64,000 bases of DNA, from NCBI GenBank assembly GCA_963737265.1, contig CAVTRY010000013.1:1-64000 (forward strand), in the 5' to 3' direction. Both the position numbers and the translations under genes were made by a program. The stretch comes from an uncultured delta proteobacterium (GTDB taxonomy: Bacteria; Myxococcota_A; Polyangia; Fen-1088). Positions 1-64,000 of the stretch are shown in pieces; the stretch's first letter is position 1, and each line of letters starts with the position of its first letter. The notes under the pieces are model-generated. The model ran no database searches. It saw nothing but the letters and a program-made list of their open reading frames with translations, and was not told the origin of the DNA.

Positions 1-81
1 GCAAACCGGAAGTTATCCGTAGAACGGGTGCCGGTCGCCAGATTCCGTTCCCTTCACCGCCCGCCTATCCTGGAATGCTAA

Positions 82-537
82 TCAACGCTCACGAGTTGCC
101 TTTCCCTTCTTCATATTCCAGAGCCTCACGACAATCTGCGCCGCGGAAGCGCCCACCGTATCGAGCAGCGCATCCCACGGCGACGCGGTCCGGCTGGGCA
201 CGAACGATTGATGAAATTCGTCAAGCGCCGCATATCCCGCCGCAATAAGCACAGCCCAGACCGCCCAGCGCAGCGTCCACCCGCGCTCTTTGCCGCGCAC
301 ACCTTTCAGAAGAAAAACACTGAAGATGAAATACTCGGTGAAGTGCGCCGACTTCCGAATGGTGAAGTGAATCAGCCCCAGAGTCTCGGCGCTCGCATGC
401 GGAAAGATCCAATGCAGTGCGGGAAGGATGAATCGTGAAGTATGCTCGCTTGAAAAAACGTCCGTCGAAAAAGTGGAAATCAGGCAAGCCCAGGCGATGG
501 CCGGCAGCCAACTCTTCACGCGGGTCCAGAGCCCCAC
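82..537 (-). CDS. VanZ-like family membrane protein
   Basis: Motifs RKSAHFTEY, YAALDEFHQSFVPSR and DALLD; the GTG start overlaps the guaB stop. Confidence 0.85.
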   Translation of the reverse strand: MGLWTRVKSWLPAIAWACLISTFSTDVFSSEHTSRFILPALHWIFPHASAETLGLIHFTIRKSAHFTEYFIFSVFLLKGVRGKERGWTLRWAVWAVLIAAGYAALDEFHQSFVPSRTASPWDALLDTVGASAAQIVVRLWNMKKGKATRER

Positions 538-2000
538 TATTCGACCTGGTAGTTCGGCGCTTCGCGAGTAATGATCACGTCATGCACGTGGCTCTCGCGC
601 AGCCCCGCCACCGTGATGCGCACAAATCGCGCGCGTTCCTGCAATTCCGCGAGCGTAGCCACCCCGCAATATCCCATCCCACTCTTCAGGCCGCCCACGA
701 GCTGGTCAACCAGCGCGCTGAGCGAGCCCTTGTAAGGCACGCGCCCCTCGACTCCCTCCGGCACGGATTTCCCGCGCGCCGCGCCTTCCTGCGCGTACCG
801 GTCGGCCGCCGCCGAGCTTACCTGCATCGCGCCCAGCGATCCCATCCCGCGATACGATTTAAACGTGCGCCCTTGATAAAGAATTGTTTCGCCGGGAGAT
901 TCCTCCGTCCCGGCAAATAATCCTCCGAGCATCGTAACCGCCGCGCCCGCCGCGATGGCCTTGCTGATGTCGCCCGAATACTTGATGCCGCCGTCCGCGA
1001 TCACCGGAACTCCCGCGCCCTTGGCCGCCCGCGCCGCTTCAAGAATGGCGGTAATTTGAGGAACTCCCGCCCCGGTCACGACGCGCGTCGTGCAAATCGA
1101 CCCGGGCCCGATGCCGACCTTTACCCCGTCGATGCCCAGCGCGATCAGGTCGCAGGCGCCTTCATACGTCCCAACGTTCCCGGCGATCAATTGCATTTCG
1201 GGCAGCCGCCGCTTCACCGCGCGGATCGCTTCCATGACGCGCGCCGAATGTCCGTGCGCCGTATCGATCGCCAGCACATCCACCTTTGCGCCCGCCAGGT
1301 CCACCGCGCGCTCGAGAAAATCTCCGGTCGCGCCGATCGCCGCGCCCACCATCAAGCGCCCCTGCGCGTCTTTCGCCGCGTTTGGAAATTCCAACTTTTT
1401 CTGAATGTCTTTGACGGTGATGAGTCCCTTGAGATTGAAATCCGCGTCCACCACCAGCAGCTTCTCGATCCGGTGCTTCTGCAAGAGGCGCTCGGCTTCT
1501 TCGAGCGTTGTGCCCACGGAAACCGTCACAAGGTTATCCTTGGTCATCACGGCGCTGACGGGCTGGTCGAGATTTTTCTCAAAGCGCAAATCGCGATTCG
1601 TCAGAATCCCAACGAGACGCGCCCCGCGCGTCACAGGCAGGCCGGAGACGCGGTACTTGGTCATGATGTCCATGGCCTCGCGCACGGTCAGCTCCGGCGC
1701 AATCGTCACCGGATCGACGATCATCCCGCTCTCCGAGCGCTTCACCCGGTCCACTTCCTCGGCCTGCCGGTCGATGCTCATGCTTCTGTGTACGAAGCCC
1801 AGTCCTCCCTGCCGCGCCATGGCGATCGCCAGCCGCGATTCCGTGACGGTATCCATCGCCGCCGACACCAGCGGAATGTTCAGCGAAATCTTGCGTGTCA
1901 ATTGCGTCTGCGTGTTCACTTCCGTAGGGAGAACAGAGGATTTCCCCGGCACCAGCAGCACATCATCAAATGTCAACCCCTCGAGAATCGGTCCTTCCAT
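537..2000 (-). CDS. guaB: Inosine-5'-monophosphate dehydrogenase (with CBS pair)
   Basis: [10 protein letters not shown] start, catalytic [17 protein letters not shown] and YRGMGS motifs; AAGGAG RBS upstream. Confidence 0.98.
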
Positions 2001-2127
2001 TCACTTCTCCTTAGACGATAAAAGAGCGATAAAAAAACATCCCCTAAAACAATCCAGCCCAGCGGCAAGCCGCTGGGCGGAAGTACCGGGAGCATTCGCA
2101 ACCGCAGAGTTTCATGAGTGAATTTTC

Positions 2128-2156
2128 ATTCTATGCGCGCCGCCGCATGAAATCAA
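2128..2156 (-). promoter_or_regulatory. Putative sigma70 promoter of guaB
   Basis: Minus strand reads TTGATT-N17-TAGAAT about 130 nt upstream of the start. Confidence 0.6.
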
Positions 2157-2252
2157 GCGGGCCCCACGCTCTGGCACGGTCCCGGGTTTGAAGCTTTTCG
2201 CTTCCAGCAGACCCGGGCTTCGCACTCCGTCTGAGAATTCAGTTTTGGTCTG

Positions 2253-2319
2253 TGTAGCGCCCGCCTTCAGGCGGGCACCTGCGCAACTCCAAAGTGCCCG
2301 CCTGAAGGCGGGCGCTACA
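2253..2319. repeat. REP/REPIN-like inverted pair, family A (GTAGCGCCCGCCTTCAGGCGGGC)
   Basis: Two perfectly inverted 26-nt arms (2253-2278, 2294-2319), each with a GTAG foot and an internal hairpin; other copies near 37944, 45901 and 58857. Confidence 0.9.
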
Positions 2320-2417
2320 AAAAGGCCCCTGCAGATCACCTGTGCCCGCCAACTCTCTTCAGGATTGAACTCCCACGCCCCGACCGCTGCGAATTTTGTC
2401 GTAAGATATAAATTCGA

Positions 2418-3431
2418 ATGAAGACGTTCGAACCGCATCCGCTGCTGCACAATCCGCACGCGCAGACACTCGCCGCGACGTTCCTGCCGCGGCGATTTCC
2501 CCGCTTGCCGCAAAGCGTTTCGCGCGATTTCGAAGTCGAGCCCGGCACTCGCATTCGCGGCGAATGCCACTGGCAGCCCGCGCCGCAAGAACACCCCACG
2601 CTGGTACTGGTGCACGGCCTGGAAGGTTCGAGTGATTCCGGCTACATGCTCGGCCTCGCCGAGCGCGCTTTTGTGGCGGGGTGGAACGCGGTGCGGCTGA
2701 ACCAGCGGAACTGCGGCGGGACCGAGTCGCTTACTCCAACCCTTTATAATTCAGGGCTTTCCGGGGATTACCGCGCCGTCCTCAACGAACTCATCGAGCG
2801 GGATACTCTGCCCAGAGTATTCTGTGCGGGATATTCGATGGGCGGGAATCTAATCCTGAAGATGGCCGGCGAACTCGGAGGCGCTGCCCCGCCACAATTG
2901 CGCGGAATTGCCGGTGTTTGTCCGACAATTGACCTGGCCAAATGCGCCGACTCGCTGGCGCTGCCCGGCAATTTTATTTACGAAGAGCATTTTGTGCGCA
3001 ATCTGAAGAAACGGATTCGCCGCAAGGCCGCGCTTTTTCCGGGGAAATTTGATCTGGGCCCGCTCGCGCGCGTCCGGACGGTTCGCGAATTCGACAATGA
3101 AATTACCGCGAGGTACTGCGGTTTTCGCGACGCCGACGACTACTACGCGCGTTCCAGCGCCCTGCGCGTCGCGGCCGGGATCCGCGTCCCCACTTTGATC
3201 GTCACCGCGCAGGATGATCCCTTTGTCCCGTATGAAAGTTTTTCCGATCCAGCCATAACGAATAACGCAAACATCCGCGTGATCGCTCCTGAGCACGGGG
3301 GCCACTGCGCTTTCATTTCGCGCTTCCCGGGAGACGAGCGCTTCTGGGCCGAAGCGTGCCTGATGGATTTTTTCGCAAGCTGCGAAGGCCGAAAAGCGGA
3401 ACCCACTAAACCTGTTGAGGCGAACTCTTAG
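2418..3431 (+). CDS. YheT-type alpha/beta hydrolase
   Basis: NPHAQT, HGLEGSS, nucleophile elbow GYSMGG, DDPFV and GGHCAF motifs. Confidence 0.9.
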   Translation: MKTFEPHPLLHNPHAQTLAATFLPRRFPRLPQSVSRDFEVEPGTRIRGECHWQPAPQEHPTLVLVHGLEGSSDSGYMLGLAERAFVAGWNAVRLNQRNCGGTESLTPTLYNSGLSGDYRAVLNELIERDTLPRVFCAGYSMGGNLILKMAGELGGAAPPQLRGIAGVCPTIDLAKCADSLALPGNFIYEEHFVRNLKKRIRRKAALFPGKFDLGPLARVRTVREFDNEITARYCGFRDADDYYARSSALRVAAGIRVPTLIVTAQDDPFVPYESFSDPAITNNANIRVIAPEHGGHCAFISRFPGDERFWAEACLMDFFASCEGRKAEPTKPVEANS

Positions 3432-3729
3432 GCGCTCGAATTGCGATCCGCTCATCTACCGCATAGAATTTCCATCGACTAGAATTCGTGAACCGGGTGT
3501 GACAGCGTTTGTGCCAACATGAAAACTGCGGCCGGATAGTACTAAAGTACTTTGTTCATAAGACACAGCCCGGTGGAATTGCCTAAAGAGCTACTTTTAA
3601 CTTTTTATAAAAGCCCGTACAACTGATCTCGCTCATTGGGGAAACTCATTTCTACAGTCCGGGCCTGGGATCAGCTCCGTTTCATTCCTCCACTACTGAC
3701 GCCCCGCTAGCCCGAAAAGGATAGCTGCG

Positions 3730-6700
3730 ATGCCCAGCAACTTTCGATTCAGCCGTGGTGGTGTGTCCGCGCGCCTGCTTGGAATCACCACTCTGATCGC
3801 TATCCTGTTTGTGGCTGGCTGTACTACGTCGAAGAGCGAGGTCAATATTGGCCCGCCCGCGAAGCTGGCATTCACGGTGCAACCCGGCAGCGTGGCCGCC
3901 GGAAGCACAATCACGGTGACAGCGAGCGTTGAAGACGCCTCCGGCAACGTGGTGCCCACCGCTACCAATCAGGTCACCATTGCCATTGGGACAAATCCAT
4001 CGGGCGGCACGCTGGCCGGGACCGCGATGGCGATGGCCGTCAATGGAGTTGCGACCTTCTCAAACCTCAGCATAAATAACGCGGGGACGGGCTACACGCT
4101 GGCGGTCAGCGCCACGGGACTTTCCGGCGCAACCAGCAATCCGTTCAACGTGGCAGGCCAGGCAACGAAGCTGGCGTTTACAGTGCAGCCCAGCGCAGTA
4201 ATCAATGGGAGTTCGATCACGCCGGCAGTGACGGTGAGCATCGAGGATGCCAACGGCATCGTAGTGCCCAACGCGACAAATCAGATCACCATCGCCATCG
4301 GCACGAACCCGTCGGCCGGGACGTTGAGCGGGACCGCGCAGGCGAATGCCGTCGCCGGCGTCGCGACGTTCTCGAATCTGAGCATCAACAAAATTGGGAC
4401 AGGCTACACCCTGACGGCCGGCGCAACAAACCTGACGGGCGCCACAAGCAGCGCGTTCAATGTGACGGTCGGGCCTCCGGCGAAGCTCGCTTTCACGGTT
4501 CAGCCCGTGAACACCACGGCGGGGGTGGCAATCAGCCCGGCGGTTCAGGTGACGGTCGAAGATGCCCAGGGCAATACGGTCACTACGGCTACAAACATCA
4601 TCAACATGGGGATCGGGACGGGAAGCGGATCGCTGATTGGCACCACGGCGGTGGCGGCCGTCAACGGCGTGGCGACATTCTCAAACCTGAACATCAATGT
4701 CGCGGGCACCGGGGACACGCTGTCTGCGTCGGCAACGGGACTAACCGGAGCTACGAGCAGCGCTTTCAATGTCCTGGTTGGAGCCGCGTCGAAGCTTGTG
4801 TTTACTGGAGAGCCGAGCAACGTGGCGGCCGGAAGTTCGATCACCCCTGCGGTAACCGTGAGCGTCGAAGACAATGTGGGCAACGTGGTTCCCACAGCGA
4901 CGAACCAGATTACGATCGCCATCGGAACAAATCCGTCGAGCGGGGCCTTGAGTGGGACGGCGCAAGCGAATGCGGTCGCCGGCGTGGCCACGTTCTCGAA
5001 CCTGAGCATCAATAAAGTCGGGACAGGCTACACGCTGACTAACAGCGCGTCAGGACTCACCAGCACGACGAGCACGGCATTTAATGTGACGGCGGGAACC
5101 GCATCGAAATTAGTGTTTTCAGCTCAGCCCACGAACGTGGCTGCCGGAGGGTCGATCACTCCGAGCGTTACGGTCAGCGTCGAAGATACTCTGGGCAACC
5201 TGGTGACGACAGCGACGAACCAGATCACTATTGCCATTGGCACGAACCCATCGGGCGGGGTGCTCAGCGGTACCGCGGTTGCAGCTGCCTCGGGCGGCGT
5301 GGCCACCTTCTCGAATCTGAGCATTAACAAGACTGGGACCGGCTACACGCTGACCGCCGCCGCGACAAATCTCACCGGCGCAACCAGCAACCCGTTTAAT
5401 GTGACAGTTGGCGCCGCCGCGAAGCTGGCATTTACAGCCCAACCGACGAACGTCACAGCCGGAAGTTCAGTCACGCCTTCCGTTACGGTCAGCGTCGAAG
5501 ACTCTCTGGGCAATGTAGTGTCCACGGCGACAAACCAGATCACCATCGCCATCGGCACGAATCCGTCAAGCGGGGTCTTGAGCGGGACCGCGGTCGCCAA
5601 TGCCGTTGCGGGCGTGGCCACGTTCTCGAATCTGAGCATCAACAGCGCCGGAACCGGATATACATTGACGGCCGCCGGAACAAGCCTGACGGGCGCCACC
5701 AGCAGCGCATTTAACGTTTCGGCCGGAGCCGCCACGAAACTGGTATTTACAACTCAACCCACCAATGTAGCGGCCGGGAGTTCGATCGCTCCAGCCGTTA
5801 CGGTCAGTTTCGAGGATTCGCTCAATAACGTGGTGACCACGTCCAACGGCACCGTCACACTTGTCATCAATCCTTCCGTGACGCTCGGCGGCACAAGCGC
5901 TGTCGCAGCCGTGAACGGCGTGGCCACTTTCTCGAACCTGAGCATCAACACCGCGGCGAACGGCTACACCCTGGTAGCCTCGGCAGGACTCCTAACTGGT
6001 ACAAGTACTCCGTTTAACGTGACTGTTGGCGCCGCGGCAAAGCTGGCGTTTACCGCCCAACCCACCAATGTGACAGCAGGAAGTTCGATCGCTCCTGCAG
6101 TTACGGTAAGCGTCGAAGATTCAGTGGGCAACGTGTTAACTGCGGCTACGAACCAGATCACTATGGCTATTGCCAACAACCCCTCGAGCGGAACTCTCGG
6201 CGGCACAGTGACCGTGGCAGCCGTGAACGGCGTGGCCACCTTCTCGACGCTGAGCATCAACAGCGCGGGAACCGGCTATACGTTGAAGGCCAGCGCTACG
6301 GGCCTGACAAATGCCACCAGCGCTGCGTTCAACGTAACGGCCGGGGCCAAGTCGAAACTTGCTTTCACCGTGCAGCCCAGCAATGTGATCCCGGGGAGTT
6401 CGATTTCTCCAGCCGTTGCGGTAAGTGAGGAAGACTCTCTCGGTAATGTGGTGACATCGGCTACTGACTCGATCACCGTGGCCATCGGCACGAATCCTGG
6501 CAGCCCTTCGCCGGGAACGCTTGCAGGCACGCTGACCGTCGCAGCCGTGAACGGCGTAGCTACGTTCCCGAATCTGAGCATTAACAACTCAGGGGTCGGC
6601 TACACATTGACTGCCAGCGCGTCGGGATTCACCACCGTTACCAGCAATGCGTTCAGCAACGTCGCGTTAGGCGTTCCGGCGAAACTGGCGTTTTCAGTTC

Positions 6701-9700
6701 AACCGAGTAATGTGGCTGCGGGGAGTTCGATTACTCCGTCCGTTACAGTGACCGTCGAAGACGGGGCGGGCACCCCGGTTAATTCGGCCACCAATTCGAT
6801 CACCATCGCCATTGGGACGAACCCATCGAGCGGGACGCTCGGGGGCACGCTGACGGTCGCCGCCGTGAACGGCGTGGCCACATTCTCGACGCTGAATATC
6901 AACAATGCAGGAACCGGTTACACGCTCACGGCAAGCGCGTCCGGCCTCACCGGCGCTACCAGCTCCACTTTTAATGTGACGGCTGGAACCGCGAACAAGC
7001 TGGTGTTCTCAGCCCAGCCCACGAGCGTAACGGCCGGCAGTTCGATCTCTCCGTCAGTAACCGTCAGCGTTGAGGACTCGTTGGGCAACCTCGTGACCAC
7101 CGCTTCGAACACAGTTACCGTGGCTATCGGCACGAACCCGTCGGGCGGAACGCTCGGCGGCACGCTGGCCGTGGCCGCTGTGAATGGCGTGGCCACATTC
7201 TCCACACTCAGCATCAACAAGGCTGGAACCGGCTACACCCTGACGGCCAACGCCTCAACCCTGGCCGGCGCCACCAGCACCCCCTTCAACGTGACGGTCG
7301 GAGCGGCGAACAAGCTCGCGTTCACCGCCCAGCCCACAACTGAAACGGCCGGTAGTGCGATCTCTCCGGTAATTACCGTTAGCGTTGAAGACTCTCTGGG
7401 CAACGTGGTAACCACAGCCACGAATTCGATCTCCATGGCCATCGGCACGAACCCATCCAGCGGAACGCTCGGCGGCACGCTGACGGTCGCGGCCGTGAAT
7501 GGCGTGGCCACGTTCTCGACGTTGAACATCAACAACGCGGGGAACGGGTACACGCTGATAGCCAGCGCGGCGACTCTCACTAGCGCCACCAGCACAACAT
7601 TCAACGTCACAGCGGGAGTAGCGAACAAGCTCGCGTTCACTGCACAGCCCACCAACGTAACGGCTGGAAGTTTCATCACTCCTGCGGTTACCGTCAGCGT
7701 CGAGGATTCGCTGGGCAACGTGGTGACCTCGGCTACCAACTCGATCACCGTGACTATCGGCACGAACCCATCGACCGGAACGCTTGGCGGCACGCTGACA
7801 GTCGCCGCCGTGAATGGCGTGGCCACATTCTCGACACTGAACATCAACAATGCGGGGACGGGCTATACCCTGGGAGCCGGGGCTTCAGGATTCACTACAA
7901 TCACCAGCAACTCGTTTAACGTGACGGTGGGAGCCGCAAGCAAGCTCGCGTTCACGGCCCAACCCACCAGTGTGACGGCCGGGAGCAGCATCACTCCATC
8001 GGTTACGGTCAGTATCGAAGACGCATCGGGCAATGTGATGACCTCGGCTACCAACTCGATCACGATCGCGATTGGCACGAACCCATCCAGCGGGACGCTC
8101 GGCGGCACAGTGACTGTCGCCGCAGTAAATGGTGTGGCCACATTCTCTACGCTGAACATCAACAAGGCGGGACTTGGTTACGCGCTTACTGCCAATGCGT
8201 CGACTTTGACCGGCACGACGAGCGGTGCATTCAACGTAAACGCGGGAACTGCAAACAAGCTAGCGTTCACCGTGCAACCCAGCAACGTAACGGTCGGGAG
8301 CACAATCTCTCCATCGGTCGCCGCAAGCGTCGAAGACTCTCTGGGGAACGTGGTGACGACGGCCACAAACTCAATCACTGTCGCGATCGGCACGAACCCA
8401 TCGGCCGGGACGCTCGGCGGCACCCTGACAGTCGCTGCCGTGAACGGAGTGGCCACATTCTCCACGCTGAACATCAACACGGCGGGGAACGGCTACACCC
8501 TCACAGCCGGCGCGGCGACACTCACGAGCGCCACCAGCAACGCGTTTAATGTGACGGCAAATTGCACCAATAACTGCTCGATTTCAGGAACCGTGACCGG
8601 TGCATGGGGCTCGGGTGTAAAGATCACGCTCAGCGGCGGTCCCAGCACACCGGCTCCGGCGGTCACCAACCCCAGCGGCGCCTACAGTTTTACTGGGTTG
8701 ACACAGGGGACATATACGATTACCCCCTCCTTGACCGGGTATACCTACGCGCCGAGCGCACCTTCTGTAAGCATTGGAGCGAGCACGGTACAGAACTTCA
8801 CCGCTTCCCCCGTCATTTCTTCGTTCAGCATTTCCGGAACGGTGAGCGGGAGCTCGGACTCCACGCACGTTTTGTACATCACCGTATACAACTGCGGAGG
8901 CGGGACGAATTGCAACCCCGTCGCGGGGACTACTTTGCCGTCCATCACGACGAACGGCGGGGCGTACACAATACGAGGATTGCAGCCGTCCAACAATTAT
9001 TCGGTGAGGGCGGAAATCGATACCCTGAATAATGGCGCACCGAATGAAGCGGATCCGGCGGGCACCGTTTCCGGAATCAACATTACGAGCAGCAATGCGA
9101 CGGGAGCCAACATTACTGTCGCCGCTCAAACCGTCGATTCGGCGGGCGCGCCCGGCACGCCCACTGTGTTCCCGGGCGGCGGCTCGGCGTTCGTTACCTA
9201 TAACCCGTCCACGAGCAATACCACTGGCGATGAGATTGCGACTTCTTACACGCTGCACTATGGCACGTCGTCGGGCAGCCTGACCCAGACAGCGACAATT
9301 CCAGCGGGCAATTCGAATCAGGTCTACATCCTGCCGGGTCTTGTGAACGGAACCACATATTTCTTCGCCATGTCCGCGACGAACAGTAAAGGGACGGGCG
9401 CGAATTCGGCCACTTCGGCCGGCGTGCTGATCAATAGTTCATCCGGCGCGGGACCGAACACCATCTCCGGAACCGTGACGTTTAACGTCACGCCAAATGG
9501 CAGCGCGCCACTGTACGTCGGTTTGTACAGCAGCACGCTCGGCGTTTATTTTGACAGAATCGCGCCGCCGTTCAGTTCCGGCGTGGCGTACAGCATTCCG
9601 GGGGTGCCGAGCGGCAACTATCAAATGTTCGCCGTTCTCGACCAGAACAACAATGGATACATAGATCGCGGAGACGTGACCAACTTTACCGGCGCGAACG

Positions 9701-12700
9701 GCCCGCCGCCGTTTGTTGTGAGCGCCACTTCCTCGGGCAACACCGTCGCGCTCACCGCGGCCAACGCGGCAACCTTCGTCACGACGAATCACTCGTTGTC
9801 CGGCAGCACCAATTCGTACGACATCAACGTGGGTGTAAACCTGGAACAGAAGCTTCCTGTTTCCATGACGATGTTCTCCGGACCAAACGTGGCCGTTCCG
9901 TTTGATATGGACGGCGGCACAAACAATAACGATTTTCAGCCGATATTTAATAATTCCGTAAGGCCCACGGTAGGCGACCTCTATCAGTTCCTGGTCACCT
10001 ACTCGGACGGCACCACGCAGGTCCTGTCGAATTCCGTGAGCACGGTACTGGATTCGTTTGCCCAGAACCTGCAGATGAATTCTCCGGTGGCCGGCTCGGC
10101 AACCGTTCCGGTGCTCAACTGGCAGGCTCCGGCCGCGCCACCGTCGTTCTACACGTACAAGGTGAATGTCAACAACTTTAACGGCAGCTCGGAGAACTGG
10201 GATTATCCCAACGACAGCAACGGCCTGCCGATCGGCACGACCAGCGTCCAGTTCAACAAGAACGGCAACGCGAACCCCAATGCGCCTCTGATTGCGGGTG
10301 AAACCTACGATTGGGCGGTCACGGTTCTTGACGCCAACAGCAACACGGCGCAAGTCAACGGTCCCAACTACACCGTGCCGGGGGGCTCGCCTTTGTCGCC
10401 CGTCGTTACGGTGTCCTTCAATCCGACTTCCATCTCGGTCAGCGGAACGGCCACCCTGGTTTTCAACATCAATAATCCCAATGGCTCAGCCTCGCTGTCC
10501 GGGATCGCATTTTCCGACTCACTGACGGGCGGCCTGACGGTTGTAGGGACGACGCCGACCAATGGATGCGGAGCGACGCTGACGGGGACGGGATCGGGGT
10601 CCACGTCCATCAATGTTTCGAACGTGTCGCTGGCTGCAGGCGCGTCCTGCCAGGTCGGCATCAACGTGACGAGCGGCACTACCGGAACGGTCAACAACCA
10701 GACGAGTACGGTGACTTCGAACGAAGCCGGCACCGGGTCGGCGAGCAACACGGCCAGCCTTACGGTTGGTGGTTCCGGGACGCTTCCGCCGACGATCGGC
10801 GTAGCGTTTAACCCGACAACGATTACGGTCAATTTTTCCACTACGTTGACTTTTACCATCAACAATCCCAATGGATCGAGTTCGCTGAGCGGGGTCACCT
10901 TTACAGACAATCTGCCCAGCAATTTGTTCGTCCTTTCGCCGAACAACGGATTGTCCGGTTCCTGCGGCAGCGGCACGATTTCCGCGGTGGCTGGGTCCCA
11001 GCTGATCAGCCTTACGAATGGGACGCTGGCGGGTGGCGGCGGATGCACCTTCAGCGTGAATGTGACAGCAACGGCCACGGGTACGATCAATGACACGACG
11101 GGAAACATTTCATCCAACGAAGGCGGCACAGGCGGGACGAGCAACACCACCGCCCTCACGGTCAATTCGGGGTCGTCGTCAGCACCCGCGGTCCTAATCA
11201 CCACCGCGTCGAACGCTCCGTTCTTTGCCGGCGGGGCTGCGTCGACACTGACGGTTACCGTGAGTAATGACGCGGCGGGCGATGTCCTCACGCCCAGTCT
11301 GACGGTGGATGCCAATACCGGGCTCGCTTGCACGGCGGGTACTTGCGGAACGCTCGGAGCCGTTTCCGGCACTTCCGGATCGGGCAATTATACCGTTCCG
11401 TATACGCCGCCTTCGAGCCTTGCTGCAGAAACAGCTCCCACGATCAACGTGTCGTCCAGCTTGTCCGGTGCGTTTGCCGGCACCACGTCGGTGAACGTCT
11501 ATCCCGCCGGCCAAACCGTTGTGACTGTTGGGGGCGTGCCCACCGTCGTCCAGGTTGGGTCGGCCCCGCCAACGGTGAAAATGATAGTTTACAATGACAT
11601 CGGGAACGCCGGCGTCAATGAACTGCCGCTGACATCGGTCGGCTTCGGGTGCTCGGGCCTGAACGGGAATTCGTGCGGGACTTTGAACGACCACAGCGGG
11701 GTGACGGTGGTGGATAACGGAACGACGACTACCACGACTTTCACCTATACGCCTCCTGGAACGCTGCCGGCTGAACCGTTTAACCGTGCGCGAATCGTTG
11801 CAGCATCGGTTGCCAGCCCTGCAATATTCGGTCAAAAGCAATTCCTGCTTAGTTCCACCACGGCGCCCACACCACTATCGATTCCATATGGTCAGAAGTT
11901 CAACACCGTGTTGACTAACGGAGCGGCGATTATGGTGACGGCAAATCTCAATGGCGATTCCGGGAACTCCAGAACCATCAACTGGACGTTGAATGCGAAC
12001 GGATCTCCCTGCGCTCCGCCGACTTGCGGCACGTTGGGGACTCCCACAGTGATCAGGAACGGTGATTCCATCTCGTCCACCGTCACATTTACTCCTCCCA
12101 CGACTGTTCCAGCGGGGTCGGGCCAATCCTCGCCCACGATCACGGCGACGTCGGTCGATATTCCGTCCGCCTCGGACGGGTTCTCGTTCCAGATTAATGA
12201 CGGGACGTGCGGTAGCGGAAGCGAATCGATCCTGAAGGGCAATTACGCGTTCCTGCTGCGCGGGGCGGGAGCCGGCAACGGATACACCGCTGAGATTGGC
12301 AGCTTCGTAGCCGATGGGAACGGAAATATCACCAGCGGCTTGGAGGACATCAACCGCAGCAGCGGTCCTCTAACAGGCTTGACGATTACAGGGACGTATA
12401 CCGTGGGTTCCGATCATCGTGGATGCGTGACCTTGACGACTTCGCAGAATATGACTCAGCCTTTCCGCATCGCATTGGGCACATTATCAGGTTCGCCGTC
12501 GACGGCGACGGAGGGCAGCATCGTGGCGGCCGTGGACAATACGGGACAGGGACTGCGGGCACAGGGGGTTCTTATGCAGCAGAATACGACCGCCTTCAAG
12601 GCGGCTTCGCTCAGTGGGACTTACGTCTTCGGGCGCGAGGGTGTCGATTTTGGAGGCGGCCCCTTTGTCATCGCAGGACTGCTTACTGCGAACGGCGTGG

Positions 12701-13761
12701 GTACGCTGAGTAACATTAGCACGGACTATGACGACTACTTTACTGGCGCGACAAATCAGCCAGGGCCGTACTCCGGGACGTTTTCCATCGCTACGAACGC
12801 GCCGGGAGGGCGGGGGACTTCTCAAACCACAATTTCGGGTGTGGTGGACAACTTCGTGTTCTACGTCGTTTCGCCGTCCGAAATCCTTTCGATGTCCACG
12901 GACGCGACTGACCAAAATCACCCGATACAAAGCGGGGAATTGAAATTGCAAACAGGCCCTTTTACCGCTACCACGATGGACAACTCCGGCTACGTCGTTT
13001 ACCAAACCGGAACTGACGGCGGGGACGGCGGGAACCAAGTGGCGTTAGGCCAAGCGACGGTCACGACCAACGGCGCCGCGACGATCATCCTCGACGAGAA
13101 CGATAACGGCGTAATGAATCCGGACAACTCCGGCAATCCGGGACCAGAGCAGAATCTAACGGGCGCGACCTTTGCCATTACCTCGACTGGACGGACAACT
13201 CTTTCGGGGGCCGGGGGCGGGGCTCCGGTATTTTACCTAATCGACTCGACGCAAGCCTTCTTTGTCAGCACGAACACCGCTGGCAATGGGATGTCGTTTG
13301 GCCACTTGTTGAAGCAGACGGGCACGCCATTCAGCAACACGACTCTTCCCGCGACCGCTTTCTTCCTGGGCGCAGCGACCAACACGGGATCGTCGTACGA
13401 CAGCGGAACGATTACATTCAATACGGTCGCCGATACTTTCACGGGCACCGATGACAGTTCCTCGCCACCCTGCTCGCAAAACTGCAATGGAAACGGGTTG
13501 ACTCCGAACAGTCCGATCACAAACAACGGAGTGGCGATTTCATACTCCTTCGCGGCATTCACAAATTCGCAGGCTACCTTCACGCCTACGGCCACGGGAC
13601 AAGGGATCTTCGGCGGCAACGGCATCCTGGCTTACCAGGTCTCTCCGACGAAGGTGGTCTTCATGCAAATCGGCGCAACCACGACCACTGGTTTCGGAGG
13701 GTTTAAACCAACGAGTGCGTTGGTCCTGAGTCCGGCGGAACTCTATATCGGACAGCAGTAA
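3730..13761 (+). CDS. Giant repetitive surface lipoprotein / adhesin-like protein (3343 aa)
   Basis: Signal peptide with lipobox (LFVAG-C), 15 tandem Ig-like repeats, then further beta-rich domains (FN3-like, two PTxxVxFNPTxI domains, C-terminal GxYxF...GxxDxN units); very Thr/Ser/Gly/Ala/Asn/Val rich; uninterrupted 10-kb frame. Confidence 0.9.
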   Translation: MPSNFRFSRGGVSARLLGITTLIAILFVAGCTTSKSEVNIGPPAKLAFTVQPGSVAAGSTITVTASVEDASGNVVPTATNQVTIAIGTNPSGGTLAGTAMAMAVNGVATFSNLSINNAGTGYTLAVSATGLSGATSNPFNVAGQATKLAFTVQPSAVINGSSITPAVTVSIEDANGIVVPNATNQITIAIGTNPSAGTLSGTAQANAVAGVATFSNLSINKIGTGYTLTAGATNLTGATSSAFNVTVGPPAKLAFTVQPVNTTAGVAISPAVQVTVEDAQGNTVTTATNIINMGIGTGSGSLIGTTAVAAVNGVATFSNLNINVAGTGDTLSASATGLTGATSSAFNVLVGAASKLVFTGEPSNVAAGSSITPAVTVSVEDNVGNVVPTATNQITIAIGTNPSSGALSGTAQANAVAGVATFSNLSINKVGTGYTLTNSASGLTSTTSTAFNVTAGTASKLVFSAQPTNVAAGGSITPSVTVSVEDTLGNLVTTATNQITIAIGTNPSGGVLSGTAVAAASGGVATFSNLSINKTGTGYTLTAAATNLTGATSNPFNVTVGAAAKLAFTAQPTNVTAGSSVTPSVTVSVEDSLGNVVSTATNQITIAIGTNPSSGVLSGTAVANAVAGVATFSNLSINSAGTGYTLTAAGTSLTGATSSAFNVSAGAATKLVFTTQPTNVAAGSSIAPAVTVSFEDSLNNVVTTSNGTVTLVINPSVTLGGTSAVAAVNGVATFSNLSINTAANGYTLVASAGLLTGTSTPFNVTVGAAAKLAFTAQPTNVTAGSSIAPAVTVSVEDSVGNVLTAATNQITMAIANNPSSGTLGGTVTVAAVNGVATFSTLSINSAGTGYTLKASATGLTNATSAAFNVTAGAKSKLAFTVQPSNVIPGSSISPAVAVSEEDSLGNVVTSATDSITVAIGTNPGSPSPGTLAGTLTVAAVNGVATFPNLSINNSGVGYTLTASASGFTTVTSNAFSNVALGVPAKLAFSVQPSNVAAGSSITPSVTVTVEDGAGTPVNSATNSITIAIGTNPSSGTLGGTLTVAAVNGVATFSTLNINNAGTGYTLTASASGLTGATSSTFNVTAGTANKLVFSAQPTSVTAGSSISPSVTVSVEDSLGNLVTTASNTVTVAIGTNPSGGTLGGTLAVAAVNGVATFSTLSINKAGTGYTLTANASTLAGATSTPFNVTVGAANKLAFTAQPTTETAGSAISPVITVSVEDSLGNVVTTATNSISMAIGTNPSSGTLGGTLTVAAVNGVATFSTLNINNAGNGYTLIASAATLTSATSTTFNVTAGVANKLAFTAQPTNVTAGSFITPAVTVSVEDSLGNVVTSATNSITVTIGTNPSTGTLGGTLTVAAVNGVATFSTLNINNAGTGYTLGAGASGFTTITSNSFNVTVGAASKLAFTAQPTSVTAGSSITPSVTVSIEDASGNVMTSATNSITIAIGTNPSSGTLGGTVTVAAVNGVATFSTLNINKAGLGYALTANASTLTGTTSGAFNVNAGTANKLAFTVQPSNVTVGSTISPSVAASVEDSLGNVVTTATNSITVAIGTNPSAGTLGGTLTVAAVNGVATFSTLNINTAGNGYTLTAGAATLTSATSNAFNVTANCTNNCSISGTVTGAWGSGVKITLSGGPSTPAPAVTNPSGAYSFTGLTQGTYTITPSLTGYTYAPSAPSVSIGASTVQNFTASPVISSFSISGTVSGSSDSTHVLYITVYNCGGGTNCNPVAGTTLPSITTNGGAYTIRGLQPSNNYSVRAEIDTLNNGAPNEADPAGTVSGINITSSNATGANITVAAQTVDSAGAPGTPTVFPGGGSAFVTYNPSTSNTTGDEIATSYTLHYGTSSGSLTQTATIPAGNSNQVYILPGLVNGTTYFFAMSATNSKGTGANSATSAGVLINSSSGAGPNTISGTVTFNVTPNGSAPLYVGLYSSTLGVYFDRIAPPFSSGVAYSIPGVPSGNYQMFAVLDQNNNGYIDRGDVTNFTGANGPPPFVVSATSSGNTVALTAANAATFVTTNHSLSGSTNSYDINVGVNLEQKLPVSMTMFSGPNVAVPFDMDGGTNNNDFQPIFNNSVRPTVGDLYQFLVTYSDGTTQVLSNSVSTVLDSFAQNLQMNSPVAGSATVPVLNWQAPAAPPSFYTYKVNVNNFNGSSENWDYPNDSNGLPIGTTSVQFNKNGNANPNAPLIAGETYDWAVTVLDANSNTAQVNGPNYTVPGGSPLSPVVTVSFNPTSISVSGTATLVFNINNPNGSASLSGIAFSDSLTGGLTVVGTTPTNGCGATLTGTGSGSTSINVSNVSLAAGASCQVGINVTSGTTGTVNNQTSTVTSNEAGTGSASNTASLTVGGSGTLPPTIGVAFNPTTITVNFSTTLTFTINNPNGSSSLSGVTFTDNLPSNLFVLSPNNGLSGSCGSGTISAVAGSQLISLTNGTLAGGGGCTFSVNVTATATGTINDTTGNISSNEGGTGGTSNTTALTVNSGSSSAPAVLITTASNAPFFAGGAASTLTVTVSNDAAGDVLTPSLTVDANTGLACTAGTCGTLGAVSGTSGSGNYTVPYTPPSSLAAETAPTINVSSSLSGAFAGTTSVNVYPAGQTVVTVGGVPTVVQVGSAPPTVKMIVYNDIGNAGVNELPLTSVGFGCSGLNGNSCGTLNDHSGVTVVDNGTTTTTTFTYTPPGTLPAEPFNRARIVAASVASPAIFGQKQFLLSSTTAPTPLSIPYGQKFNTVLTNGAAIMVTANLNGDSGNSRTINWTLNANGSPCAPPTCGTLGTPTVIRNGDSISSTVTFTPPTTVPAGSGQSSPTITATSVDIPSASDGFSFQINDGTCGSGSESILKGNYAFLLRGAGAGNGYTAEIGSFVADGNGNITSGLEDINRSSGPLTGLTITGTYTVGSDHRGCVTLTTSQNMTQPFRIALGTLSGSPSTATEGSIVAAVDNTGQGLRAQGVLMQQNTTAFKAASLSGTYVFGREGVDFGGGPFVIAGLLTANGVGTLSNISTDYDDYFTGATNQPGPYSGTFSIATNAPGGRGTSQTTISGVVDNFVFYVVSPSEILSMSTDATDQNHPIQSGELKLQTGPFTATTMDNSGYVVYQTGTDGGDGGNQVALGQATVTTNGAATIILDENDNGVMNPDNSGNPGPEQNLTGATFAITSTGRTTLSGAGGGAPVFYLIDSTQAFFVSTNTAGNGMSFGHLLKQTGTPFSNTTLPATAFFLGAATNTGSSYDSGTITFNTVADTFTGTDDSSSPPCSQNCNGNGLTPNSPITNNGVAISYSFAAFTNSQATFTPTATGQGIFGGNGILAYQVSPTKVVFMQIGATTTTGFGGFKPTSALVLSPAELYIGQQ
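3853..8559 (+). repeat. 15 intragenic tandem repeats of about 315 bp (about 105 aa)
   Basis: The unit KLxFxxQP...VxVEDxxGN...IGTNPS...GVATFSxLxIN...GYTL...FNV was counted 15 times in the translation. Confidence 0.9.
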
Positions 13762-13780
13762 CTCGCAGCGTCCGGTTGCG

Positions 13781-13819
13781 AAAAAGGGCCGGTCCAGTTT
13801 ATTGGGCCGGCCTTTTTTT
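13781..13819. terminator. Intrinsic terminator, probably bidirectional
   Basis: AAAAAGGGCCGGTCCA-gtttat-TGGGCCGGCCTTTTTTT between convergent genes. Confidence 0.85.
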
Positions 13820-13820
13820 A

Positions 13821-13893
13821 GTAGCGCATGCTTCCGCTTGTGTGGTTTGGATCTTTCGAGACCCAAAACCACACAAGCTAAAGCATGCGCCAC
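13821..13893. repeat. REP/REPIN-like inverted pair, family C (GTRGCGCATGCTTTAGCTTGTG)
   Basis: GTAGCGCATGCTTCCGCTTGTG...CACAAGCTAAAGCATGCGCCAC; copies at 30698, 32413, 58783 and 60543. Confidence 0.85.
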
Positions 13894-13901
13894 TCTTTAT
13901 T

Positions 13902-14474
13902 TTATTTCAGTCTGGTCGATACCGCGGGGATATCCTGTGGTTTTTCGTGAGGCACGAGGGATGGAACAGGTTTGCGTTCTCTGTGGACGCTGGAAGCAGT
14001 AAGTCCCATCATCTTCACACTGCAGGTTTCCAGGTTTTTCTCCAGTTGCCGTTCACCGATGCGATATCGCAAGACGGAGGACATCACGCAGGAATACTTG
14101 CGCTGAGGATCTCCGGCGGCTTTATAAATAACCTCGCATAGACTAATCGGAAGCGTGTCACCCGAGCGAACCATCTGGCGTATTTTTTGGACTTCCCGGA
14201 AGGACGGTTCCGCCGTCTGGTCCTGCGCGGTCAGTCCGCTCAGAAAAATTTCAATCTCTTCCGCCCACACGTATTCGCTGGATCTGTTCTCAAGGAGAAG
14301 CGAGAGGGACACCATTCCATCCAGCCGGGAAAAGCCGATGCGCGGGCGAAATCCGGCGCCCTTTTCGGTCCGCTCCGGAAGATTTCTCCGGCGCCAGAAA
14401 TACAGCACGGCGTAACCCAATGCAAGAGCGCACACGATCACGAAGCTGATGCGCATAAGTATGAACCGATCCAC
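13902..14474 (-). CDS. Hypothetical membrane-anchored protein
   Basis: N-terminal TM helix followed by RRR, then a compact soluble domain; GGGGGA upstream of GTG; converges on the terminator. Confidence 0.65.
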   Translation of the reverse strand: MDRFILMRISFVIVCALALGYAVLYFWRRRNLPERTEKGAGFRPRIGFSRLDGMVSLSLLLENRSSEYVWAEEIEIFLSGLTAQDQTAEPSFREVQKIRQMVRSGDTLPISLCEVIYKAAGDPQRKYSCVMSSVLRYRIGERQLEKNLETCSVKMMGLTASSVHRERKPVPSLVPHEKPQDIPAVSTRLK

Positions 14475-14800
14475 GAATTCCCCCCGGGACTCGGTTGCCT
14501 GATGCTAAGACGGAAAAGCTCGTCTTACGGTTGCAATTCCCCAATCCTACCCCGGAGGTTCCCTAAACTTCGCGCAGTGAACCTGTTGGTGTCCATTTGC
14601 CAAACAGCCCTGCAGCAGAGTTTACAATTTCATTATATACATAACTCGTGGGCGCGATTCTGTAAATAGGCACAAACCGAAAAGTAGGCTGCCGGTCAAA
14701 CCTGCGCGCGCGCACCAATTCATTCAACTCCATCAATATCAATAACTTGCATGTCAAATCGGATTTGCCTATGAACATCATCGAAGGAAATGTCGCTCAT

Positions 14801-14830
14801 CTTTATGATTTCCTTACGAATTTTAATGTA
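14801..14830 (+). promoter_or_regulatory. Putative KdpE/OmpR-type direct-repeat box
   Basis: TTTATG, CTTACG and TTAATG at 11- and 10-bp spacing in the AT-rich region upstream of the permease. Confidence 0.45.
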
Positions 14831-15050
14831 TTTACTTATGTCGTGAATCTTACCAAAGGCCATCAGAACTGCCCGGCGGGATTCTTTCCGGAAAGAACTC
14901 GTACGCCTGCGTATTTCGGCCCGCATGCACTCAACCACCGGTTTGCCTCTCATCTACGATCTCAAGGCGTGGGTGATCCGTCCAAAACATAATAAGGAGA
15001 AAGCACACACAGCGCCGGTAGCGTCGCAGTGGGTTCCAGTCTAAACAGAA

Positions 15051-17312
15051 ATGTCAACCAACCAAATTTCACAGGCTTCCGATCCGGTTCAGAGGCCTGC
15101 TCTTCCCAAAGTTGTCATCGCGACGACGGCGATGCTTTCCTTCATTTCCTTCTGGCGGGCCGCCGCCATCGTACTCAATGATCTCGGTTCGTCCGCTTTC
15201 TACGCGGGCGCGATCGCCGAGCAGGCGATCGGTAAAGCCGCTCCCTGGTTCATTCTGGCCATCATGCTGTTCGCCTATGCCGTGCGCTCCATGTATATCG
15301 AGAGCTGCAGCATGTTTGTGCGGGGCGGCGTATATCGCGTGGTCAAAGAGGCCATGGGCAGCACGCTCGCGAAATTTTCCGTGTCCGCGCTGATGTTCGA
15401 CTACATTCTGACGGGGCCGATCAGCGGCGTCTCCGCGGGCCAATATTTGACGGGATTTCTGAACGAGCTGTTCGCGCGCATCCATGTCAATCTGATCCTC
15501 CCACTCAATTCCACCTCTGCCGTCTTTGCGATCGCCGTCACTGTTTATTTTTGGTGGGAGAATATCAAGGGGATTCCGGAGTCCAGCGGGAAGGCGCTGC
15601 GGATCATGTACGTGACCACGGCGATGGTGGTGGTCATGATCGCCTGGTGCATTCTGACCGTGTGGGTGCGGGGCGCGCATCTGCCGCCGCTTCCGACGCG
15701 CGCCAATTTGACCTTTGCCCCGGAGGCCCTCGGCTGGCTAAAACTCAGCAGCCTGCCGCACACGATCGCGTTCATCGGAATCCTGATCGGACTCGGACAT
15801 TCCGTTCTGGCCATGAGCGGCGAGGAAACGCTGGCCCAGGTGTACCGGGAAGTCGAGCATCCCAAACTGCCCAACCTGGAAAAAGCGGGACTCGTTATCT
15901 TCGTCTACAGCCTGATTTTCACGGCGGGCGTTTCCTTTTTCGCTTCGATGATTATTCCGGATGCGATTCGGCCGCAGTTTTTTGGGAACCTGATCAGCGG
16001 GCTGGCGCTGAATTTTGTCGGCCCGTACAACCTGAAGCTTGCGTTTGAGGCGTTTGTGGTGATCGTCGGCGTCCTGATGCTGGCCGGAGCCGTGAACACT
16101 GCAATCGTGGGCTCGAACGGCGTGCTGAACCGGGTCTCCGAGGACGGCATTCTCCCGCACTGGTTTCGCCACCCGCATCCGCGCTTCGGAACTTCCTACC
16201 GCATGCTCAACCTCGTCGTGGGCCTGCAACTTCTCACGATCATCCTGAGCCGGGGGGATATTTTTATTCTCGGCGAAGCGTACGCGTTCGGCGTGATGTG
16301 GAGCTTCTCGATGAAAGGGCTGGCCGTGCTGGTGCTTCGATACAAGCAGCCGGGGAAGCGGGACTTCCGCGTACCGCTGAATTTCACTGTCGGCAAAACG
16401 GAGATTCCTGTCGGCCTCGGTTTGATTACGTTGGTTCTCTTTGCCCTGAGCATCATGAATCTCTTTACCAAGCAAGTGGCGACGATCGCGGGCGTGGCTT
16501 TCACGCTCGTCTTCTTTACCGTGTTTGAAATCTCCGAAAAAATTACTCTCAAGCACGGCGCCAAGCATCAGGAACTGGATATGTTTAACCTGGAGTCCGA
16601 CGGGGAACTGACTCCCGCGGCTCTGGGCGTGCGCCCGGGGAACGAGCTTGTAATGATCCGCAACTCCAACGCGCTTTACAATCTGGGCGCGGTGCTGGAC
16701 CGAATCAATCCTCGCCAGCAGGACGTTGTGGTCATGCACCTTCATGTCCTTGGCCGGGCAGGCGCGGGCGGCAATGAAGTCGCGCAGGAAGATTTGTTCA
16801 GCGTAAATGAACAGGAGTTGTTTACGCGCGCCCTGTCCCTGGCGGAGAAAAAGGGCAAGTCCATCCATCTGGCTGTCGCGCCCGCGACCGAAAAGTGGGA
16901 AGGCATTTTGCGAGCGGCTCAAAGTCTTCAGTCCTCCACGATCGCGCTGGGTTTGTCCTCCTGGAGGAACATCGAGGACGAGGCTCGCATCGCTGGCCTG
17001 GCGTGGGAGGCGCTGCCCGAACCCAGGCCCAATCTAACTCTTGAAATTTACTCGCCGGACGGCCAGGAAAAAGTTTTCTATCTTGGCCCGCACGCCCCGC
17101 GGCTCACCACCAAGGAAATCGATTTGCTCCATGGCATCTGGCTGGAACTCAGCAACGAAGTCGCGCCCGAGGAACTGCATCACCACGACGTCGTGCACAT
17201 CGCCCTCGAGGAGCTTCGCAAGAATATCGTGAACGGCCGCAGGGAAGAAATCGTCTGCGCGCTGCGGCAACACCTCGCCGAAATTCGAAAGCGCCGAAAC
17301 TCCAATTCGTAA
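15051..17312 (+). CDS. APC-superfamily permease, KimA/YdaO-like (probable K+ transporter) with cytoplasmic C-terminal domain
   Basis: About 12 TM segments; DLGSSAFY, DYILT, SGEETLAQ and YAFGV correspond to KimA-type DALSSVAY, DYILT, TGVEAISN and YAVGV motifs. Confidence 0.75.
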   Translation: MSTNQISQASDPVQRPALPKVVIATTAMLSFISFWRAAAIVLNDLGSSAFYAGAIAEQAIGKAAPWFILAIMLFAYAVRSMYIESCSMFVRGGVYRVVKEAMGSTLAKFSVSALMFDYILTGPISGVSAGQYLTGFLNELFARIHVNLILPLNSTSAVFAIAVTVYFWWENIKGIPESSGKALRIMYVTTAMVVVMIAWCILTVWVRGAHLPPLPTRANLTFAPEALGWLKLSSLPHTIAFIGILIGLGHSVLAMSGEETLAQVYREVEHPKLPNLEKAGLVIFVYSLIFTAGVSFFASMIIPDAIRPQFFGNLISGLALNFVGPYNLKLAFEAFVVIVGVLMLAGAVNTAIVGSNGVLNRVSEDGILPHWFRHPHPRFGTSYRMLNLVVGLQLLTIILSRGDIFILGEAYAFGVMWSFSMKGLAVLVLRYKQPGKRDFRVPLNFTVGKTEIPVGLGLITLVLFALSIMNLFTKQVATIAGVAFTLVFFTVFEISEKITLKHGAKHQELDMFNLESDGELTPAALGVRPGNELVMIRNSNALYNLGAVLDRINPRQQDVVVMHLHVLGRAGAGGNEVAQEDLFSVNEQELFTRALSLAEKKGKSIHLAVAPATEKWEGILRAAQSLQSSTIALGLSSWRNIEDEARIAGLAWEALPEPRPNLTLEIYSPDGQEKVFYLGPHAPRLTTKEIDLLHGIWLELSNEVAPEELHHHDVVHIALEELRKNIVNGRREEIVCALRQHLAEIRKRRNSNS

Positions 17313-17327
17313 TTTGGTGTGAGCAAG

Positions 17328-17394
17328 CCCGGGAACGCCAATCTCCTGATTAGCGTTCCTTCCTCCCGCCAATCCGGAGATTGGCGATCCCAGG
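17328..17394. repeat. Palindromic intergenic element (GGGAACGCCAATCTCCTGATTAGCG type)
   Basis: Two imperfect inverted arms, each with a CGCCAATC...GATTRGCG internal hairpin; single copy in the window. Confidence 0.65.
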
Positions 17395-17429
17395 AAAAAC
17401 CAGCCCGTCCCGGCGCCCCGAAAAAGGGC

Positions 17430-17482
17430 TTGACAAATACTTTCCGCTCCTGTAATGTCTGTACAGACAGAAATGACTGATG
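17430..17482 (+). promoter_or_regulatory. Promoter and palindromic operator of the GbsR-family regulator
   Basis: TTGACA-N17-TAATGT overlapping the perfect palindrome TGTCTGTACAGACA (17456-17469). Confidence 0.7.
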
Positions 17483-18012
17483 GTTCCAAATCGCTCTCTC
17501 CCGCCGCCCAGAAGTTCATCCTCCACTGGGGCGAAATGGGCACCCGCTGGGGCATCAACCGCACCGTCGCCCAGGTCCACGCACTCCTGTTCCTTTCCGA
17601 CCGGCCCCTCGCGGCGGAAGAGATCGCCCAGACTCTTTCCGTGGCGCGCTCCAATGTGAGCACCAGCCTGCGCGAGCTGCAGGGCTGGCGCATCGTGCGC
17701 GGCGTTTCCGTGTTCGGCGACCGGCGGCAGCATTTTGAGTCCATGAAAGACCTCTGGGAAATGTTTCGCGTGATCCTGGAAGAGCGCAAGAGGCGCGAAT
17801 TTGACCCCACGATCGCTGTGGTGCGGGAGTGCGTGGCGGAAGCCAAGAAATCGGGCTCGACGGACGCCTACGCGCGCGAGCACATGGAAGAACTCCTGGA
17901 ATTCGTCGTGCTCCTCAGCGCCCTGTTCGAAGAATTCCGCAGCCTGTCGCCAAGCGCACTGAAGGGAATCGTGAAGCTGCGCGGCGGGCTTCGCAAGCTG
18001 CTGCGCGGCTAG
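17473..18012 (+). CDS. GbsR/MarR-family transcriptional regulator
   Basis: FILHWGEMGTRWGINRTVAQVHALL and VARSNVSTSLRELQGW are typical of this family; alternative start at 17455. Confidence 0.9.
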   Translation: MTDGSKSLSPAAQKFILHWGEMGTRWGINRTVAQVHALLFLSDRPLAAEEIAQTLSVARSNVSTSLRELQGWRIVRGVSVFGDRRQHFESMKDLWEMFRVILEERKRREFDPTIAVVRECVAEAKKSGSTDAYAREHMEELLEFVVLLSALFEEFRSLSPSALKGIVKLRGGLRKLLRG

Positions 18013-18017
18013 ATGGG

Positions 18018-18040
18018 AAAGGCGGGCGACCGCCTTTTTT
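18018..18040 (+). terminator. Intrinsic terminator-like hairpin
   Basis: AAAGGCGG-GCGA-CCGCCTTTTTT (GNRA loop plus U tract). Confidence 0.7.
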
Positions 18041-18048
18041 GGTGGCAC

Positions 18049-18506
18049 ATGATTTCTCTAAGTTCAGAAATGACTGATGCAAAAGGAAGGCGTGCCTCCT
18101 CGCGGCTGGGTTTTCTTCGACCGCGATTGCCGTATCTGCACTTCGCTGGTCTGCCGTTTTCGCCGCCCCCTGGAGAAGCGCGGTTTCGGCCTCGCTGCTT
18201 TGCAGGATCCGCGCGTGCAGGCCCTCCTCGCCTTGCCGCCCGGGGAACTGCTCCGGGAAATGCGCGTCGCCACGATCGAAGGGAAAGTTTACGGCGGCGC
18301 CGAAGCCATCGTTTATCTCGCAGGGCAAATCTGGTGGGCGTGGCCGCTCCATGCCGCGGCGAATTTGCCCGGCGTCCCACGCGATTCTCGATGCCTGCTA
18401 CCGCTGGTTTGCGGATCACCGAAAATGCTCATCTGGATTTTGTTCCACATCCGCGAAGAAGATACGCAATGAAGTTCTTGATCATTTGAAAGGAGATCGC
18501 CAATGA
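18049..18506 (+). CDS. DCC1-like (DUF393) thiol-disulfide oxidoreductase, two apparent frameshifts
   Basis: FFDRDCRIC (DxxCxxC) motif. The MISLSSEMTD N-terminus and the ILDACYRWFADHR C-terminus lie in other frames; the reconstructed stop overlaps the next ATG (ATGA). Confidence 0.75.
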
Positions 18507-18865
18507 CCGCAGAAATGGTATTTCTCGCAGGACTAGCCGCGACGATGGGAGTTGTTCTTGTCGCTCTTCTTTACTTAAGAAATCCTCTCCAAATTCTCTT
18601 GACGGATCTGTGCGGCACGCCAGACCGCGCGCGATTTTGGACCGCTTTTTCCAACATTACTCTGTTTCTGGTGCCGCTTGCCCTGGCCCTAGATCACCAG
18701 CCTGACGCCAATGTGAAACAAGCAGCAATTTTCATAATCAGCGGCCAGATGGAATCCGCAACCATCGGTCTCGTCGTTTCCGTTGTGGTGATGGGATTCA
18801 TCCTCAGCACGTATATATCCCGAATCAATTCGATGCGGGTTACGAAAGGAAACAACGCGCTGTAA
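18503..18865 (+). CDS. Hypothetical 3-TM membrane protein
   Basis: AAGGAG RBS, three hydrophobic helices, DLCGTxxRARFW motif. Confidence 0.8.
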   Translation: MTAEMVFLAGLAATMGVVLVALLYLRNPLQILLTDLCGTPDRARFWTAFSNITLFLVPLALALDHQPDANVKQAAIFIISGQMESATIGLVVSVVVMGFILSTYISRINSMRVTKGNNAL

Positions 18866-18894
18866 TTCGTTTCTAGAAGGGAGGTCGCCCGGCC

Positions 18895-19813
18895 ATGAGC
18901 AATGCACAGGAGTTCGACGTTGTCACAGGAGCCTTCGGCTATACCGGAAAATACATCACGCGGAGGCTTCTGGATGCCGGACGGCGAGTACAACATCACC
19001 GACCATCCCAGGCGAGCGAACGGCTTCGGCAATCAAGTTGAAATCGCGCAAATGGATTTTAGCGATCGCGCGAGTCTGGTCCGATTGCTGCGAGGCGCTT
19101 CAGTTCGTCTACAATACGTATTGGGTGCGATTCAGTCACGGGCGCGCCACGTTCGAGGAAGCCGTCGCCAATTCGCGCGCGCTGATTCAGGCCGCGAGGG
19201 AAGCGGGGGTCCGCAGAATCGTTCATCTCAGTATCGCCAATCCTTCGGTTGATTCGCAACTTCCGTACTATTCGGGAAAAGCCCGGGTCGAAAAAGCCAT
19301 CCTGGATTCAGGCCTGTCCTACGCCATCCTCCGGCCCACGGTTATTTTCGGCGTCGAAGACATTCTGATCAATAACATAGCGTGGTTCGCGCGCCGTTTT
19401 CCGTGTTCGCAATTCCCGGCTCCGGCCGATACCAGCTCCAGCCCATTTTTGTCGAAGACCTCGCAGAGCTGGCAATCCAGCAGCGCCCGCGAAGAAAACA
19501 ATTTAGTTCTAGACGCCGTCGGTCAGGAGATTTTTACATTCGAAGATCTTGTTCAGCAAATCGCGGTGGCAGTTAATGCAAAGCCCAAATTTATCCATGT
19601 GAGCCCGTGGGTCGCCCTCCAAATGCTCCGCCTTGTGGGGCCCGTCATAGGCGATGTGGTTCTCACGCGTGAAGAAATCGAAGGTTTGATGGCGAATCTG
19701 CTGGCCTCAAAACAACCGGCAACCGGGCAGACGCGATTCAGTGCGTGGCTCGCTAAAAACAGCGCCGTTCTTGGGAGGCGTATCGATCGGAACTTCAGAG
19801 ACATTACTTTTGA
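18895..19813 (+). CDS. NAD(P)-binding atypical SDR (NDUFA9/NmrA-like), several apparent frameshifts
   Basis: GGAGG RBS, then MSNAQEFDVVTGAFGYTG; YNTYWVRF, YYSGK, LRPTVIFG and LQPIFVEDLA fall in different frames; ends SELQRHYF-stop. Confidence 0.75.
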
Positions 19814-20038
19814 TCCCACGCAAACCGTTAGCTCCGCGACGGGGTTGCGAATCTCTTCAACCGAAAATTCTTCATCCGCAAGCCAATGGCTGCAGGCTCT
19901 TGGCACTCATGATGACAAACGTTTGTTTCAACCAAAAAAATAAAACAATCCACAATTTTTCCACAGGCGGGATGGAATATGATGCCGCCTCTAAATTTGC
20001 GGCGGAACGCAACGAGCACGTCTCCAGGGGGAGCCCAG

Positions 20039-21007
20039 ATGAAGGCAATTCAAGTCCCGAAAACGGGGGGAGTGGAAGTCCTGACCTTAGTGGACATTCC
20101 GGTTCCGGACCCAAAGCCCAACCAGGTGGTCGTGAAGATCGCCGCGGCGGGAGTCAATTACATCGACGTCTACTTCCGCCAGGGCAGCTACCCGGTTACT
20201 CCGCCGTTCATTCTGGGGCAGGAGGCCAGCGGGTTAGTCAGCGCGGTGGGGAGCGACGTAAAGGATTTCAAGGTTGGGGAGCGCGTTGCCTACACGGGGA
20301 TTACGGGGGCGTATGCGGAGTACGAGGCGGTGCCGGCCGACCGGCTGGTACGCGTGCCGGCGGGCATCACGGACCATCAGGCCGCTGCGGCGATGCTGCA
20401 GGGGATGACGGCGCAGTATCTGACGCATAGCACGTACCCATTGAAAAAGGGCGACATCGCGCTGATCCATGCGGCGGCGGGCGGGGTGGGACTGCTGCTT
20501 GTGCAGATGGCGAAGAATCTTGGGGCTCGGGTGATCGGCACGGTGAGCAGCGAGGAAAAGGCCAAACTTGCGCGCGAAGCAGGCGCGGATGAGGTGATTT
20601 TCTACACCACGCAGGATTTTGAGGCTGAAACCAAAAGACTTACCGACGGGAAGGGAGTCCACGTCATTTACGACGGGGTGGGGAAGACTACCTTCGATCA
20701 GGATCTCAATGTCCTCCGGCCGCGCGGGTACCTCGTGCTCTTTGGCGCATCCAGTGGTCCTGTGCCTACATTTGAATTGAACAGGCTGGCGCAGAAGGGG
20801 TCTTTGTTTGTTACGCGCCCCACGCTGGTTCATCACATTGCGAGCCATGAGGAGTTGCAACAGCGGGCTGCGGATGTTTTTGGGATGATCGCGTCGGGTA
20901 AATTGAGACTGCGCATCGAGCATCTTTACCCCCTGAAAGAGGCGCAACAGGCTCATCGGGACCTGGAAGGCAGAAAGACAACCGGGAAATTGCTATTAAT
21001 TCCTTAA
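20039..21007 (+). CDS. qor: NADPH:quinone oxidoreductase (MDR family)
   Basis: GVNYIDVYFRQG, HAAAGGVG, YDGVGK, KGSLFVTRP and TTGK motifs. Confidence 0.9.
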   Translation: MKAIQVPKTGGVEVLTLVDIPVPDPKPNQVVVKIAAAGVNYIDVYFRQGSYPVTPPFILGQEASGLVSAVGSDVKDFKVGERVAYTGITGAYAEYEAVPADRLVRVPAGITDHQAAAAMLQGMTAQYLTHSTYPLKKGDIALIHAAAGGVGLLLVQMAKNLGARVIGTVSSEEKAKLAREAGADEVIFYTTQDFEAETKRLTDGKGVHVIYDGVGKTTFDQDLNVLRPRGYLVLFGASSGPVPTFELNRLAQKGSLFVTRPTLVHHIASHEELQQRAADVFGMIASGKLRLRIEHLYPLKEAQQAHRDLEGRKTTGKLLLIP

Positions 21008-21175
21008 AGGAGGGGTCGAGAATGGGTGTTGGAGAGAGGAACTGCACGGCCTGCCCTACGGCGAAGGCATTAATCGTGCATGCAAAGGTTGCATCTTTAA
21101 GTCAGGTGCGTTAACATATTTGTTAATCCGGGATGTTCTTGGCCTGACCTTTGATTGCAAGTCTCAAGGAGCCTC

Positions 21176-21460
21176 ATGGCCCGCGTAAAAGTAATGACAA
21201 AACCTGCACCCACAAATCTGGCATCGCTGATCCGAGGCCTGTATGGCCGCGTCGCTCGGCAACTGAAGGTGGATCCCTCCTACGTGAGCCGTGTAGCACG
21301 TGGAGAACGCCAATCCGACGCGATCGAAGAGTCTTTGGAGCGAGAATTGAAGCGCATTATGGCAATGGTCAGCACAAACCATAACCATAACCACAACGGC
21401 ACAGGCCGGCACGCCGCAAAGCGCTCTCAAGCAAAGGGCAAGAAGAAAAGGGTAATGTAA
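21176..21460 (+). CDS. Small basic helix-turn-helix protein
   Basis: AAGGAG RBS; LYGRVARQLKVDPSYVSRVARGER is HTH-like; Lys/Arg-rich tail. Confidence 0.75.
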   Translation: MARVKVMTKPAPTNLASLIRGLYGRVARQLKVDPSYVSRVARGERQSDAIEESLERELKRIMAMVSTNHNHNHNGTGRHAAKRSQAKGKKKRVM

Positions 21461-21520
21461 GGCAGGCAGCCGCGCGCCAGAAGCATTTGGTCGCGCACTG
21501 AATTAGACCGACTTGACAGT

Positions 21521-22495
21521 CTACTGTTGCTGCTGGGCAGGCTGCTGGACCCGCTCCACGATTACAGGGGACTCGGGAGTTGCCAGCTTGTTTTCGCTGA
21601 GTTGCTCGCGCCCATCGTCATCTATGGCGGGCCGGACGCTCACATCCACGGAAAGTCTCTGCCCCGCATGGCCTTTGTACACCCCGCGAACCGGCGCCAC
21701 ATCGCCGTAGTCACGTCCATACGCAATTCGAACATGCTGTAAACCCAGCGGCTTCCCGAGCGTGGGATCAAGACCTACCCAGCCCGCATCCGGCAGGTAA
21801 ACTTCCGCCCAGGCGTGGGATGCGGATCCTCCGATAACTTCCTGCAATTTGGCGTCCGGGGATGCTGCGCTCATGGGGACCAGGTACCCGGAGACATATC
21901 GCGCGGGCAGTCCTTGTTTACGGACAACTCCAAGTAGCAGGTGCGCGAAATCCTGGCAGACCCCCGCTCCAACAGCGAGTGAGTCCTGGATGGAAGAGTT
22001 GACGTGCGTCGCTCCCTTGACGTATTTGAATTTTTCGTGGATCAAGGCTGAGGCCTCTTTGACGAATCCTGAAATCGTGCCATCGCTGCTGAGGGTGGCT
22101 GCGTTGATCAGCTCATCCAGTTCCGGGACATGTGGGACGTATCCCGTGGGGATGATGAAGTCGAGAAATTCCTCCTCCAACTGCTCGCGGTGGCGCCCGA
22201 GTTCGGAGAGTTTCATCCCGCCCGCCGGGACGGGCGGCGCGTCATGCGCCAGTACGACGGACTCCGCCTCAATTTTCAGATGGTGGTGCTCAGGAAGAAT
22301 GTTGAATTGATGGACCCAATTTCCGAATGAATCTCGGAAGGAAGTGCCGCGCGAGACGGGATCGGTAAGAAGGCGGAACGAAAGGCAGCTCTGCGTCTCA
22401 TCGTGGATCGGCCGCAGACGGACTTCGTTGTAGCTTTCCGAAACCGGGCCGTCGTAGCGAAATTCCGTGGCGTGGACAAGATGATATCGGTTCAT
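21521..22495 (-). CDS. Transglutaminase-like protein with bacterial N-terminal domain
   Basis: Catalytic triad motifs GVCQDFAH, ARYVSGY, SHAWAE, DPT and GRDYGDV. Confidence 0.93.
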   Translation of the reverse strand: MNRYHLVHATEFRYDGPVSESYNEVRLRPIHDETQSCLSFRLLTDPVSRGTSFRDSFGNWVHQFNILPEHHHLKIEAESVVLAHDAPPVPAGGMKLSELGRHREQLEEEFLDFIIPTGYVPHVPELDELINAATLSSDGTISGFVKEASALIHEKFKYVKGATHVNSSIQDSLAVGAGVCQDFAHLLLGVVRKQGLPARYVSGYLVPMSAASPDAKLQEVIGGSASHAWAEVYLPDAGWVGLDPTLGKPLGLQHVRIAYGRDYGDVAPVRGVYKGHAGQRLSVDVSVRPAIDDDGREQLSENKLATPESPVIVERVQQPAQQQQ

Positions 22496-23451
22496 GCGAC
22501 CACCGCGTAGTAGAAGTAGTTTCGGGCAATGTCCTCGCCAATTGCTCCGCACATCTGCAGCATGTCGTTCAGATAGGAATGCAGGCCCAGTTGGAAAATC
22601 TCCGTGATGCGGTCGTAGCGTAATCGTTCCAGGACTTTCCCCGTCAGGCGTTCGGCTTCATTCGCGTAGGAGCCCGCTCCCGTGCCGCTGATGGCGCGCA
22701 GGCCGGCCTGCACTTCGGTCATGCTGAAGCGGATGGAGCGCGGGTGAAGCGGGTGCATGATCAGCATTTCCGCTACTTTTTCCGGCTCGATCGAAGAGTG
22801 ATACTTGCGATGGTAGGCCTCGTAGGCTCCAACGGATTTCAGAACGGCCATCCACTGGTGATTGTCGCCGCCGCCGATTTCCGCGGGAGCGTCATACAGG
22901 ATGTGGTACTGGACGTCGACTAGGCGCGCCGTCATTTCGGCGCGCTCAATGAACCAGCCGATGCGCAGGAATTCCCAGCCTTCGTCGTGAGGCAGCGTGG
23001 CGTCGGTCACGCCGTGAAAGCGATGGCTGCCGAAGCGGATGGCGTCGCAAAAGCGGTGCGGCCCCGAAGCCATTTCCTCATCGGGATTAAAGCGGTTGAC
23101 CGTGAAGTAGAAGCTGTTGATGTCTTCCCACATTTCCCGTGAAATATAATCGCGAATGGTGCGCGCGTTTTCCCGCGCCTTGGTGATGCACTGCACAATG
23201 GAGCTGGGATTATCCTGGCGGAATGCGAGAAATTCGAAGACGGCGCGCGCGTCGGCTTCGCCGTACAATGCGCGGAAGCGCTCTTCTTCCCCGGCCATGA
23301 CGATCAGGGGATCCCAGTGCAAACGGTATTTGTCCTTGGATTGCTCGAGGACCGTGTGGAAATTCACGTCGAGAATGCGCGCGGTGTACTCCGCCCGCTC
23401 GATGTAACGAGCCAGCCAGAACAACGACTCGGCGATTCGCGAGAGCATCAT
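22492..23451 (-). CDS. Alpha-E domain protein (DUF403)
   Basis: [26 protein letters not shown], second ERAE motif and PRSI. Confidence 0.93.
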
Positions 23452-24932
23452 TCTTCTCCGAAGAGGACCCAGGTGTCCTTGCTTCCGCCGCCTTGAGATG
23501 AATTTACAACCAAAGAGCCTTGCTGCAGCGCCACGCGCGTCAATCCTCCCGGCACGATGGTGACTTTCTCCCCATCGTAGAGGCAGTAGGGGCGCAGATC
23601 CACGTGGCGGCCGGCAATCATGCCGTGCGCCGGATCGTAGGAGGGCACGCGAGAAAGCGCGAGAACGTGTTGGGCAATGTAATTTCGCGGATCGGCCTTG
23701 ATTCGCTGTTCGAAATCATCAATACGGTCGCGGTCCGCTGTCGGGCCCATGAGCATCCCGTAGCCGCCGGATTCGCCCACCGCCTTTACGACCAGTTCCG
23801 GCAGGTGATCCAAAACATACGCGAGGTCTTCTTTTTTCGAACAAAGGTAGGTGTCCACGCTCCTCAGAATCGGATCCTCTCCGAGGTAATACCGGATGAA
23901 GGTGGGCACGTAGGCGTAGATGGCCTTATCATCGGCTACGCCATTGCCAACGGCGTTGGCCAGGGCCACATTTCCGGCGCGATAGGCTCCCATCAAGCCG
24001 GGGACGCCCAGGACGGAATCCGGGCGGAAGGTGAGCGAGTCCAGGAACTCGTCATCCACGCGCCGGTAAATCACGTCAACGCGCTTCAGGCCGTGAATGG
24101 TTTTCATGTAAACGATGCCGCCATCCACGATCAGGTCGCGGCCTTCGACGAGTTCGATGCCCATCTGCTGAGCCAGGAAGCTGTGTTCGAAGTAGGCGCT
24201 GTTGTAAATGCCGGGCGTCAACAGCGCGATTTGCGCGTCGTCTCCGCCGCGGGGGGACAAGCTGCGCAGGATGCGGGCCAGCTCGGCAGGGTAATGGTTG
24301 ACGGGAAGAACTTCGTACTCCTGAAACGCGTCCGGGAAAGTGCGCATCATGACCAGGCGATTTTCGAGCACGTAGGAAATTCCGCTGGGCGTGCGCACGT
24401 TATCTTCGAGGACGCAGTACTCGCCGGTCTTGGAATCGCGCACCAGATCGATTCCGCAGATGTGGGTGTGAATTCCTCGAGGCACTTCGATGCCGATCAC
24501 TTCCCGGAGGAAATGCCTGCAGGAATAGACGAGCGAACGGGGAATCTGGCGGTCCGCGAAAATGCGCTGCTTGCCGTACACATCCTGCAAAAATAAATTC
24601 AGCGCGACGACGCGCTGCGCCAGGCCGCGATCGATGCGCTGCCATTCGGAATTCGGAATGATGCGGGGAATCAGATCGAAGGGAAACAGCCGCTCCGTTC
24701 CGCGTCCGTCGCTGTACACCGTGAAGGTAATTCCCTGGAGAAGAAAGGAAAGGTCGGCGTGCTGGCGGCGCTCCTCAAACTGCGCCGGAATCATGGAGCC
24801 GAGCTTCTCGAAAATTTTGGCGTAGTGCGGGCGCGGGACGTCGGGCGCCGAAAACATCTCGTCGTAAAACGACCCGAGCTGATAATCCCCGAATAGCCTC
24901 TGTAAAGGCATTTTTGAAGGCACTGAGGCCAT
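23448..24932 (-). CDS. Circularly permuted type 2 ATP-grasp peptide ligase (DUF404/407)
   Basis: [50 protein letters not shown] and [13 protein letters not shown] motifs. Confidence 0.95.
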
Positions 24933-25180
24933 GGAACCACTGTAACAAGAGCGCTCGCGAACCATTGTACGAAAGAATCTATGCGTGCTATCAGAAATCC
25001 GATGAATAGTGTTCCTGGGAATTAGTAGGCGCGCGCTGATTGGGGAGTGCTTCTGACGAGGCCTCGGGGCTTCGTAACTTTCGGAACGGGAGGCGTGAAA
25101 ACCTTGTAAATCTATTATAAAGAATCACTTATGGTGTGGCGTTCGAGCGCCGGATTTGTTATTGTTCCGAAATTATGTCC

Positions 25181-25461
25181 ATGAAAACCCTTACGAATTT
25201 CCTTCTGCTTTTTGTTGCTTTGATTCTTTTGCTTTCGCCCGCCGTTGCCTCCGCGAAAACGCCTGGGTTGGCGCAATCCGCCTCGTGGATCGACTGGTTG
25301 GCGTGGCGATTGCCTTGGCGTTGGGTTTCGTCGGGACTTTCGCCATTCTGGTCGTTGTAGAAAAGCTCTTCGGTCTTCGTGCTTCAACCGAGTAGAAGGC
25401 TCAAGGGCTCGATCTTTCGCAGCACGGAGAAGAAGGATACGACTGGGAGACATCCATGTAG
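25181..25461 (+). pseudogene. amtB: Ammonium transporter (Amt) remnant: signal peptide joined to last TM helix and C-terminal tail
   Basis: The frame from 25261 reads ...LVGVAIALALGFVGTFAILVVVEKLFGLRASTE*KAQGLDLSQHGEEGYDWETSM*, matching the Amt C-terminal GLR..E..GLD...HGE.Y signature. The signal peptide MKTLTNFLLLFVALILLLSPAVASA is in another frame and the core is absent. Confidence 0.85.
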
Positions 25462-25532
25462 CTACTTGCTGGTTTTTCGGCGAGCGCCGTGCCATTCTAG
25501 CGGGCGCGATTCCTGGTGAGATAAAAGCAGGC

Positions 25533-28123
25533 ATGCCCACACAATCCCCACTCAGTATTGAATTGCGAGAGCATTACGAGGCTGAATCCGCGCGGCTTCA
25601 GAACGAATTTTCCACTACAAAAGACGGTTTGAAATATTTGCGTGAAAAATCGGCGCTGGTGGATTCCATCGCCCGACGCCTTTGGGCGCAGTTTGCCGTC
25701 GACCCAGGTCCCGGGCCCTCCCAGATCGTCTTCGCCGCGGTCGGAGATTTCGGCAGGCAAACTTTTTTTCCGTATTCGGAAGTCGACCTGGTGTTCCTGG
25801 CGGCCACGAGCGAAGCGGCGGAAAAATTCAAAGATGCATTCCAGAAAGTCTCGCAAGGAATGAGCGAGATTGGACTGAAATGCAACACGACGACGAGAAT
25901 TGTCCCGGAATTCATCCAGTTTGATTCGGATCATGCGTACGCGATTCTTGCGCTGCTGGACTGCCGGTTTCTGGACGGAGACCAGGAACTGTTCTCGGGC
26001 CTGCGAAACGGCCTGATCCCTGAAATCATGATCCGCGAGTCCCAGGCGCTGGTCGAGCGGCTGGCGGAAGTTACGCGCAACACCCACCGAAAGTTTGCAA
26101 ACACGGTGTTCCACCTCGAGCCGAATGTGAAGGATGGTCCGGGCGGATTTCAGGATTACATTACGGCGCGCTGGATTGCCGCTCTGTCCGCCATGGATAA
26201 ACTTGGCGGCTGGCCGGATCCGGAGGCGTATTTTTCTCCGCGAACCAATCCGCGATGGATTCCGCGCTGGCTTTTTTCGCGTCCGTGCGTTGCTTCCTGC
26301 ACTTCCGCAATAAGAGGGACCAGAATCTGCTCACGTGGGACGCGCAGGACGATGCCGCGGCCCAGAAAGTCGGAACACAAAATGCGCGATCCGCGAACGC
26401 CACCGATTGGATGCGCATTTACTTCGGCCACGCGCGCGCCGTCGAACATATTTCCGGGCATCTGCTCGAGGAAATGCCCGCGGCTCAGTCTCTCTTTTAC
26501 AGGCAGCTGGAAACCTGGCGGACGGGCTTTTCCGACGAGGATTTTTCCGTCGTGGACGGCTTGATTTTTTTTCAGAAGCCGGAAAATTTGTCCGATCCGG
26601 GCGTTACCTTTCGCACCTTCCGGCTGATTGCGCAGCGCGGGTTCAAACTCAGCCCGACAGCCGAGCATCAATTGGAAATGGCGAGGCCGCTGTTGGCCGG
26701 CCGCCTTCCAGCTGGCGGTGTTATTTGGCGTTTTCTGGAAGAAGTCTTGCCGGAATTGCATGCGGCGGACGCGCTGCGCGCGATGCACTCCCTCCACCTG
26801 TTGACTCTGTTCCTGCCGGAATTGAAGGGAATTGACGCGCTGGCCGTGCGCGAAGTCTCGCATCGTTTCACGGTGGATGAGCACACGCTGCAGGCGATTG
26901 AAAATTTGCACGGCTTGCGGCAATCCAAATCCAAATGGGATGAACGCTACGCCGGGATCCTCGGCGAGTTGGACCAGCCCGAGTTGCTCTATCTCGCGAT
27001 CCTGCTGCATGACACGGGCAAGGCCGTCACGCGCCTGGATCACATTCCGGCCAGCCTGGAGATTGCCGGAAAGTGCCTGGAGCGGCTGGAACTTCCCGCC
27101 GCCGACCGGGAAACCGTGCTCTTTCTCATTCAGCATCATCAGGATTTGGGGGCGGGGCTTCGCCGGGACATTTTTGACCCGCGAACCGTGGCGCAATTTG
27201 CGGAAAGCATTGGCAGTCCGGAACTCCTGAAAATGCTTTGCCTCTTCACCTACGCGGACATCAAAGCCGTCAATCCGGAAGCGCTGACGCCATGGAAAGC
27301 GGAAGATCTCTGGCAGCTCTATATCGGCACGGCGAATTATTTCAACCGCAGCGTGGATGAACGCGTCCATGGCGACGCGAACGACGAAGTCCTGAATCAC
27401 TTGCGCTCGCTGGCCGCCGCGGCGGGGGAGAAACTGAAAACATTTCTGGAAGGCTTGCCGAGGCGATATCTGCGCACGCATCCCGTGGACGAAATTCTGC
27501 GGCATTTCGAGATGGCGGGCCGCTTCGGGCAGGACCCCGTTCAGCTGGCGCTGAAGCGTACGCGCCACTGGTACGAACTGACCGTCGTGACCAAGGACCG
27601 GCCCCGCCTCTTTTCGACCGTTGCCGGAGCGCTGGCCGCCTGCGGTATGAACATCGGGAAAGCGGGCGCTTTCTCGAATGCCGGCGGCACGGTAGTGGAT
27701 ACGTTTTCCTTCACGGACCGGTACCGGACGCTGGAGATGAATCTTCCGGCCTGGGAACGCTTCAAGACCACGGTGCACGACGTGCTTTCCGGAAAGCGCG
27801 ACCTCAAGCGCATGCTTCGCGAGCGCCTCGAAGTGGAAAACGATAAGCCCGAGAAAGTAGCCGGGACACCCCAGATTCAATTTGATAATGAATGTTCCGC
27901 GCACAGCACGCTGATTGAAATCATCACGCAGGACCAGCCGGGGCTTTTGTACCGGATCAGCTCGGTTTTTGCCCGGCAGGAATGCAACATCGACATCGCG
28001 CTGATTGACACGGAAGGCCAGACGGCGATCGATGTCTTCTACCTCACTTCGGCCGGCGGAAAACTCACTTCCGAACATCAGGACCGGCTCCGCCAATCCC
28101 TCGTGAGTGAACTCTCCGGATAG
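25533..28123 (+). CDS. glnD: GlnD-like uridylyltransferase/uridylyl-removing enzyme (NT, HD, 2 ACT domains), one apparent frameshift near 26245
   Basis: LEPNVKDGPGG, HRFTVDEHT, LLHDTGK, TYADIKAV, LTPWK, DRPRLF, DQPGLLY and DVFY motifs; split across ORFs 25245..26564 and 26255..28123. Confidence 0.9.
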
Positions 28124-28174
28124 AAAGGGACTGACCTCAACCACGAAAATGGCCGATCTTTCCCGAAATTCACG

Positions 28175-28252
28175 GGACGGATCGTCCGCTACAAAACCGC
28201 CGCGCAATCGTGGCTGAGGTTTTTGTGGAGGCCGCCCTTCTTTTGGGCGGGC
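28175..28252. repeat. Degenerate GTAG/GTGG REP-like hairpins
   Basis: Minus-strand GTAGCGGACGATCCGTCC and plus-strand GTGGAGGCCGCCCTTCTTTTGGGCGGGC. Confidence 0.4.
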
Positions 28253-28313
28253 AGCCGTTGTTCTTTGTTATCCTCATACACACAATTTCATGAAAATGGT
28301 GTATACTTTAACC

Positions 28314-28514
28314 ATGGGAAGGACAAATATTGTGCTGGATGACGAATTGGTTCGGAAGGCGCGCAAACTTACGCGGCTTAAAACGAAGCGAGAGATCGTT
28401 GACAGGGCGCTGGAATTGCTGGTGCGGTCGGAAAGCCGCAAGGGCATTCTCCGTTACTATGGAAGCGGGATTTGGAAGGGCGAGCTCAAGCGCATGCGCC
28501 GGAATCGCGCGTGA
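28314..28514 (+). CDS. vapB: VapB-family antitoxin
   Basis: RTNIVLDDELV...TKREIVDRAL; stop overlaps the vapC start (GTGA); imperfect palindrome centred on TTTCATGAAA (28276-28304) upstream. Confidence 0.88.
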   Translation: MGRTNIVLDDELVRKARKLTRLKTKREIVDRALELLVRSESRKGILRYYGSGIWKGELKRMRRNRA

Positions 28515-28915
28515 TCCTGATTGATACTTCCGTATGGATTGATTTTTTCAGTCCCTCTCCCGGCCGCGCCGGCGGTGAATTGCGGCGAATGATCGAGGAA
28601 GCAGAGCCTTTCGCGATTGCAGGCGTCATCATAACCGAAATTCTTCGAGGGATTAGGCGTGATGTCCACCGCATGGAAGGCTTCCTTTCGCAGTGGGAGA
28701 TGCTTGAGCCGCTTGGCTTCTCAACTTACCGCGAGGCGTCCGCGATTTCGCGGCTGGGCCGGTCGAAGGGTGTAAGCCTGACGACCATCGATACTTTAAT
28801 CGCTGCAATCGCTATTGAACACCGCGCGAGTCTATTCACTTTGGATAAAGATTTCTCCCGCATTGCGCACATTTCACCCCTTCATTTGTTTACTTTGCCT
28901 CAACTCCCAACCTAG
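28511..28915 (+). CDS. vapC: VapC PIN-domain toxin
   Basis: ILIDTSVWIDF, E, IDTLIAAIA and TLDKDF acidic PIN residues. Confidence 0.92.
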   Translation: MILIDTSVWIDFFSPSPGRAGGELRRMIEEAEPFAIAGVIITEILRGIRRDVHRMEGFLSQWEMLEPLGFSTYREASAISRLGRSKGVSLTTIDTLIAAIAIEHRASLFTLDKDFSRIAHISPLHLFTLPQLPT

Positions 28916-29053
28916 TCAGAAGCGAGAAAAACGGAAGAAATGCCTGAGGGCTAGTTTTTTCAAAGACACCCCTCATCCGTTGCAACTATTTCGGCGTATA
29001 GTACTCATATAGAGAGACCGTTGCGAGGCGCTGCTGGCGCCCGGAGGTTTGAA

Positions 29054-30021
29054 ATGCTGGTGAAACGATGCCCTGACTTGAAGTATTCGGACGTAACTCC
29101 CCGCGATATTTATTTGAATCGCCGCAAATTCCTCTATGGAATGGGGTTAGCGGGCGGCTTGGCGCTGGCGGGGAAGAGCCTGGCGGATCTGGTCAGCCCC
29201 TCGGTCCGCGCTTATGCGTCCACAAAACTTTCGGGTCTGGCCTCCAGTCCATTCAGTACGACGGAGAAAGTGACCCCCGAGCAGGTTGTGACGACGTACA
29301 ACAACTACTACGAATTTGGCACGGACAAAGGCGATCCCTCGAAAAACGCGCAGAAATTCGTGACCTCTCCATGGACAGTTTCCGTGGAAGGGGAATGCGC
29401 CAAGCCGCGCCAGTACTCGATGGACGAGATCATGAAGCTCGCGCCGCTGGAGGAGCGCATCTACCGGCATCGCTGTGTGGAGGCCTGGTCCATCGTAGTG
29501 CCGTGGATTGGCTTTTCATTGAGCACGATCTCGAAACTCGCTGAGCCCACGCCGAACGCGCATTTTGTAGCGTTTGAGAGTTATTTTGATCGGAAGCAGA
29601 TGCCGCTGTGGGGCCGCGCCGGAATTGAACTCCCATATGTGGAAGGGCTCAGAATGGATGAGGCGATGCACCCGCTGGCTTTGCTTACCGTGGGCATGTA
29701 CGGCGAGACGCTGCCCAATCAGGACGGCGCGCCTGTCCGCATGGTGATTCCGTGGAAATACGGATTCAAGAGCATCAAGTCAATTGTCAAAATCAAATTC
29801 GTCAAGAATCAGCCGCCTACGACCTGGAATATCACGAACGCGCATGAATACGGCTTCTACTCCAATGTAAATCCGAACTGTGGACCATCCCCGGTGGAGC
29901 CAGGCCAAGGAAGTTCGACTGCCCGGATTCTTTAAGAACAGGCCTACTCTGATGTTCAACGGCTACGGCGACCAGGTGGCGAGTCTTTACTACGGGCATG
30001 GACCTGAAGAAAAATTACTAA
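29054..30021 (+). CDS. msrP: Protein-methionine-sulfoxide reductase catalytic subunit (Tat substrate), apparent frameshifts near the 3' end
   Basis: NRRKFL Tat motif, [17 protein letters not shown] and [10 protein letters not shown]; [16 protein letters not shown] and GMDLKKNY continue in other frames. Confidence 0.93.
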
Positions 30022-30034
30022 GCGGACGGCAATT

Positions 30035-30688
30035 ATGAATTCCATTCTGAGCAGCAAATGGACAAAGGTGGTTGTGTTCCTGATTTGTCTGGTCCCGCTG
30101 GGTGTGCTCATTTGGGAGGCGTTTACCGGCGGACTCGGCTCGAATCCCACCCAATTTCTCGAGCATGCCACGGGCGATTGGACATTGCGTTTCGTTGCCA
30201 TCACGCTTTCCATCACGCCGCTGCGTAAGATTCTTCGCCAGCCCCAATTGATTCGATTTCGGCGCATGTTGGGGCTCTTCGCGTTTTTTTACGGGTGCTG
30301 CCACTTCAGCGTTTACCTGACGTTTGACCAGATCTTCGATCTTCGCGGGATCTGGGCCGACGTAGCGAAGAGGCGGTACATCACGGTGGGATTCACGGGC
30401 TTTGTGCTGATGATCCCGCTGGCAGTCACTTCCACGGCCGGAATGATCCGCCGGATGGGAGGGAAAAACTGGGCGATGCTGCACAGGCTGATTTATTTGA
30501 CTGCCATCGCGGGCGTGATCCACTTCTACTGGCTGGTGAAGTCCGATGTCCATTTGCCTCTTGAATATGCCTCGGTGATGGCTGTTCTCCTGGGCTGGCG
30601 TATTTATGATCACTACTCCAAGCCTCCACGGCGCGTGCCAGCCGCGGTTCCTGCTCGCAAGGAGCAGACCTCGGTGGCGCCGGAGTAG
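30035..30688 (+). CDS. msrQ: Sulfoxide reductase haem-binding membrane subunit
   Basis: [26 protein letters not shown] and IHFYW motifs; follows msrP. Confidence 0.93.
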
Positions 30689-30697
30689 GAGGTTCTA

Positions 30698-30770
30698 GTG
30701 GTGCATGCTTTAGCTTGTGAGGGTTTCTTCCAGTCAATCACCAAACCACACAAGCTAAAGCGTGTGCTAC
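30698..30770. repeat. REP-like inverted pair, family C
   Basis: GTGGTGCATGCTTTAGCTTGTG...CACAAGCTAAAGCGTGTGCTAC. Confidence 0.85.
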
Positions 30771-30863
30771 TTGAAATTTGCGTTTTTCAGCTTCGCCCGG
30801 CTAGAATAGTCGCCCCCGGCAGATGTCCTAGGGAGATATCTAAGAAGGGCTCTGGATTTCCTC

Positions 30864-32361
30864 TTGTCGCAAACGCACCCTGCCACCGAAGAGAAGGTCG
30901 GCCTCGCCTATTGGGCGGACCGAGTCCTTGAGGAACACTCCAATGTCGGCGGAGCTTTGCCTGCGCAGCCGATCCATGACCTGCGCATTTCGCTGCGCCG
31001 GTGCATCCTCATCGCGGATGTAATGAGGGATATCGATCCGGCGTGCGATTGGAAGTCCATGCGGAAATCGGCGCGGCGCACGTTTCAGCGTCTCGGGACG
31101 CTGCGCGACACGCAAGTTCTGACGGAATGGATCGAGAAACTGGGCACGCCGGGCGAGGCTTCCACGGATGTCCTGCTGGAGGCGCTGAAGAAGAAACACG
31201 AACAGGACCGGACCGATGCGCGCGCGGCCATCCGGGAATTTGACCGGAAGCAGTGGAGGGCCTGGCGGAGGGAATGCGCGAAGCATTACCGCCGCGTGCT
31301 GTCGGACCGGGCCGCCTGCGAATCGCTGGTCCTCGAAATCTGGGAAAGCGTTCGCGACCTGAACCGCCGCGCCCAGCGCAGCCGCAGCCTCCTTGCCTAC
31401 CACCGCCTGCGCGTGGGATTGAAGAAGTTTCGCTACGCCGTTGAAAATTTTCTGCCGTCGTTGTACCAGGGCTGGGCGCCCGATCTGAAAGTTGTGCAGG
31501 ACTTGCTGGGAGAAGTTCACGACCTTACGGTGCTCGATCAAATGATCGTGAAGAGCCGAAGCCTCTTCGAGGAAACCGCTTTTACCGCGTGGCGGGCGAA
31601 AGTAGAGGAGGAACGATCCTCGCGGCTCAAGCAGTATCGCGCGAAGATCTCCGGGAAAACGTCGCCCCTGCGAACCTGGCGCGAGGGATTGCCGGCGGAG
31701 AAGGATTTGCGTTCCACGGGATTGGCACGGCTCGGTGAGCGGGCCTCCTTCGTGACACCTGATTTCCCGCGCGTCCGCCGGGCGGCGCGTTTGTCCGTAC
31801 AGTTGTACGATGGCCTGGCGAATTGCGGGCTGATCGGAAAAGATTCTCCGATCGAAGAGCGATTCGTTCTTCAGGCGGCGGCCTTGCTGCAGGAGAGCGG
31901 GCGCTTCGAGAGAGGGAAGGCGTACCACAAGGAATCCTACCGGCTGATTCGCAAGATTTCGCCGCCACCCGGCTGGACAAAGAAGAGACCTCGAGTTCGC
32001 GGCGCTCGTTGCGCGATTTCACCGGCGCGCGCTACCGTATCCGGATCATGAAAAGCTGAGGTTTTACGAATTGCCGTTGCGGCAATCGCTTATACGGCTT
32101 GCCGCCATCTTGCGTTTGGCCGATGGATTTCAAGCAAAGCCATACCGTGCCATTCGCCGCCTGCATGTTGAAAACGGACCGGGATTCCTCGTGATCCGCG
32201 CGGAGGGGTTTCGCGACCGGGACCCCATCAATTCGAAACTTTCCGTCGCGCGGCGCTTCCTGGAATTTGTTTTTCAGAGGTCCGTGCACATCCTCGCGCC
32301 GGGAACCAGGATGATGGCTCCTCGCATCGTGCGCCCGGCCAGGCGCAGGGATGCCGCGTAA
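30864..32361 (+). CDS. CHAD domain protein fused to a Ppx/GppA-like C-terminal helical domain, apparent frameshift near 31985
   Basis: IHDLRISLRR, LRDTQV, HRLRVGLKKFRY and QDLLGEVHD (CHAD); YHKESYRLI, VARFHR and LAAILRLADG (Ppx C-terminal type). Confidence 0.8.
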
Positions 32362-32435
32362 GTAGGACAGGCTTCAAGCCTGTCTGGTTTTAGTCCTTGC
32401 AAGCTGAAAAATCCACAAGCTAAAGCATGTGCCAC
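32362..32435. repeat. Chimeric REP pair (family B left arm, family C right arm)
   Basis: GTAGGACAGGCTTCAAGCCTGTC...CACAAGCTAAAGCATGTGCCAC fills the gap between two convergent stops. Confidence 0.85.
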
Positions 32436-35400
32436 TAAAACGCGAGTCGCAGCGAAAACTGCATGTCGCGCGGATCTTCGCGCTGGTGATTGAGCCGAAG
32501 CTTGTGGAAGCGCTGAAGGTCCTGCCGGCCCCGACAGGGGCGTTGAAGTTGGGGTGATTGAAGAAATCGAAAACATCCAGGCGGAACTGCAGTCTCATAC
32601 CCTCACGGATCAGAAATTCCTTCTGAATTGATGCATCGAAATCGTCGAGTCCCGGCCCAATCACGATGTCGCGGCCCGCGTTGCCGTAGGTGAAGGCGGC
32701 GGGCACCGCGAAGCAAGAGGTATTAAACCATTCCCCCGTGGTTTTCGGGCCGCTGTTGGGATTGCAAGTCAGATTCGGCCTTTGCGATGGCGCGGACAAC
32801 GGTTCGCCGTTATTGGCGACGTCGGTAGAGAGGTTCACCGTGAAGGGCGCGCCGCTTTGCAGGGTCCAAATCCCACCCACCTGCCACTCGCCGAACGCGG
32901 TGTGGATCCAACCCTCCGAATGCTTCAGGAACGGAAGTTGATATAGGAAGTTTGTGACGAAACGGTTCCGGTGGTCGAAATCCGAAAGTCCCTTTTCCGC
33001 AGCCAAATTGGCGGGGTCCTGCGGGAAGTTGGGCTCGGCATTGTCCGCGCCGGGGTTGGAGGCGTCATCCAACGCCTTGGACCAGGTGTAGTTGGAATTG
33101 ACGGTCAGGCCGTGCCAGAGGCGCTGCGTCAGGGTCAGCGCCAGAGCGTTGTACTTTTCCCAGCCATCCCAAGTGACGCTCGGGAAACCGCTCATCTGTG
33201 GAGATGGGACGCACGTGAAGGGGATTCGGATTGGCGGTTGTGGAGACCAACTCGTTGTCCGGAAATAGATTCTGGTACGTCTCGTTGTCGGCATGGACGG
33301 TATAGGAGCCGATGTATTCCGCCTGGAACGATGTGGAAGAAGACAGGCTTCTCTGGATCGATAGATTCCAAACATTGTTGTATTCGATCTTGAAATCGTG
33401 ATTGATGTTATTTCCGCTGAACGAGCCGTTGGCGGTCAGGATGTTTTCCGTGTCGAAGCCGGGCATCCCCCCGGTCACTAAGGGATTGTTAACCGTCTTG
33501 GCGACATAGAAGGGCAGGTTTAGGGCTGCGTTTTGAATGATGTTGTATGCCGCTTGATTCGTATAAATTCCAAATCCCGAACGGATCACGGTCTTGTGGT
33601 CCGGCAGGGCCCAGGCTAATCCGATGCGCGGAGCCAGCCGAAGAGGACGCGCCGTGAGCAGACTATTGTTCCATCCGGCCTGCGCGGAAGTGATATAGCT
33701 GAGGCCTGCAGGAATGTTGGCGACCAAAGACGACGCGAGCGGCGAAAGTTGCCCGTTGCCGCCGCTGGCGATGACTATCTCCCCGCCCTTCACCAGGTTG
33801 TTGATGATGGATATATTGTTGTTCGCATCCGTGACGTTCTGATTGAATTCGTACCGCACGCCAATATCCAGTTTGAGGCTGGGAGTGATCTGCCAGGCGT
33901 CCTCGATGTACAGGTGCGCCCAATCGGTGCGGCCTTGAAGCGTTCCTCTCCCTTCCGACGACCCTGACCCTTGCGTCGGGTCACCCAAAAGAAAATTCCC
34001 AGAGCATTGCCGGTCGCAAAGCTGGCGCCGCTTGAGGTGGTGGGCGTAAATGAGAATGTCCCTCTTGCGTTGTTGGCGTTTACAGGTTCAACGTCGAGAT
34101 GGAAAAAATAACCGCCGAATTTGACCGTATGAGTTCCATGGTGCCAGATCACGTTGTCGTACAACTCGTAGTTGTTGTCCTTGCGTGAAACGTACTGCGT
34201 CGATTCACCCATGGACGAAAAACCGGTAATGGTCACGCTGGGATAGCCCGTGTCCAGTGGATCGGCGCTCACCCCTTGCAGCCCGGTTTGGCCGGAAAAA
34301 CCATTCCCCGCATTCAGGCTTGTCTCTCCGCCACCTACCCACATCCATCCGAACCGCAGCTCATTGAGCCAGGACGTGCTGAAGACATGACTCCAGGTCG
34401 CGGACAGATTGTCCGTATGAGTTCGCAAGTCGTACCCAAAAGCGGGGAAGAGCGCTTCATTTAGCGCGGAGGATCCGAAGGGAAGAAAACCGTTGGCGTC
34501 GAAGATCGAACCGCGAACGAAGACATTGTCGCTTGTGCTGAATGTATGGTCGATCCGGGCATTGTATTGGTTGACGTCGGTCGTGGAGAGGGCTGTTTCA
34601 CTTAGATTGTTGCTCCCAGTCAGGCCCGGCGTCGGCATCGGAATTTTTGCCAGTATGGCGGCGGCGACAGGGTCAATCGTCGGGATGGTGTCGTTTGGAA
34701 ACATGGTTGCTGTGCCCGGAATGTCGACGGTAATGCCCGACCCCGTAAAATTCCCGGTCCGTTGCAGGGCGGTCGGAACGTGGAACAGTTGGGTTTGAGA
34801 CTGGCGGATTCGCTCTCCTTCGTAGTCCGCGAAGAAAAAGGTTTTGTCTTTTTGAATCGGGCCGCCGATGGATGCCCCAAATTGATTTTGCTTGAAAGGA
34901 GGTTTCGTCGAACCCGGCGAGACAAAGAAGTTTTTCGCGTCAAAAATATCGTTGCGCACGAATTCAAACACGCTGCCGTGAAAATTGTTGTTGCCGGATT
35001 TCGTGATGACGTTGATTACGCCGCCTGACTTTCCGCCAAACTCCGCGTCATACGAAGTCTGATTGATATTCACTTCCTGGACGGCGTCCACGGAAGGGCT
35101 CAGAACCAGGTTATTAAACGCCTCGTCGGTGACAGAGACGCCATCCACGAGGTACAGATTATGCCCTCCGCGCTGTCCCAGAATTCCGTAGGTCTGTCCC
35201 GTCTGTTGCAGCGCCGATCCACGCGTGCCCGCCGGCGGGGTTGTCACACCGGGCGTCAATGCCACCAGGTCGATGAATTCGCGGCCCTTGAGCGGGAGGT
35301 CTATAACTTGTTGCTGCTGGATGGTGTCTTGAATGGCGGCCGATTCCACCTGCAGCAAACCGGGAGCGACGCTCACGGTTAATGTTTCGCTTTGCTCCCC

Positions 35401-35766
35401 GAGTTCCAGGTTGAATGATTGCCGAAGGTGGTCGCCGGCATGCAAGTCGACATTGGACTGAACGATCCGTTTGAATCCTTCCACGCTTACGGTGAGACTA
35501 TATTGCCCGACGGGAAGCCCGGCCAGCAGGTATTCGCCGGAAGCGTTCGTCTTGCTCGTGACCTTTTGCTGTGTGTCCGCCTCGACGGCCGTGACGGTGG
35601 CGTTGACGACGACGGAACCAGTAGGGTCACGGACGGTCCCGCCGATTTCCCCCGTGTTCATCTGGCTCAGCCCGGGCACCGTGGCTAGGGTGATCCAACC
35701 GATCACAAGCGCTGCCGTTCGGACAACGACTGTGAAATGCTTCAGCACGAGAAGGCCTCGATTCAT
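32435..35766 (-). CDS. TonB-dependent receptor, Oar type with N-terminal carboxypeptidase-regulatory-like domain; three apparent frameshifts
   Basis: GTVRDPTG, DLPLKGR, TKSGNNNFHGS, APRIGLAW, NYTWSK and FNHPNF spread over ORFs 33790..35787, 33065..33988 and 32374..33375; the restored end is DPRDMQFSLRLAF-stop with terminal Phe. Confidence 0.88.
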
Positions 35767-35919
35767 GGGCAGAATTCCTGCCCGCAACGGCGCAGTTGAG
35801 ATGTCGAAACGGGATGGCCTCCGACAATGGTCAACACCCGAGGATTCAACCCACCATCCCGCCAGACGAGCAATCCGGCTCTGTGGTTCTGAAATTACAC
35901 TGGAATCGAAAAGGGCTGC

Positions 35920-35947
35920 TGTAAGGATGTTGTAAAAGCTTTTGTAG
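35920..35947 (-). promoter_or_regulatory. Putative OmpR/PhoB-type direct-repeat box upstream of the TonB receptor
   Basis: Minus strand reads CTACA-N7-TTACA-N6-TTACA. Confidence 0.5.
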
Positions 35948-36021
35948 GACGGGCTTCAGCCTGTCGGGTTTGGATTTGGCTCGGCGGGAAATCAAGGCAG
36001 ACAGGCTAAAGCCCGTCCTAC
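35944..36021. repeat. REP-like inverted pair, family B (GTAGGACRGGCTTCAGCCTGTC)
   Basis: GTAGGACGGGCTTCAGCCTGTC...GACAGGCTAAAGCCCGTCCTAC. Confidence 0.88.
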
Positions 36022-36031
36022 GCTTAGGTTA

Positions 36032-37933
36032 TCAAGAAGAAACCGTCTCGGGAGTTTTGGCTTCGATGGGCCGCGAGGAGTGTTCCACACAGGGCAAATG
36101 CAGCGTAAATGTACTGCCCCGCCCGGGAGCGCTCTTTACACTGACTTGGCCATTCATCGCTTCCATGATGCTCTTGGCCAGAGGCAGGCCCAGGCCCGTG
36201 CCGTGAATTTGCGCGGCCGTCACGGAAGGGCTGCGGTAAAATGGCTCGAAGATGTGGCGCAATTCCTCGGGAGCGATTCCGATCCCGCGATCCGAGACGC
36301 TGATCTGAATCTCTTTTCCGGTCAAGCCATGTTCGGCGAGCCGCGCCTGAATTCCGATCCATTTCTGTTCGCTGCCATATTTCAGTGCGTTGGTAATTAA
36401 ATTCTGCACGCACTGGGAAAGGGCGGCGAGATCGCCCACGATCCGTGGCAAGCTTGGCTCGATCTGTTGTTCCACGTGGAACCCCGCCGATCGAATGAGT
36501 CCCGCCGTGCCGGACAGCGCGGAATCTAGAATTTCCGGAACCTCCAGCGGGCGCAGGCTGTAGCGCTGCTGGCCTTCGCGAATTGCCGCGAAGAGCAGAA
36601 TTTGCTCGACCATTTCGAACAGCTTGCGGGCCTGCGCGCCGATCACAGAACCGTATTGTTCGAGTTGCGGCTTTCCTTCCACGACGCCGTGGGCGATGTT
36701 TTCGGCCGCGGAGCTGATGACGGTCAGCGGAGTTCGTAATTCGTGGGAAACCGCGGTAACGAAATCCATCTGCAGCTTGGCGAGCCTCTGCGCGCGCGTG
36801 CTCGTGAAGATCAGGATGGCCATGCTGATCACCAGGAGGAAAAGCACCCCGAAGCTGATCGCCAGATCGCGGCGGCGCGAGTCCGCAATGAAGGCCCCGA
36901 GCGCGCCTCCTCGCCGATGCCTTACGATCAGGCGCCAGTCCTGGTCCACGCCTGCATCGTGCAGGAGCGGGAACCACGTGACCGCCACCGAAGCCGCGGG
37001 GCCATTTTCTTGCGAGGGCGTATGGAAAACTTGAATCGGAGATCCATTCTTGTCGCCGCGCAGGCGCACAAAGATGTTCATCGTCCCGTCCGCGTCGGCA
37101 ATTTCCGAAGCGCCGAAGCCCGCGTCGGAAGAATAGAGAGGGCTACGTGTGTTTTTGCCAGTGGTTACGGCAACCTGATAATCGAGTCCGTTCGTGCCGC
37201 TGAAGTATCGCTGCGCGAGGGCTGGGAGAATATTGTTCTGCACATCCGCACGGTCCAGCGCGATCACCACCCAATCGACCGGACCTTGCGTTGCGCCCAG
37301 GCGGCCCGAAGAGGCGGAAGGATTGCGCATCACGGGCTGGACCAGCGCGGGAATGCGCGGTTCGAACTCCCATCCGGCGAGCGGCCCGCCCGTATAAAAG
37401 CGGTTTGCGAATTCTGCGTTTGCGTCAAGCGCCGCAGCGGCATTCGCTCCCCCGGGTGAGCCGAAGGCCGCAGTGGCGCCGGGTTTCGTTGCGGATTGCT
37501 GAAGTTCTTCGCGCAGGCCCGCCAAAATTGCCGGCCAGTCGCTCGGCTCGAATCGCTGGCTAGCGGGGCTTAGACGAAGGACTTGTGCGTCAGGAGATTC
37601 GGCGAGCCGCAAAATATAGAGCCCGGAAACAAGATTGGGATTCGCGGTCGTTTTTTTCCAGTCCGCAAATCTTCGCGCGTACTGATCCCAATCCGCCGGC
37701 GTGCTGGAGTCCGGGTCCACGCGCAGGGCCACGCAAATCTCGGAGAAGACGCGGAAGAAATCGAGATGCCAGTTGATCATGGACATCTGCAAACTGTCGG
37801 CGAGGCGGATGCTGGTGGCTTCGCTGACCTGATTGCTCCAGCGGTATTGCAGGACGCCCAGAACGATCACCACGACTACGGCGAGGATGATGATGACCGT
37901 CGAGAACTCGCGCTCTTTGATGTGCAGTTTCAT
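36032..37933 (-). CDS. Sensor histidine kinase with a large periplasmic domain
   Basis: Two TM helices, SHELRTPL H-box, NLITNALKY, DRGIGI and GTGLGL. Confidence 0.95.
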   Translation of the reverse strand: MKLHIKEREFSTVIIILAVVVVIVLGVLQYRWSNQVSEATSIRLADSLQMSMINWHLDFFRVFSEICVALRVDPDSSTPADWDQYARRFADWKKTTANPNLVSGLYILRLAESPDAQVLRLSPASQRFEPSDWPAILAGLREELQQSATKPGATAAFGSPGGANAAAALDANAEFANRFYTGGPLAGWEFEPRIPALVQPVMRNPSASSGRLGATQGPVDWVVIALDRADVQNNILPALAQRYFSGTNGLDYQVAVTTGKNTRSPLYSSDAGFGASEIADADGTMNIFVRLRGDKNGSPIQVFHTPSQENGPAASVAVTWFPLLHDAGVDQDWRLIVRHRRGGALGAFIADSRRRDLAISFGVLFLLVISMAILIFTSTRAQRLAKLQMDFVTAVSHELRTPLTVISSAAENIAHGVVEGKPQLEQYGSVIGAQARKLFEMVEQILLFAAIREGQQRYSLRPLEVPEILDSALSGTAGLIRSAGFHVEQQIEPSLPRIVGDLAALSQCVQNLITNALKYGSEQKWIGIQARLAEHGLTGKEIQISVSDRGIGIAPEELRHIFEPFYRSPSVTAAQIHGTGLGLPLAKSIMEAMNGQVSVKSAPGRGSTFTLHLPCVEHSSRPIEAKTPETVSS

Positions 37934-37943
37934 ATGCAAATAA

Positions 37944-37968
37944 TGCCCGCCTGAAGGCGGGCGCTACA
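37944..37968 (-). repeat. Single REP, family A
   Basis: TGCCCGCCTGAAGGCGGGCGCTACA in the 45-bp gap between the regulator and kinase genes. Confidence 0.85.
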
Positions 37969-37978
37969 TTACCTTCGG

Positions 37979-38665
37979 TTACGGTTTGAATTTGTAGCCG
38001 AAGCCTTGCACCGTCAGAATAAATTTCGGCTGCTTCGGGTCGTCTTCCAGTTTTTGGCGCAGGCTGGCGACGTGCACATCCACGGTGCGGGTGTACATGT
38101 CCGCGCTGTAGCCCCAGACTTGTTTCAACAGTTCCTCGCGTGAAAGAGTCGCGCCGCGATGCTCGATAAAATACCGCAGCAATTGAAATTCGCGCGCGGA
38201 AAGATTCACCGGTTTTCCGTCGCGGGTGGCTTCCGTTCCCGTAACGTCCACATGAATCGACCCGAAATCGATCCCGCCAGTATGGGCCGCCGGGCGAATG
38301 GGCGCGCGGCGCATCAGCGCCTCGACCCGCGCCATCAGTTCCAGCATGTTGAAGGGTTTCGTGACGTAATCGTCCGCGCCGATTTTCAGGCCGCTGACCT
38401 TGTCGCTGGTCTGCCCGCGCGCGGTAAGCATGAGGATGGGAGTGATGAGTCCTGCTTCACGAATTCCCTTGCACACGTCGAAGCCGTCCCGTTTGGGGAG
38501 CATGACGTCCAGGATGATCAGGTCAAAGGGAAGCTGCGTGGCCTTTTCGAAACCTTCATCGCCGTTTCCGGCGTAGTCAACGGCGTAGCCCTCGTTCCGC
38601 AGGCGGTCCCCAACCGTCATCTGCAGGGCCTGCTCATCCTCGATAAAAAGCACGTTTCCGCGCAT
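37979..38665 (-). CDS. OmpR/PhoB-family response regulator
   Basis: IEDE, LDVMLP, MLTA, GADDYVTKPF, RTVDVHV and TVQGFGY motifs. Confidence 0.95.
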   Translation of the reverse strand: MRGNVLFIEDEQALQMTVGDRLRNEGYAVDYAGNGDEGFEKATQLPFDLIILDVMLPKRDGFDVCKGIREAGLITPILMLTARGQTSDKVSGLKIGADDYVTKPFNMLELMARVEALMRRAPIRPAAHTGGIDFGSIHVDVTGTEATRDGKPVNLSAREFQLLRYFIEHRGATLSREELLKQVWGYSADMYTRTVDVHVASLRQKLEDDPKQPKFILTVQGFGYKFKP

Positions 38666-38750
38666 CCAAACCCACCGCCATCGCGTCCAAGTTAATTGGG
38701 AGGACGCGTTTCGTGTACTCCAAAAAGGCACGTATATTCCAGTTGAATTC

Positions 38751-38780
38751 TTGACATGTTTTCTTGCTGGATGCTAGCCT
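38751..38780 (+). promoter_or_regulatory. Putative sigma70 promoter of the leader ORF/RraA/RND unit
   Basis: TTGACA-N18-TAGCCT with an extended -10 TG. Confidence 0.6.
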
Positions 38781-38823
38781 CGATAGATTAGCACAGCCTC
38801 CGCAGGGTACGCGGGGGCCACCG

Positions 38824-39169
38824 ATGAATTCCAAAACCCACCCCAAGCCGCCGATACCTTGCCAGCCTTCTCCTCTTATCGGGGATCCTGGTTCTCGGGA
38901 TTGTTCAATGGAGTTTTCTGCCCCTCCTGATTCAGAACGGGCCCGTGGCGAGCGCTGGCGTTCTGGAAATGTCGGCGAGCCATACTTCGAAATTTGCGGC
39001 TCCATTCAAATGTCTTTTCGGAGATGGGCTGAATCCGTGCCTCGTCCAATCGAGGATCACCGTGTGGAGAATGGCGTCCAGGATTGTTCGTCTGCCGGAT
39101 GCCCCGATTTCCGGGCAGGATGATTTTTCCCTCACGCACCGCCCCCTGCGCGCGCCGCCTTCCGCATAA
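38824..39169 (+). CDS. Putative membrane-targeted leader peptide with C-terminal RAPP arrest motif (needs one frameshift within about 20 nt of the ATG)
   Basis: The open frame 38828-39169 reads ...PSRRYLASLLLLSGILVLGIVQWSFLPLL...THRPLRAPPSA*. The ATG at 38824 (after GGGGG) is one base out of frame across AAAA/CCC/CCCC runs. Confidence 0.7.
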
Positions 39170-39373
39170 GAACAAGCAGGGCCCGGTCCCTGCGGTGATT
39201 CCCGATAAAAATTAGGCGCGCGACGAATCGTTTAGGGCAGCGAATCCCATTTTCTTGCGGGTGCGAGTGACGGCTCGAGAGCAAGCGGCCCGTTCAAGAT
39301 ACAGCGATCCGCATAAAATAGAGCCCTGATTGCCCGCTGACATTCTGGAGAGATTTCTAATCTTGGAGATCCG

Positions 39374-40093
39374 ATGACCTCAAATCATATCGAGCCGGCA
39401 GTGCTGGAGGAATTGCGCCGATTGGATTCCTGCAATGTGGCCAACGCCATCGAGAAATTTGGCGTGCGCTTGCGCAATTCGGGATTTACTGATTCCACGG
39501 TTCGCTGCTTGTTTGAAGATTTTCCGCCCCTGGTGGGTTATGCGGCCACGGTCCGCGTCCGAACTTCCGAACCGCCCATGGAAGGGGATAGCTATTACTA
39601 CCGTCTTGACTGGCTCGACCATCTGTCCAATATTCCATCTCCCCGCGTGCTCGTCATGGAAGACCTGGACCCCCGCCCTGGCCTCGGTTCCTTCATCGGC
39701 GACGTCCACGCCAATATTTTGACGGCGCTCGGATTCGTTGGGGTGGTTACAAACGGCGCGGTCCGCAATGTCGAGGCGGCCCGGGCACTCAAATTTCAAA
39801 TGTTCGCCAGAAATCTGTCGGTTTCTCATGCGTTTGCCCACATTTTCGATTTCGGAGGCCCGGTCCAGGTGGGCAACATGCATGTGAAGCCGGGCGACCT
39901 GCTGCACGGGGACCGGCATGGAATCCAGACCGTTCCAGCCGAGATCGCACAAAAGGTTCCGGCTGTAGCAAAAAGAATGAACGGCGAGGAGCAGGAACTC
40001 ATTGAATTCTGCCAATCCGGCGGCTTTACGATGGAAAAACTGCATGCGAATGTGAATGCTCTTAGAATCAAAAGAAAGAATTTCAGGGATTAG
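39374..40093 (+). CDS. RraA-family protein (HMG/CHA aldolase-like)
   Basis: VGYAAT, GVVTNGAVR and VKPGDLLHGDRHG motifs; GGAG RBS. Confidence 0.88.
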   Translation: MTSNHIEPAVLEELRRLDSCNVANAIEKFGVRLRNSGFTDSTVRCLFEDFPPLVGYAATVRVRTSEPPMEGDSYYYRLDWLDHLSNIPSPRVLVMEDLDPRPGLGSFIGDVHANILTALGFVGVVTNGAVRNVEAARALKFQMFARNLSVSHAFAHIFDFGGPVQVGNMHVKPGDLLHGDRHGIQTVPAEIAQKVPAVAKRMNGEEQELIEFCQSGGFTMEKLHANVNALRIKRKNFRD

Positions 40094-40124
40094 GGCGATG
40101 ATGCGGGAAAGTGGAGGTCATCCA

Positions 40125-41346
40125 GTGCGGCGTATTCATGGAATCTTGAGTTTCATAATCTTCGTGATTTTTTGTGCCGCTTCCTTCGGGTGCGGCGAGG
40201 GACGCAAGGCGGCTGCTGACGATGCCTCAAACGCTCCCACGGCTGCCGTCGTGAAAGTGACGCGGGGAAACATCGCCGACAACCTGGAGATCGCCTCGGA
40301 ATTTCAGCCGTTCCAGGAAGTGGACGTGTACGCGAAGGTTTCCGGCTATATTCAAAAGCTCTACGTCGATTACGGAACGCACGTGAAGCAGGGGCAACTC
40401 CTCGCCGTGTTGGAAATCCCGGAACTCCAGCAACAGTTGCAGCAGGATGAGGCCTCCGTCCGCCGGAGCGACCAGGAGCTTACCCGATCTCGCGAAGATC
40501 TGAACCGGGCGCAATCGGCCTACACCGTCGCGAACCTCACCTACACGCGCCTCGCCGACGTACAAAAGTCGCGTCCGGAGCTTATCTCGCAAGAGGAAAT
40601 CGATGTCGCAAAAGGGAAGAACATGGAAGCGGATGCGGATGTGTCCGCGCAGAAGGCGGCGCTCTCCGCGGCGCAGGAAGCGTTAACCGCGGCAAAGGCC
40701 GCGCTCGGCAAGGATCAGGCCATGTTCGACTACGCGCGAATGACGGCGCCGTTCGACGGCGTGATCACGCAGATATACGCGTACACGGGAGCGCTGCTTC
40801 CGGCCGGAACTTCCTCGAACAAGGGCGATTCCGCGCTTTGCCGCTTGTCGCAAAACAGTCTCTTGCGGCTCGTGATTCCGGTTCCCGAAAGAGCTGTGCC
40901 CGATATTCGCACGGGGGAAGCAGTAGTTGTGATTGTTTCCGGCTTAAACCGGACATTCGAGGGCAAAATCATCCGATTCCTCGGACCAGATTGACACGGC
41001 GACTCGCACGATGCACACCGAAGTCGATGTGCCCAATCCCCGCTTTGAATTGGTTCCGGGAATGTACGCCTCCGTGAAAATTCCTCTTCATTCGGTCGCG
41101 AATACCTTGATGGTTCCTGTCCAGGCGGTACTGGCGACGGGAGAAGGGAAGGGAACAGTCCTGGTGGTGGATAAAAGCAATCGAATCGAAAAACGCGCCG
41201 TCACGCTGGGAATGCAATCCTCCGCGAACGACGAAATCGTTTCCGGGCTCCAGGAAAATGAAACCGTCATTTTTGGGTCCCAGGGACAGTATCAAGCGGG
41301 GCAAATCGTTTCACCAAAACTCATCGAGCCTTCCATGACTGAATAG
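40125..41346 (+). CDS. RND efflux periplasmic adaptor (MFP), lipoprotein-like; apparent frameshift near 40985
   Basis: AKVSGYI, VKQGQLLA and TAPFDGVI; TRTMHTEVDV and PGMYA continue in ORF 41011..41346; GGAGG before GTG. Confidence 0.88.
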
Positions 41347-41358
41347 GAGTTTTTATCT

Positions 41359-44300
41359 ATGCCCTCCTTTGCCATTCGACATCCGTATTTGTTGATCGTT
41401 GTTTGTTTGTTCGTTTGCGTGCTCGGTCTGACCAGCGTCACGCGCATGCCCGTGGATATGTTTCCACCGATCAATCTTCCGGTGGTACTGGTCGCGACGT
41501 TTTATAGCGGAATGCCCCCGCAGCAGATCGAAGCCGACATTACCGACACGTTCGAGCGTTTTTTCACACTGGCCAGCGGAATCGACCACATGGAATCGCG
41601 GTCGATGACCGGCGTCAGCCTCATTAAGATCTACTTTCAACCGGGAACCGATGCGAATGCCGACGTGACCCAGGTCTCGAACCTCGCCATGGCGGACCTC
41701 CGAAGGCTGCCTCAGGGAACACTCCCCCCCGTCGTCATGAAGGTGGATGCCTCCAGTTTGCCGGTTTGCCTCTTGACCGTTTCGGGAGAGGGGTTGAACG
41801 AAACCCAGCTCCACGACTACCTGCAATACCAGATCCGAAACCAGGTCGCCGGCGTCCCTGGTGCGACGGTTCCACCCCCGTACGGCGGAAAATATCGGCA
41901 GATCATGGTCTATGTGGACCCGGTCAAACTGCAAGCCCACGAATTGAGTCCCATGGATGTGGTCCGCGCGACCAACTCTTCGAACTTGATTCTGCCTGCC
42001 GGGGACGTACGGATCGGGCCAATGGATTACAACATTTACACCAACGCCCAGGTCTCGGATGCAAAGGACCTTAACGGAGTCCCGATCAAAACCGAGGGCC
42101 AGAAATCCGTGTTTCTCTCCGACGTAGGCAGCGCTGTCGACGGCTCGGCCACGCAATACAACATTGTCCGTGTGGACGGCCAGAAATCGGTGTACGTCGC
42201 GGTGCAGAAGCAAGGCGGCGACACGAACACCATTGCCGTTGTGAACGGGATCAAGAACGCCATACAATTTCTGCGCGATATTCCGTCCCAGCTCAAGGCG
42301 CACGTCGTTTTCGACCAGTCTCTCTTCGTCAAGCAAGCCATTTCGACTGTACTTCGCGAGGGCAGCATCGGTCTTCTACTGACCGCAATCATGGTGCTGA
42401 TTTTTCTCGGGAGCGTTCGGGCCACGCTGGCCGTGCTTCTTTCGATTCCGCTTTCCGTCATGATCGTATTTTTCGTGCTCTATACCGGGAATCGCTCGAT
42501 CGACAGCATGGTTTTGAGCGGACTGGCCCTGGCGTTTTCCCGCTTGATCGACAACTCCGTGATCGTCCTCGAAAATATTTTTCGCCACATCGAGCACGGC
42601 GAGGACCCTCCGACTGCGGCGGAGAAGGGCGCCAATGAAGTGGTTCTCCCCGTGCTCGCGATCACGTTGATCGCGGTAGTAGTGTTCTTTCCGGTGACGT
42701 TTTTGTTCGGAGTCAGCAAGGACTTGTTCACCGCTCTCGCCCTCGCCGTTGTGATCGCTCTGTTTGCTTCTTACTTCGTTGCCGTCACGGTTGTGCCTCT
42801 TTACAGCGCGCGCTACCTCAAGCCGATGGAGGCGCATGGCGAACAGGAAGGGCGCTCCGCACTGGCCGGATTTCACACCTGGTTCAACGCCAAATTCGAG
42901 ATGCTTGCTGAACTTTTACGAACGATGGGTGCGAAGCGCCCTCGACCACCCCGCGAGAGTTCTCTATGGATTCGGCGCCTTGTTTCTCCTGAGCTTCCTT
43001 CTATTTCCCTTCGTGGGGCTTTCGTTTTTCCCCGAACCGATGCCGGGCAATTTGTGATCAACGTGAAGGCCCCGACGGGCACTCGAATCGAGCTGACGGA
43101 AAAATACGTGGAAAAGGTGGAAGACATCGTGCGGCAAATCGTTCCCGCCTCCGAGCTGAATACCATTGTTTCCAACATTGGCCTCACGCCTGACCTGTCC
43201 TCGCTGTTCACGCCGAATTCCGGAATGCACACGGCTTTCGTTCAAGTGGGACTGAAGGAGGACCATCAAGTGAATAGTTACGTCTACATGGGCCGGGTCC
43301 GCAATCGCGTAGCGAGGGAACTTCCGGAGTTGCGGACGTTCTTCCAGTCCGGCGGATTGGTCGATGCGGTCTTGAACCAGGGCGCCCCTGCGCCAATCGA
43401 CGTTCAAGTCAGCGGAATGGATTTGGAGGGAGATGACCGCGTTGCCGAGGAGCTCGCTCGCAAATTCCGTGCGGTACCGGGAGTTTCCGACGTGTACGTT
43501 CCGCAGGACATGGACTATCCGGCGTTGCAAGTGAACGTGGATCGCGAGCGCGCCAGCGAATTGGGACTGGACTCGAAGGAAGTGATCGACAACGTGATTA
43601 CGTCGCTGACCTCGGACGCGATGATTGCGCCGAGCTACTGGGTCGATCCCAAAAGCGGTAATAACTATTTCGTAACTGTCCAATATCCCGAAAATCAGGT
43701 GAAGTCCATCGAGGATCTGAAGGCCATGCCGTTGCACGCTCCCAATCTGAAACTTCCGACGTATTTGAATCAAGTCGCCGACGTGCGCCTGATCCGTTCT
43801 CCCACCGAAGTAGACCACTACCAACTGCAAAGAAGCATTGACGTGTATGTCTCCCCCTCCGGCGAGGATCTCGGGAAAGTCGCGAAAGCTGTTACAAAGA
43901 TTATCGCGGACACGCAACTTCCTCCGAACCTTCGCATTAACCTGCGGGGATTAGTGGTCACCATGCAGTCTTCGTTCCGGAGCTTCGGGTTTGGGCTTCT
44001 GCTCGCCGTGCTGCTGGCCTATTTGGTTTTGGTCGCGCAGTTCACATCCTTTGCCGATCCCTTTTTGATTGTTCTGGCGGTTCCGACCGGCATCATCGGA
44101 GTCCTGTTCACTCTCGCTCTGACCGGAACCACGCTGAACATCCAATCGCTGATGGGGGTGGTGATGCTGCAGGGAATGGTGGTCTCGAACAGTATCCTCA
44201 TCGTGGATTTCGCCAATGTGCTCCGCAGCGAGGGACATTCCGTCCTGGAAGCGATCGCGGACGCTTGCCGAATCCGTTTGCGTCCGATCCTGATGACTTC

Positions 44301-44505
44301 CTTGGCAACCATTGTCGGACTCCTGCCAATGGCCCTTAAACTGGAAACCGGCAGCGAAGCGTATGCACCGCTGGCGCTGGTCATTATCGGAGGATTGATC
44401 TCGTCCATCCTCCTGACGATCTTCGTCGTGCCGGCGGCCTACCTGTTGATCTACCGGCGTCGCGAAGCATCGGCGCGCGCCCCGGTCTTAGGGGAGGCGC
44501 ATTAA
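41359..44505 (+). CDS. RND efflux permease (AcrB/CzcA superfamily); compensating frameshifts about 42900-43030
   Basis: 1048 aa with PVDMFPPI, LIDNSVIVLENI and RLRPILMTS; the TM7 region is found in the alternative frame (LLNFYERWV...LSFFP). Confidence 0.93.
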   Translation: MPSFAIRHPYLLIVVCLFVCVLGLTSVTRMPVDMFPPINLPVVLVATFYSGMPPQQIEADITDTFERFFTLASGIDHMESRSMTGVSLIKIYFQPGTDANADVTQVSNLAMADLRRLPQGTLPPVVMKVDASSLPVCLLTVSGEGLNETQLHDYLQYQIRNQVAGVPGATVPPPYGGKYRQIMVYVDPVKLQAHELSPMDVVRATNSSNLILPAGDVRIGPMDYNIYTNAQVSDAKDLNGVPIKTEGQKSVFLSDVGSAVDGSATQYNIVRVDGQKSVYVAVQKQGGDTNTIAVVNGIKNAIQFLRDIPSQLKAHVVFDQSLFVKQAISTVLREGSIGLLLTAIMVLIFLGSVRATLAVLLSIPLSVMIVFFVLYTGNRSIDSMVLSGLALAFSRLIDNSVIVLENIFRHIEHGEDPPTAAEKGANEVVLPVLAITLIAVVVFFPVTFLFGVSKDLFTALALAVVIALFASYFVAVTVVPLYSARYLKPMEAHGEQEGRSALAGFHTWFNAKFEMLAELLRTMGAKRPRPPRESSLWIRRLVSPELPSISLRGAFVFPRTDAGQFVINVKAPTGTRIELTEKYVEKVEDIVRQIVPASELNTIVSNIGLTPDLSSLFTPNSGMHTAFVQVGLKEDHQVNSYVYMGRVRNRVARELPELRTFFQSGGLVDAVLNQGAPAPIDVQVSGMDLEGDDRVAEELARKFRAVPGVSDVYVPQDMDYPALQVNVDRERASELGLDSKEVIDNVITSLTSDAMIAPSYWVDPKSGNNYFVTVQYPENQVKSIEDLKAMPLHAPNLKLPTYLNQVADVRLIRSPTEVDHYQLQRSIDVYVSPSGEDLGKVAKAVTKIIADTQLPPNLRINLRGLVVTMQSSFRSFGFGLLLAVLLAYLVLVAQFTSFADPFLIVLAVPTGIIGVLFTLALTGTTLNIQSLMGVVMLQGMVVSNSILIVDFANVLRSEGHSVLEAIADACRIRLRPILMTSLATIVGLLPMALKLETGSEAYAPLALVIIGGLISSILLTIFVVPAAYLLIYRRREASARAPVLGEAH

Positions 44506-45851
44506 TGCGTAGTTCTTGTGGCTCGTTGCTTTTTCTTATTTTCACCGGCGTCCTTTTCGCTGCCGGCCCATCTGGAGCGCAAACTCCGCCGCAGAATTCC
44601 GCTCTAGGTCCATCGCAAACCCCCAATCAAAATGCGCAGCGCCTGACGATGCAGGACGCGGAAAAGATTGCCATCCAAAACCATCCGCAGATTCAAGCGG
44701 CGACGGAATTAGCTTCGGCCGCCGCGGCTCAGGTGAAGGAGATTCAATCCGCCTATTATCCGCAATCGAGCGGGGCTTTCACGGGCGCCAAGGCGGAATC
44801 GAACAGCCGCATCGCCGCGGGGTTCTTGAACAGCCCGTCCTTGTTCGACAAGTTTGCCGAAGGGATTTCCGTTAGCCAGCTCGTGACCGACTTCGGCCGG
44901 ACGCACGAGCTCTCGAAGAGTTCGCATTTTCACGCGCAGGCGCAGCAGGAAAATGTTGTTACCACGCGCGCCGATGTGCTTTTGCGCGTCAACCTGTCCT
45001 ACTTCGCCGTGATGAAGGCGCAATCAGTCCTTCAAGTCGCTGAGGAGACGGTAAAGGCGCGCCAGTTGGTCGTCGATCAAGTGAGCGCCCTCGCGAAGAG
45101 CAGCCTCAAGTCCGGCCTGGACGTGAGTTTTGCGAATGTGGACCTGGCTCGAGCGCAGCTCTTGCTGGTGCAGGCGCAAAACGACTTGCAATCCTCCTAT
45201 GCGCAACTTTCCGACGCGCTCGGTTATTCGGACCAGCGGACGTTTCAGCTGGTCGACGAGCCTTCGCCGGGTTCTCCTCCGCCGGATGTGGCGCCGCTGA
45301 TTGCCGAAGCGTTGCAGAACCGGCCCGAAATCATAAGTCAGGGGTTTGACCTGCGGTCGGCGCAAAGCTACGCCACAGCGGAACGCGATCTCTGGTTTCC
45401 CACGATCTCGGCCGCCGGAGTAACCGGCCTTGTCCCCTACCGGCAAGACACATTGCCCAGCCGCTACGCCGCGGCGGGATTCAACGTCAATGTCCCGATC
45501 TTTAACGGACGACTTTTTAACGCCGAGCACACGGAGGCGACGGCGCGTGCACGCGCGCAGGAGCAATTTCTTCGCGATCTTCAGAACCGCGTCGCCCAGG
45601 ACGTCCGCACGTCCTGGCTCAATGTCATCTCCGCCTACCAGCGCCTATCCCTCACCCAACAATTGCTCGATCAGACCACCCAGGCTTTCGATCTGGCCAA
45701 GGGGCGGTACCAATTGGGCTTGAGCTCGATCATCGAACTCAGCCAGGCGCAATTGAATTTGACCGAGGCGCAAGTCGAGCAAGTCAGCGCGCAGTACGAT
45801 TACGAAAGCCAGACAGCCAATTTGAATTACCAGTTGGGACGCGTGAAGTGA
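44505..45851 (+). CDS. TolC-family outer membrane efflux protein
   Basis: Signal peptide, AIQNHP, RPEI, VPIFNG and RYQLGLSSIIELSQAQ; TAATG coupling with the permease. Confidence 0.92.
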   Translation: MRSSCGSLLFLIFTGVLFAAGPSGAQTPPQNSALGPSQTPNQNAQRLTMQDAEKIAIQNHPQIQAATELASAAAAQVKEIQSAYYPQSSGAFTGAKAESNSRIAAGFLNSPSLFDKFAEGISVSQLVTDFGRTHELSKSSHFHAQAQQENVVTTRADVLLRVNLSYFAVMKAQSVLQVAEETVKARQLVVDQVSALAKSSLKSGLDVSFANVDLARAQLLLVQAQNDLQSSYAQLSDALGYSDQRTFQLVDEPSPGSPPPDVAPLIAEALQNRPEIISQGFDLRSAQSYATAERDLWFPTISAAGVTGLVPYRQDTLPSRYAAAGFNVNVPIFNGRLFNAEHTEATARARAQEQFLRDLQNRVAQDVRTSWLNVISAYQRLSLTQQLLDQTTQAFDLAKGRYQLGLSSIIELSQAQLNLTEAQVEQVSAQYDYESQTANLNYQLGRVK

Positions 45852-45900
45852 ACAATCGCGGATTTCTGCATGCCTGCGTGCCCGGTGCAATTCGCGGGGA

Positions 45901-45968
45901 TGTAGCGCCAACCTTTAGGTTGGCATTTTTGATCGCCGGCAAATGCCCGCCTGAAGGCGGGCGCTACA
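45901..45968. repeat. REP inverted pair, family A with one covariant arm
   Basis: TGTAGCGCCAACCTTTAGGTTGGC...GCCCGCCTGAAGGCGGGCGCTACA. Confidence 0.88.
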
Positions 45969-46046
45969 CAACCCCCGGACATTTGAATGCCGGTGCGCCA
46001 TCTCCGCGCTTGACAACTTAATTTCTTGCGCCCTATGCTGAGGCCC

Positions 46047-46475
46047 GTGAAAATCTCCATTGGTTCCGATCACGCCGGATTTGAATACAAGGAAAAAATA
46101 CGGGCACTTCTGTCCTCGCTCGGCCATGAAGTGAAGGACTTCGGCACGTACAGCGCCGAGCCGCCCGTGGACTATCCGCTCTTCATCCGCCCCACGGCGG
46201 AGGCCGTCGCCTGCGGCGAGTTCGAGCGCGGCATCGTGCTCGGCGGTTCGGGAAACGGGGAAGCGATGGTCGCCAACAAGGTGCATGGCATCCGCTGCGC
46301 GCTTTGCTGGAGCCTGGAGACAGCCCGCCTCGGGCGAGCCCACAACGACAGCAACGTCCTTTCAATCGGCCAGAGAATGATTCCCGAGGATCTGGCGCTG
46401 GAAATTGTGAAGGTTTGGCTCGTCACGCCTTTCGAGGGCGGTCGTCACATCCGCCGCATCGCCGAGATCGAATAA
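46047..46475 (+). CDS. rpiB: Ribose-5-phosphate isomerase B
   Basis: GSDHAG, VDYP, GGSGNGE, ANKV, HNDSN and FEGGRH motifs; TTGACA-N18-TATGCT ends 7 nt before the GTG. Confidence 0.93.
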   Translation: MKISIGSDHAGFEYKEKIRALLSSLGHEVKDFGTYSAEPPVDYPLFIRPTAEAVACGEFERGIVLGGSGNGEAMVANKVHGIRCALCWSLETARLGRAHNDSNVLSIGQRMIPEDLALEIVKVWLVTPFEGGRHIRRIAEIE

Positions 46476-46502
46476 TATTCATTGGGCCTTCCCGAGGTGA
46501 TC

Positions 46503-47531
46503 ATGAAGCGGCTTTTGAAAGTGTCCGTTGTAATTGTGCTGTGCCTCGTCGTCTTGCTTGCAGCGGGAATTACGGCGACGATTGGCTGGCGTCCGTTCAT
46601 TGGCCCGCGCATGCGCCCCCTGACCAATCGAGTGTTCGAAAAGACCCCGGAGCGATGGTCGCGCGGACAATACATTGTCGAAAACGAAGCCGCGTGCATG
46701 GATTGCCATTCGCCGCACGATTGGACCAAGCACGACGCCCCAATGATTCCCGGCATGGAAGGGGCTGGCCAGGATTTTTCGATCTTGCAGGGCTTGCCGG
46801 GCCATGTGGTGGTGCCCAATATTACGCCCGATCCCGAGACCGGGGCCGGTACGTGGAGCGATGACGCCCTGGCCAGGGCGATTCGCGAGGGGATCGGGCA
46901 CGACGGCCGAACGTTATTTCCTCTGATGCCCTACGAAAACTACCGGCACATGCCGGATGAGGATCTGGCATCGGTGATTGTGTATTTGCGTTCACTGCCG
47001 CCCGTTCGGAACGCCATGCCGAAAACGGAAATCATTTTTCCCGTGAAATATCTCATGCGAAGCACGCCTCAGCCGGTCACGGAGCCAGTGTCCGCTCCCG
47101 ATGTTTCCGACCCGGTGAAGCGCGGCGCCTTCCTGATGACCATCGCGAGTTGCAGGGACTGCCACACACCGATGGATAAGGGCGCGCCACTCCCGAACAT
47201 GGATCTGGCGGGCGGACAGATTTTCGAGGGCCCGTGGGGAAGAGTCGCCACACCTAACCTGACTCCCGATCCGTCGGGCATTCCGTACTACGACGAAATT
47301 CTGTTTTTGCAGGCGATTCGAACCGGATACGTCAAGGCCCGGCCTTTGAATCAGATGATGCCCTGGCACATTTACCGCGGCATGACGGACGACGATTTGA
47401 AGGCCATTTTTGCCTATTTGAAGACGGTCAAGCCTGTCCATCATGTTGTGGATAATGCGGAGCCGCCGACGATGTGCGTGTTATGCGGGGCGATGCACGG
47501 CGGCGGGGATAAGAATCAGAAAGCGCAGTAG
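46503..47531 (+). CDS. Membrane-anchored dihaem c-type cytochrome
   Basis: CMDCH and CRDCH haem motifs, each followed by PN(I/L)TPD and MP(Y/W) Met-ligand motifs. Confidence 0.9.
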   Translation: MKRLLKVSVVIVLCLVVLLAAGITATIGWRPFIGPRMRPLTNRVFEKTPERWSRGQYIVENEAACMDCHSPHDWTKHDAPMIPGMEGAGQDFSILQGLPGHVVVPNITPDPETGAGTWSDDALARAIREGIGHDGRTLFPLMPYENYRHMPDEDLASVIVYLRSLPPVRNAMPKTEIIFPVKYLMRSTPQPVTEPVSAPDVSDPVKRGAFLMTIASCRDCHTPMDKGAPLPNMDLAGGQIFEGPWGRVATPNLTPDPSGIPYYDEILFLQAIRTGYVKARPLNQMMPWHIYRGMTDDDLKAIFAYLKTVKPVHHVVDNAEPPTMCVLCGAMHGGGDKNQKAQ

Positions 47532-47607
47532 GACGGGCTTCAGCCTGTCTGGGTTTGAATTTTGCGGACTCTGCGTCCAAAGCAGACAGGCTTGAAGCCT
47601 GTCCTAC
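47528..47607. repeat. REP inverted pair, family B, overlapping both flanking stop codons
   Basis: GTAGGACGGGCTTCAGCCTGTC...GACAGGCTTGAAGCCTGTCCTAC. Confidence 0.9.
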
Positions 47608-48656
47608 TGTTTCCCAATCACCAGTACTCCAAATGTGCCGGGGAGAACCGGGGGTCTCGCCCTCGGATTCTCGGGAGTCGGAGCTGGGCGGGGGCCAAGT
47701 TCCGCGGCTGCGACATACACCCTGCCGGTTTTTCGATCGACAGCCATCGTGCGCGCGCCTGCTTGCGTGGGCACGTTTTCGACAAGCTCATACTGGTCCG
47801 GCGTTTTTTCATGGAAAATCGAGAGAACGCCGTCCGCGCCCGTGGAAAAATAGGCCAGCCCCGATTTCGGATCGAACTCCGCAGCGTCCACGCCTCCGCC
47901 GATTTTGTTGCTGGCGACGATCTTGCCCGAGGTCGCGTCCACAACGATCATCATTCCGGCGCCGCGGCAGCCGATGAAAATGCGCGCGTGGGCGCGGTCC
48001 ATGTCCATACTGCTGGGCGCTTCGCACGGGGCCGTGGACCAGGTTTCCATCACTTTCAATTCCTTCGCGTCGAGTTTCAAGAGGGTGTTGCGATCCTGCA
48101 TGTTCAGGAAGACGTGCCCGGCTTCGTCGGAGGCGAGGTGTTCCGTTCTGCCGCCCAGATTTTCGATTGTTCCGGCGATTTTGCCGGTCTTCGCATCGAT
48201 GGCGGTGACGCGTTTGCTGCCGCGGTCCGCGGTAAAGATGCGCTTCGTCAAATGGTCGTAGATGATTCCATTCGGGTCGTCTCCCACCCTCACTTCGCCG
48301 ATCTTCGCCAGGTTTTTGAGATCGAAGATCACGACGGAGCCGGGATTGCTCTGGGTGATGAATCCGCGTCCAAATTCGGAAGCGATTGCGGCGCCGTGCA
48401 TGTCCGGGCCGCCCGTGATTTTTCCGATGATGGCTCCGGTATCGAGATCGAGGACAACAATCTCTTTGTCGTGCGAAACGTACAACCTGCGGCCATCGCT
48501 GTCCGCCGCGACATAATCCCATCCTCCGTCGCCGGGGATGGGAATCTTTTTGATTAGATGGTAAGCGCCTGCGGCCGCCGCTGCGATTGCAATCAATGTG
48601 GAAAAAACTAATGTGAAAGCTGCGAGCCGCAGGATTCCAGTTTCAGTTTTCTTCAT
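47604..48656 (-). CDS. YncE-like secreted beta-propeller protein
   Basis: Signal peptide, GDGGWDY, RRLYVSH, repeated blade motifs and GARTMAVD. Confidence 0.88.
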   Translation of the reverse strand: MKKTETGILRLAAFTLVFSTLIAIAAAAAGAYHLIKKIPIPGDGGWDYVAADSDGRRLYVSHDKEIVVLDLDTGAIIGKITGGPDMHGAAIASEFGRGFITQSNPGSVVIFDLKNLAKIGEVRVGDDPNGIIYDHLTKRIFTADRGSKRVTAIDAKTGKIAGTIENLGGRTEHLASDEAGHVFLNMQDRNTLLKLDAKELKVMETWSTAPCEAPSSMDMDRAHARIFIGCRGAGMMIVVDATSGKIVASNKIGGGVDAAEFDPKSGLAYFSTGADGVLSIFHEKTPDQYELVENVPTQAGARTMAVDRKTGRVYVAAAELGPRPAPTPENPRARPPVLPGTFGVLVIGKQ

Positions 48657-48776
48657 CGTATTCTTCCTCGATTGCGCGTCGACAACGGCTACTCAAGTGA
48701 AGGCATTCTATCCCGGATTTTCACCATTGGTTTCAGAATCTGCACCTATGCCGTGGATGGGACTTGGCCTGCAGCA

Positions 48777-48809
48777 TTCGTGGCGCCGGCGGGACGCCGG
48801 CGCCACGAA
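48777..48809. repeat. GTGG-type palindrome, family D
   Basis: TTCGTGGCGCCGGCG-GGA-CGCCGGCGCCACGAA; related pair at 60722-60800. Confidence 0.75.
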
Positions 48810-48851
48810 AGGTTTGTGTTCCTCCGAATAGGATTTGGCGCGAAATAAATG

Positions 48852-50480
48852 CTAATCCACGGCGGGAAGCTTGGAAACATCCCAGCCGCCGCCGAGGGCT
48901 TCCACAAGGAGAACGGTGGACGTCAAACGGCGAGTCAGGAGACTGACGGCCGCCCGTTCGTTTGACAGCGCGGCGCTCTGCGCGGTAATCACGGTCAGGT
49001 AGGTGTCAAGCCCGCCCTTGTACCGGTTCGTGGATTGCTCGAGAGCGCGATTCGCGGCTCCAACCGCCGCGTCCTGCGTCTTCGCTTCTTCCTCGAGGAC
49101 TCGAAGGTCGGACAAGGAATCCTCCACCTGCTGGAACGAGGTGAGCACCGTCTGCTGATAATCCGCAATCATTTCGTCGTAGCTGGCGATGGCCTGATCG
49201 GATACGGCGCGCCTGCGCCCGGCATCGAAAACAGTTTCCGCCGCGGTCGCGCCAATGGACCAGAGTGCGCTCGGCCCCGTCAGCCAATTTGGAAACCGGC
49301 CGCTCTCGAATCCTCCCACGAGCCCCAGGGTGATCGTCGGGAAAAAAGCCGCCCTCGCGATTCCAACCTGCTCGTTGGCGGAGGCGACTCGTCTTTCCGC
49401 GCCGGCAATGTCGGGGCGCCTTTCGACGAGTTCAGACGGAAGCCCGGGAGGAGGCACCGGCGGAGTGGCGGGCAGCGGAGCGGGATCCAGACTGAAAGTG
49501 GAAGCCGGCTGCCCGATGAGTACGGCGACGGCGTGTTCAAATTGGTCCCGCGCGGAAGTAATGTCAATATCCTGGGCGCGCGTTTGCTCGAGTTGCGTGT
49601 CGGCCAACTCCACGTCTTCCCGCGAAGCGACGCCGCCCTTGAAACGGTCCTCGGTGAGTTGCACCGCTTTTTGAAAGGCATCGACGTTGGTATCGAAGAG
49701 CTGCTTCTGCGCATCGAGTCCGCGGAGCGTCAAGTAATCCAGCGCCAGTTCCGCATGTAGGCTGAGACGCAGCGTTTCGAGATCTGCGGCCGAGGCCTGC
49801 GCCAGCGAGCGGCTTGATTGCACGCTTCGACGGACACTCCCCCAGACGTCCGCCTCATAGGAAAAATCTCCCGCGAGCGTCAGGTCCGAATAATTGACCG
49901 GAGCGGTCCCGCCGAAAAGGGCTTTATGCTGGGATTGCCGGTCTTGCGACGGCGTTACGCTGGCGGTGACGAGCGGATACAGGGCGGATCGCGTCTCCCG
50001 CAGCACGTCGCGCGCTTCCTGAAACCGGTCCACGGCGGCTCGCAGGGATTGGTTGGAGACGTCGACTTTTTCTTCCAGGGCATTCAGCTGGGGGTCCTGA
50101 AAAATCTCCCACCATTTTCCCTTTTGCGCCTGGTCGCCCGGCTGCGCCGGTTTCCAGTTTGCATTTTCCTTGTATGCAGGCGGAATTTGCGTCGTGGGTT
50201 TTGAATACTTCGGGCCCACGGAGCAGCCGCCGGCGAGGAGAATGCCCAGGGAAAGAATCGGAAATATTCGCAGGCGAAACGCGCTTCGACAGAAGCGCCC
50301 CGCATTTTTGTCATTCCGAGCGGAGCGAGGAATCTCTCTTTCTTTTCTTAAACGTAAACCGAGGAGAGATTCCTCGCTCCGCTCGGAATGACAAAATTGA
50401 TTATTGTTTCCGCAGCCGGAAAAGTAACTTCCAGGCTGGCCATGTTGGAATGACCGGGAATCTCCAGTCCGCCGAAACAT
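48852..50480 (-). CDS. NodT/OprM-family outer membrane efflux lipoprotein
   Basis: LLAGG-CSVGPKY lipobox, WWEIFQDPQL, PSELVERRPDI and ALGGGW; the ATG at 50480 overlaps the upstream stop (TGATG). Confidence 0.9.
   Translation of the reverse strand: MFRRTGDSRSFQHGQPGSYFSGCGNNNQFCHSERSEESLLGLRLRKEREIPRSARNDKNAGRFCRSAFRLRIFPILSLGILLAGGCSVGPKYSKPTTQIPPAYKENANWKPAQPGDQAQKGKWWEIFQDPQLNALEEKVDVSNQSLRAAVDRFQEARDVLRETRSALYPLVTASVTPSQDRQSQHKALFGGTAPVNYSDLTLAGDFSYEADVWGSVRRSVQSSRSLAQASAADLETLRLSLHAELALDYLTLRGLDAQKQLFDTNVDAFQKAVQLTEDRFKGGVASREDVELADTQLEQTRAQDIDITSARDQFEHAVAVLIGQPASTFSLDPAPLPATPPVPPPGLPSELVERRPDIAGAERRVASANEQVGIARAAFFPTITLGLVGGFESGRFPNWLTGPSALWSIGATAAETVFDAGRRRAVSDQAIASYDEMIADYQQTVLTSFQQVEDSLSDLRVLEEEAKTQDAAVGAANRALEQSTNRYKGGLDTYLTVITAQSAALSNERAAVSLLTRRLTSTVLLVEALGGGWDVSKLPAVD
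50306..50396. repeat. Palindromic element with perfect 33-bp arms (GTCATTCCGAGCGGAGCGAGGAATCT type)
   Basis: 50306-50338 is the exact reverse complement of 50364-50396; 25-bp loop. Confidence 0.92.
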
Positions 50481-51716
50481 CACGGTTTCCTCTGTGCGGG
50501 AGCCTGCGGTTCGGCGACACGGACTGGCGTGCCTTCGGCGAGAGAGTCGGAGGGATTCAACACCACCCATTCGTCGCCTTTGAGCCCGGCGACAATTTCA
50601 ATTTCCGTTCCGAAGTCCCGGCCCGGCGTAACCGGGATCAGGGAAATAGTCTTCCCGTCTTTTACAACCGCTACTTGCAGGCCCGCGGATTTGAAAATCG
50701 TCGTATTCACGGGAAGCGTAAACGTGTTCACAGGGGAGGGCATTTTGAGATGGACTTCCACGTAGCCTCCCGGTTTGAGCAGGTGCGCGGAATTTTCCAC
50801 ATCCACTTCGGTGAGCAAGGTTCGCGACGTGTTGTCAATCGCTCCGGAGCTCCTGGACGACGGTTCCCTGGAATTTACGGCCGGGGAATTCGGTGAGAAC
50901 CAGGTCCGCGTGCAGCCCCGGCCTGATCTCCGGAGAATTGAGCTGCGGGACGTTGACGTAGACGCGCAAAGGGTTCAAGGCCGCGATGTGAAACAGTTCA
51001 CGCGCCGTTCCGCCGCCGCTGCCGGAATCGATCAGCTGGCCAATGTCGGTATTGCGCGCCGTGATTACGCCGTCAAAGGGAGCGTACACTTTCTCGAACG
51101 ATTGCATGTCCTGCAGCCGCTTCACATTGGCCTGAGCTGATTCGACGGCGCTCCTGCGAGCATCGTAATTTCCCGTGGCGTTGTCGACGTCCTGTTGCGC
51201 GACCGAATCCGTTTTCAGCAATTCCTTGTAGCGGGTGGCCGTGATTTCCGCAAGGCTCATGTTTGCCTGGGCTGTTGTGAGATCGGCCCGCGCCTGCTGC
51301 AATTGCTGGTCTACTTCCGGCGAATCGATTTCGGCAAGGAGTTGTCCGGCTTTCACATTCGCGCCGATATCGGCGTACCACTTTTTCAGATAACCGTTGG
51401 TGCGCGCGAAAATGGGCGCATCGGTATAGGGCTGCATATCGCCGGGGATGACGATTTCCTCTTGAGGCGCCCCTGCCTTGGGATGAACGACGGAAACGGT
51501 CGGGATCGCGAGGTCGCGCGTCTCCAGGGACAGCTGCGCATTGGCCTTGCGGCGGCTCGAGATTCCCCAAATGACGACCATGGCGACGACAACCACGATG
51601 AGCAAGAGCATTACCGTGCGGGTCACCTTGCTGCCGGGAGAAGGTGAACCGCCGTACTGCTCATGCTCGCCGGCCGGCGCGTCCGCGCGGCCCCGCTGAT
51701 TGGTAACAACCTCCAT
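50480..51716 (-). CDS. RND efflux periplasmic adaptor (MFP); apparent frameshift near 50845
   Basis: ARTNGYL, DIGANVKAGQLLA and APFDGVITAR; SRTLLTEVDV and PGGY continue in ORF 50480..50818; GGAGG RBS. Confidence 0.9.
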
Positions 51717-51783
51717 CTGATCCTCCGAAATTCGGGTGCGGGCTGTCGCCGCGGCGACGAGCGCGCATGAAAACTGGTCCAGA

Positions 51784-54984
<3,201 letters not shown>

Positions 54985-55267
54985 ACCGTGCTCTTAACTC
55001 CCAGGACTGCCCGCGCCGGGCTTTGCCGACACACGGGCGAAAATCATCGTAAACGCTTCCAGCGATTGCATTATCGGTCCGATTTCCCGCGCATGAAATC
55101 CGGTCTTCGCTGGCGAATCTGAAGTTTATCTACGACTTGCGTTTTCTTTCCCCAACTCGCGACTCCCGAAGGATTTGCCGGGGCGCGCAAACCACACAAT
55201 CTTCAGATGCAAGAGCCCAAAACCGCGTTACAAACTCATTTCCCAGAGTTGTCATCAAGCCTGCCGC

Positions 55268-55948
55268 CTACTCCACAGGGACGCAGCTCGAAAAAATGGA
55301 ATCGAAAAAAATGCCCATCACTTTGCGCACGTCTCCATCGGACAGCGTCTTGGGGTCGAGCAGGTGTTCGAGCAGCAATCCTTGCGAGAGCGCCCCGAGG
55401 CAAGCCGAGGCCGCCGGGTACTCGATGGGAACGGTCTTGCCCAGCGTGCGCATGGTTTCGGCGAACAGCCTTCCCACCGAGGCGCGGATGCGGCGGTGCC
55501 GGCTGCGCAGCCGGGCGTGCGACTCGGGGTGGCGCATGGCGAACAATTTGAATTCCATGGAGATCAGGACCAGGGGGCGGTCCTTGGCGTGTTCGGCGTA
55601 ATGGCTTCGCAGCGCCACGAGTTTTTCGGCGGGATCGGAGTGTCTCCGGACGGCGTCCGTTAGGGATTCGATCCTCTCCCGCACCCACTCCTCGAACAGG
55701 GCAAAGAAGATATCTTCCTTGCTTTTGAAGTTGGCGTAAAAAGCGCCTCGAGTGTATCCGGCGCCCGCCGCAATGTCTTCGAGGCGGGCCGCTTCAAAGC
55801 CGACCTTGGCGAAAATGCGCTTGGCGGCGTCCAGCAATTTCCGGCGGGTGGCCCGGGTGCGTTCGGCCTGGCGGGTGCGGGACGCGACGGGCAGGGAGGC
55901 TCGTCCCCGGCTGGTCTTGCCGCGTGCCGTTAGTGACATGGGCTTCAT
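55268..55948 (-). CDS. TetR/AcrR-family transcriptional regulator
   Basis: LLDAAKRIF...LEDIAAGAGYTRGAFYANFKSKEDIF HTH. Confidence 0.93.
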   Translation of the reverse strand: MKPMSLTARGKTSRGRASLPVASRTRQAERTRATRRKLLDAAKRIFAKVGFEAARLEDIAAGAGYTRGAFYANFKSKEDIFFALFEEWVRERIESLTDAVRRHSDPAEKLVALRSHYAEHAKDRPLVLISMEFKLFAMRHPESHARLRSRHRRIRASVGRLFAETMRTLGKTVPIEYPAASACLGALSQGLLLEHLLDPKTLSDGDVRKVMGIFFDSIFSSCVPVE

Positions 55949-55966
55949 TGCTTCGGCGCGCTTCGC

Positions 55967-55995
55967 TTGACAGGATACATACGTGTATGTATCTT
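55967..55995 (+). promoter_or_regulatory. Promoter with TetR-type operator
   Basis: TTGACA-N17-TATCTT overlapping the 9-2-9 palindrome GATACATAC-GT-GTATGTATC (55974-55993) between divergent tetR and tolC. Confidence 0.8.
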
Positions 55996-56123
55996 ACTAG
56001 GGCGTGTCCGGCCATGCAAGTCTTAATTGCAAAATCGGACGACCCGCCTTGCCTCCCCCTTGGATCGTGAACTCCGAGCGTTGCGGGCGCGGCTGGTCAA
56101 TCCTGAAGAATCGAGCGGTCTTC

Positions 56124-57524
56124 ATGAGAATTTCGAGGTTTTATTTCGTCCTTCTGATTTTTGGCATTCTCGCTCCCGTGGTCACCGGCCTGGCGCAAAC
56201 GGGGGCTTATCAGGGCAGCGCGAGTTCGGGCCCTCCCTCCGACCAGCCGGTCGCGCTGTCCCTCGATCAGGCCCTGAAGATGGGGCTGCGCTACAACCTG
56301 GGGGGAATTACCGCGGAGCAGTCCTCGGAACGCGCGAAAGGGCAGAACATTGTTGTGCGCAGCGCGCTGTATCCCGATATTTCCGGCGGCCTTCGCGAAA
56401 ACGTGCAACAAATCGATTTGCAGTCCTTTGGTTTCAATTTCAAATTTCCTGCGAGCACGGGGATAAATTTTCCGACCGTTGTGGGCCCGTTCAATTATTT
56501 CGACTTGCGCGCCTTCGTGACGCAGCGCGTCGCCGATGTGAATGCCATTCGCTCCTTCCAATCCTCCCGCGAAGCGCAACGGGCGGCCGAGCTTTCCGCG
56601 ATGGACTCGCGCGAAATCGTGGTCTACGTGGTGACCGCGGCCTATCTCCAGGTGCTTGCCGAATCGGCGCGCGTCGATTCGGCCAGGGTGCAGGTGGATA
56701 GCGCGCAGACGATTTTCCAGCAGGCGTCGGATCGCTTCACGTCGGGCCTGAGCGCGAAAATTGACATGACCAGAAGCCAGGTCGAGCTGCAGACCCAGCA
56801 GCAGCGGCTGACGGCGGAAGAGGCGGATTACGCGAAGCAGAAAATCGCGCTGGCGCGTTTGATCGGATTATCGCCCGCGCAATCTTTCAATTTGACGGAC
56901 AAACTGCCCTACGCGCCGCTCGAAAACATCACACTTGAGCAGGCGCTCACCCTGGCCGCGCAAAACCGCTCCGACCTGAAAGCGGCGGAAGCCCAGGTGC
57001 ACGCCGCCGAATTCACACGCAAAGCGGCCGTGGCCGAGCACTTTCCCACGCTTAATGTTTTGGCGGATTATGGCGTAATTGGCATGAATCCGGCGAATTC
57101 CCACGGGACCTTCGACGTGAGCGCACAGCTCCTGTTTCCCATCTGGGCGGGAGGACACACGCACGGCGACATCGTCGAAGCGGAGGCGACGCTGAAGCAG
57201 CGCCGAGCCGAATACGAAAACACGCGCGCCCGCGTGGAAGCGGACGTACGAAACGCATATCTGGATCTTAACGCGGCGGCGGAGTTGGTGCGCGTCGCGC
57301 AAAGCCGCCGTGACCTGGCGCGGGACGAACTGACCCAGTCGACGGATCGGTTTGCGTCCGGGGTTGCGGATACGGTTGAAGTGACGCAGGCCCAGGAAGT
57401 TGTGGCCAGCGCGGAGTCCGACTACATCGCCAATTTGAATGCCCACAACCTTGCAAAGGCCAGCGTGGCCCGGGCCATCGGCCAGGCCGAAAAAATCATG
57501 CGCGATCTCTTGAGGAGCCAATAA
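56124..57524 (+). CDS. TolC-family outer membrane efflux protein
   Basis: Signal peptide, [22 protein letters not shown] and [17 protein letters not shown]. Confidence 0.9.
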
Positions 57525-57526
57525 CC

Positions 57527-58786
57527 ATGGCGGTTGACCAAATACAGCAGTCGAGTGCGTCCCGGCCTGCCGAACCCGCGGGAAAATTCAATGAACCAGG
57601 CGGGCCCGGCAGCAACGCCGAGGGCCGGCGGAAGACGCTCCTGTTTGCGGCCATCATCGGCTGCGTGATTGTCGTGGGCGCGGGTGCTTTCTGGCTGTAT
57701 TCCCGCGGATATGAATCCACCGACGACGCTCAAGTGGACGGGCACCTCAACGGGATCACGGCGAGGATCGATGGCGACGTGCAAGCTGTTCATGTGGAGG
57801 AGAACCAGTCCGTCAAAGCCGGAGACTTGCTCGTGGAGCTGGACCCGCGCGATTACGAAGTTGCCGTCGAGCAGGCGCAGGCGCAGCTGCTGAAAGCGCA
57901 GGCCGGTGAGCGCGCGGAAAATCCGAACCTGCCCATCACGCAGAGCACTTCGCAAACCAGCGTGTCGACGACCAAGTCCGAAGTGGCGAACGCCGAAGCC
58001 GCGGTCGCAGCCGCCGAACGGGACCAGCTGGCCGCGCAGTCTCATGTGCTGGAGGTGGAGGCGAATAACGCCAAAGCCCAGGCCGACGTTGCACGCTACA
58101 AGGCCCTCGTGGACAAAAACGAAGTGTCGCGCATGGAGTACGACCAGGCGGTGGGCGCAGCCAAAGCTTTCGCCGCTTCCGTCGATTCGGCGCGCGCCTC
58201 GGCCGAAGCCGCGCAAAAAGTGGTGGACCAGCGCAAGGCGCAACTTGAGCAGGCTCTTAGCATGATGCGGTCCGCCCAGGTGAATGCCCCCAATCAGGTG
58301 GCAATTTCCCGGGCGAATTTACAATCCAAACAAGCCGACGTGCAAGCCATGAAAGCAGCGCTCGACCGCGCGCAACTCGATCTCAGCTATTGCAAGATCA
58401 TCGCGCCGGTGTCCGGCGTCATCAGCAAGCGCACGGTGGAAGTTGGCGAACACGTCAGCAAGGGCCAGCGCCTGGTCACGCTGGCCGACCTGGGCGATTT
58501 GTGGGTGACGGCCAATTTCAAGGAAAGCCAGTTGAAGCAAATGCACGCCGGCCAGTCGGTGACGATTTCCGTGGACGCCTTCGACCAGGATTTCGACGGA
58601 ATGGTCGAAGCCATGCCCGGCTCGACTGGCTCGGTCACGAGCTTGCTGCCTCCAGAGAACGCCACAGGCAACTACGTGAAGGTTGTCCAGCGCCTCCCCG
58701 TCCGCATCCGCTTCAAGCCCGGCCAGCAAGGCCTGGACCGCCTCCGCCCAGGAATGTCGGTCGTCCCGAAAGTTATGTTGAAGTAG
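57527..58786 (+). CDS. EmrA/HlyD-family membrane fusion protein
   Basis: [18 protein letters not shown] and [22 protein letters not shown] motifs. Confidence 0.93.
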
Positions 58787-58880
58787 CGCACGCTTCAGCT
58801 TGTGCGGGTTTCTTTCTGACCTTGGCAAACACACACGGCGACTCAGTTTTGGTTTATGTAGCGCCCGCCTTCAAGCGGGC
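58783..58880. repeat. Tandem REPs (family C then family A) inside the emrA-emrB-like gap
   Basis: GTAGCGCACGCTTCAGCTTGTG at 58783 and TGTAGCGCCCGCCTTCAAGCGGGC at 58857. Confidence 0.8.
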
Positions 58881-58940
58881 ATTTTGGATTCGAGCGCATG
58901 TCTGTCCGCCACGGCGGACGGGCGCCACCGGAAGAACACT

Positions 58941-60530
58941 GTGACGGACGCATTAGACGCCGCCTGGAAGCCGAAATATAATCCCTGGCTGATCGCCCTG
59001 ACGGTCACGCTGGCCACTTTCATGGAGGTGCTTGATACCTCCATCGCCAACGTCTCCTTGCCTCACATCGCGGGAAACCTCTCCGCCAGCCAGGTGGAAT
59101 CCGCGTGGGTCCTCACAAGCTATCTGGTTTCCAACGCCATTATCCTCCCGATCAGCGCGTGGCTCTCGACCATCATTGGCCGCAAGCGCTTCTATATGTC
59201 GTGCGTCGCGTTGTTCACCGTCAGCAGTTTCTTGTGCGGACTTGCTCCGAGCCTGGGGATGTTGATTTTCTTTCGAATTTTGCAGGGTGTGGGCGGGGGA
59301 GGGTTGCAGCCGAGCGAGCAGGCCATTCTTGCCGACACGTTTCCTGCGTCCAAGCGCGGCATGGCCTTTGCCGTTTATGCCATGGCTGTGGTGCTCGCGC
59401 CGGCAATCGGTCCGACGCTCGGCGGATACATCACGGACAACTACAATTGGCGCTGGATTTTCTACATCAACGTTCCGATCGGGTTGCTGTCGCTGTTCCT
59501 GACCAACCGCATGGTCGAAGACCCGCCGTTTTTGAAACGCGAGCAGGAAAGACGAAGAGGCATTCGCGCCGATTATGTGGGCCTCGGACTGATTACTCTC
59601 GCCATCGCCAGCCTGCAGATCGCGCTCGACAAGGGGCAGGAGTCCGACTGGTTTTCCTCGCGGTGGATTACTTCGCTGGTGATTCTCGCTGCTTATGCGT
59701 TCGTGATCTGGATCGTTTGGGAATGGCATCATCCGAATCCGGTGGTGGATGTCCGCTTGTTTCAGAGGCGCAATTTTGCCACGGCGATGTTTTTCAGTTT
59801 TATAGTGGGGATCGTGCTTTACGGCACCACGTTCATGATTCCGCAATTTTTGCAGGTGCAACTCGGATATCCGGCGGTGGTGGCCGGGGAGGCGCTGGCC
59901 GGGGGCGGCTTCATCATGATCATGGTGTTGCCGTTTGTGGGGACGATGGTCTCGCATGTGGACCCGCGCAAAATGATGGCGTTCGGTTTCGTATCGATTT
60001 CCGCCGCGATGTATTACATGTCGAGCTTATTCAGCCTGACCATGGACTTCCGCGCCGCGTTTTTGATGCGCACACTGCAGATGTTCGGCTTGGCTTTCGT
60101 CTTCGTGCCGCAGAATGTCCTGGCCTATGTGGGAATTCCGCGCGAGAAGAACAACCAGATTTCTTCGATGAACAGCTTCATGCGCAACGTCGGGGGAAGC
60201 ATCGGAATCGCGCTCATCTCGACGTCGATCGCGCGCATCGCCCAGCACCGCCGTTACTCGATGGTCGCGCAAACAACGCCGGGATCGCCGCCGTACGAAG
60301 GCATGGTGTCCGGGCTGACAGAGACTCTCAAAGGAAAAGGATCGGACACGGTCGAAGCCGCGCGCCAGGCTCACGGAATCGTGTCGTTCCTGATCGACAG
60401 GCAGGCGACGACGCTCGCCTACGTCGAGGTGATTTCCATTCTCGCGGTCATCATCCTTTCCCTCGTCCCCTTCCTCCTCATCATGCGGAGAAACAAGCCC
60501 GCGCTCGGCGAGCAGACCGCAATTCACTGA
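58941..60530 (+). CDS. EmrB/QacA (DHA2) family MFS efflux permease
   Basis: FMEVLDTSIANV, GRKR, RILQG, APAIGPTLGG and WRWIFYINVPIG motifs. Confidence 0.93.
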   Translation: MTDALDAAWKPKYNPWLIALTVTLATFMEVLDTSIANVSLPHIAGNLSASQVESAWVLTSYLVSNAIILPISAWLSTIIGRKRFYMSCVALFTVSSFLCGLAPSLGMLIFFRILQGVGGGGLQPSEQAILADTFPASKRGMAFAVYAMAVVLAPAIGPTLGGYITDNYNWRWIFYINVPIGLLSLFLTNRMVEDPPFLKREQERRRGIRADYVGLGLITLAIASLQIALDKGQESDWFSSRWITSLVILAAYAFVIWIVWEWHHPNPVVDVRLFQRRNFATAMFFSFIVGIVLYGTTFMIPQFLQVQLGYPAVVAGEALAGGGFIMIMVLPFVGTMVSHVDPRKMMAFGFVSISAAMYYMSSLFSLTMDFRAAFLMRTLQMFGLAFVFVPQNVLAYVGIPREKNNQISSMNSFMRNVGGSIGIALISTSIARIAQHRRYSMVAQTTPGSPPYEGMVSGLTETLKGKGSDTVEAARQAHGIVSFLIDRQATTLAYVEVISILAVIILSLVPFLLIMRRNKPALGEQTAIH

Positions 60531-60542
60531 ACCGCAGCCCAA

Positions 60543-60614
60543 GTGGCGCATGCTTTAGCTTGTGAGGTTTGGTCTTTAGCAAGACCAAACCTCACAAGCT
60601 AAAGCATGCGCCAC
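60543..60614. repeat. REP pair, family C, perfect 34-bp inverted repeat
   Basis: 60543-60576 is the exact reverse complement of 60581-60614. Confidence 0.92.
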
Positions 60615-60721
60615 CTGAACCACTCCATCTCGGCTATACTGTCGCGGCCAGCCTAACTTTCTGGCAAATGAATCTGGAATTGGCATCTGTGCTGCCCAAC
60701 GAATTTTGCACGCGACGTTTT

Positions 60722-60800
60722 GTGGCAACGGCGTCTCACCGGCGATTTCGCGATGAGAAGTAACCGCAAAATCCGCCGGCGGGACGCCGGCGCGACGAAA
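60722..60800. repeat. Degenerate REP pair, family D
   Basis: GTGGCAACGGCGTCTCACCGGCG...CGCCGGCGGGACGCCGGCGCGACGAAA. Confidence 0.7.
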
Positions 60801-60823
60801 TCTGCGCGAGGACTGGAGTTTGG

Positions 60824-61591
60824 TTGTATCCCTTCATTCACATTGGCCCATTGACGCTCGGCTCGTACGGTCTGATGGTGGCGATCGGCCTGATCTGTGC
60901 GTTCTTCATCTTGCGCGCGGATTTTGCGCGCCGCGGGGTTTCCGCCGACGCCGAGGGGATCATCGGCATTACGGGCCTCTCCGGACTCGTTGGTTCGCGC
61001 CTTTACCATCTGCTGGAAAGTCCCGCCGAATTTTTCGCTGATCCGTGGCCGCAGCTTTTCAGCACGATGGGTTTCGCGTTTGTGGGCGCGATCATCGGCG
61101 GATTCCTCGCCCTCGTGATTTTAGCCAAACGATTCCGATTGCCGGTGCTGCTCATGCTGGATGCGGCCTCCCCGGCGGCGGCCATAGGTTACGGTATCGG
61201 GCGCATCGGCTGCCTGATATCCGGCGACGGCGATTACGGCATTCCCACGTCGCTGCCCTGGGGAATGAGTTTTCCGAACGGCATCGTGCCCACCACGGAA
61301 AAAGTTCACCCCACGCCGATTTACGAATTCCTCGTGGCGATTTTAATTTTCTGGATTCTCTGGCGCCTTGGCTCGCGCGGCTTGAAAACGCACGCGCCGA
61401 ACGGAATTATTTTTGCGGCGTATCTGGTGCTCACCGGAATCGCCCGGTTTCTTGTCGAAATTATCCGGATCAATCCGCGTTCGTTTTACGGCCTCACGAA
61501 CGCGCAGGCGGCGAGCTTGGTTTCAGTTCTTGCGGGTATAGGCTTGTTTGTTTATTGCCGCAAGGCGCCCCGGCAATCGAACCGCGCTTGA
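60824..61591 (+). CDS. lgt: Prolipoprotein diacylglyceryl transferase family protein
   Basis: SYGLM, GSRLYH, GRIGC, LPWGM, HPTPIYE and RFLVEIIR motifs. Confidence 0.85.
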   Translation: MYPFIHIGPLTLGSYGLMVAIGLICAFFILRADFARRGVSADAEGIIGITGLSGLVGSRLYHLLESPAEFFADPWPQLFSTMGFAFVGAIIGGFLALVILAKRFRLPVLLMLDAASPAAAIGYGIGRIGCLISGDGDYGIPTSLPWGMSFPNGIVPTTEKVHPTPIYEFLVAILIFWILWRLGSRGLKTHAPNGIIFAAYLVLTGIARFLVEIIRINPRSFYGLTNAQAASLVSVLAGIGLFVYCRKAPRQSNRA

Positions 61592-61620
61592 CGGTTCAGC
61601 CCCGCTCGCTTACCGTCCCA

Positions 61621-61643
61621 GTAGGACAGGCTTCAAGCCTGTC
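61621..61643 (+). repeat. Single REP, family B
   Basis: GTAGGACAGGCTTCAAGCCTGTC, identical to 32362-32384. Confidence 0.85.
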
Positions 61644-61736
61644 GCTTTTTGGTGGTCGCGAAGACGATCACCCACAGACTGCCCTTCATTTTATGCAGGG
61701 TAAAAAGTCTGTGCTACTTTTTCGGAGACACGCTCA

Positions 61737-62162
61737 ATGCCACGCCCGCTCGGAGTCACGATTCTCGGCGCAGGGATGATTCTCGCCGGGCTGGGATTTG
61801 CGGCCGCGGGAATCATCTTCTTTCTTATGGGGTCAACCGGGGCGACCGCGGCTTCCCCGGGGAACGGCGTCGTGGCGACTCTGTTGATCGCGCTCGGCGC
61901 CGCCGCGGGAATCATTTTTTTGCTCTTCGGGGCGCTGCACGTCATCCTGGCGATTGCAATTTTTAGATTGCGAAATATCGCGCGCGTCCTGACGATTTTT
62001 TTATTCTTGCTGATTGCCGCGGGAGCGTGCCTCGGATTGATCGCCACGCTGGTGAGCTACAGCCATGCCGGCTTGCTGTGGAACGTGTTCATACTCGCGC
62101 TGGATTTGCTGGGGCTATGGTATTTGTTGCGCCCGGCTACCAAGGAAGCTTTCCACGCATAA
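61737..62162 (+). CDS. Hypothetical 4-TM membrane protein
   Basis: RPLGVTIL start, four hydrophobic helices, YLLRPATKEAF end; GGAG RBS. Confidence 0.8.
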   Translation: MPRPLGVTILGAGMILAGLGFAAAGIIFFLMGSTGATAASPGNGVVATLLIALGAAAGIIFLLFGALHVILAIAIFRLRNIARVLTIFLFLLIAAGACLGLIATLVSYSHAGLLWNVFILALDLLGLWYLLRPATKEAFHA

Positions 62163-62176
62163 CTTGCGTCCGTCGA

Positions 62177-63703
62177 TTAATTTCCAGCGCCCGCCGCCTT
62201 GCTTGCCGCGACCGGCGGCTTGCCGGAGGCGTCCACCATTTCCACGGAGCCGTATTTCTCCAGCACTGTCTTAATTTTGCTCGCGTCTCCGACCGCCACC
62301 ACCTGCATCGTCGCCGGATTGATGTATTTCTTCGCCACGCGCTGGACGTCGTCCGCCTTAATGGCCACAATCTGCGCGGGATACTTGTCCCAATAATCGG
62401 CGGGGAAGTTATACGCCTTGCGCGTGATGGCATAGCCGATCAGCTGCTGAGGCGATTCGAGCGAGAGCGCAAAACGCGCCACGACCGAGCGGCGGGCCGC
62501 GTCAAGCTCCTCCTCGGGCACCTTTTCGTCGCGAATCCGATTCAATTCGCGAAGAAATTCCGTCATGGCTCCGTCCGTCACTTCCGTGCGCAAGTCGCCG
62601 CCCGCCGTCCACGGCCCGGCATATTTCCGCGCGATTACGTTGCTGTACACGCCGTAGGTGTAGCCCTTTTCCTCGCGCAGATTCAAGAACAGGCGGCTCG
62701 CCGATCCGGCGCCGAGGACTTCATTCAATACCACCAGCGCCGGATAATCCGGATTCGTGCGGTCGATCGCCAGGTTGCCCATCAGCAGCGTGGTTTGCAC
62801 CGATCCGGGGCGGTCAATGAGAAATATTTTTTCCTTGCCGGCGGGCGCGGGTCCCTTGGGGAAATCCACCGGGACTTTCGAACGCTGCCACTCCGCGAGC
62901 CACAGGCGCAGCTTCGGAATAAGCGTTTCCGCATGGACATCGCCTGAAATGGCCAGGATCGTGTTCTGCGGCGCGTAGCGCTTGTCGTGCCACTCCGCGA
63001 GCATCGCCGGCGTCAGGGCATCGAGAGACTCGGGCGTGGCCGAGACGACCGCCGCAGGATAGGTTCCGTACAGGGCGCGGCTCATCGTCTGATTCGCTAA
63101 AAAGCCGGGTTGCGAGCGCTGCTGCAACAGAGCGGACTTTGCGCGGGACTGGTATTGCGCCAGTTCATCGGCGGGAAAACTGGGATGGAGCAGGACGTCC
63201 GCGGTCAGCGCGAACCATTGTTCGAACGTGTCGGACAGTCCCGATGCGCCCACGACGGCTGAGCCGGAACCGAACCCGGCCGACGCGGAAAGCGATGCGC
63301 CCAGGGAATCGATTTGCTCGGCAATTTGCTTGCTCGTGCGCGTCTTCGTCCCGTCGGTCAAGAGACGCGCTGTGGCGCCCGCCAGGCCCGGTTGGCCGGC
63401 TGGTTCGTACATCGGGCCCGCGCCGTTGACGTCGAATTGCACGGTGACGAGCGGAAACCGGTGGTCTTCGAGAATCATCAGGTTGATGCCGTTGGGAAGC
63501 ACGGTTTCGATCGGACGAGGCAGCTTCACCTTCAGGATGTCTTTCGAAACGGGGGCGCGATTCAGCCGCTCGACCTTGCTCGTGGGGATCGACTTGTCAT
63601 GGGCGGCGTCGCCCTGGCTCCAGCCCGTTGCCGCTAATGCGGCCGCCAGAAGTACAGCTGCCGATGCCCGCATGGAAAACGTGAAGCTCACTTTGCGTCT
63701 CAT
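62177..63703 (-). CDS. M16 (pitrilysin) family protein, probably the non-catalytic subunit
   Basis: LPNGI, GTKTRT, YAPQN and SRLFLNLREEKGYTY; no HxxEH (reads GLAGATARLL). Confidence 0.88.
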   Translation of the reverse strand: MRRKVSFTFSMRASAAVLLAAALAATGWSQGDAAHDKSIPTSKVERLNRAPVSKDILKVKLPRPIETVLPNGINLMILEDHRFPLVTVQFDVNGAGPMYEPAGQPGLAGATARLLTDGTKTRTSKQIAEQIDSLGASLSASAGFGSGSAVVGASGLSDTFEQWFALTADVLLHPSFPADELAQYQSRAKSALLQQRSQPGFLANQTMSRALYGTYPAAVVSATPESLDALTPAMLAEWHDKRYAPQNTILAISGDVHAETLIPKLRLWLAEWQRSKVPVDFPKGPAPAGKEKIFLIDRPGSVQTTLLMGNLAIDRTNPDYPALVVLNEVLGAGSASRLFLNLREEKGYTYGVYSNVIARKYAGPWTAGGDLRTEVTDGAMTEFLRELNRIRDEKVPEEELDAARRSVVARFALSLESPQQLIGYAITRKAYNFPADYWDKYPAQIVAIKADDVQRVAKKYINPATMQVVAVGDASKIKTVLEKYGSVEMVDASGKPPVAASKAAGAGN

Positions 63704-63746
63704 TGAAATTCCCCTGCGCCCTCACCGGGCGCATTTCTCTTCCCAA

Positions 63747-64000
63747 TTAACGAGCCGGTCCGGCCTGCGCTTGCGCTTTGGATTTGTCAAAACGACGGTT
63801 CTCTCGATTTGCGCCGAGATACTGCCGGGCCACGCGCTGAATATCGGCGGGGGTAATCTCGCTGTATTTTGCGAGAACGGTGTTGATCAGATCGGGATCG
63901 TTGAAGTACACGGCATACCGGCCGATCGTTCGCGCACGGCTCATCGTGCTGGTCATGGACTCGGCCTGCTGCAATCGGTCCTGAATGAGGACCTTCTGCA
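63747..64000 (-). CDS. C-terminal part of an upstream M16-family protein (truncated by the window edge)
   Basis: ITPADIQRVARQYL is a typical M16 C-terminal motif; adjacent to its likely partner gene. Confidence 0.7.
   Translation of the reverse strand, partial: QKVLIQDRLQQAESMTSTMSRARTIGRYAVYFNDPDLINTVLAKYSEITPADIQRVARQYLGANRENRRFDKSKAQAQAGPAR

Follow-up and report, generated by a model that had tools for sequence, protein, structure and literature searches.

A conserved RAPP-containing leader that precedes an RND efflux operon in soil Acidobacteriota is a candidate arrest peptide

The question raised by this locus is whether the interval ahead of an RND efflux operon, which appears empty of a complete ORF, encodes a regulatory leader peptide. 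We analysed a stretch of 64,000 nucleotides (hereafter the window), for which an initial annotation had described a reading frame containing RRY, a 25-residue hydrophobic helix, C-x8-C and HRPLRAPPSA before the stop codon, and had noted that the ORF track gives only the last 74 amino acids, the ATG being one base off. Both statements are borne out by the plus-strand frame 38828-39169, which translates as IPKPTPSRRY-LASLLLLSGILVLGIVQWSFLPLLI-...KC-x8-C...HRPLRAPPSA*. The earliest ATG, GTG or TTG inside this frame is the GTG at 38945, which opens a 74-aa ORF. The ATG at 38824 belongs to an adjacent frame. The RAPP frame itself is shut just ahead of 38828 by a TGA at 38825-38827. The features of the leader gene are as follows.

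38814 to 38826, plus strand: ribosome-binding site and start; GGGGG (family consensus GGAGG), a 5-nt spacer and the family ATG at 38824-38826.
38828 to 39169, plus strand: body of the leader ORF, a stop-to-stop frame of 113 codons plus stop that, with the ATG-AAT codons, gives the 114-aa family protein.
39167 to 39169, plus strand: stop codon, two codons past RAPP.

When all six frames of the 64-kb window were searched for stop-to-stop frames of at least 40 aa, this was the only one with R[AGS]PP in its last 12 residues. That uniqueness, together with hundreds of full-length homologues, rules out a chance ORF. On the evidence of its sequence, the leader in the window is a real gene.

The gene is nevertheless interrupted in the window, and the nature of the interruption has to be considered before its function.

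38829 to 38830, plus strand: one extra base (TT in place of T in relatives), which shifts the ATG out of frame with the gene body.

Across this point the window reads ATGAATTCC. Taken at face value, the leader would be truly frameshifted in this genome and therefore a pseudogene, possibly in a decaying operon, since the MFP gene of the operon (40056-41346) is split as well. Among Logan contigs, none with zero differences spans 38817-38847. The in-frame start anticipated by the initial annotation is found in all homologous loci with their 5' end present, which begin at the equivalent ATG (90/90), and in a near-identical short-read contig from run X1 (94 nt, two other differences), which has one base fewer at 38829. 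The extra base is likewise missing from two more divergent contigs, which read ATGAAT-CCAAAG. The remainder of the leader frame is unbroken and shares 85-90% identity with intact homologues. The genes of the window contain four other frameshifts, one in the MFP gene and three in an unrelated second MFP-RND cluster (50495-54969), and the leader of a sister MAG locus (L022) is broken at a T-run. Because frameshifts also hit the unrelated cluster, and because of the T-run break in L022, the assembly appears to be prone to indels. An assembly indel is the probable cause of the frame break, and we consider a genuine pseudogene improbable. It is formally conceivable that the window sequence is correct and that the protein is still made, either from a rare ATT start at 38828, which opens the RAPP frame right after the TGA and 9 nt past the GGGGG ribosome-binding site, or through a programmed shift after ATG-AAT. 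We regard this as highly improbable, because the rare-start arrangement is used by no homologue, the sequence suggests no shift site, and an assembly indel is simpler. As a side observation, GANTC occurs within 5 nt of two of the five break sites against a background of 7%, five sites being too few to conclude, and the leader break site would become GAATC once the extra T is removed. If the indel reading holds, a single-base assembly error has concealed a conserved and putatively regulatory gene that no ORF caller would report in the window.

The leader belongs to a sizeable and uniform family. At E <= 1 we identified 301 homologous database proteins from metagenomes and MAGs, nearly all of 114 aa and with 95-100% query coverage; the family also counts 24 representatives of clusters at 50% identity. 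The ORF is present in 92 of 97 fetched loci, and among the species genomes of the GTDB collection the family is found in 15 of 17 fetched loci, plus the frameshifted copy in L022. The leader was not found in a sample of 60 kin genomes, where the best match (E = 0.005) fell within long unrelated frames, nor in a sample of 400 further genomes across the class; the RraA-like gene that follows it in the window was not found in the same 60 relatives at E <= 1e-20. Pfam and NCBIfam contain no family for the leader, and the window's protein has no Pfam match at E <= 0.01.

Conservation is strict at the C-terminal core. Among 143 database proteins the motif is RAPP in 127 and RSPP in six, the other ten being truncated, frameshifted or fused, and among the 92 loci it is RAPP in 91 and RGPP in one. 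At the codon level (n = 70), arginine is present in 70/70 sequences over four codons, alanine in 69/70 with a single glycine, the first proline in 70/70 over four codons and the second proline in 70/70 over two codons. The arginine and both prolines are therefore invariant over synonymous codons, and selection acts on the peptide rather than on the RNA. RxPP is followed by a tail of two residues in 124 of the 133 proteins with the motif, as well as in 87 of the 92 loci, and the modal protein length is 114 aa. Alanine is the only variable residue of the core, becoming serine or glycine. In published mutagenesis of RAPP cores the arginine is irreplaceable, glycine at the alanine position is fully permissive and serine partly permissive (PMC12992588); the replacements seen in nature are precisely those that permit arrest. 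The conservation of a transmembrane segment and RxPP upstream of orthologous operons, proposed at the outset as a check, was found in 92 of 97 loci and 133 of 143 database proteins. In soil Acidobacteriota, the operon that the leader precedes encodes a drug-efflux pump.

The operon itself consists of the following genes.

39374 to 40093, plus strand: RraA-like or aldolase-family gene (Pfam PF03737, E = 2.9e-20).
40056 to 41346, plus strand: RND periplasmic adaptor (MFP), with NCBIfam TIGR01730 on both pieces; a frameshift near 40980 splits the gene.
41359 to 44505, plus strand: RND permease (NCBIfam NF033617, E = 2.2e-176, below the curated cut-off).
44505 to 45851, plus strand: TolC-family outer-membrane factor (NCBIfam TIGR01844, E = 7.8e-44, below the curated cut-off).

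The best matches of the permease are multidrug (HAE1-like) models. In the MFP gene, tblastn places the frame change at 40979/40981, and the homologues are intact, with 412-454 codons from stop to stop (367 in L035). The leader is the first gene and is co-directional with the RraA-like, MFP and RND genes in 81 plus nine of the 92 loci: an RraA-like gene lies downstream in 81, and in nine it is absent and the leader directly precedes MFP-RND, the other two loci being too short. The pairing of RraA and RND originally proposed therefore holds in most loci, but the RraA-like gene is no obligatory partner, because nine loci run from the leader straight into MFP-RND. The distance from the leader to the RraA-like start is 112-295 nt in the 81 loci measured. 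In the window the RraA-like ATG at 39374 lies 204 nt past the leader stop and 180 nt past a hairpin (39176-39193) that follows the stop, as the initial annotation had described. The downstream genes (RraA-like, RND adaptor, RND permease and TolC-like) include no protein-localisation component, which separates the leader from monitoring substrates of Sec/YidC such as SecM, MifM, VemP and ApdA/P.

Upstream, the leader is flanked by a divergent two-component system and a conserved block.

36032 to 37939, minus strand: sensor histidine kinase, encoded distally in the divergent two-component operon (Pfam HisKA, HATPase_c).
37979 to 38656, minus strand: OmpR-type response regulator, divergent from the leader (Pfam Response_reg, Trans_reg_C).
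38745 to 38806, plus strand: conserved upstream block, with TTGACA at 38751-38756, an 18-nt spacer, TGcTAGCCT at 38772-38780 and a conserved 5' leader.

Of the 81 loci with enough upstream sequence, 78 carry a divergent homologue of the response regulator, and pieces homologous to the histidine kinase occur upstream in related loci. In a MAFFT alignment of 71 distinct loci, column identity across the block at about 38745-38806 is 80-99%. A consensus promoter scan called no promoter at the block, so that the promoter of the initial annotation is only partly sustained, by conservation of the TTGACA-containing block and not by the scan. The block is likely to be a promoter or regulator-binding region, in which TTGACA and TGcTAGCCT would be read as the -35 and -10 elements.

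The protein encoded by the leader has three conserved blocks.

38855 to 38932, plus strand: predicted transmembrane helix YLASLLLLSGILVLGIVQWSFLPLLI (from the sequence; AlphaFold2 helix at residues 9-36).
38978 to 39028, plus strand: motif S/G-H-x-S-K-F-A-A-P-F-K-C-L-F-G-D-G, a candidate sensor element 47-58 residues ahead of the arrest point.
39125 to 39160, plus strand: putative arrest sequence F-S-L-T-H-R-P-L-R-A-P-P, with RAPP at 39149-39160.

The 25-residue hydrophobic stretch carries K/R residues on its N-terminal side, as in N-terminal localisation signals, and LGIVQWSFLPxLI within the helix is invariant or nearly so in the family alignments. AlphaFold2 predicts the helix over residues 9-36 with pLDDT of about 90; past the helix there is no predicted fold (pLDDT about 50). 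Because the basic residues lie N-terminal of the helix, the positive-inside rule would predict a single-pass N-in/C-out topology. In the second block, K55, F56, A58, P59, K61 and G67 are invariant in the family protein alignment. The C-x8-C pair reported initially is present in the window, but its first cysteine is replaced by G, F, Y, A or H in several members. Between the GHxSKFAAPFK motif and RAPP the sequence is variable and the length constant: of 181 distinct sequences, 172 share a K(FAA)-to-R(APP) spacing of 53 residues. C62 and R108 are separated by 45 residues.

From sequence comparison we consider it fairly probable that the leader is a RAPP-class arrest peptide that opens the RND efflux operon, and that its stall sustains downstream expression; stalling itself, the release cue and the coupling to expression are argued by analogy with known arrest peptides. 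A search for sequencing runs that contain the stretch listed no RNA run. As in ApdA, ApdP and CruR, the ribosome would stop while the P-site tRNA carries ...R-A-P and the A site is occupied by Pro-tRNA. Modelled on the ApdA/ApdP/CruR toeprints (PMC12992588), the P site would hold CCG 39155-39157 and the A site CCT 39158-39160. The stalled ribosome would cover the last ~30 nt of the ORF, which are C-rich, and its front edge would lie a few nucleotides short of the hairpin. During the stall, the downstream genes (RraA-like where present, MFP, RND and TolC) would remain expressed. The route we prefer is CruR-like, in which the ribosome would shield from Rho both the RNA and a polymerase paused after the hairpin; the alternative is a SecM-like exposure of the downstream ribosome-binding site. 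The RNA features that bear on these routes lie between the leader stop and the RraA-like gene.

39176 to 39193, plus strand: conserved 6-bp hairpin GCAGGG-N6-CCCTGC, starting 21 nt past the first base of the inferred P-site codon.
39194 to 39215, plus strand: conserved flank GGTGATTCCCGaTaAAAAtTAG after the hairpin (alignment of 75 sequences).
39352 to 39368, plus strand: U-rich GATTTCTA segment and GGAG Shine-Dalgarno sequence (39365-39368) of the RraA-like gene, conserved in 63 sequences.

Among 75 distinct sequences, 90.8% of the hairpin cells are paired and 11 cells carry a compensatory change, a number that none of 500 shuffles attained; the distance to the P-site codon is 21 nt in 58 of the 75. 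The covarying hairpin thereby lies outside the expected footprint of the stalled ribosome. An intrinsic terminator after the stop was rejected on the plus strand because the hairpin has no U-tract; the terminator-like call of the scan (39193-39176) is on the minus strand. In the flank the majority base is present in 67-92% of the 75 sequences at columns 56-64 and in 65-89% at columns 54, 55 and 65, and the middle of the leader-RraA spacer shows no conservation. Rfam gave no match at E <= 1 within 38600-39450. We hypothesize that the flank may form the RNA-DNA hybrid of a hairpin-stabilised RNA polymerase pause. The pause consensus has G at -10 and a hairpin 11 nt away. The Rho and pause route would rest on this consensus and on a C>G stretch. 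In the consensus pause scaffold of PMC6336406 the RNA ends 3' in C, and the base that follows is G.

There is little support for a SecM-like opening of the ribosome-binding site, the predicted accessibility of which hardly changes. In predicted ensembles of 65 related sequences the Shine-Dalgarno sequence of the RraA-like gene is mostly paired, with a mean unpaired value of 0.19 compared with 0.22 when the arrest footprint is occluded. The local helix between the U-rich segment and the Shine-Dalgarno sequence has 77.5% pairing, not above shuffles, and no covariation, and single-sequence folds for unmasking gave a mixed outcome. A long-range RNAalifold helix between the RAPP codons and a segment ~45 nt before the Shine-Dalgarno sequence has no compensatory change and is absent from the window's own fold. 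Pairing of the post-hairpin GATTCCC with the Shine-Dalgarno flank showed no co-variation by eye in loci with an altered flank.

A different explanation for the family is that the 114-aa product is a functional small membrane protein, an RND accessory or a kinase modulator, in which RAPPSA serves as a conserved functional tail, or at most delays production of the protein itself, and the downstream genes are not controlled by it. LGIVQWSFLPxLI and GHxSKFAAPFK are near-invariant beyond the need of a generic anchor, and conservation beyond targeting needs could mean that the mature protein has its own job; the kinase and regulator pair adjoins the gene in nearly all loci where it could be seen. 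The covariation and ensemble analyses gave no Shine-Dalgarno-unmasking structure, and, according to PMC10987492, most RAPP-like proteins of Escherichia coli and Bacillus subtilis failed to stall in vitro, residues on the N-terminal side of the core being important. We nevertheless judge this explanation rather unlikely. RAPP-like motifs are strongly avoided in bacterial proteomes except near the C-termini of small exported or membrane proteins encoded upstream of other genes (PMC12992588), the serine and glycine tolerated in the core are those that permit arrest, and a fixed two-residue tail, a variable spacer of constant length and the lack of a predicted fold suit a nascent-chain device better than a folded subunit. 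A small-protein role and an arrest role can coexist.

For the favoured arrest peptide, the position of the conserved blocks suggests where a release force might be applied. At arrest the transmembrane helix would be outside the ribosome and the GHxSKFAAPFK motif 47-58 residues from the peptidyl-transferase centre, which makes this motif the likely pulling site: insertion, translocation, folding or binding there would pull the chain and release the stall. The sensing of membrane insertion proposed by the initial annotation fares less well, because the transmembrane segment ends 74 residues before the arrest point and should already be inserted, so that simple insertion force is not an obvious cue. 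With release governed in this region of the chain, pump expression would report the state of the membrane or periplasm, over and above the transcriptional input of the divergent two-component system. Our complete model, which we put forward as a tentative possibility, is that a membrane-anchored nascent chain gates the RND pump: the periplasm-facing GHxSKFAAPFK motif, kept at a constant distance of about 50 residues from the peptidyl-transferase centre, would release the RAPP stall on a membrane or periplasmic cue, and pump synthesis would be set co-translationally by way of the hairpin-paused polymerase and Rho. Such a cue might be, for example, a substrate or subunit of the pump, or the insertion machinery.

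RAPP leaders upstream of diverse non-Sec genes are a class published in 2025 (PMC12992588), and for this reason the idea of such a leader is less new than first thought. The main text of that paper does not mention efflux, RND, RraA, HlyD, membrane fusion or transporter, although the gene groups in its Fig. 4 and appendix may include efflux or RraA-like genes. Efflux, RND and Acidobacteri are unmentioned in PMC10987492. By title and the start of the abstract, the literature matches listed contain no arrest-peptide leader of an RND operon besides MexXY. If our reading is correct, the RAPP-leader class extends to efflux systems and to the Acidobacteriota, a dominant but poorly studied soil phylum. 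RND pumps are usually described as being under repressor and two-component control, and a self-stalling leader inserted in the membrane would place co-translational control on top of these. The family is a clean test case, with a short protein of three conserved blocks, an optional gene behind it and a conserved hairpin, and could reveal how arrest release depends on where a sensor motif sits with respect to the exit tunnel.

A precedent among RND pumps is MexXY of Pseudomonas aeruginosa, in which a short upstream ORF and ribosome stalling are reported to take part in regulating the pump, as is proposed here. The MexXY leader is reportedly cytoplasmic, with neither membrane anchor nor RAPP, and is said to be stalled by ribosome-targeting drugs and to act indirectly through an anti-repressor. 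SecM of E. coli resembles the leader in having an N-terminal export signal and a C-terminal arrest sequence (R-A-G-P) only a few codons short of the stop, and in controlling the gene that follows (PMC10987492), a role that for the leader is proposed. SecM melts a stem-loop that hides the secA Shine-Dalgarno sequence, whereas the conserved hairpin described here sits beyond the expected front edge of the stalled ribosome. CutF, which the initial annotation had placed among RAPP/RAGP leaders, is cited in print as a poly-proline leader rather than a RAPP one (PMC10987492).

ApdA and ApdP, encoded upstream of secDF, and the RQH family share with the leader a C-terminal RAPP core with an irreplaceable arginine and an N-terminal localisation signal (PMC12992588). 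They also lie upstream of, and co-directional with, the gene they regulate, as the leader does with its putative targets (PMC7897499, PMC10951233). They monitor and regulate Sec components, whereas the leader precedes RraA-like, MFP, RND and TolC genes, and the likeness is judged on core motif and architecture. The Streptomyces lividans proteins SLIV_33595, SLIV_33605, SLIV_27375 and SLIV_18480 are also membrane-anchored, end in RAPP or RGPP, precede non-Sec genes and have conserved regions without an assigned role (PMC12992588). They differ in having four transmembrane segments, in belonging to another phylum and in preceding ECF sigma-factor, thioredoxin-domain and metal-related genes, and show no sign of homology to the leader. 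All seven S. lividans proteins examined that have a C-terminal RAPP or RGPP and a co-directional downstream gene stalled in vitro (PMC12992588), and the membrane-anchored ones are the published demonstration that such an architecture stalls.

CruR, a DUF2946 protein encoded upstream of bfrG in Bordetella pertussis, is a further close parallel. A search by language-model (Atlas) features gave 'DUF2946 domain-containing' as the nearest named cluster (0.93), which is a lead only, and the DUF2946 Pfam profile matched none of 34 leader-family members at E <= 10. According to PMC9426467, CruR arrests ribosomes at RAP|P, regulates its operon by way of Rho and responds to copper. The same paper describes it, like the leader, as a small exported or membrane protein that is the first gene of an envelope-transport operon and is predicted to be poorly structured, with RAPP two to three residues before the stop in both and an untranslated spacer of 162 nt in CruR and about 200 nt here. 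CruR has a cleavable signal peptide and a CXXC copper motif ahead of a TonB-dependent importer; the leader has a transmembrane anchor and GHxSKFAAPFK-C-x8-C, with a dispensable first cysteine, ahead of an RND efflux system. The CXXC-RAPP spacing of CruR is conserved at 45 residues (PMC9426467), which matches the 45 residues between C62 and R108, and if the leader is indeed an arrest peptide, this shared distance would suggest that ligand-gated RAPP leaders in general follow one design rule.

Judged by its sequence, the small ORF upstream of the RraA-like and RND efflux genes is conserved as the first gene of its efflux operon, and its product has every feature of a RAPP arrest peptide. In the window the leader frame reads IPKPTPSRRY, a hydrophobic stretch of 25 residues (YLASLLLLSGILVLGIVQWSFLPLLI), about 70 residues that include C62-x8-C71, and HRPLRAPPSA followed by the stop. 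The ORF list gives just 74 aa of it because the earliest ATG, GTG or TTG in frame is the GTG at 38945; the ATG at 38824 lies in the adjacent frame. Re-reading thus bears out the initial annotation, which had described the RRY sequence, hydrophobic helix, C-x8-C pair, HRPLRAPPSA-stop, hairpin and out-of-frame ATG. Among all stop-to-stop frames of at least 40 aa on both strands of the window, the leader is the sole case with R[AGS]PP in its last 12 residues.

38828-39169, + strand: leader frame, read stop to stop from TGA 38825-38827 to TAA 39167-39169
39176-39193, + strand: hairpin GCAGGG-N6-CCCTGC after the leader stop, from sequence and conservation
39374 (start), + strand: RraA-like gene, following leader and hairpin

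The frame break at the leader start is probably an assembly indel. An in-frame ATG (MNPKR.PSRRY...) preceded by GGAGG is found in 90/90 related loci with the 5' end present, and the window reads ATG-AAT-T-CC..., with one surplus base; dropping the base at 38829 restores MNPKR.... In Logan contigs from four soil-metagenome runs, the sole near-identical contig across the break (94 nt, two other differences) is without one base at 38829, and two more divergent contigs also read on as ATGAAT-CCAAAG. Contigs identical to the window span 38886-39106 and 39173-39290, with none across the break in the four runs. It is possible, taking the window's surplus base as genuine, that its leader is a true pseudogene or is translated from an ATT start at 38828. 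The initial annotation had made its leader depend on an in-frame start, and the homologous loci and the near-identical contig supply one. Four further frameshifts occur in the window, in the MFP (RND periplasmic adaptor) of the same operon and in a second gene cluster.

40975-40984, + strand: frameshift in the MFP of the leader's operon, frame change at 40979/40981
50495-54969, - strand: second, unrelated MFP-RND cluster with three frameshifts, one in the MFP and two in the RND gene (breaks 50850-50856, 53948-53968, 53448-53460)

The first MFP is intact in 12 of 13 related loci (412-454 codons; 367 in locus L035). With the leader's site counted in, there are five break sites; the motif GANTC, as GATTC, lies within 5 nt of two of the five, against a background of 7%, and the leader site becomes GAATC if the surplus T is removed. 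A methylated motif at which basecalling errs systematically may account for the window's frameshifts. In a sister MAG (L022:2200-3010) the leader is frameshifted at a T-run in the D-D-F-S codons, with the C-terminal ...LTHRPLRAPPSAS in another frame, which is an assembly problem of the same kind.

A word-indexed protein search with the leader returned 301 proteins at E <= 1, the best 120 of which are nearly all 114 aa long, with 69-90% identity and 95-100% query coverage. The family is narrow, since a profile search run exhaustively against 1.84 billion cluster representatives gave 24 matches at E <= 0.001. Its named sources are Acidobacteriota/Terriglobia MAGs, soil metagenomes and one bin labelled Verrucomicrobiia. 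Pfam and NCBIfam models gave no match to the leader protein, and membership of DUF2946 was rejected for lack of a Pfam match. Conservation of the transmembrane helix plus RxPP at orthologous operons, proposed as a check in the initial annotation, was found. In 133 of 143 family proteins the chain terminates in RxPP plus 1-5 residues (RAPP 127, RSPP 6), with a two-residue tail in 124 of the 133; truncation, frameshift or fusion accounts for the other 10. In the cluster representatives P0132 and P0135, the first ~80 leader residues are joined to a TolC-like C-terminus; possible explanations are chimeric contigs and genuine deletions that take out RraA, MFP, RND and the greater part of the TolC gene.

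Among 97 loci surveyed (17 from species genomes and 80 from metagenome contigs) the leader ORF is present in 92, ending in RAPP in 91 and RGPP in one. The remaining five comprise the frameshifted copy L022, a distant RraA-like locus without a leader (L038) and three loci cut at contig ends. In 70 distinct DNA versions, Arg (four codons), the first Pro (four codons) and the second Pro (two codons) are each invariant, and Ala is replaced once, by Gly. On this conservation the leader is a real, conserved gene, and the constraint at RAPP is on the peptide. At least 16 other species genomes contain the locus. Searches of 60 relatives of the window's genome revealed neither the leader nor the RraA-like gene, and a sample of 400 more genomes from the class also gave no leader; the bin has 7.6% estimated contamination. 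Either the locus is patchily distributed or the contig may belong to a lineage other than the bin's label.

Numbered on the window's 113-residue translation, the leader has three conserved blocks: the transmembrane helix, in which LGIVQWSFLPxLI is nearly invariant; residues 51-67, S/G-H-x-S-K-F-A-A-P-F-K-C-L-F-G-D-G; and the C-terminal 14 residues, F-[SF]-L-[ST]-[HY]-[RH]-P-L-R-A-P-P-S-A. The stretches 39-46 and 72-100 keep a constant length but are free to vary in sequence, and in the same 172 of 181 distinct sequences K55 lies 53 residues, and QWS 81 residues, from R108. AlphaFold2, run on a 34-row alignment, gave a confident helix at residues 9-36 only; elsewhere pLDDT is about 50, with no secondary structure. 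The basic residues ahead of the helix predict an N-in/C-out topology.

The leader is flanked on one side by a divergent OmpR-type regulator and a histidine kinase, the regulator being present in 78 of 81 loci with sufficient upstream DNA, and on the other by the co-directional operon. By best models the pump genes encode a multidrug-type RND permease, an RND adaptor and TolC. The RraA-like gene comes next in 81 of 92 loci, after a gap of 112-295 nt (mode near 200 nt); two loci are too short to judge, and in nine (L060, L083, L088, L089, L101, L104, L106, L110 and L111) MFP-RND follows directly, the MFP starting ~140-200 nt past the leader. The initial annotation had paired the leader with an RraA-RND operon. 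The RND pump is always downstream where this can be assessed, but because the RraA-like gene is missing in nine loci, the efflux system and not RraA is the constant partner, and the RraA-like gene appears to be an optional insertion between leader and pump. The MFP ORF overlaps the RraA-like 3' end by 38 nt (40056-40093) if ATG 40056 is used, and alignments of MFP homologues begin at 40059 or 40086; such an overlap would suggest translational coupling.

The promoter of the initial annotation is borne out in part: a 60-nt block 5' of the leader shows 80-99% conservation and carries TTGACA and TGcTAGCCT 18 nt apart, but a consensus scan upstream of the leader called no promoter. TTCTTG occurs twice at 38748-38766, 13 nt apart and overlapping TTGACA; the second copy is TTCTCG in the family consensus. 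The pair is a possible binding site of the divergent regulator.

In 75 distinct sequences, 90.8% of the cells of the post-stop hairpin are paired (41-57% in slid controls), and 11 are changed on both sides, a number that none of 500 shuffles reached. The distance from the first base of the first Pro codon to the start of the hairpin is 21 nt in 58 of the 75 (range 18-25), which puts the hairpin a few nucleotides past the front edge, at roughly +16, of a ribosome stalled with RAP in the P site. Together with its flank GGUGAUUCCC|G it resembles a hairpin-stabilised pause, by comparison with a pause consensus that is confirmed in part. About 20 nt 3' of the hairpin (GGTGATTCCCGTTGAAAA) are conserved too, in contrast to the mid-spacer sequence. 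Rfam gave no family match to the leader region. A U-rich GATTTTC near the RraA-like start can pair with GGAGATC, no better than in shuffles. C exceeds G over the last 80 nt of the leader ORF (GC skew -0.29 to -0.35).

It is likely, by analogy, that the ribosome would stall with R-A-P in the P site and Pro in the A site, as mapped for ApdA, ApdP and CruR (PMC12992588). That paper describes RAPP arrest as refractory to EF-P. Published mutagenesis tolerates no replacement of Arg and finds Gly fully, Ser partly permissive (PMC12992588), and the natural variation fits this: Arg is constant and Ala gives way only to Ser (6/143 proteins) or Gly (1/92 loci). The RAPP of CruR lies three residues before the stop, and a ribosome stalled there is described as blocking Rho-dependent termination in a 162-nt spacer, where RNA polymerase is thought to pause (PMC9426467). 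A ribosome stalled on the leader would cover the C-rich stretch, and a CruR-like Rho route is weakly favoured over a SecM-like opening of the downstream Shine-Dalgarno sequence. The latter has little support: that of the RraA-like gene is mostly paired in predicted ensembles, and occluding the arrest footprint barely shifts its mean unpaired probability (0.19 to 0.22; 65 related, non-independent sequences). Between the end of the transmembrane helix and the arrest point lie 74 residues, so the helix should already be in the membrane, and residues 51-67 lie 43-59 residues away from the peptidyl-transferase centre, roughly at the tunnel exit. The 45 residues that lie between C62 and R108 match the 45 described as lying between the CXXC of CruR and its RAPP (PMC9426467), a hint that the 51-67 motif would trigger release of the stall.

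The leader passes every test of the RAPP arrest type that is open to sequence data, and stalling and regulation are its predicted consequences; the break that hides the gene is most likely an error of assembly. A 2024 survey limited to uORFs of sec/yidC genes warns that in E. coli and B. subtilis the majority of RAPP-like proteins fail to stall (PMC10987492). In vitro stalling was seen for 7/7 examples from Streptomyces lividans, and the CruR stall was confirmed by toeprint (PMC12992588). A Sec/YidC monitoring substrate was rejected as the leader's identity, the downstream genes being an RND efflux system. Among the papers listed by a full-text search for arrest or leader-peptide stalling and RND efflux, nothing is comparable except the drug-dependent MexXY system. 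The gene groups named with RAPP leaders in the main text of PMC12992588 are Sec genes, TonB-dependent receptors, YcnI, PCu(A)C, PepSY, DsbA/thioredoxin and ECF sigma factors, with no mention there of efflux, RND or RraA. By this comparison the putative leader family, and its pairing with RND efflux in Acidobacteriota, is new within the known kind of RAPP leader.
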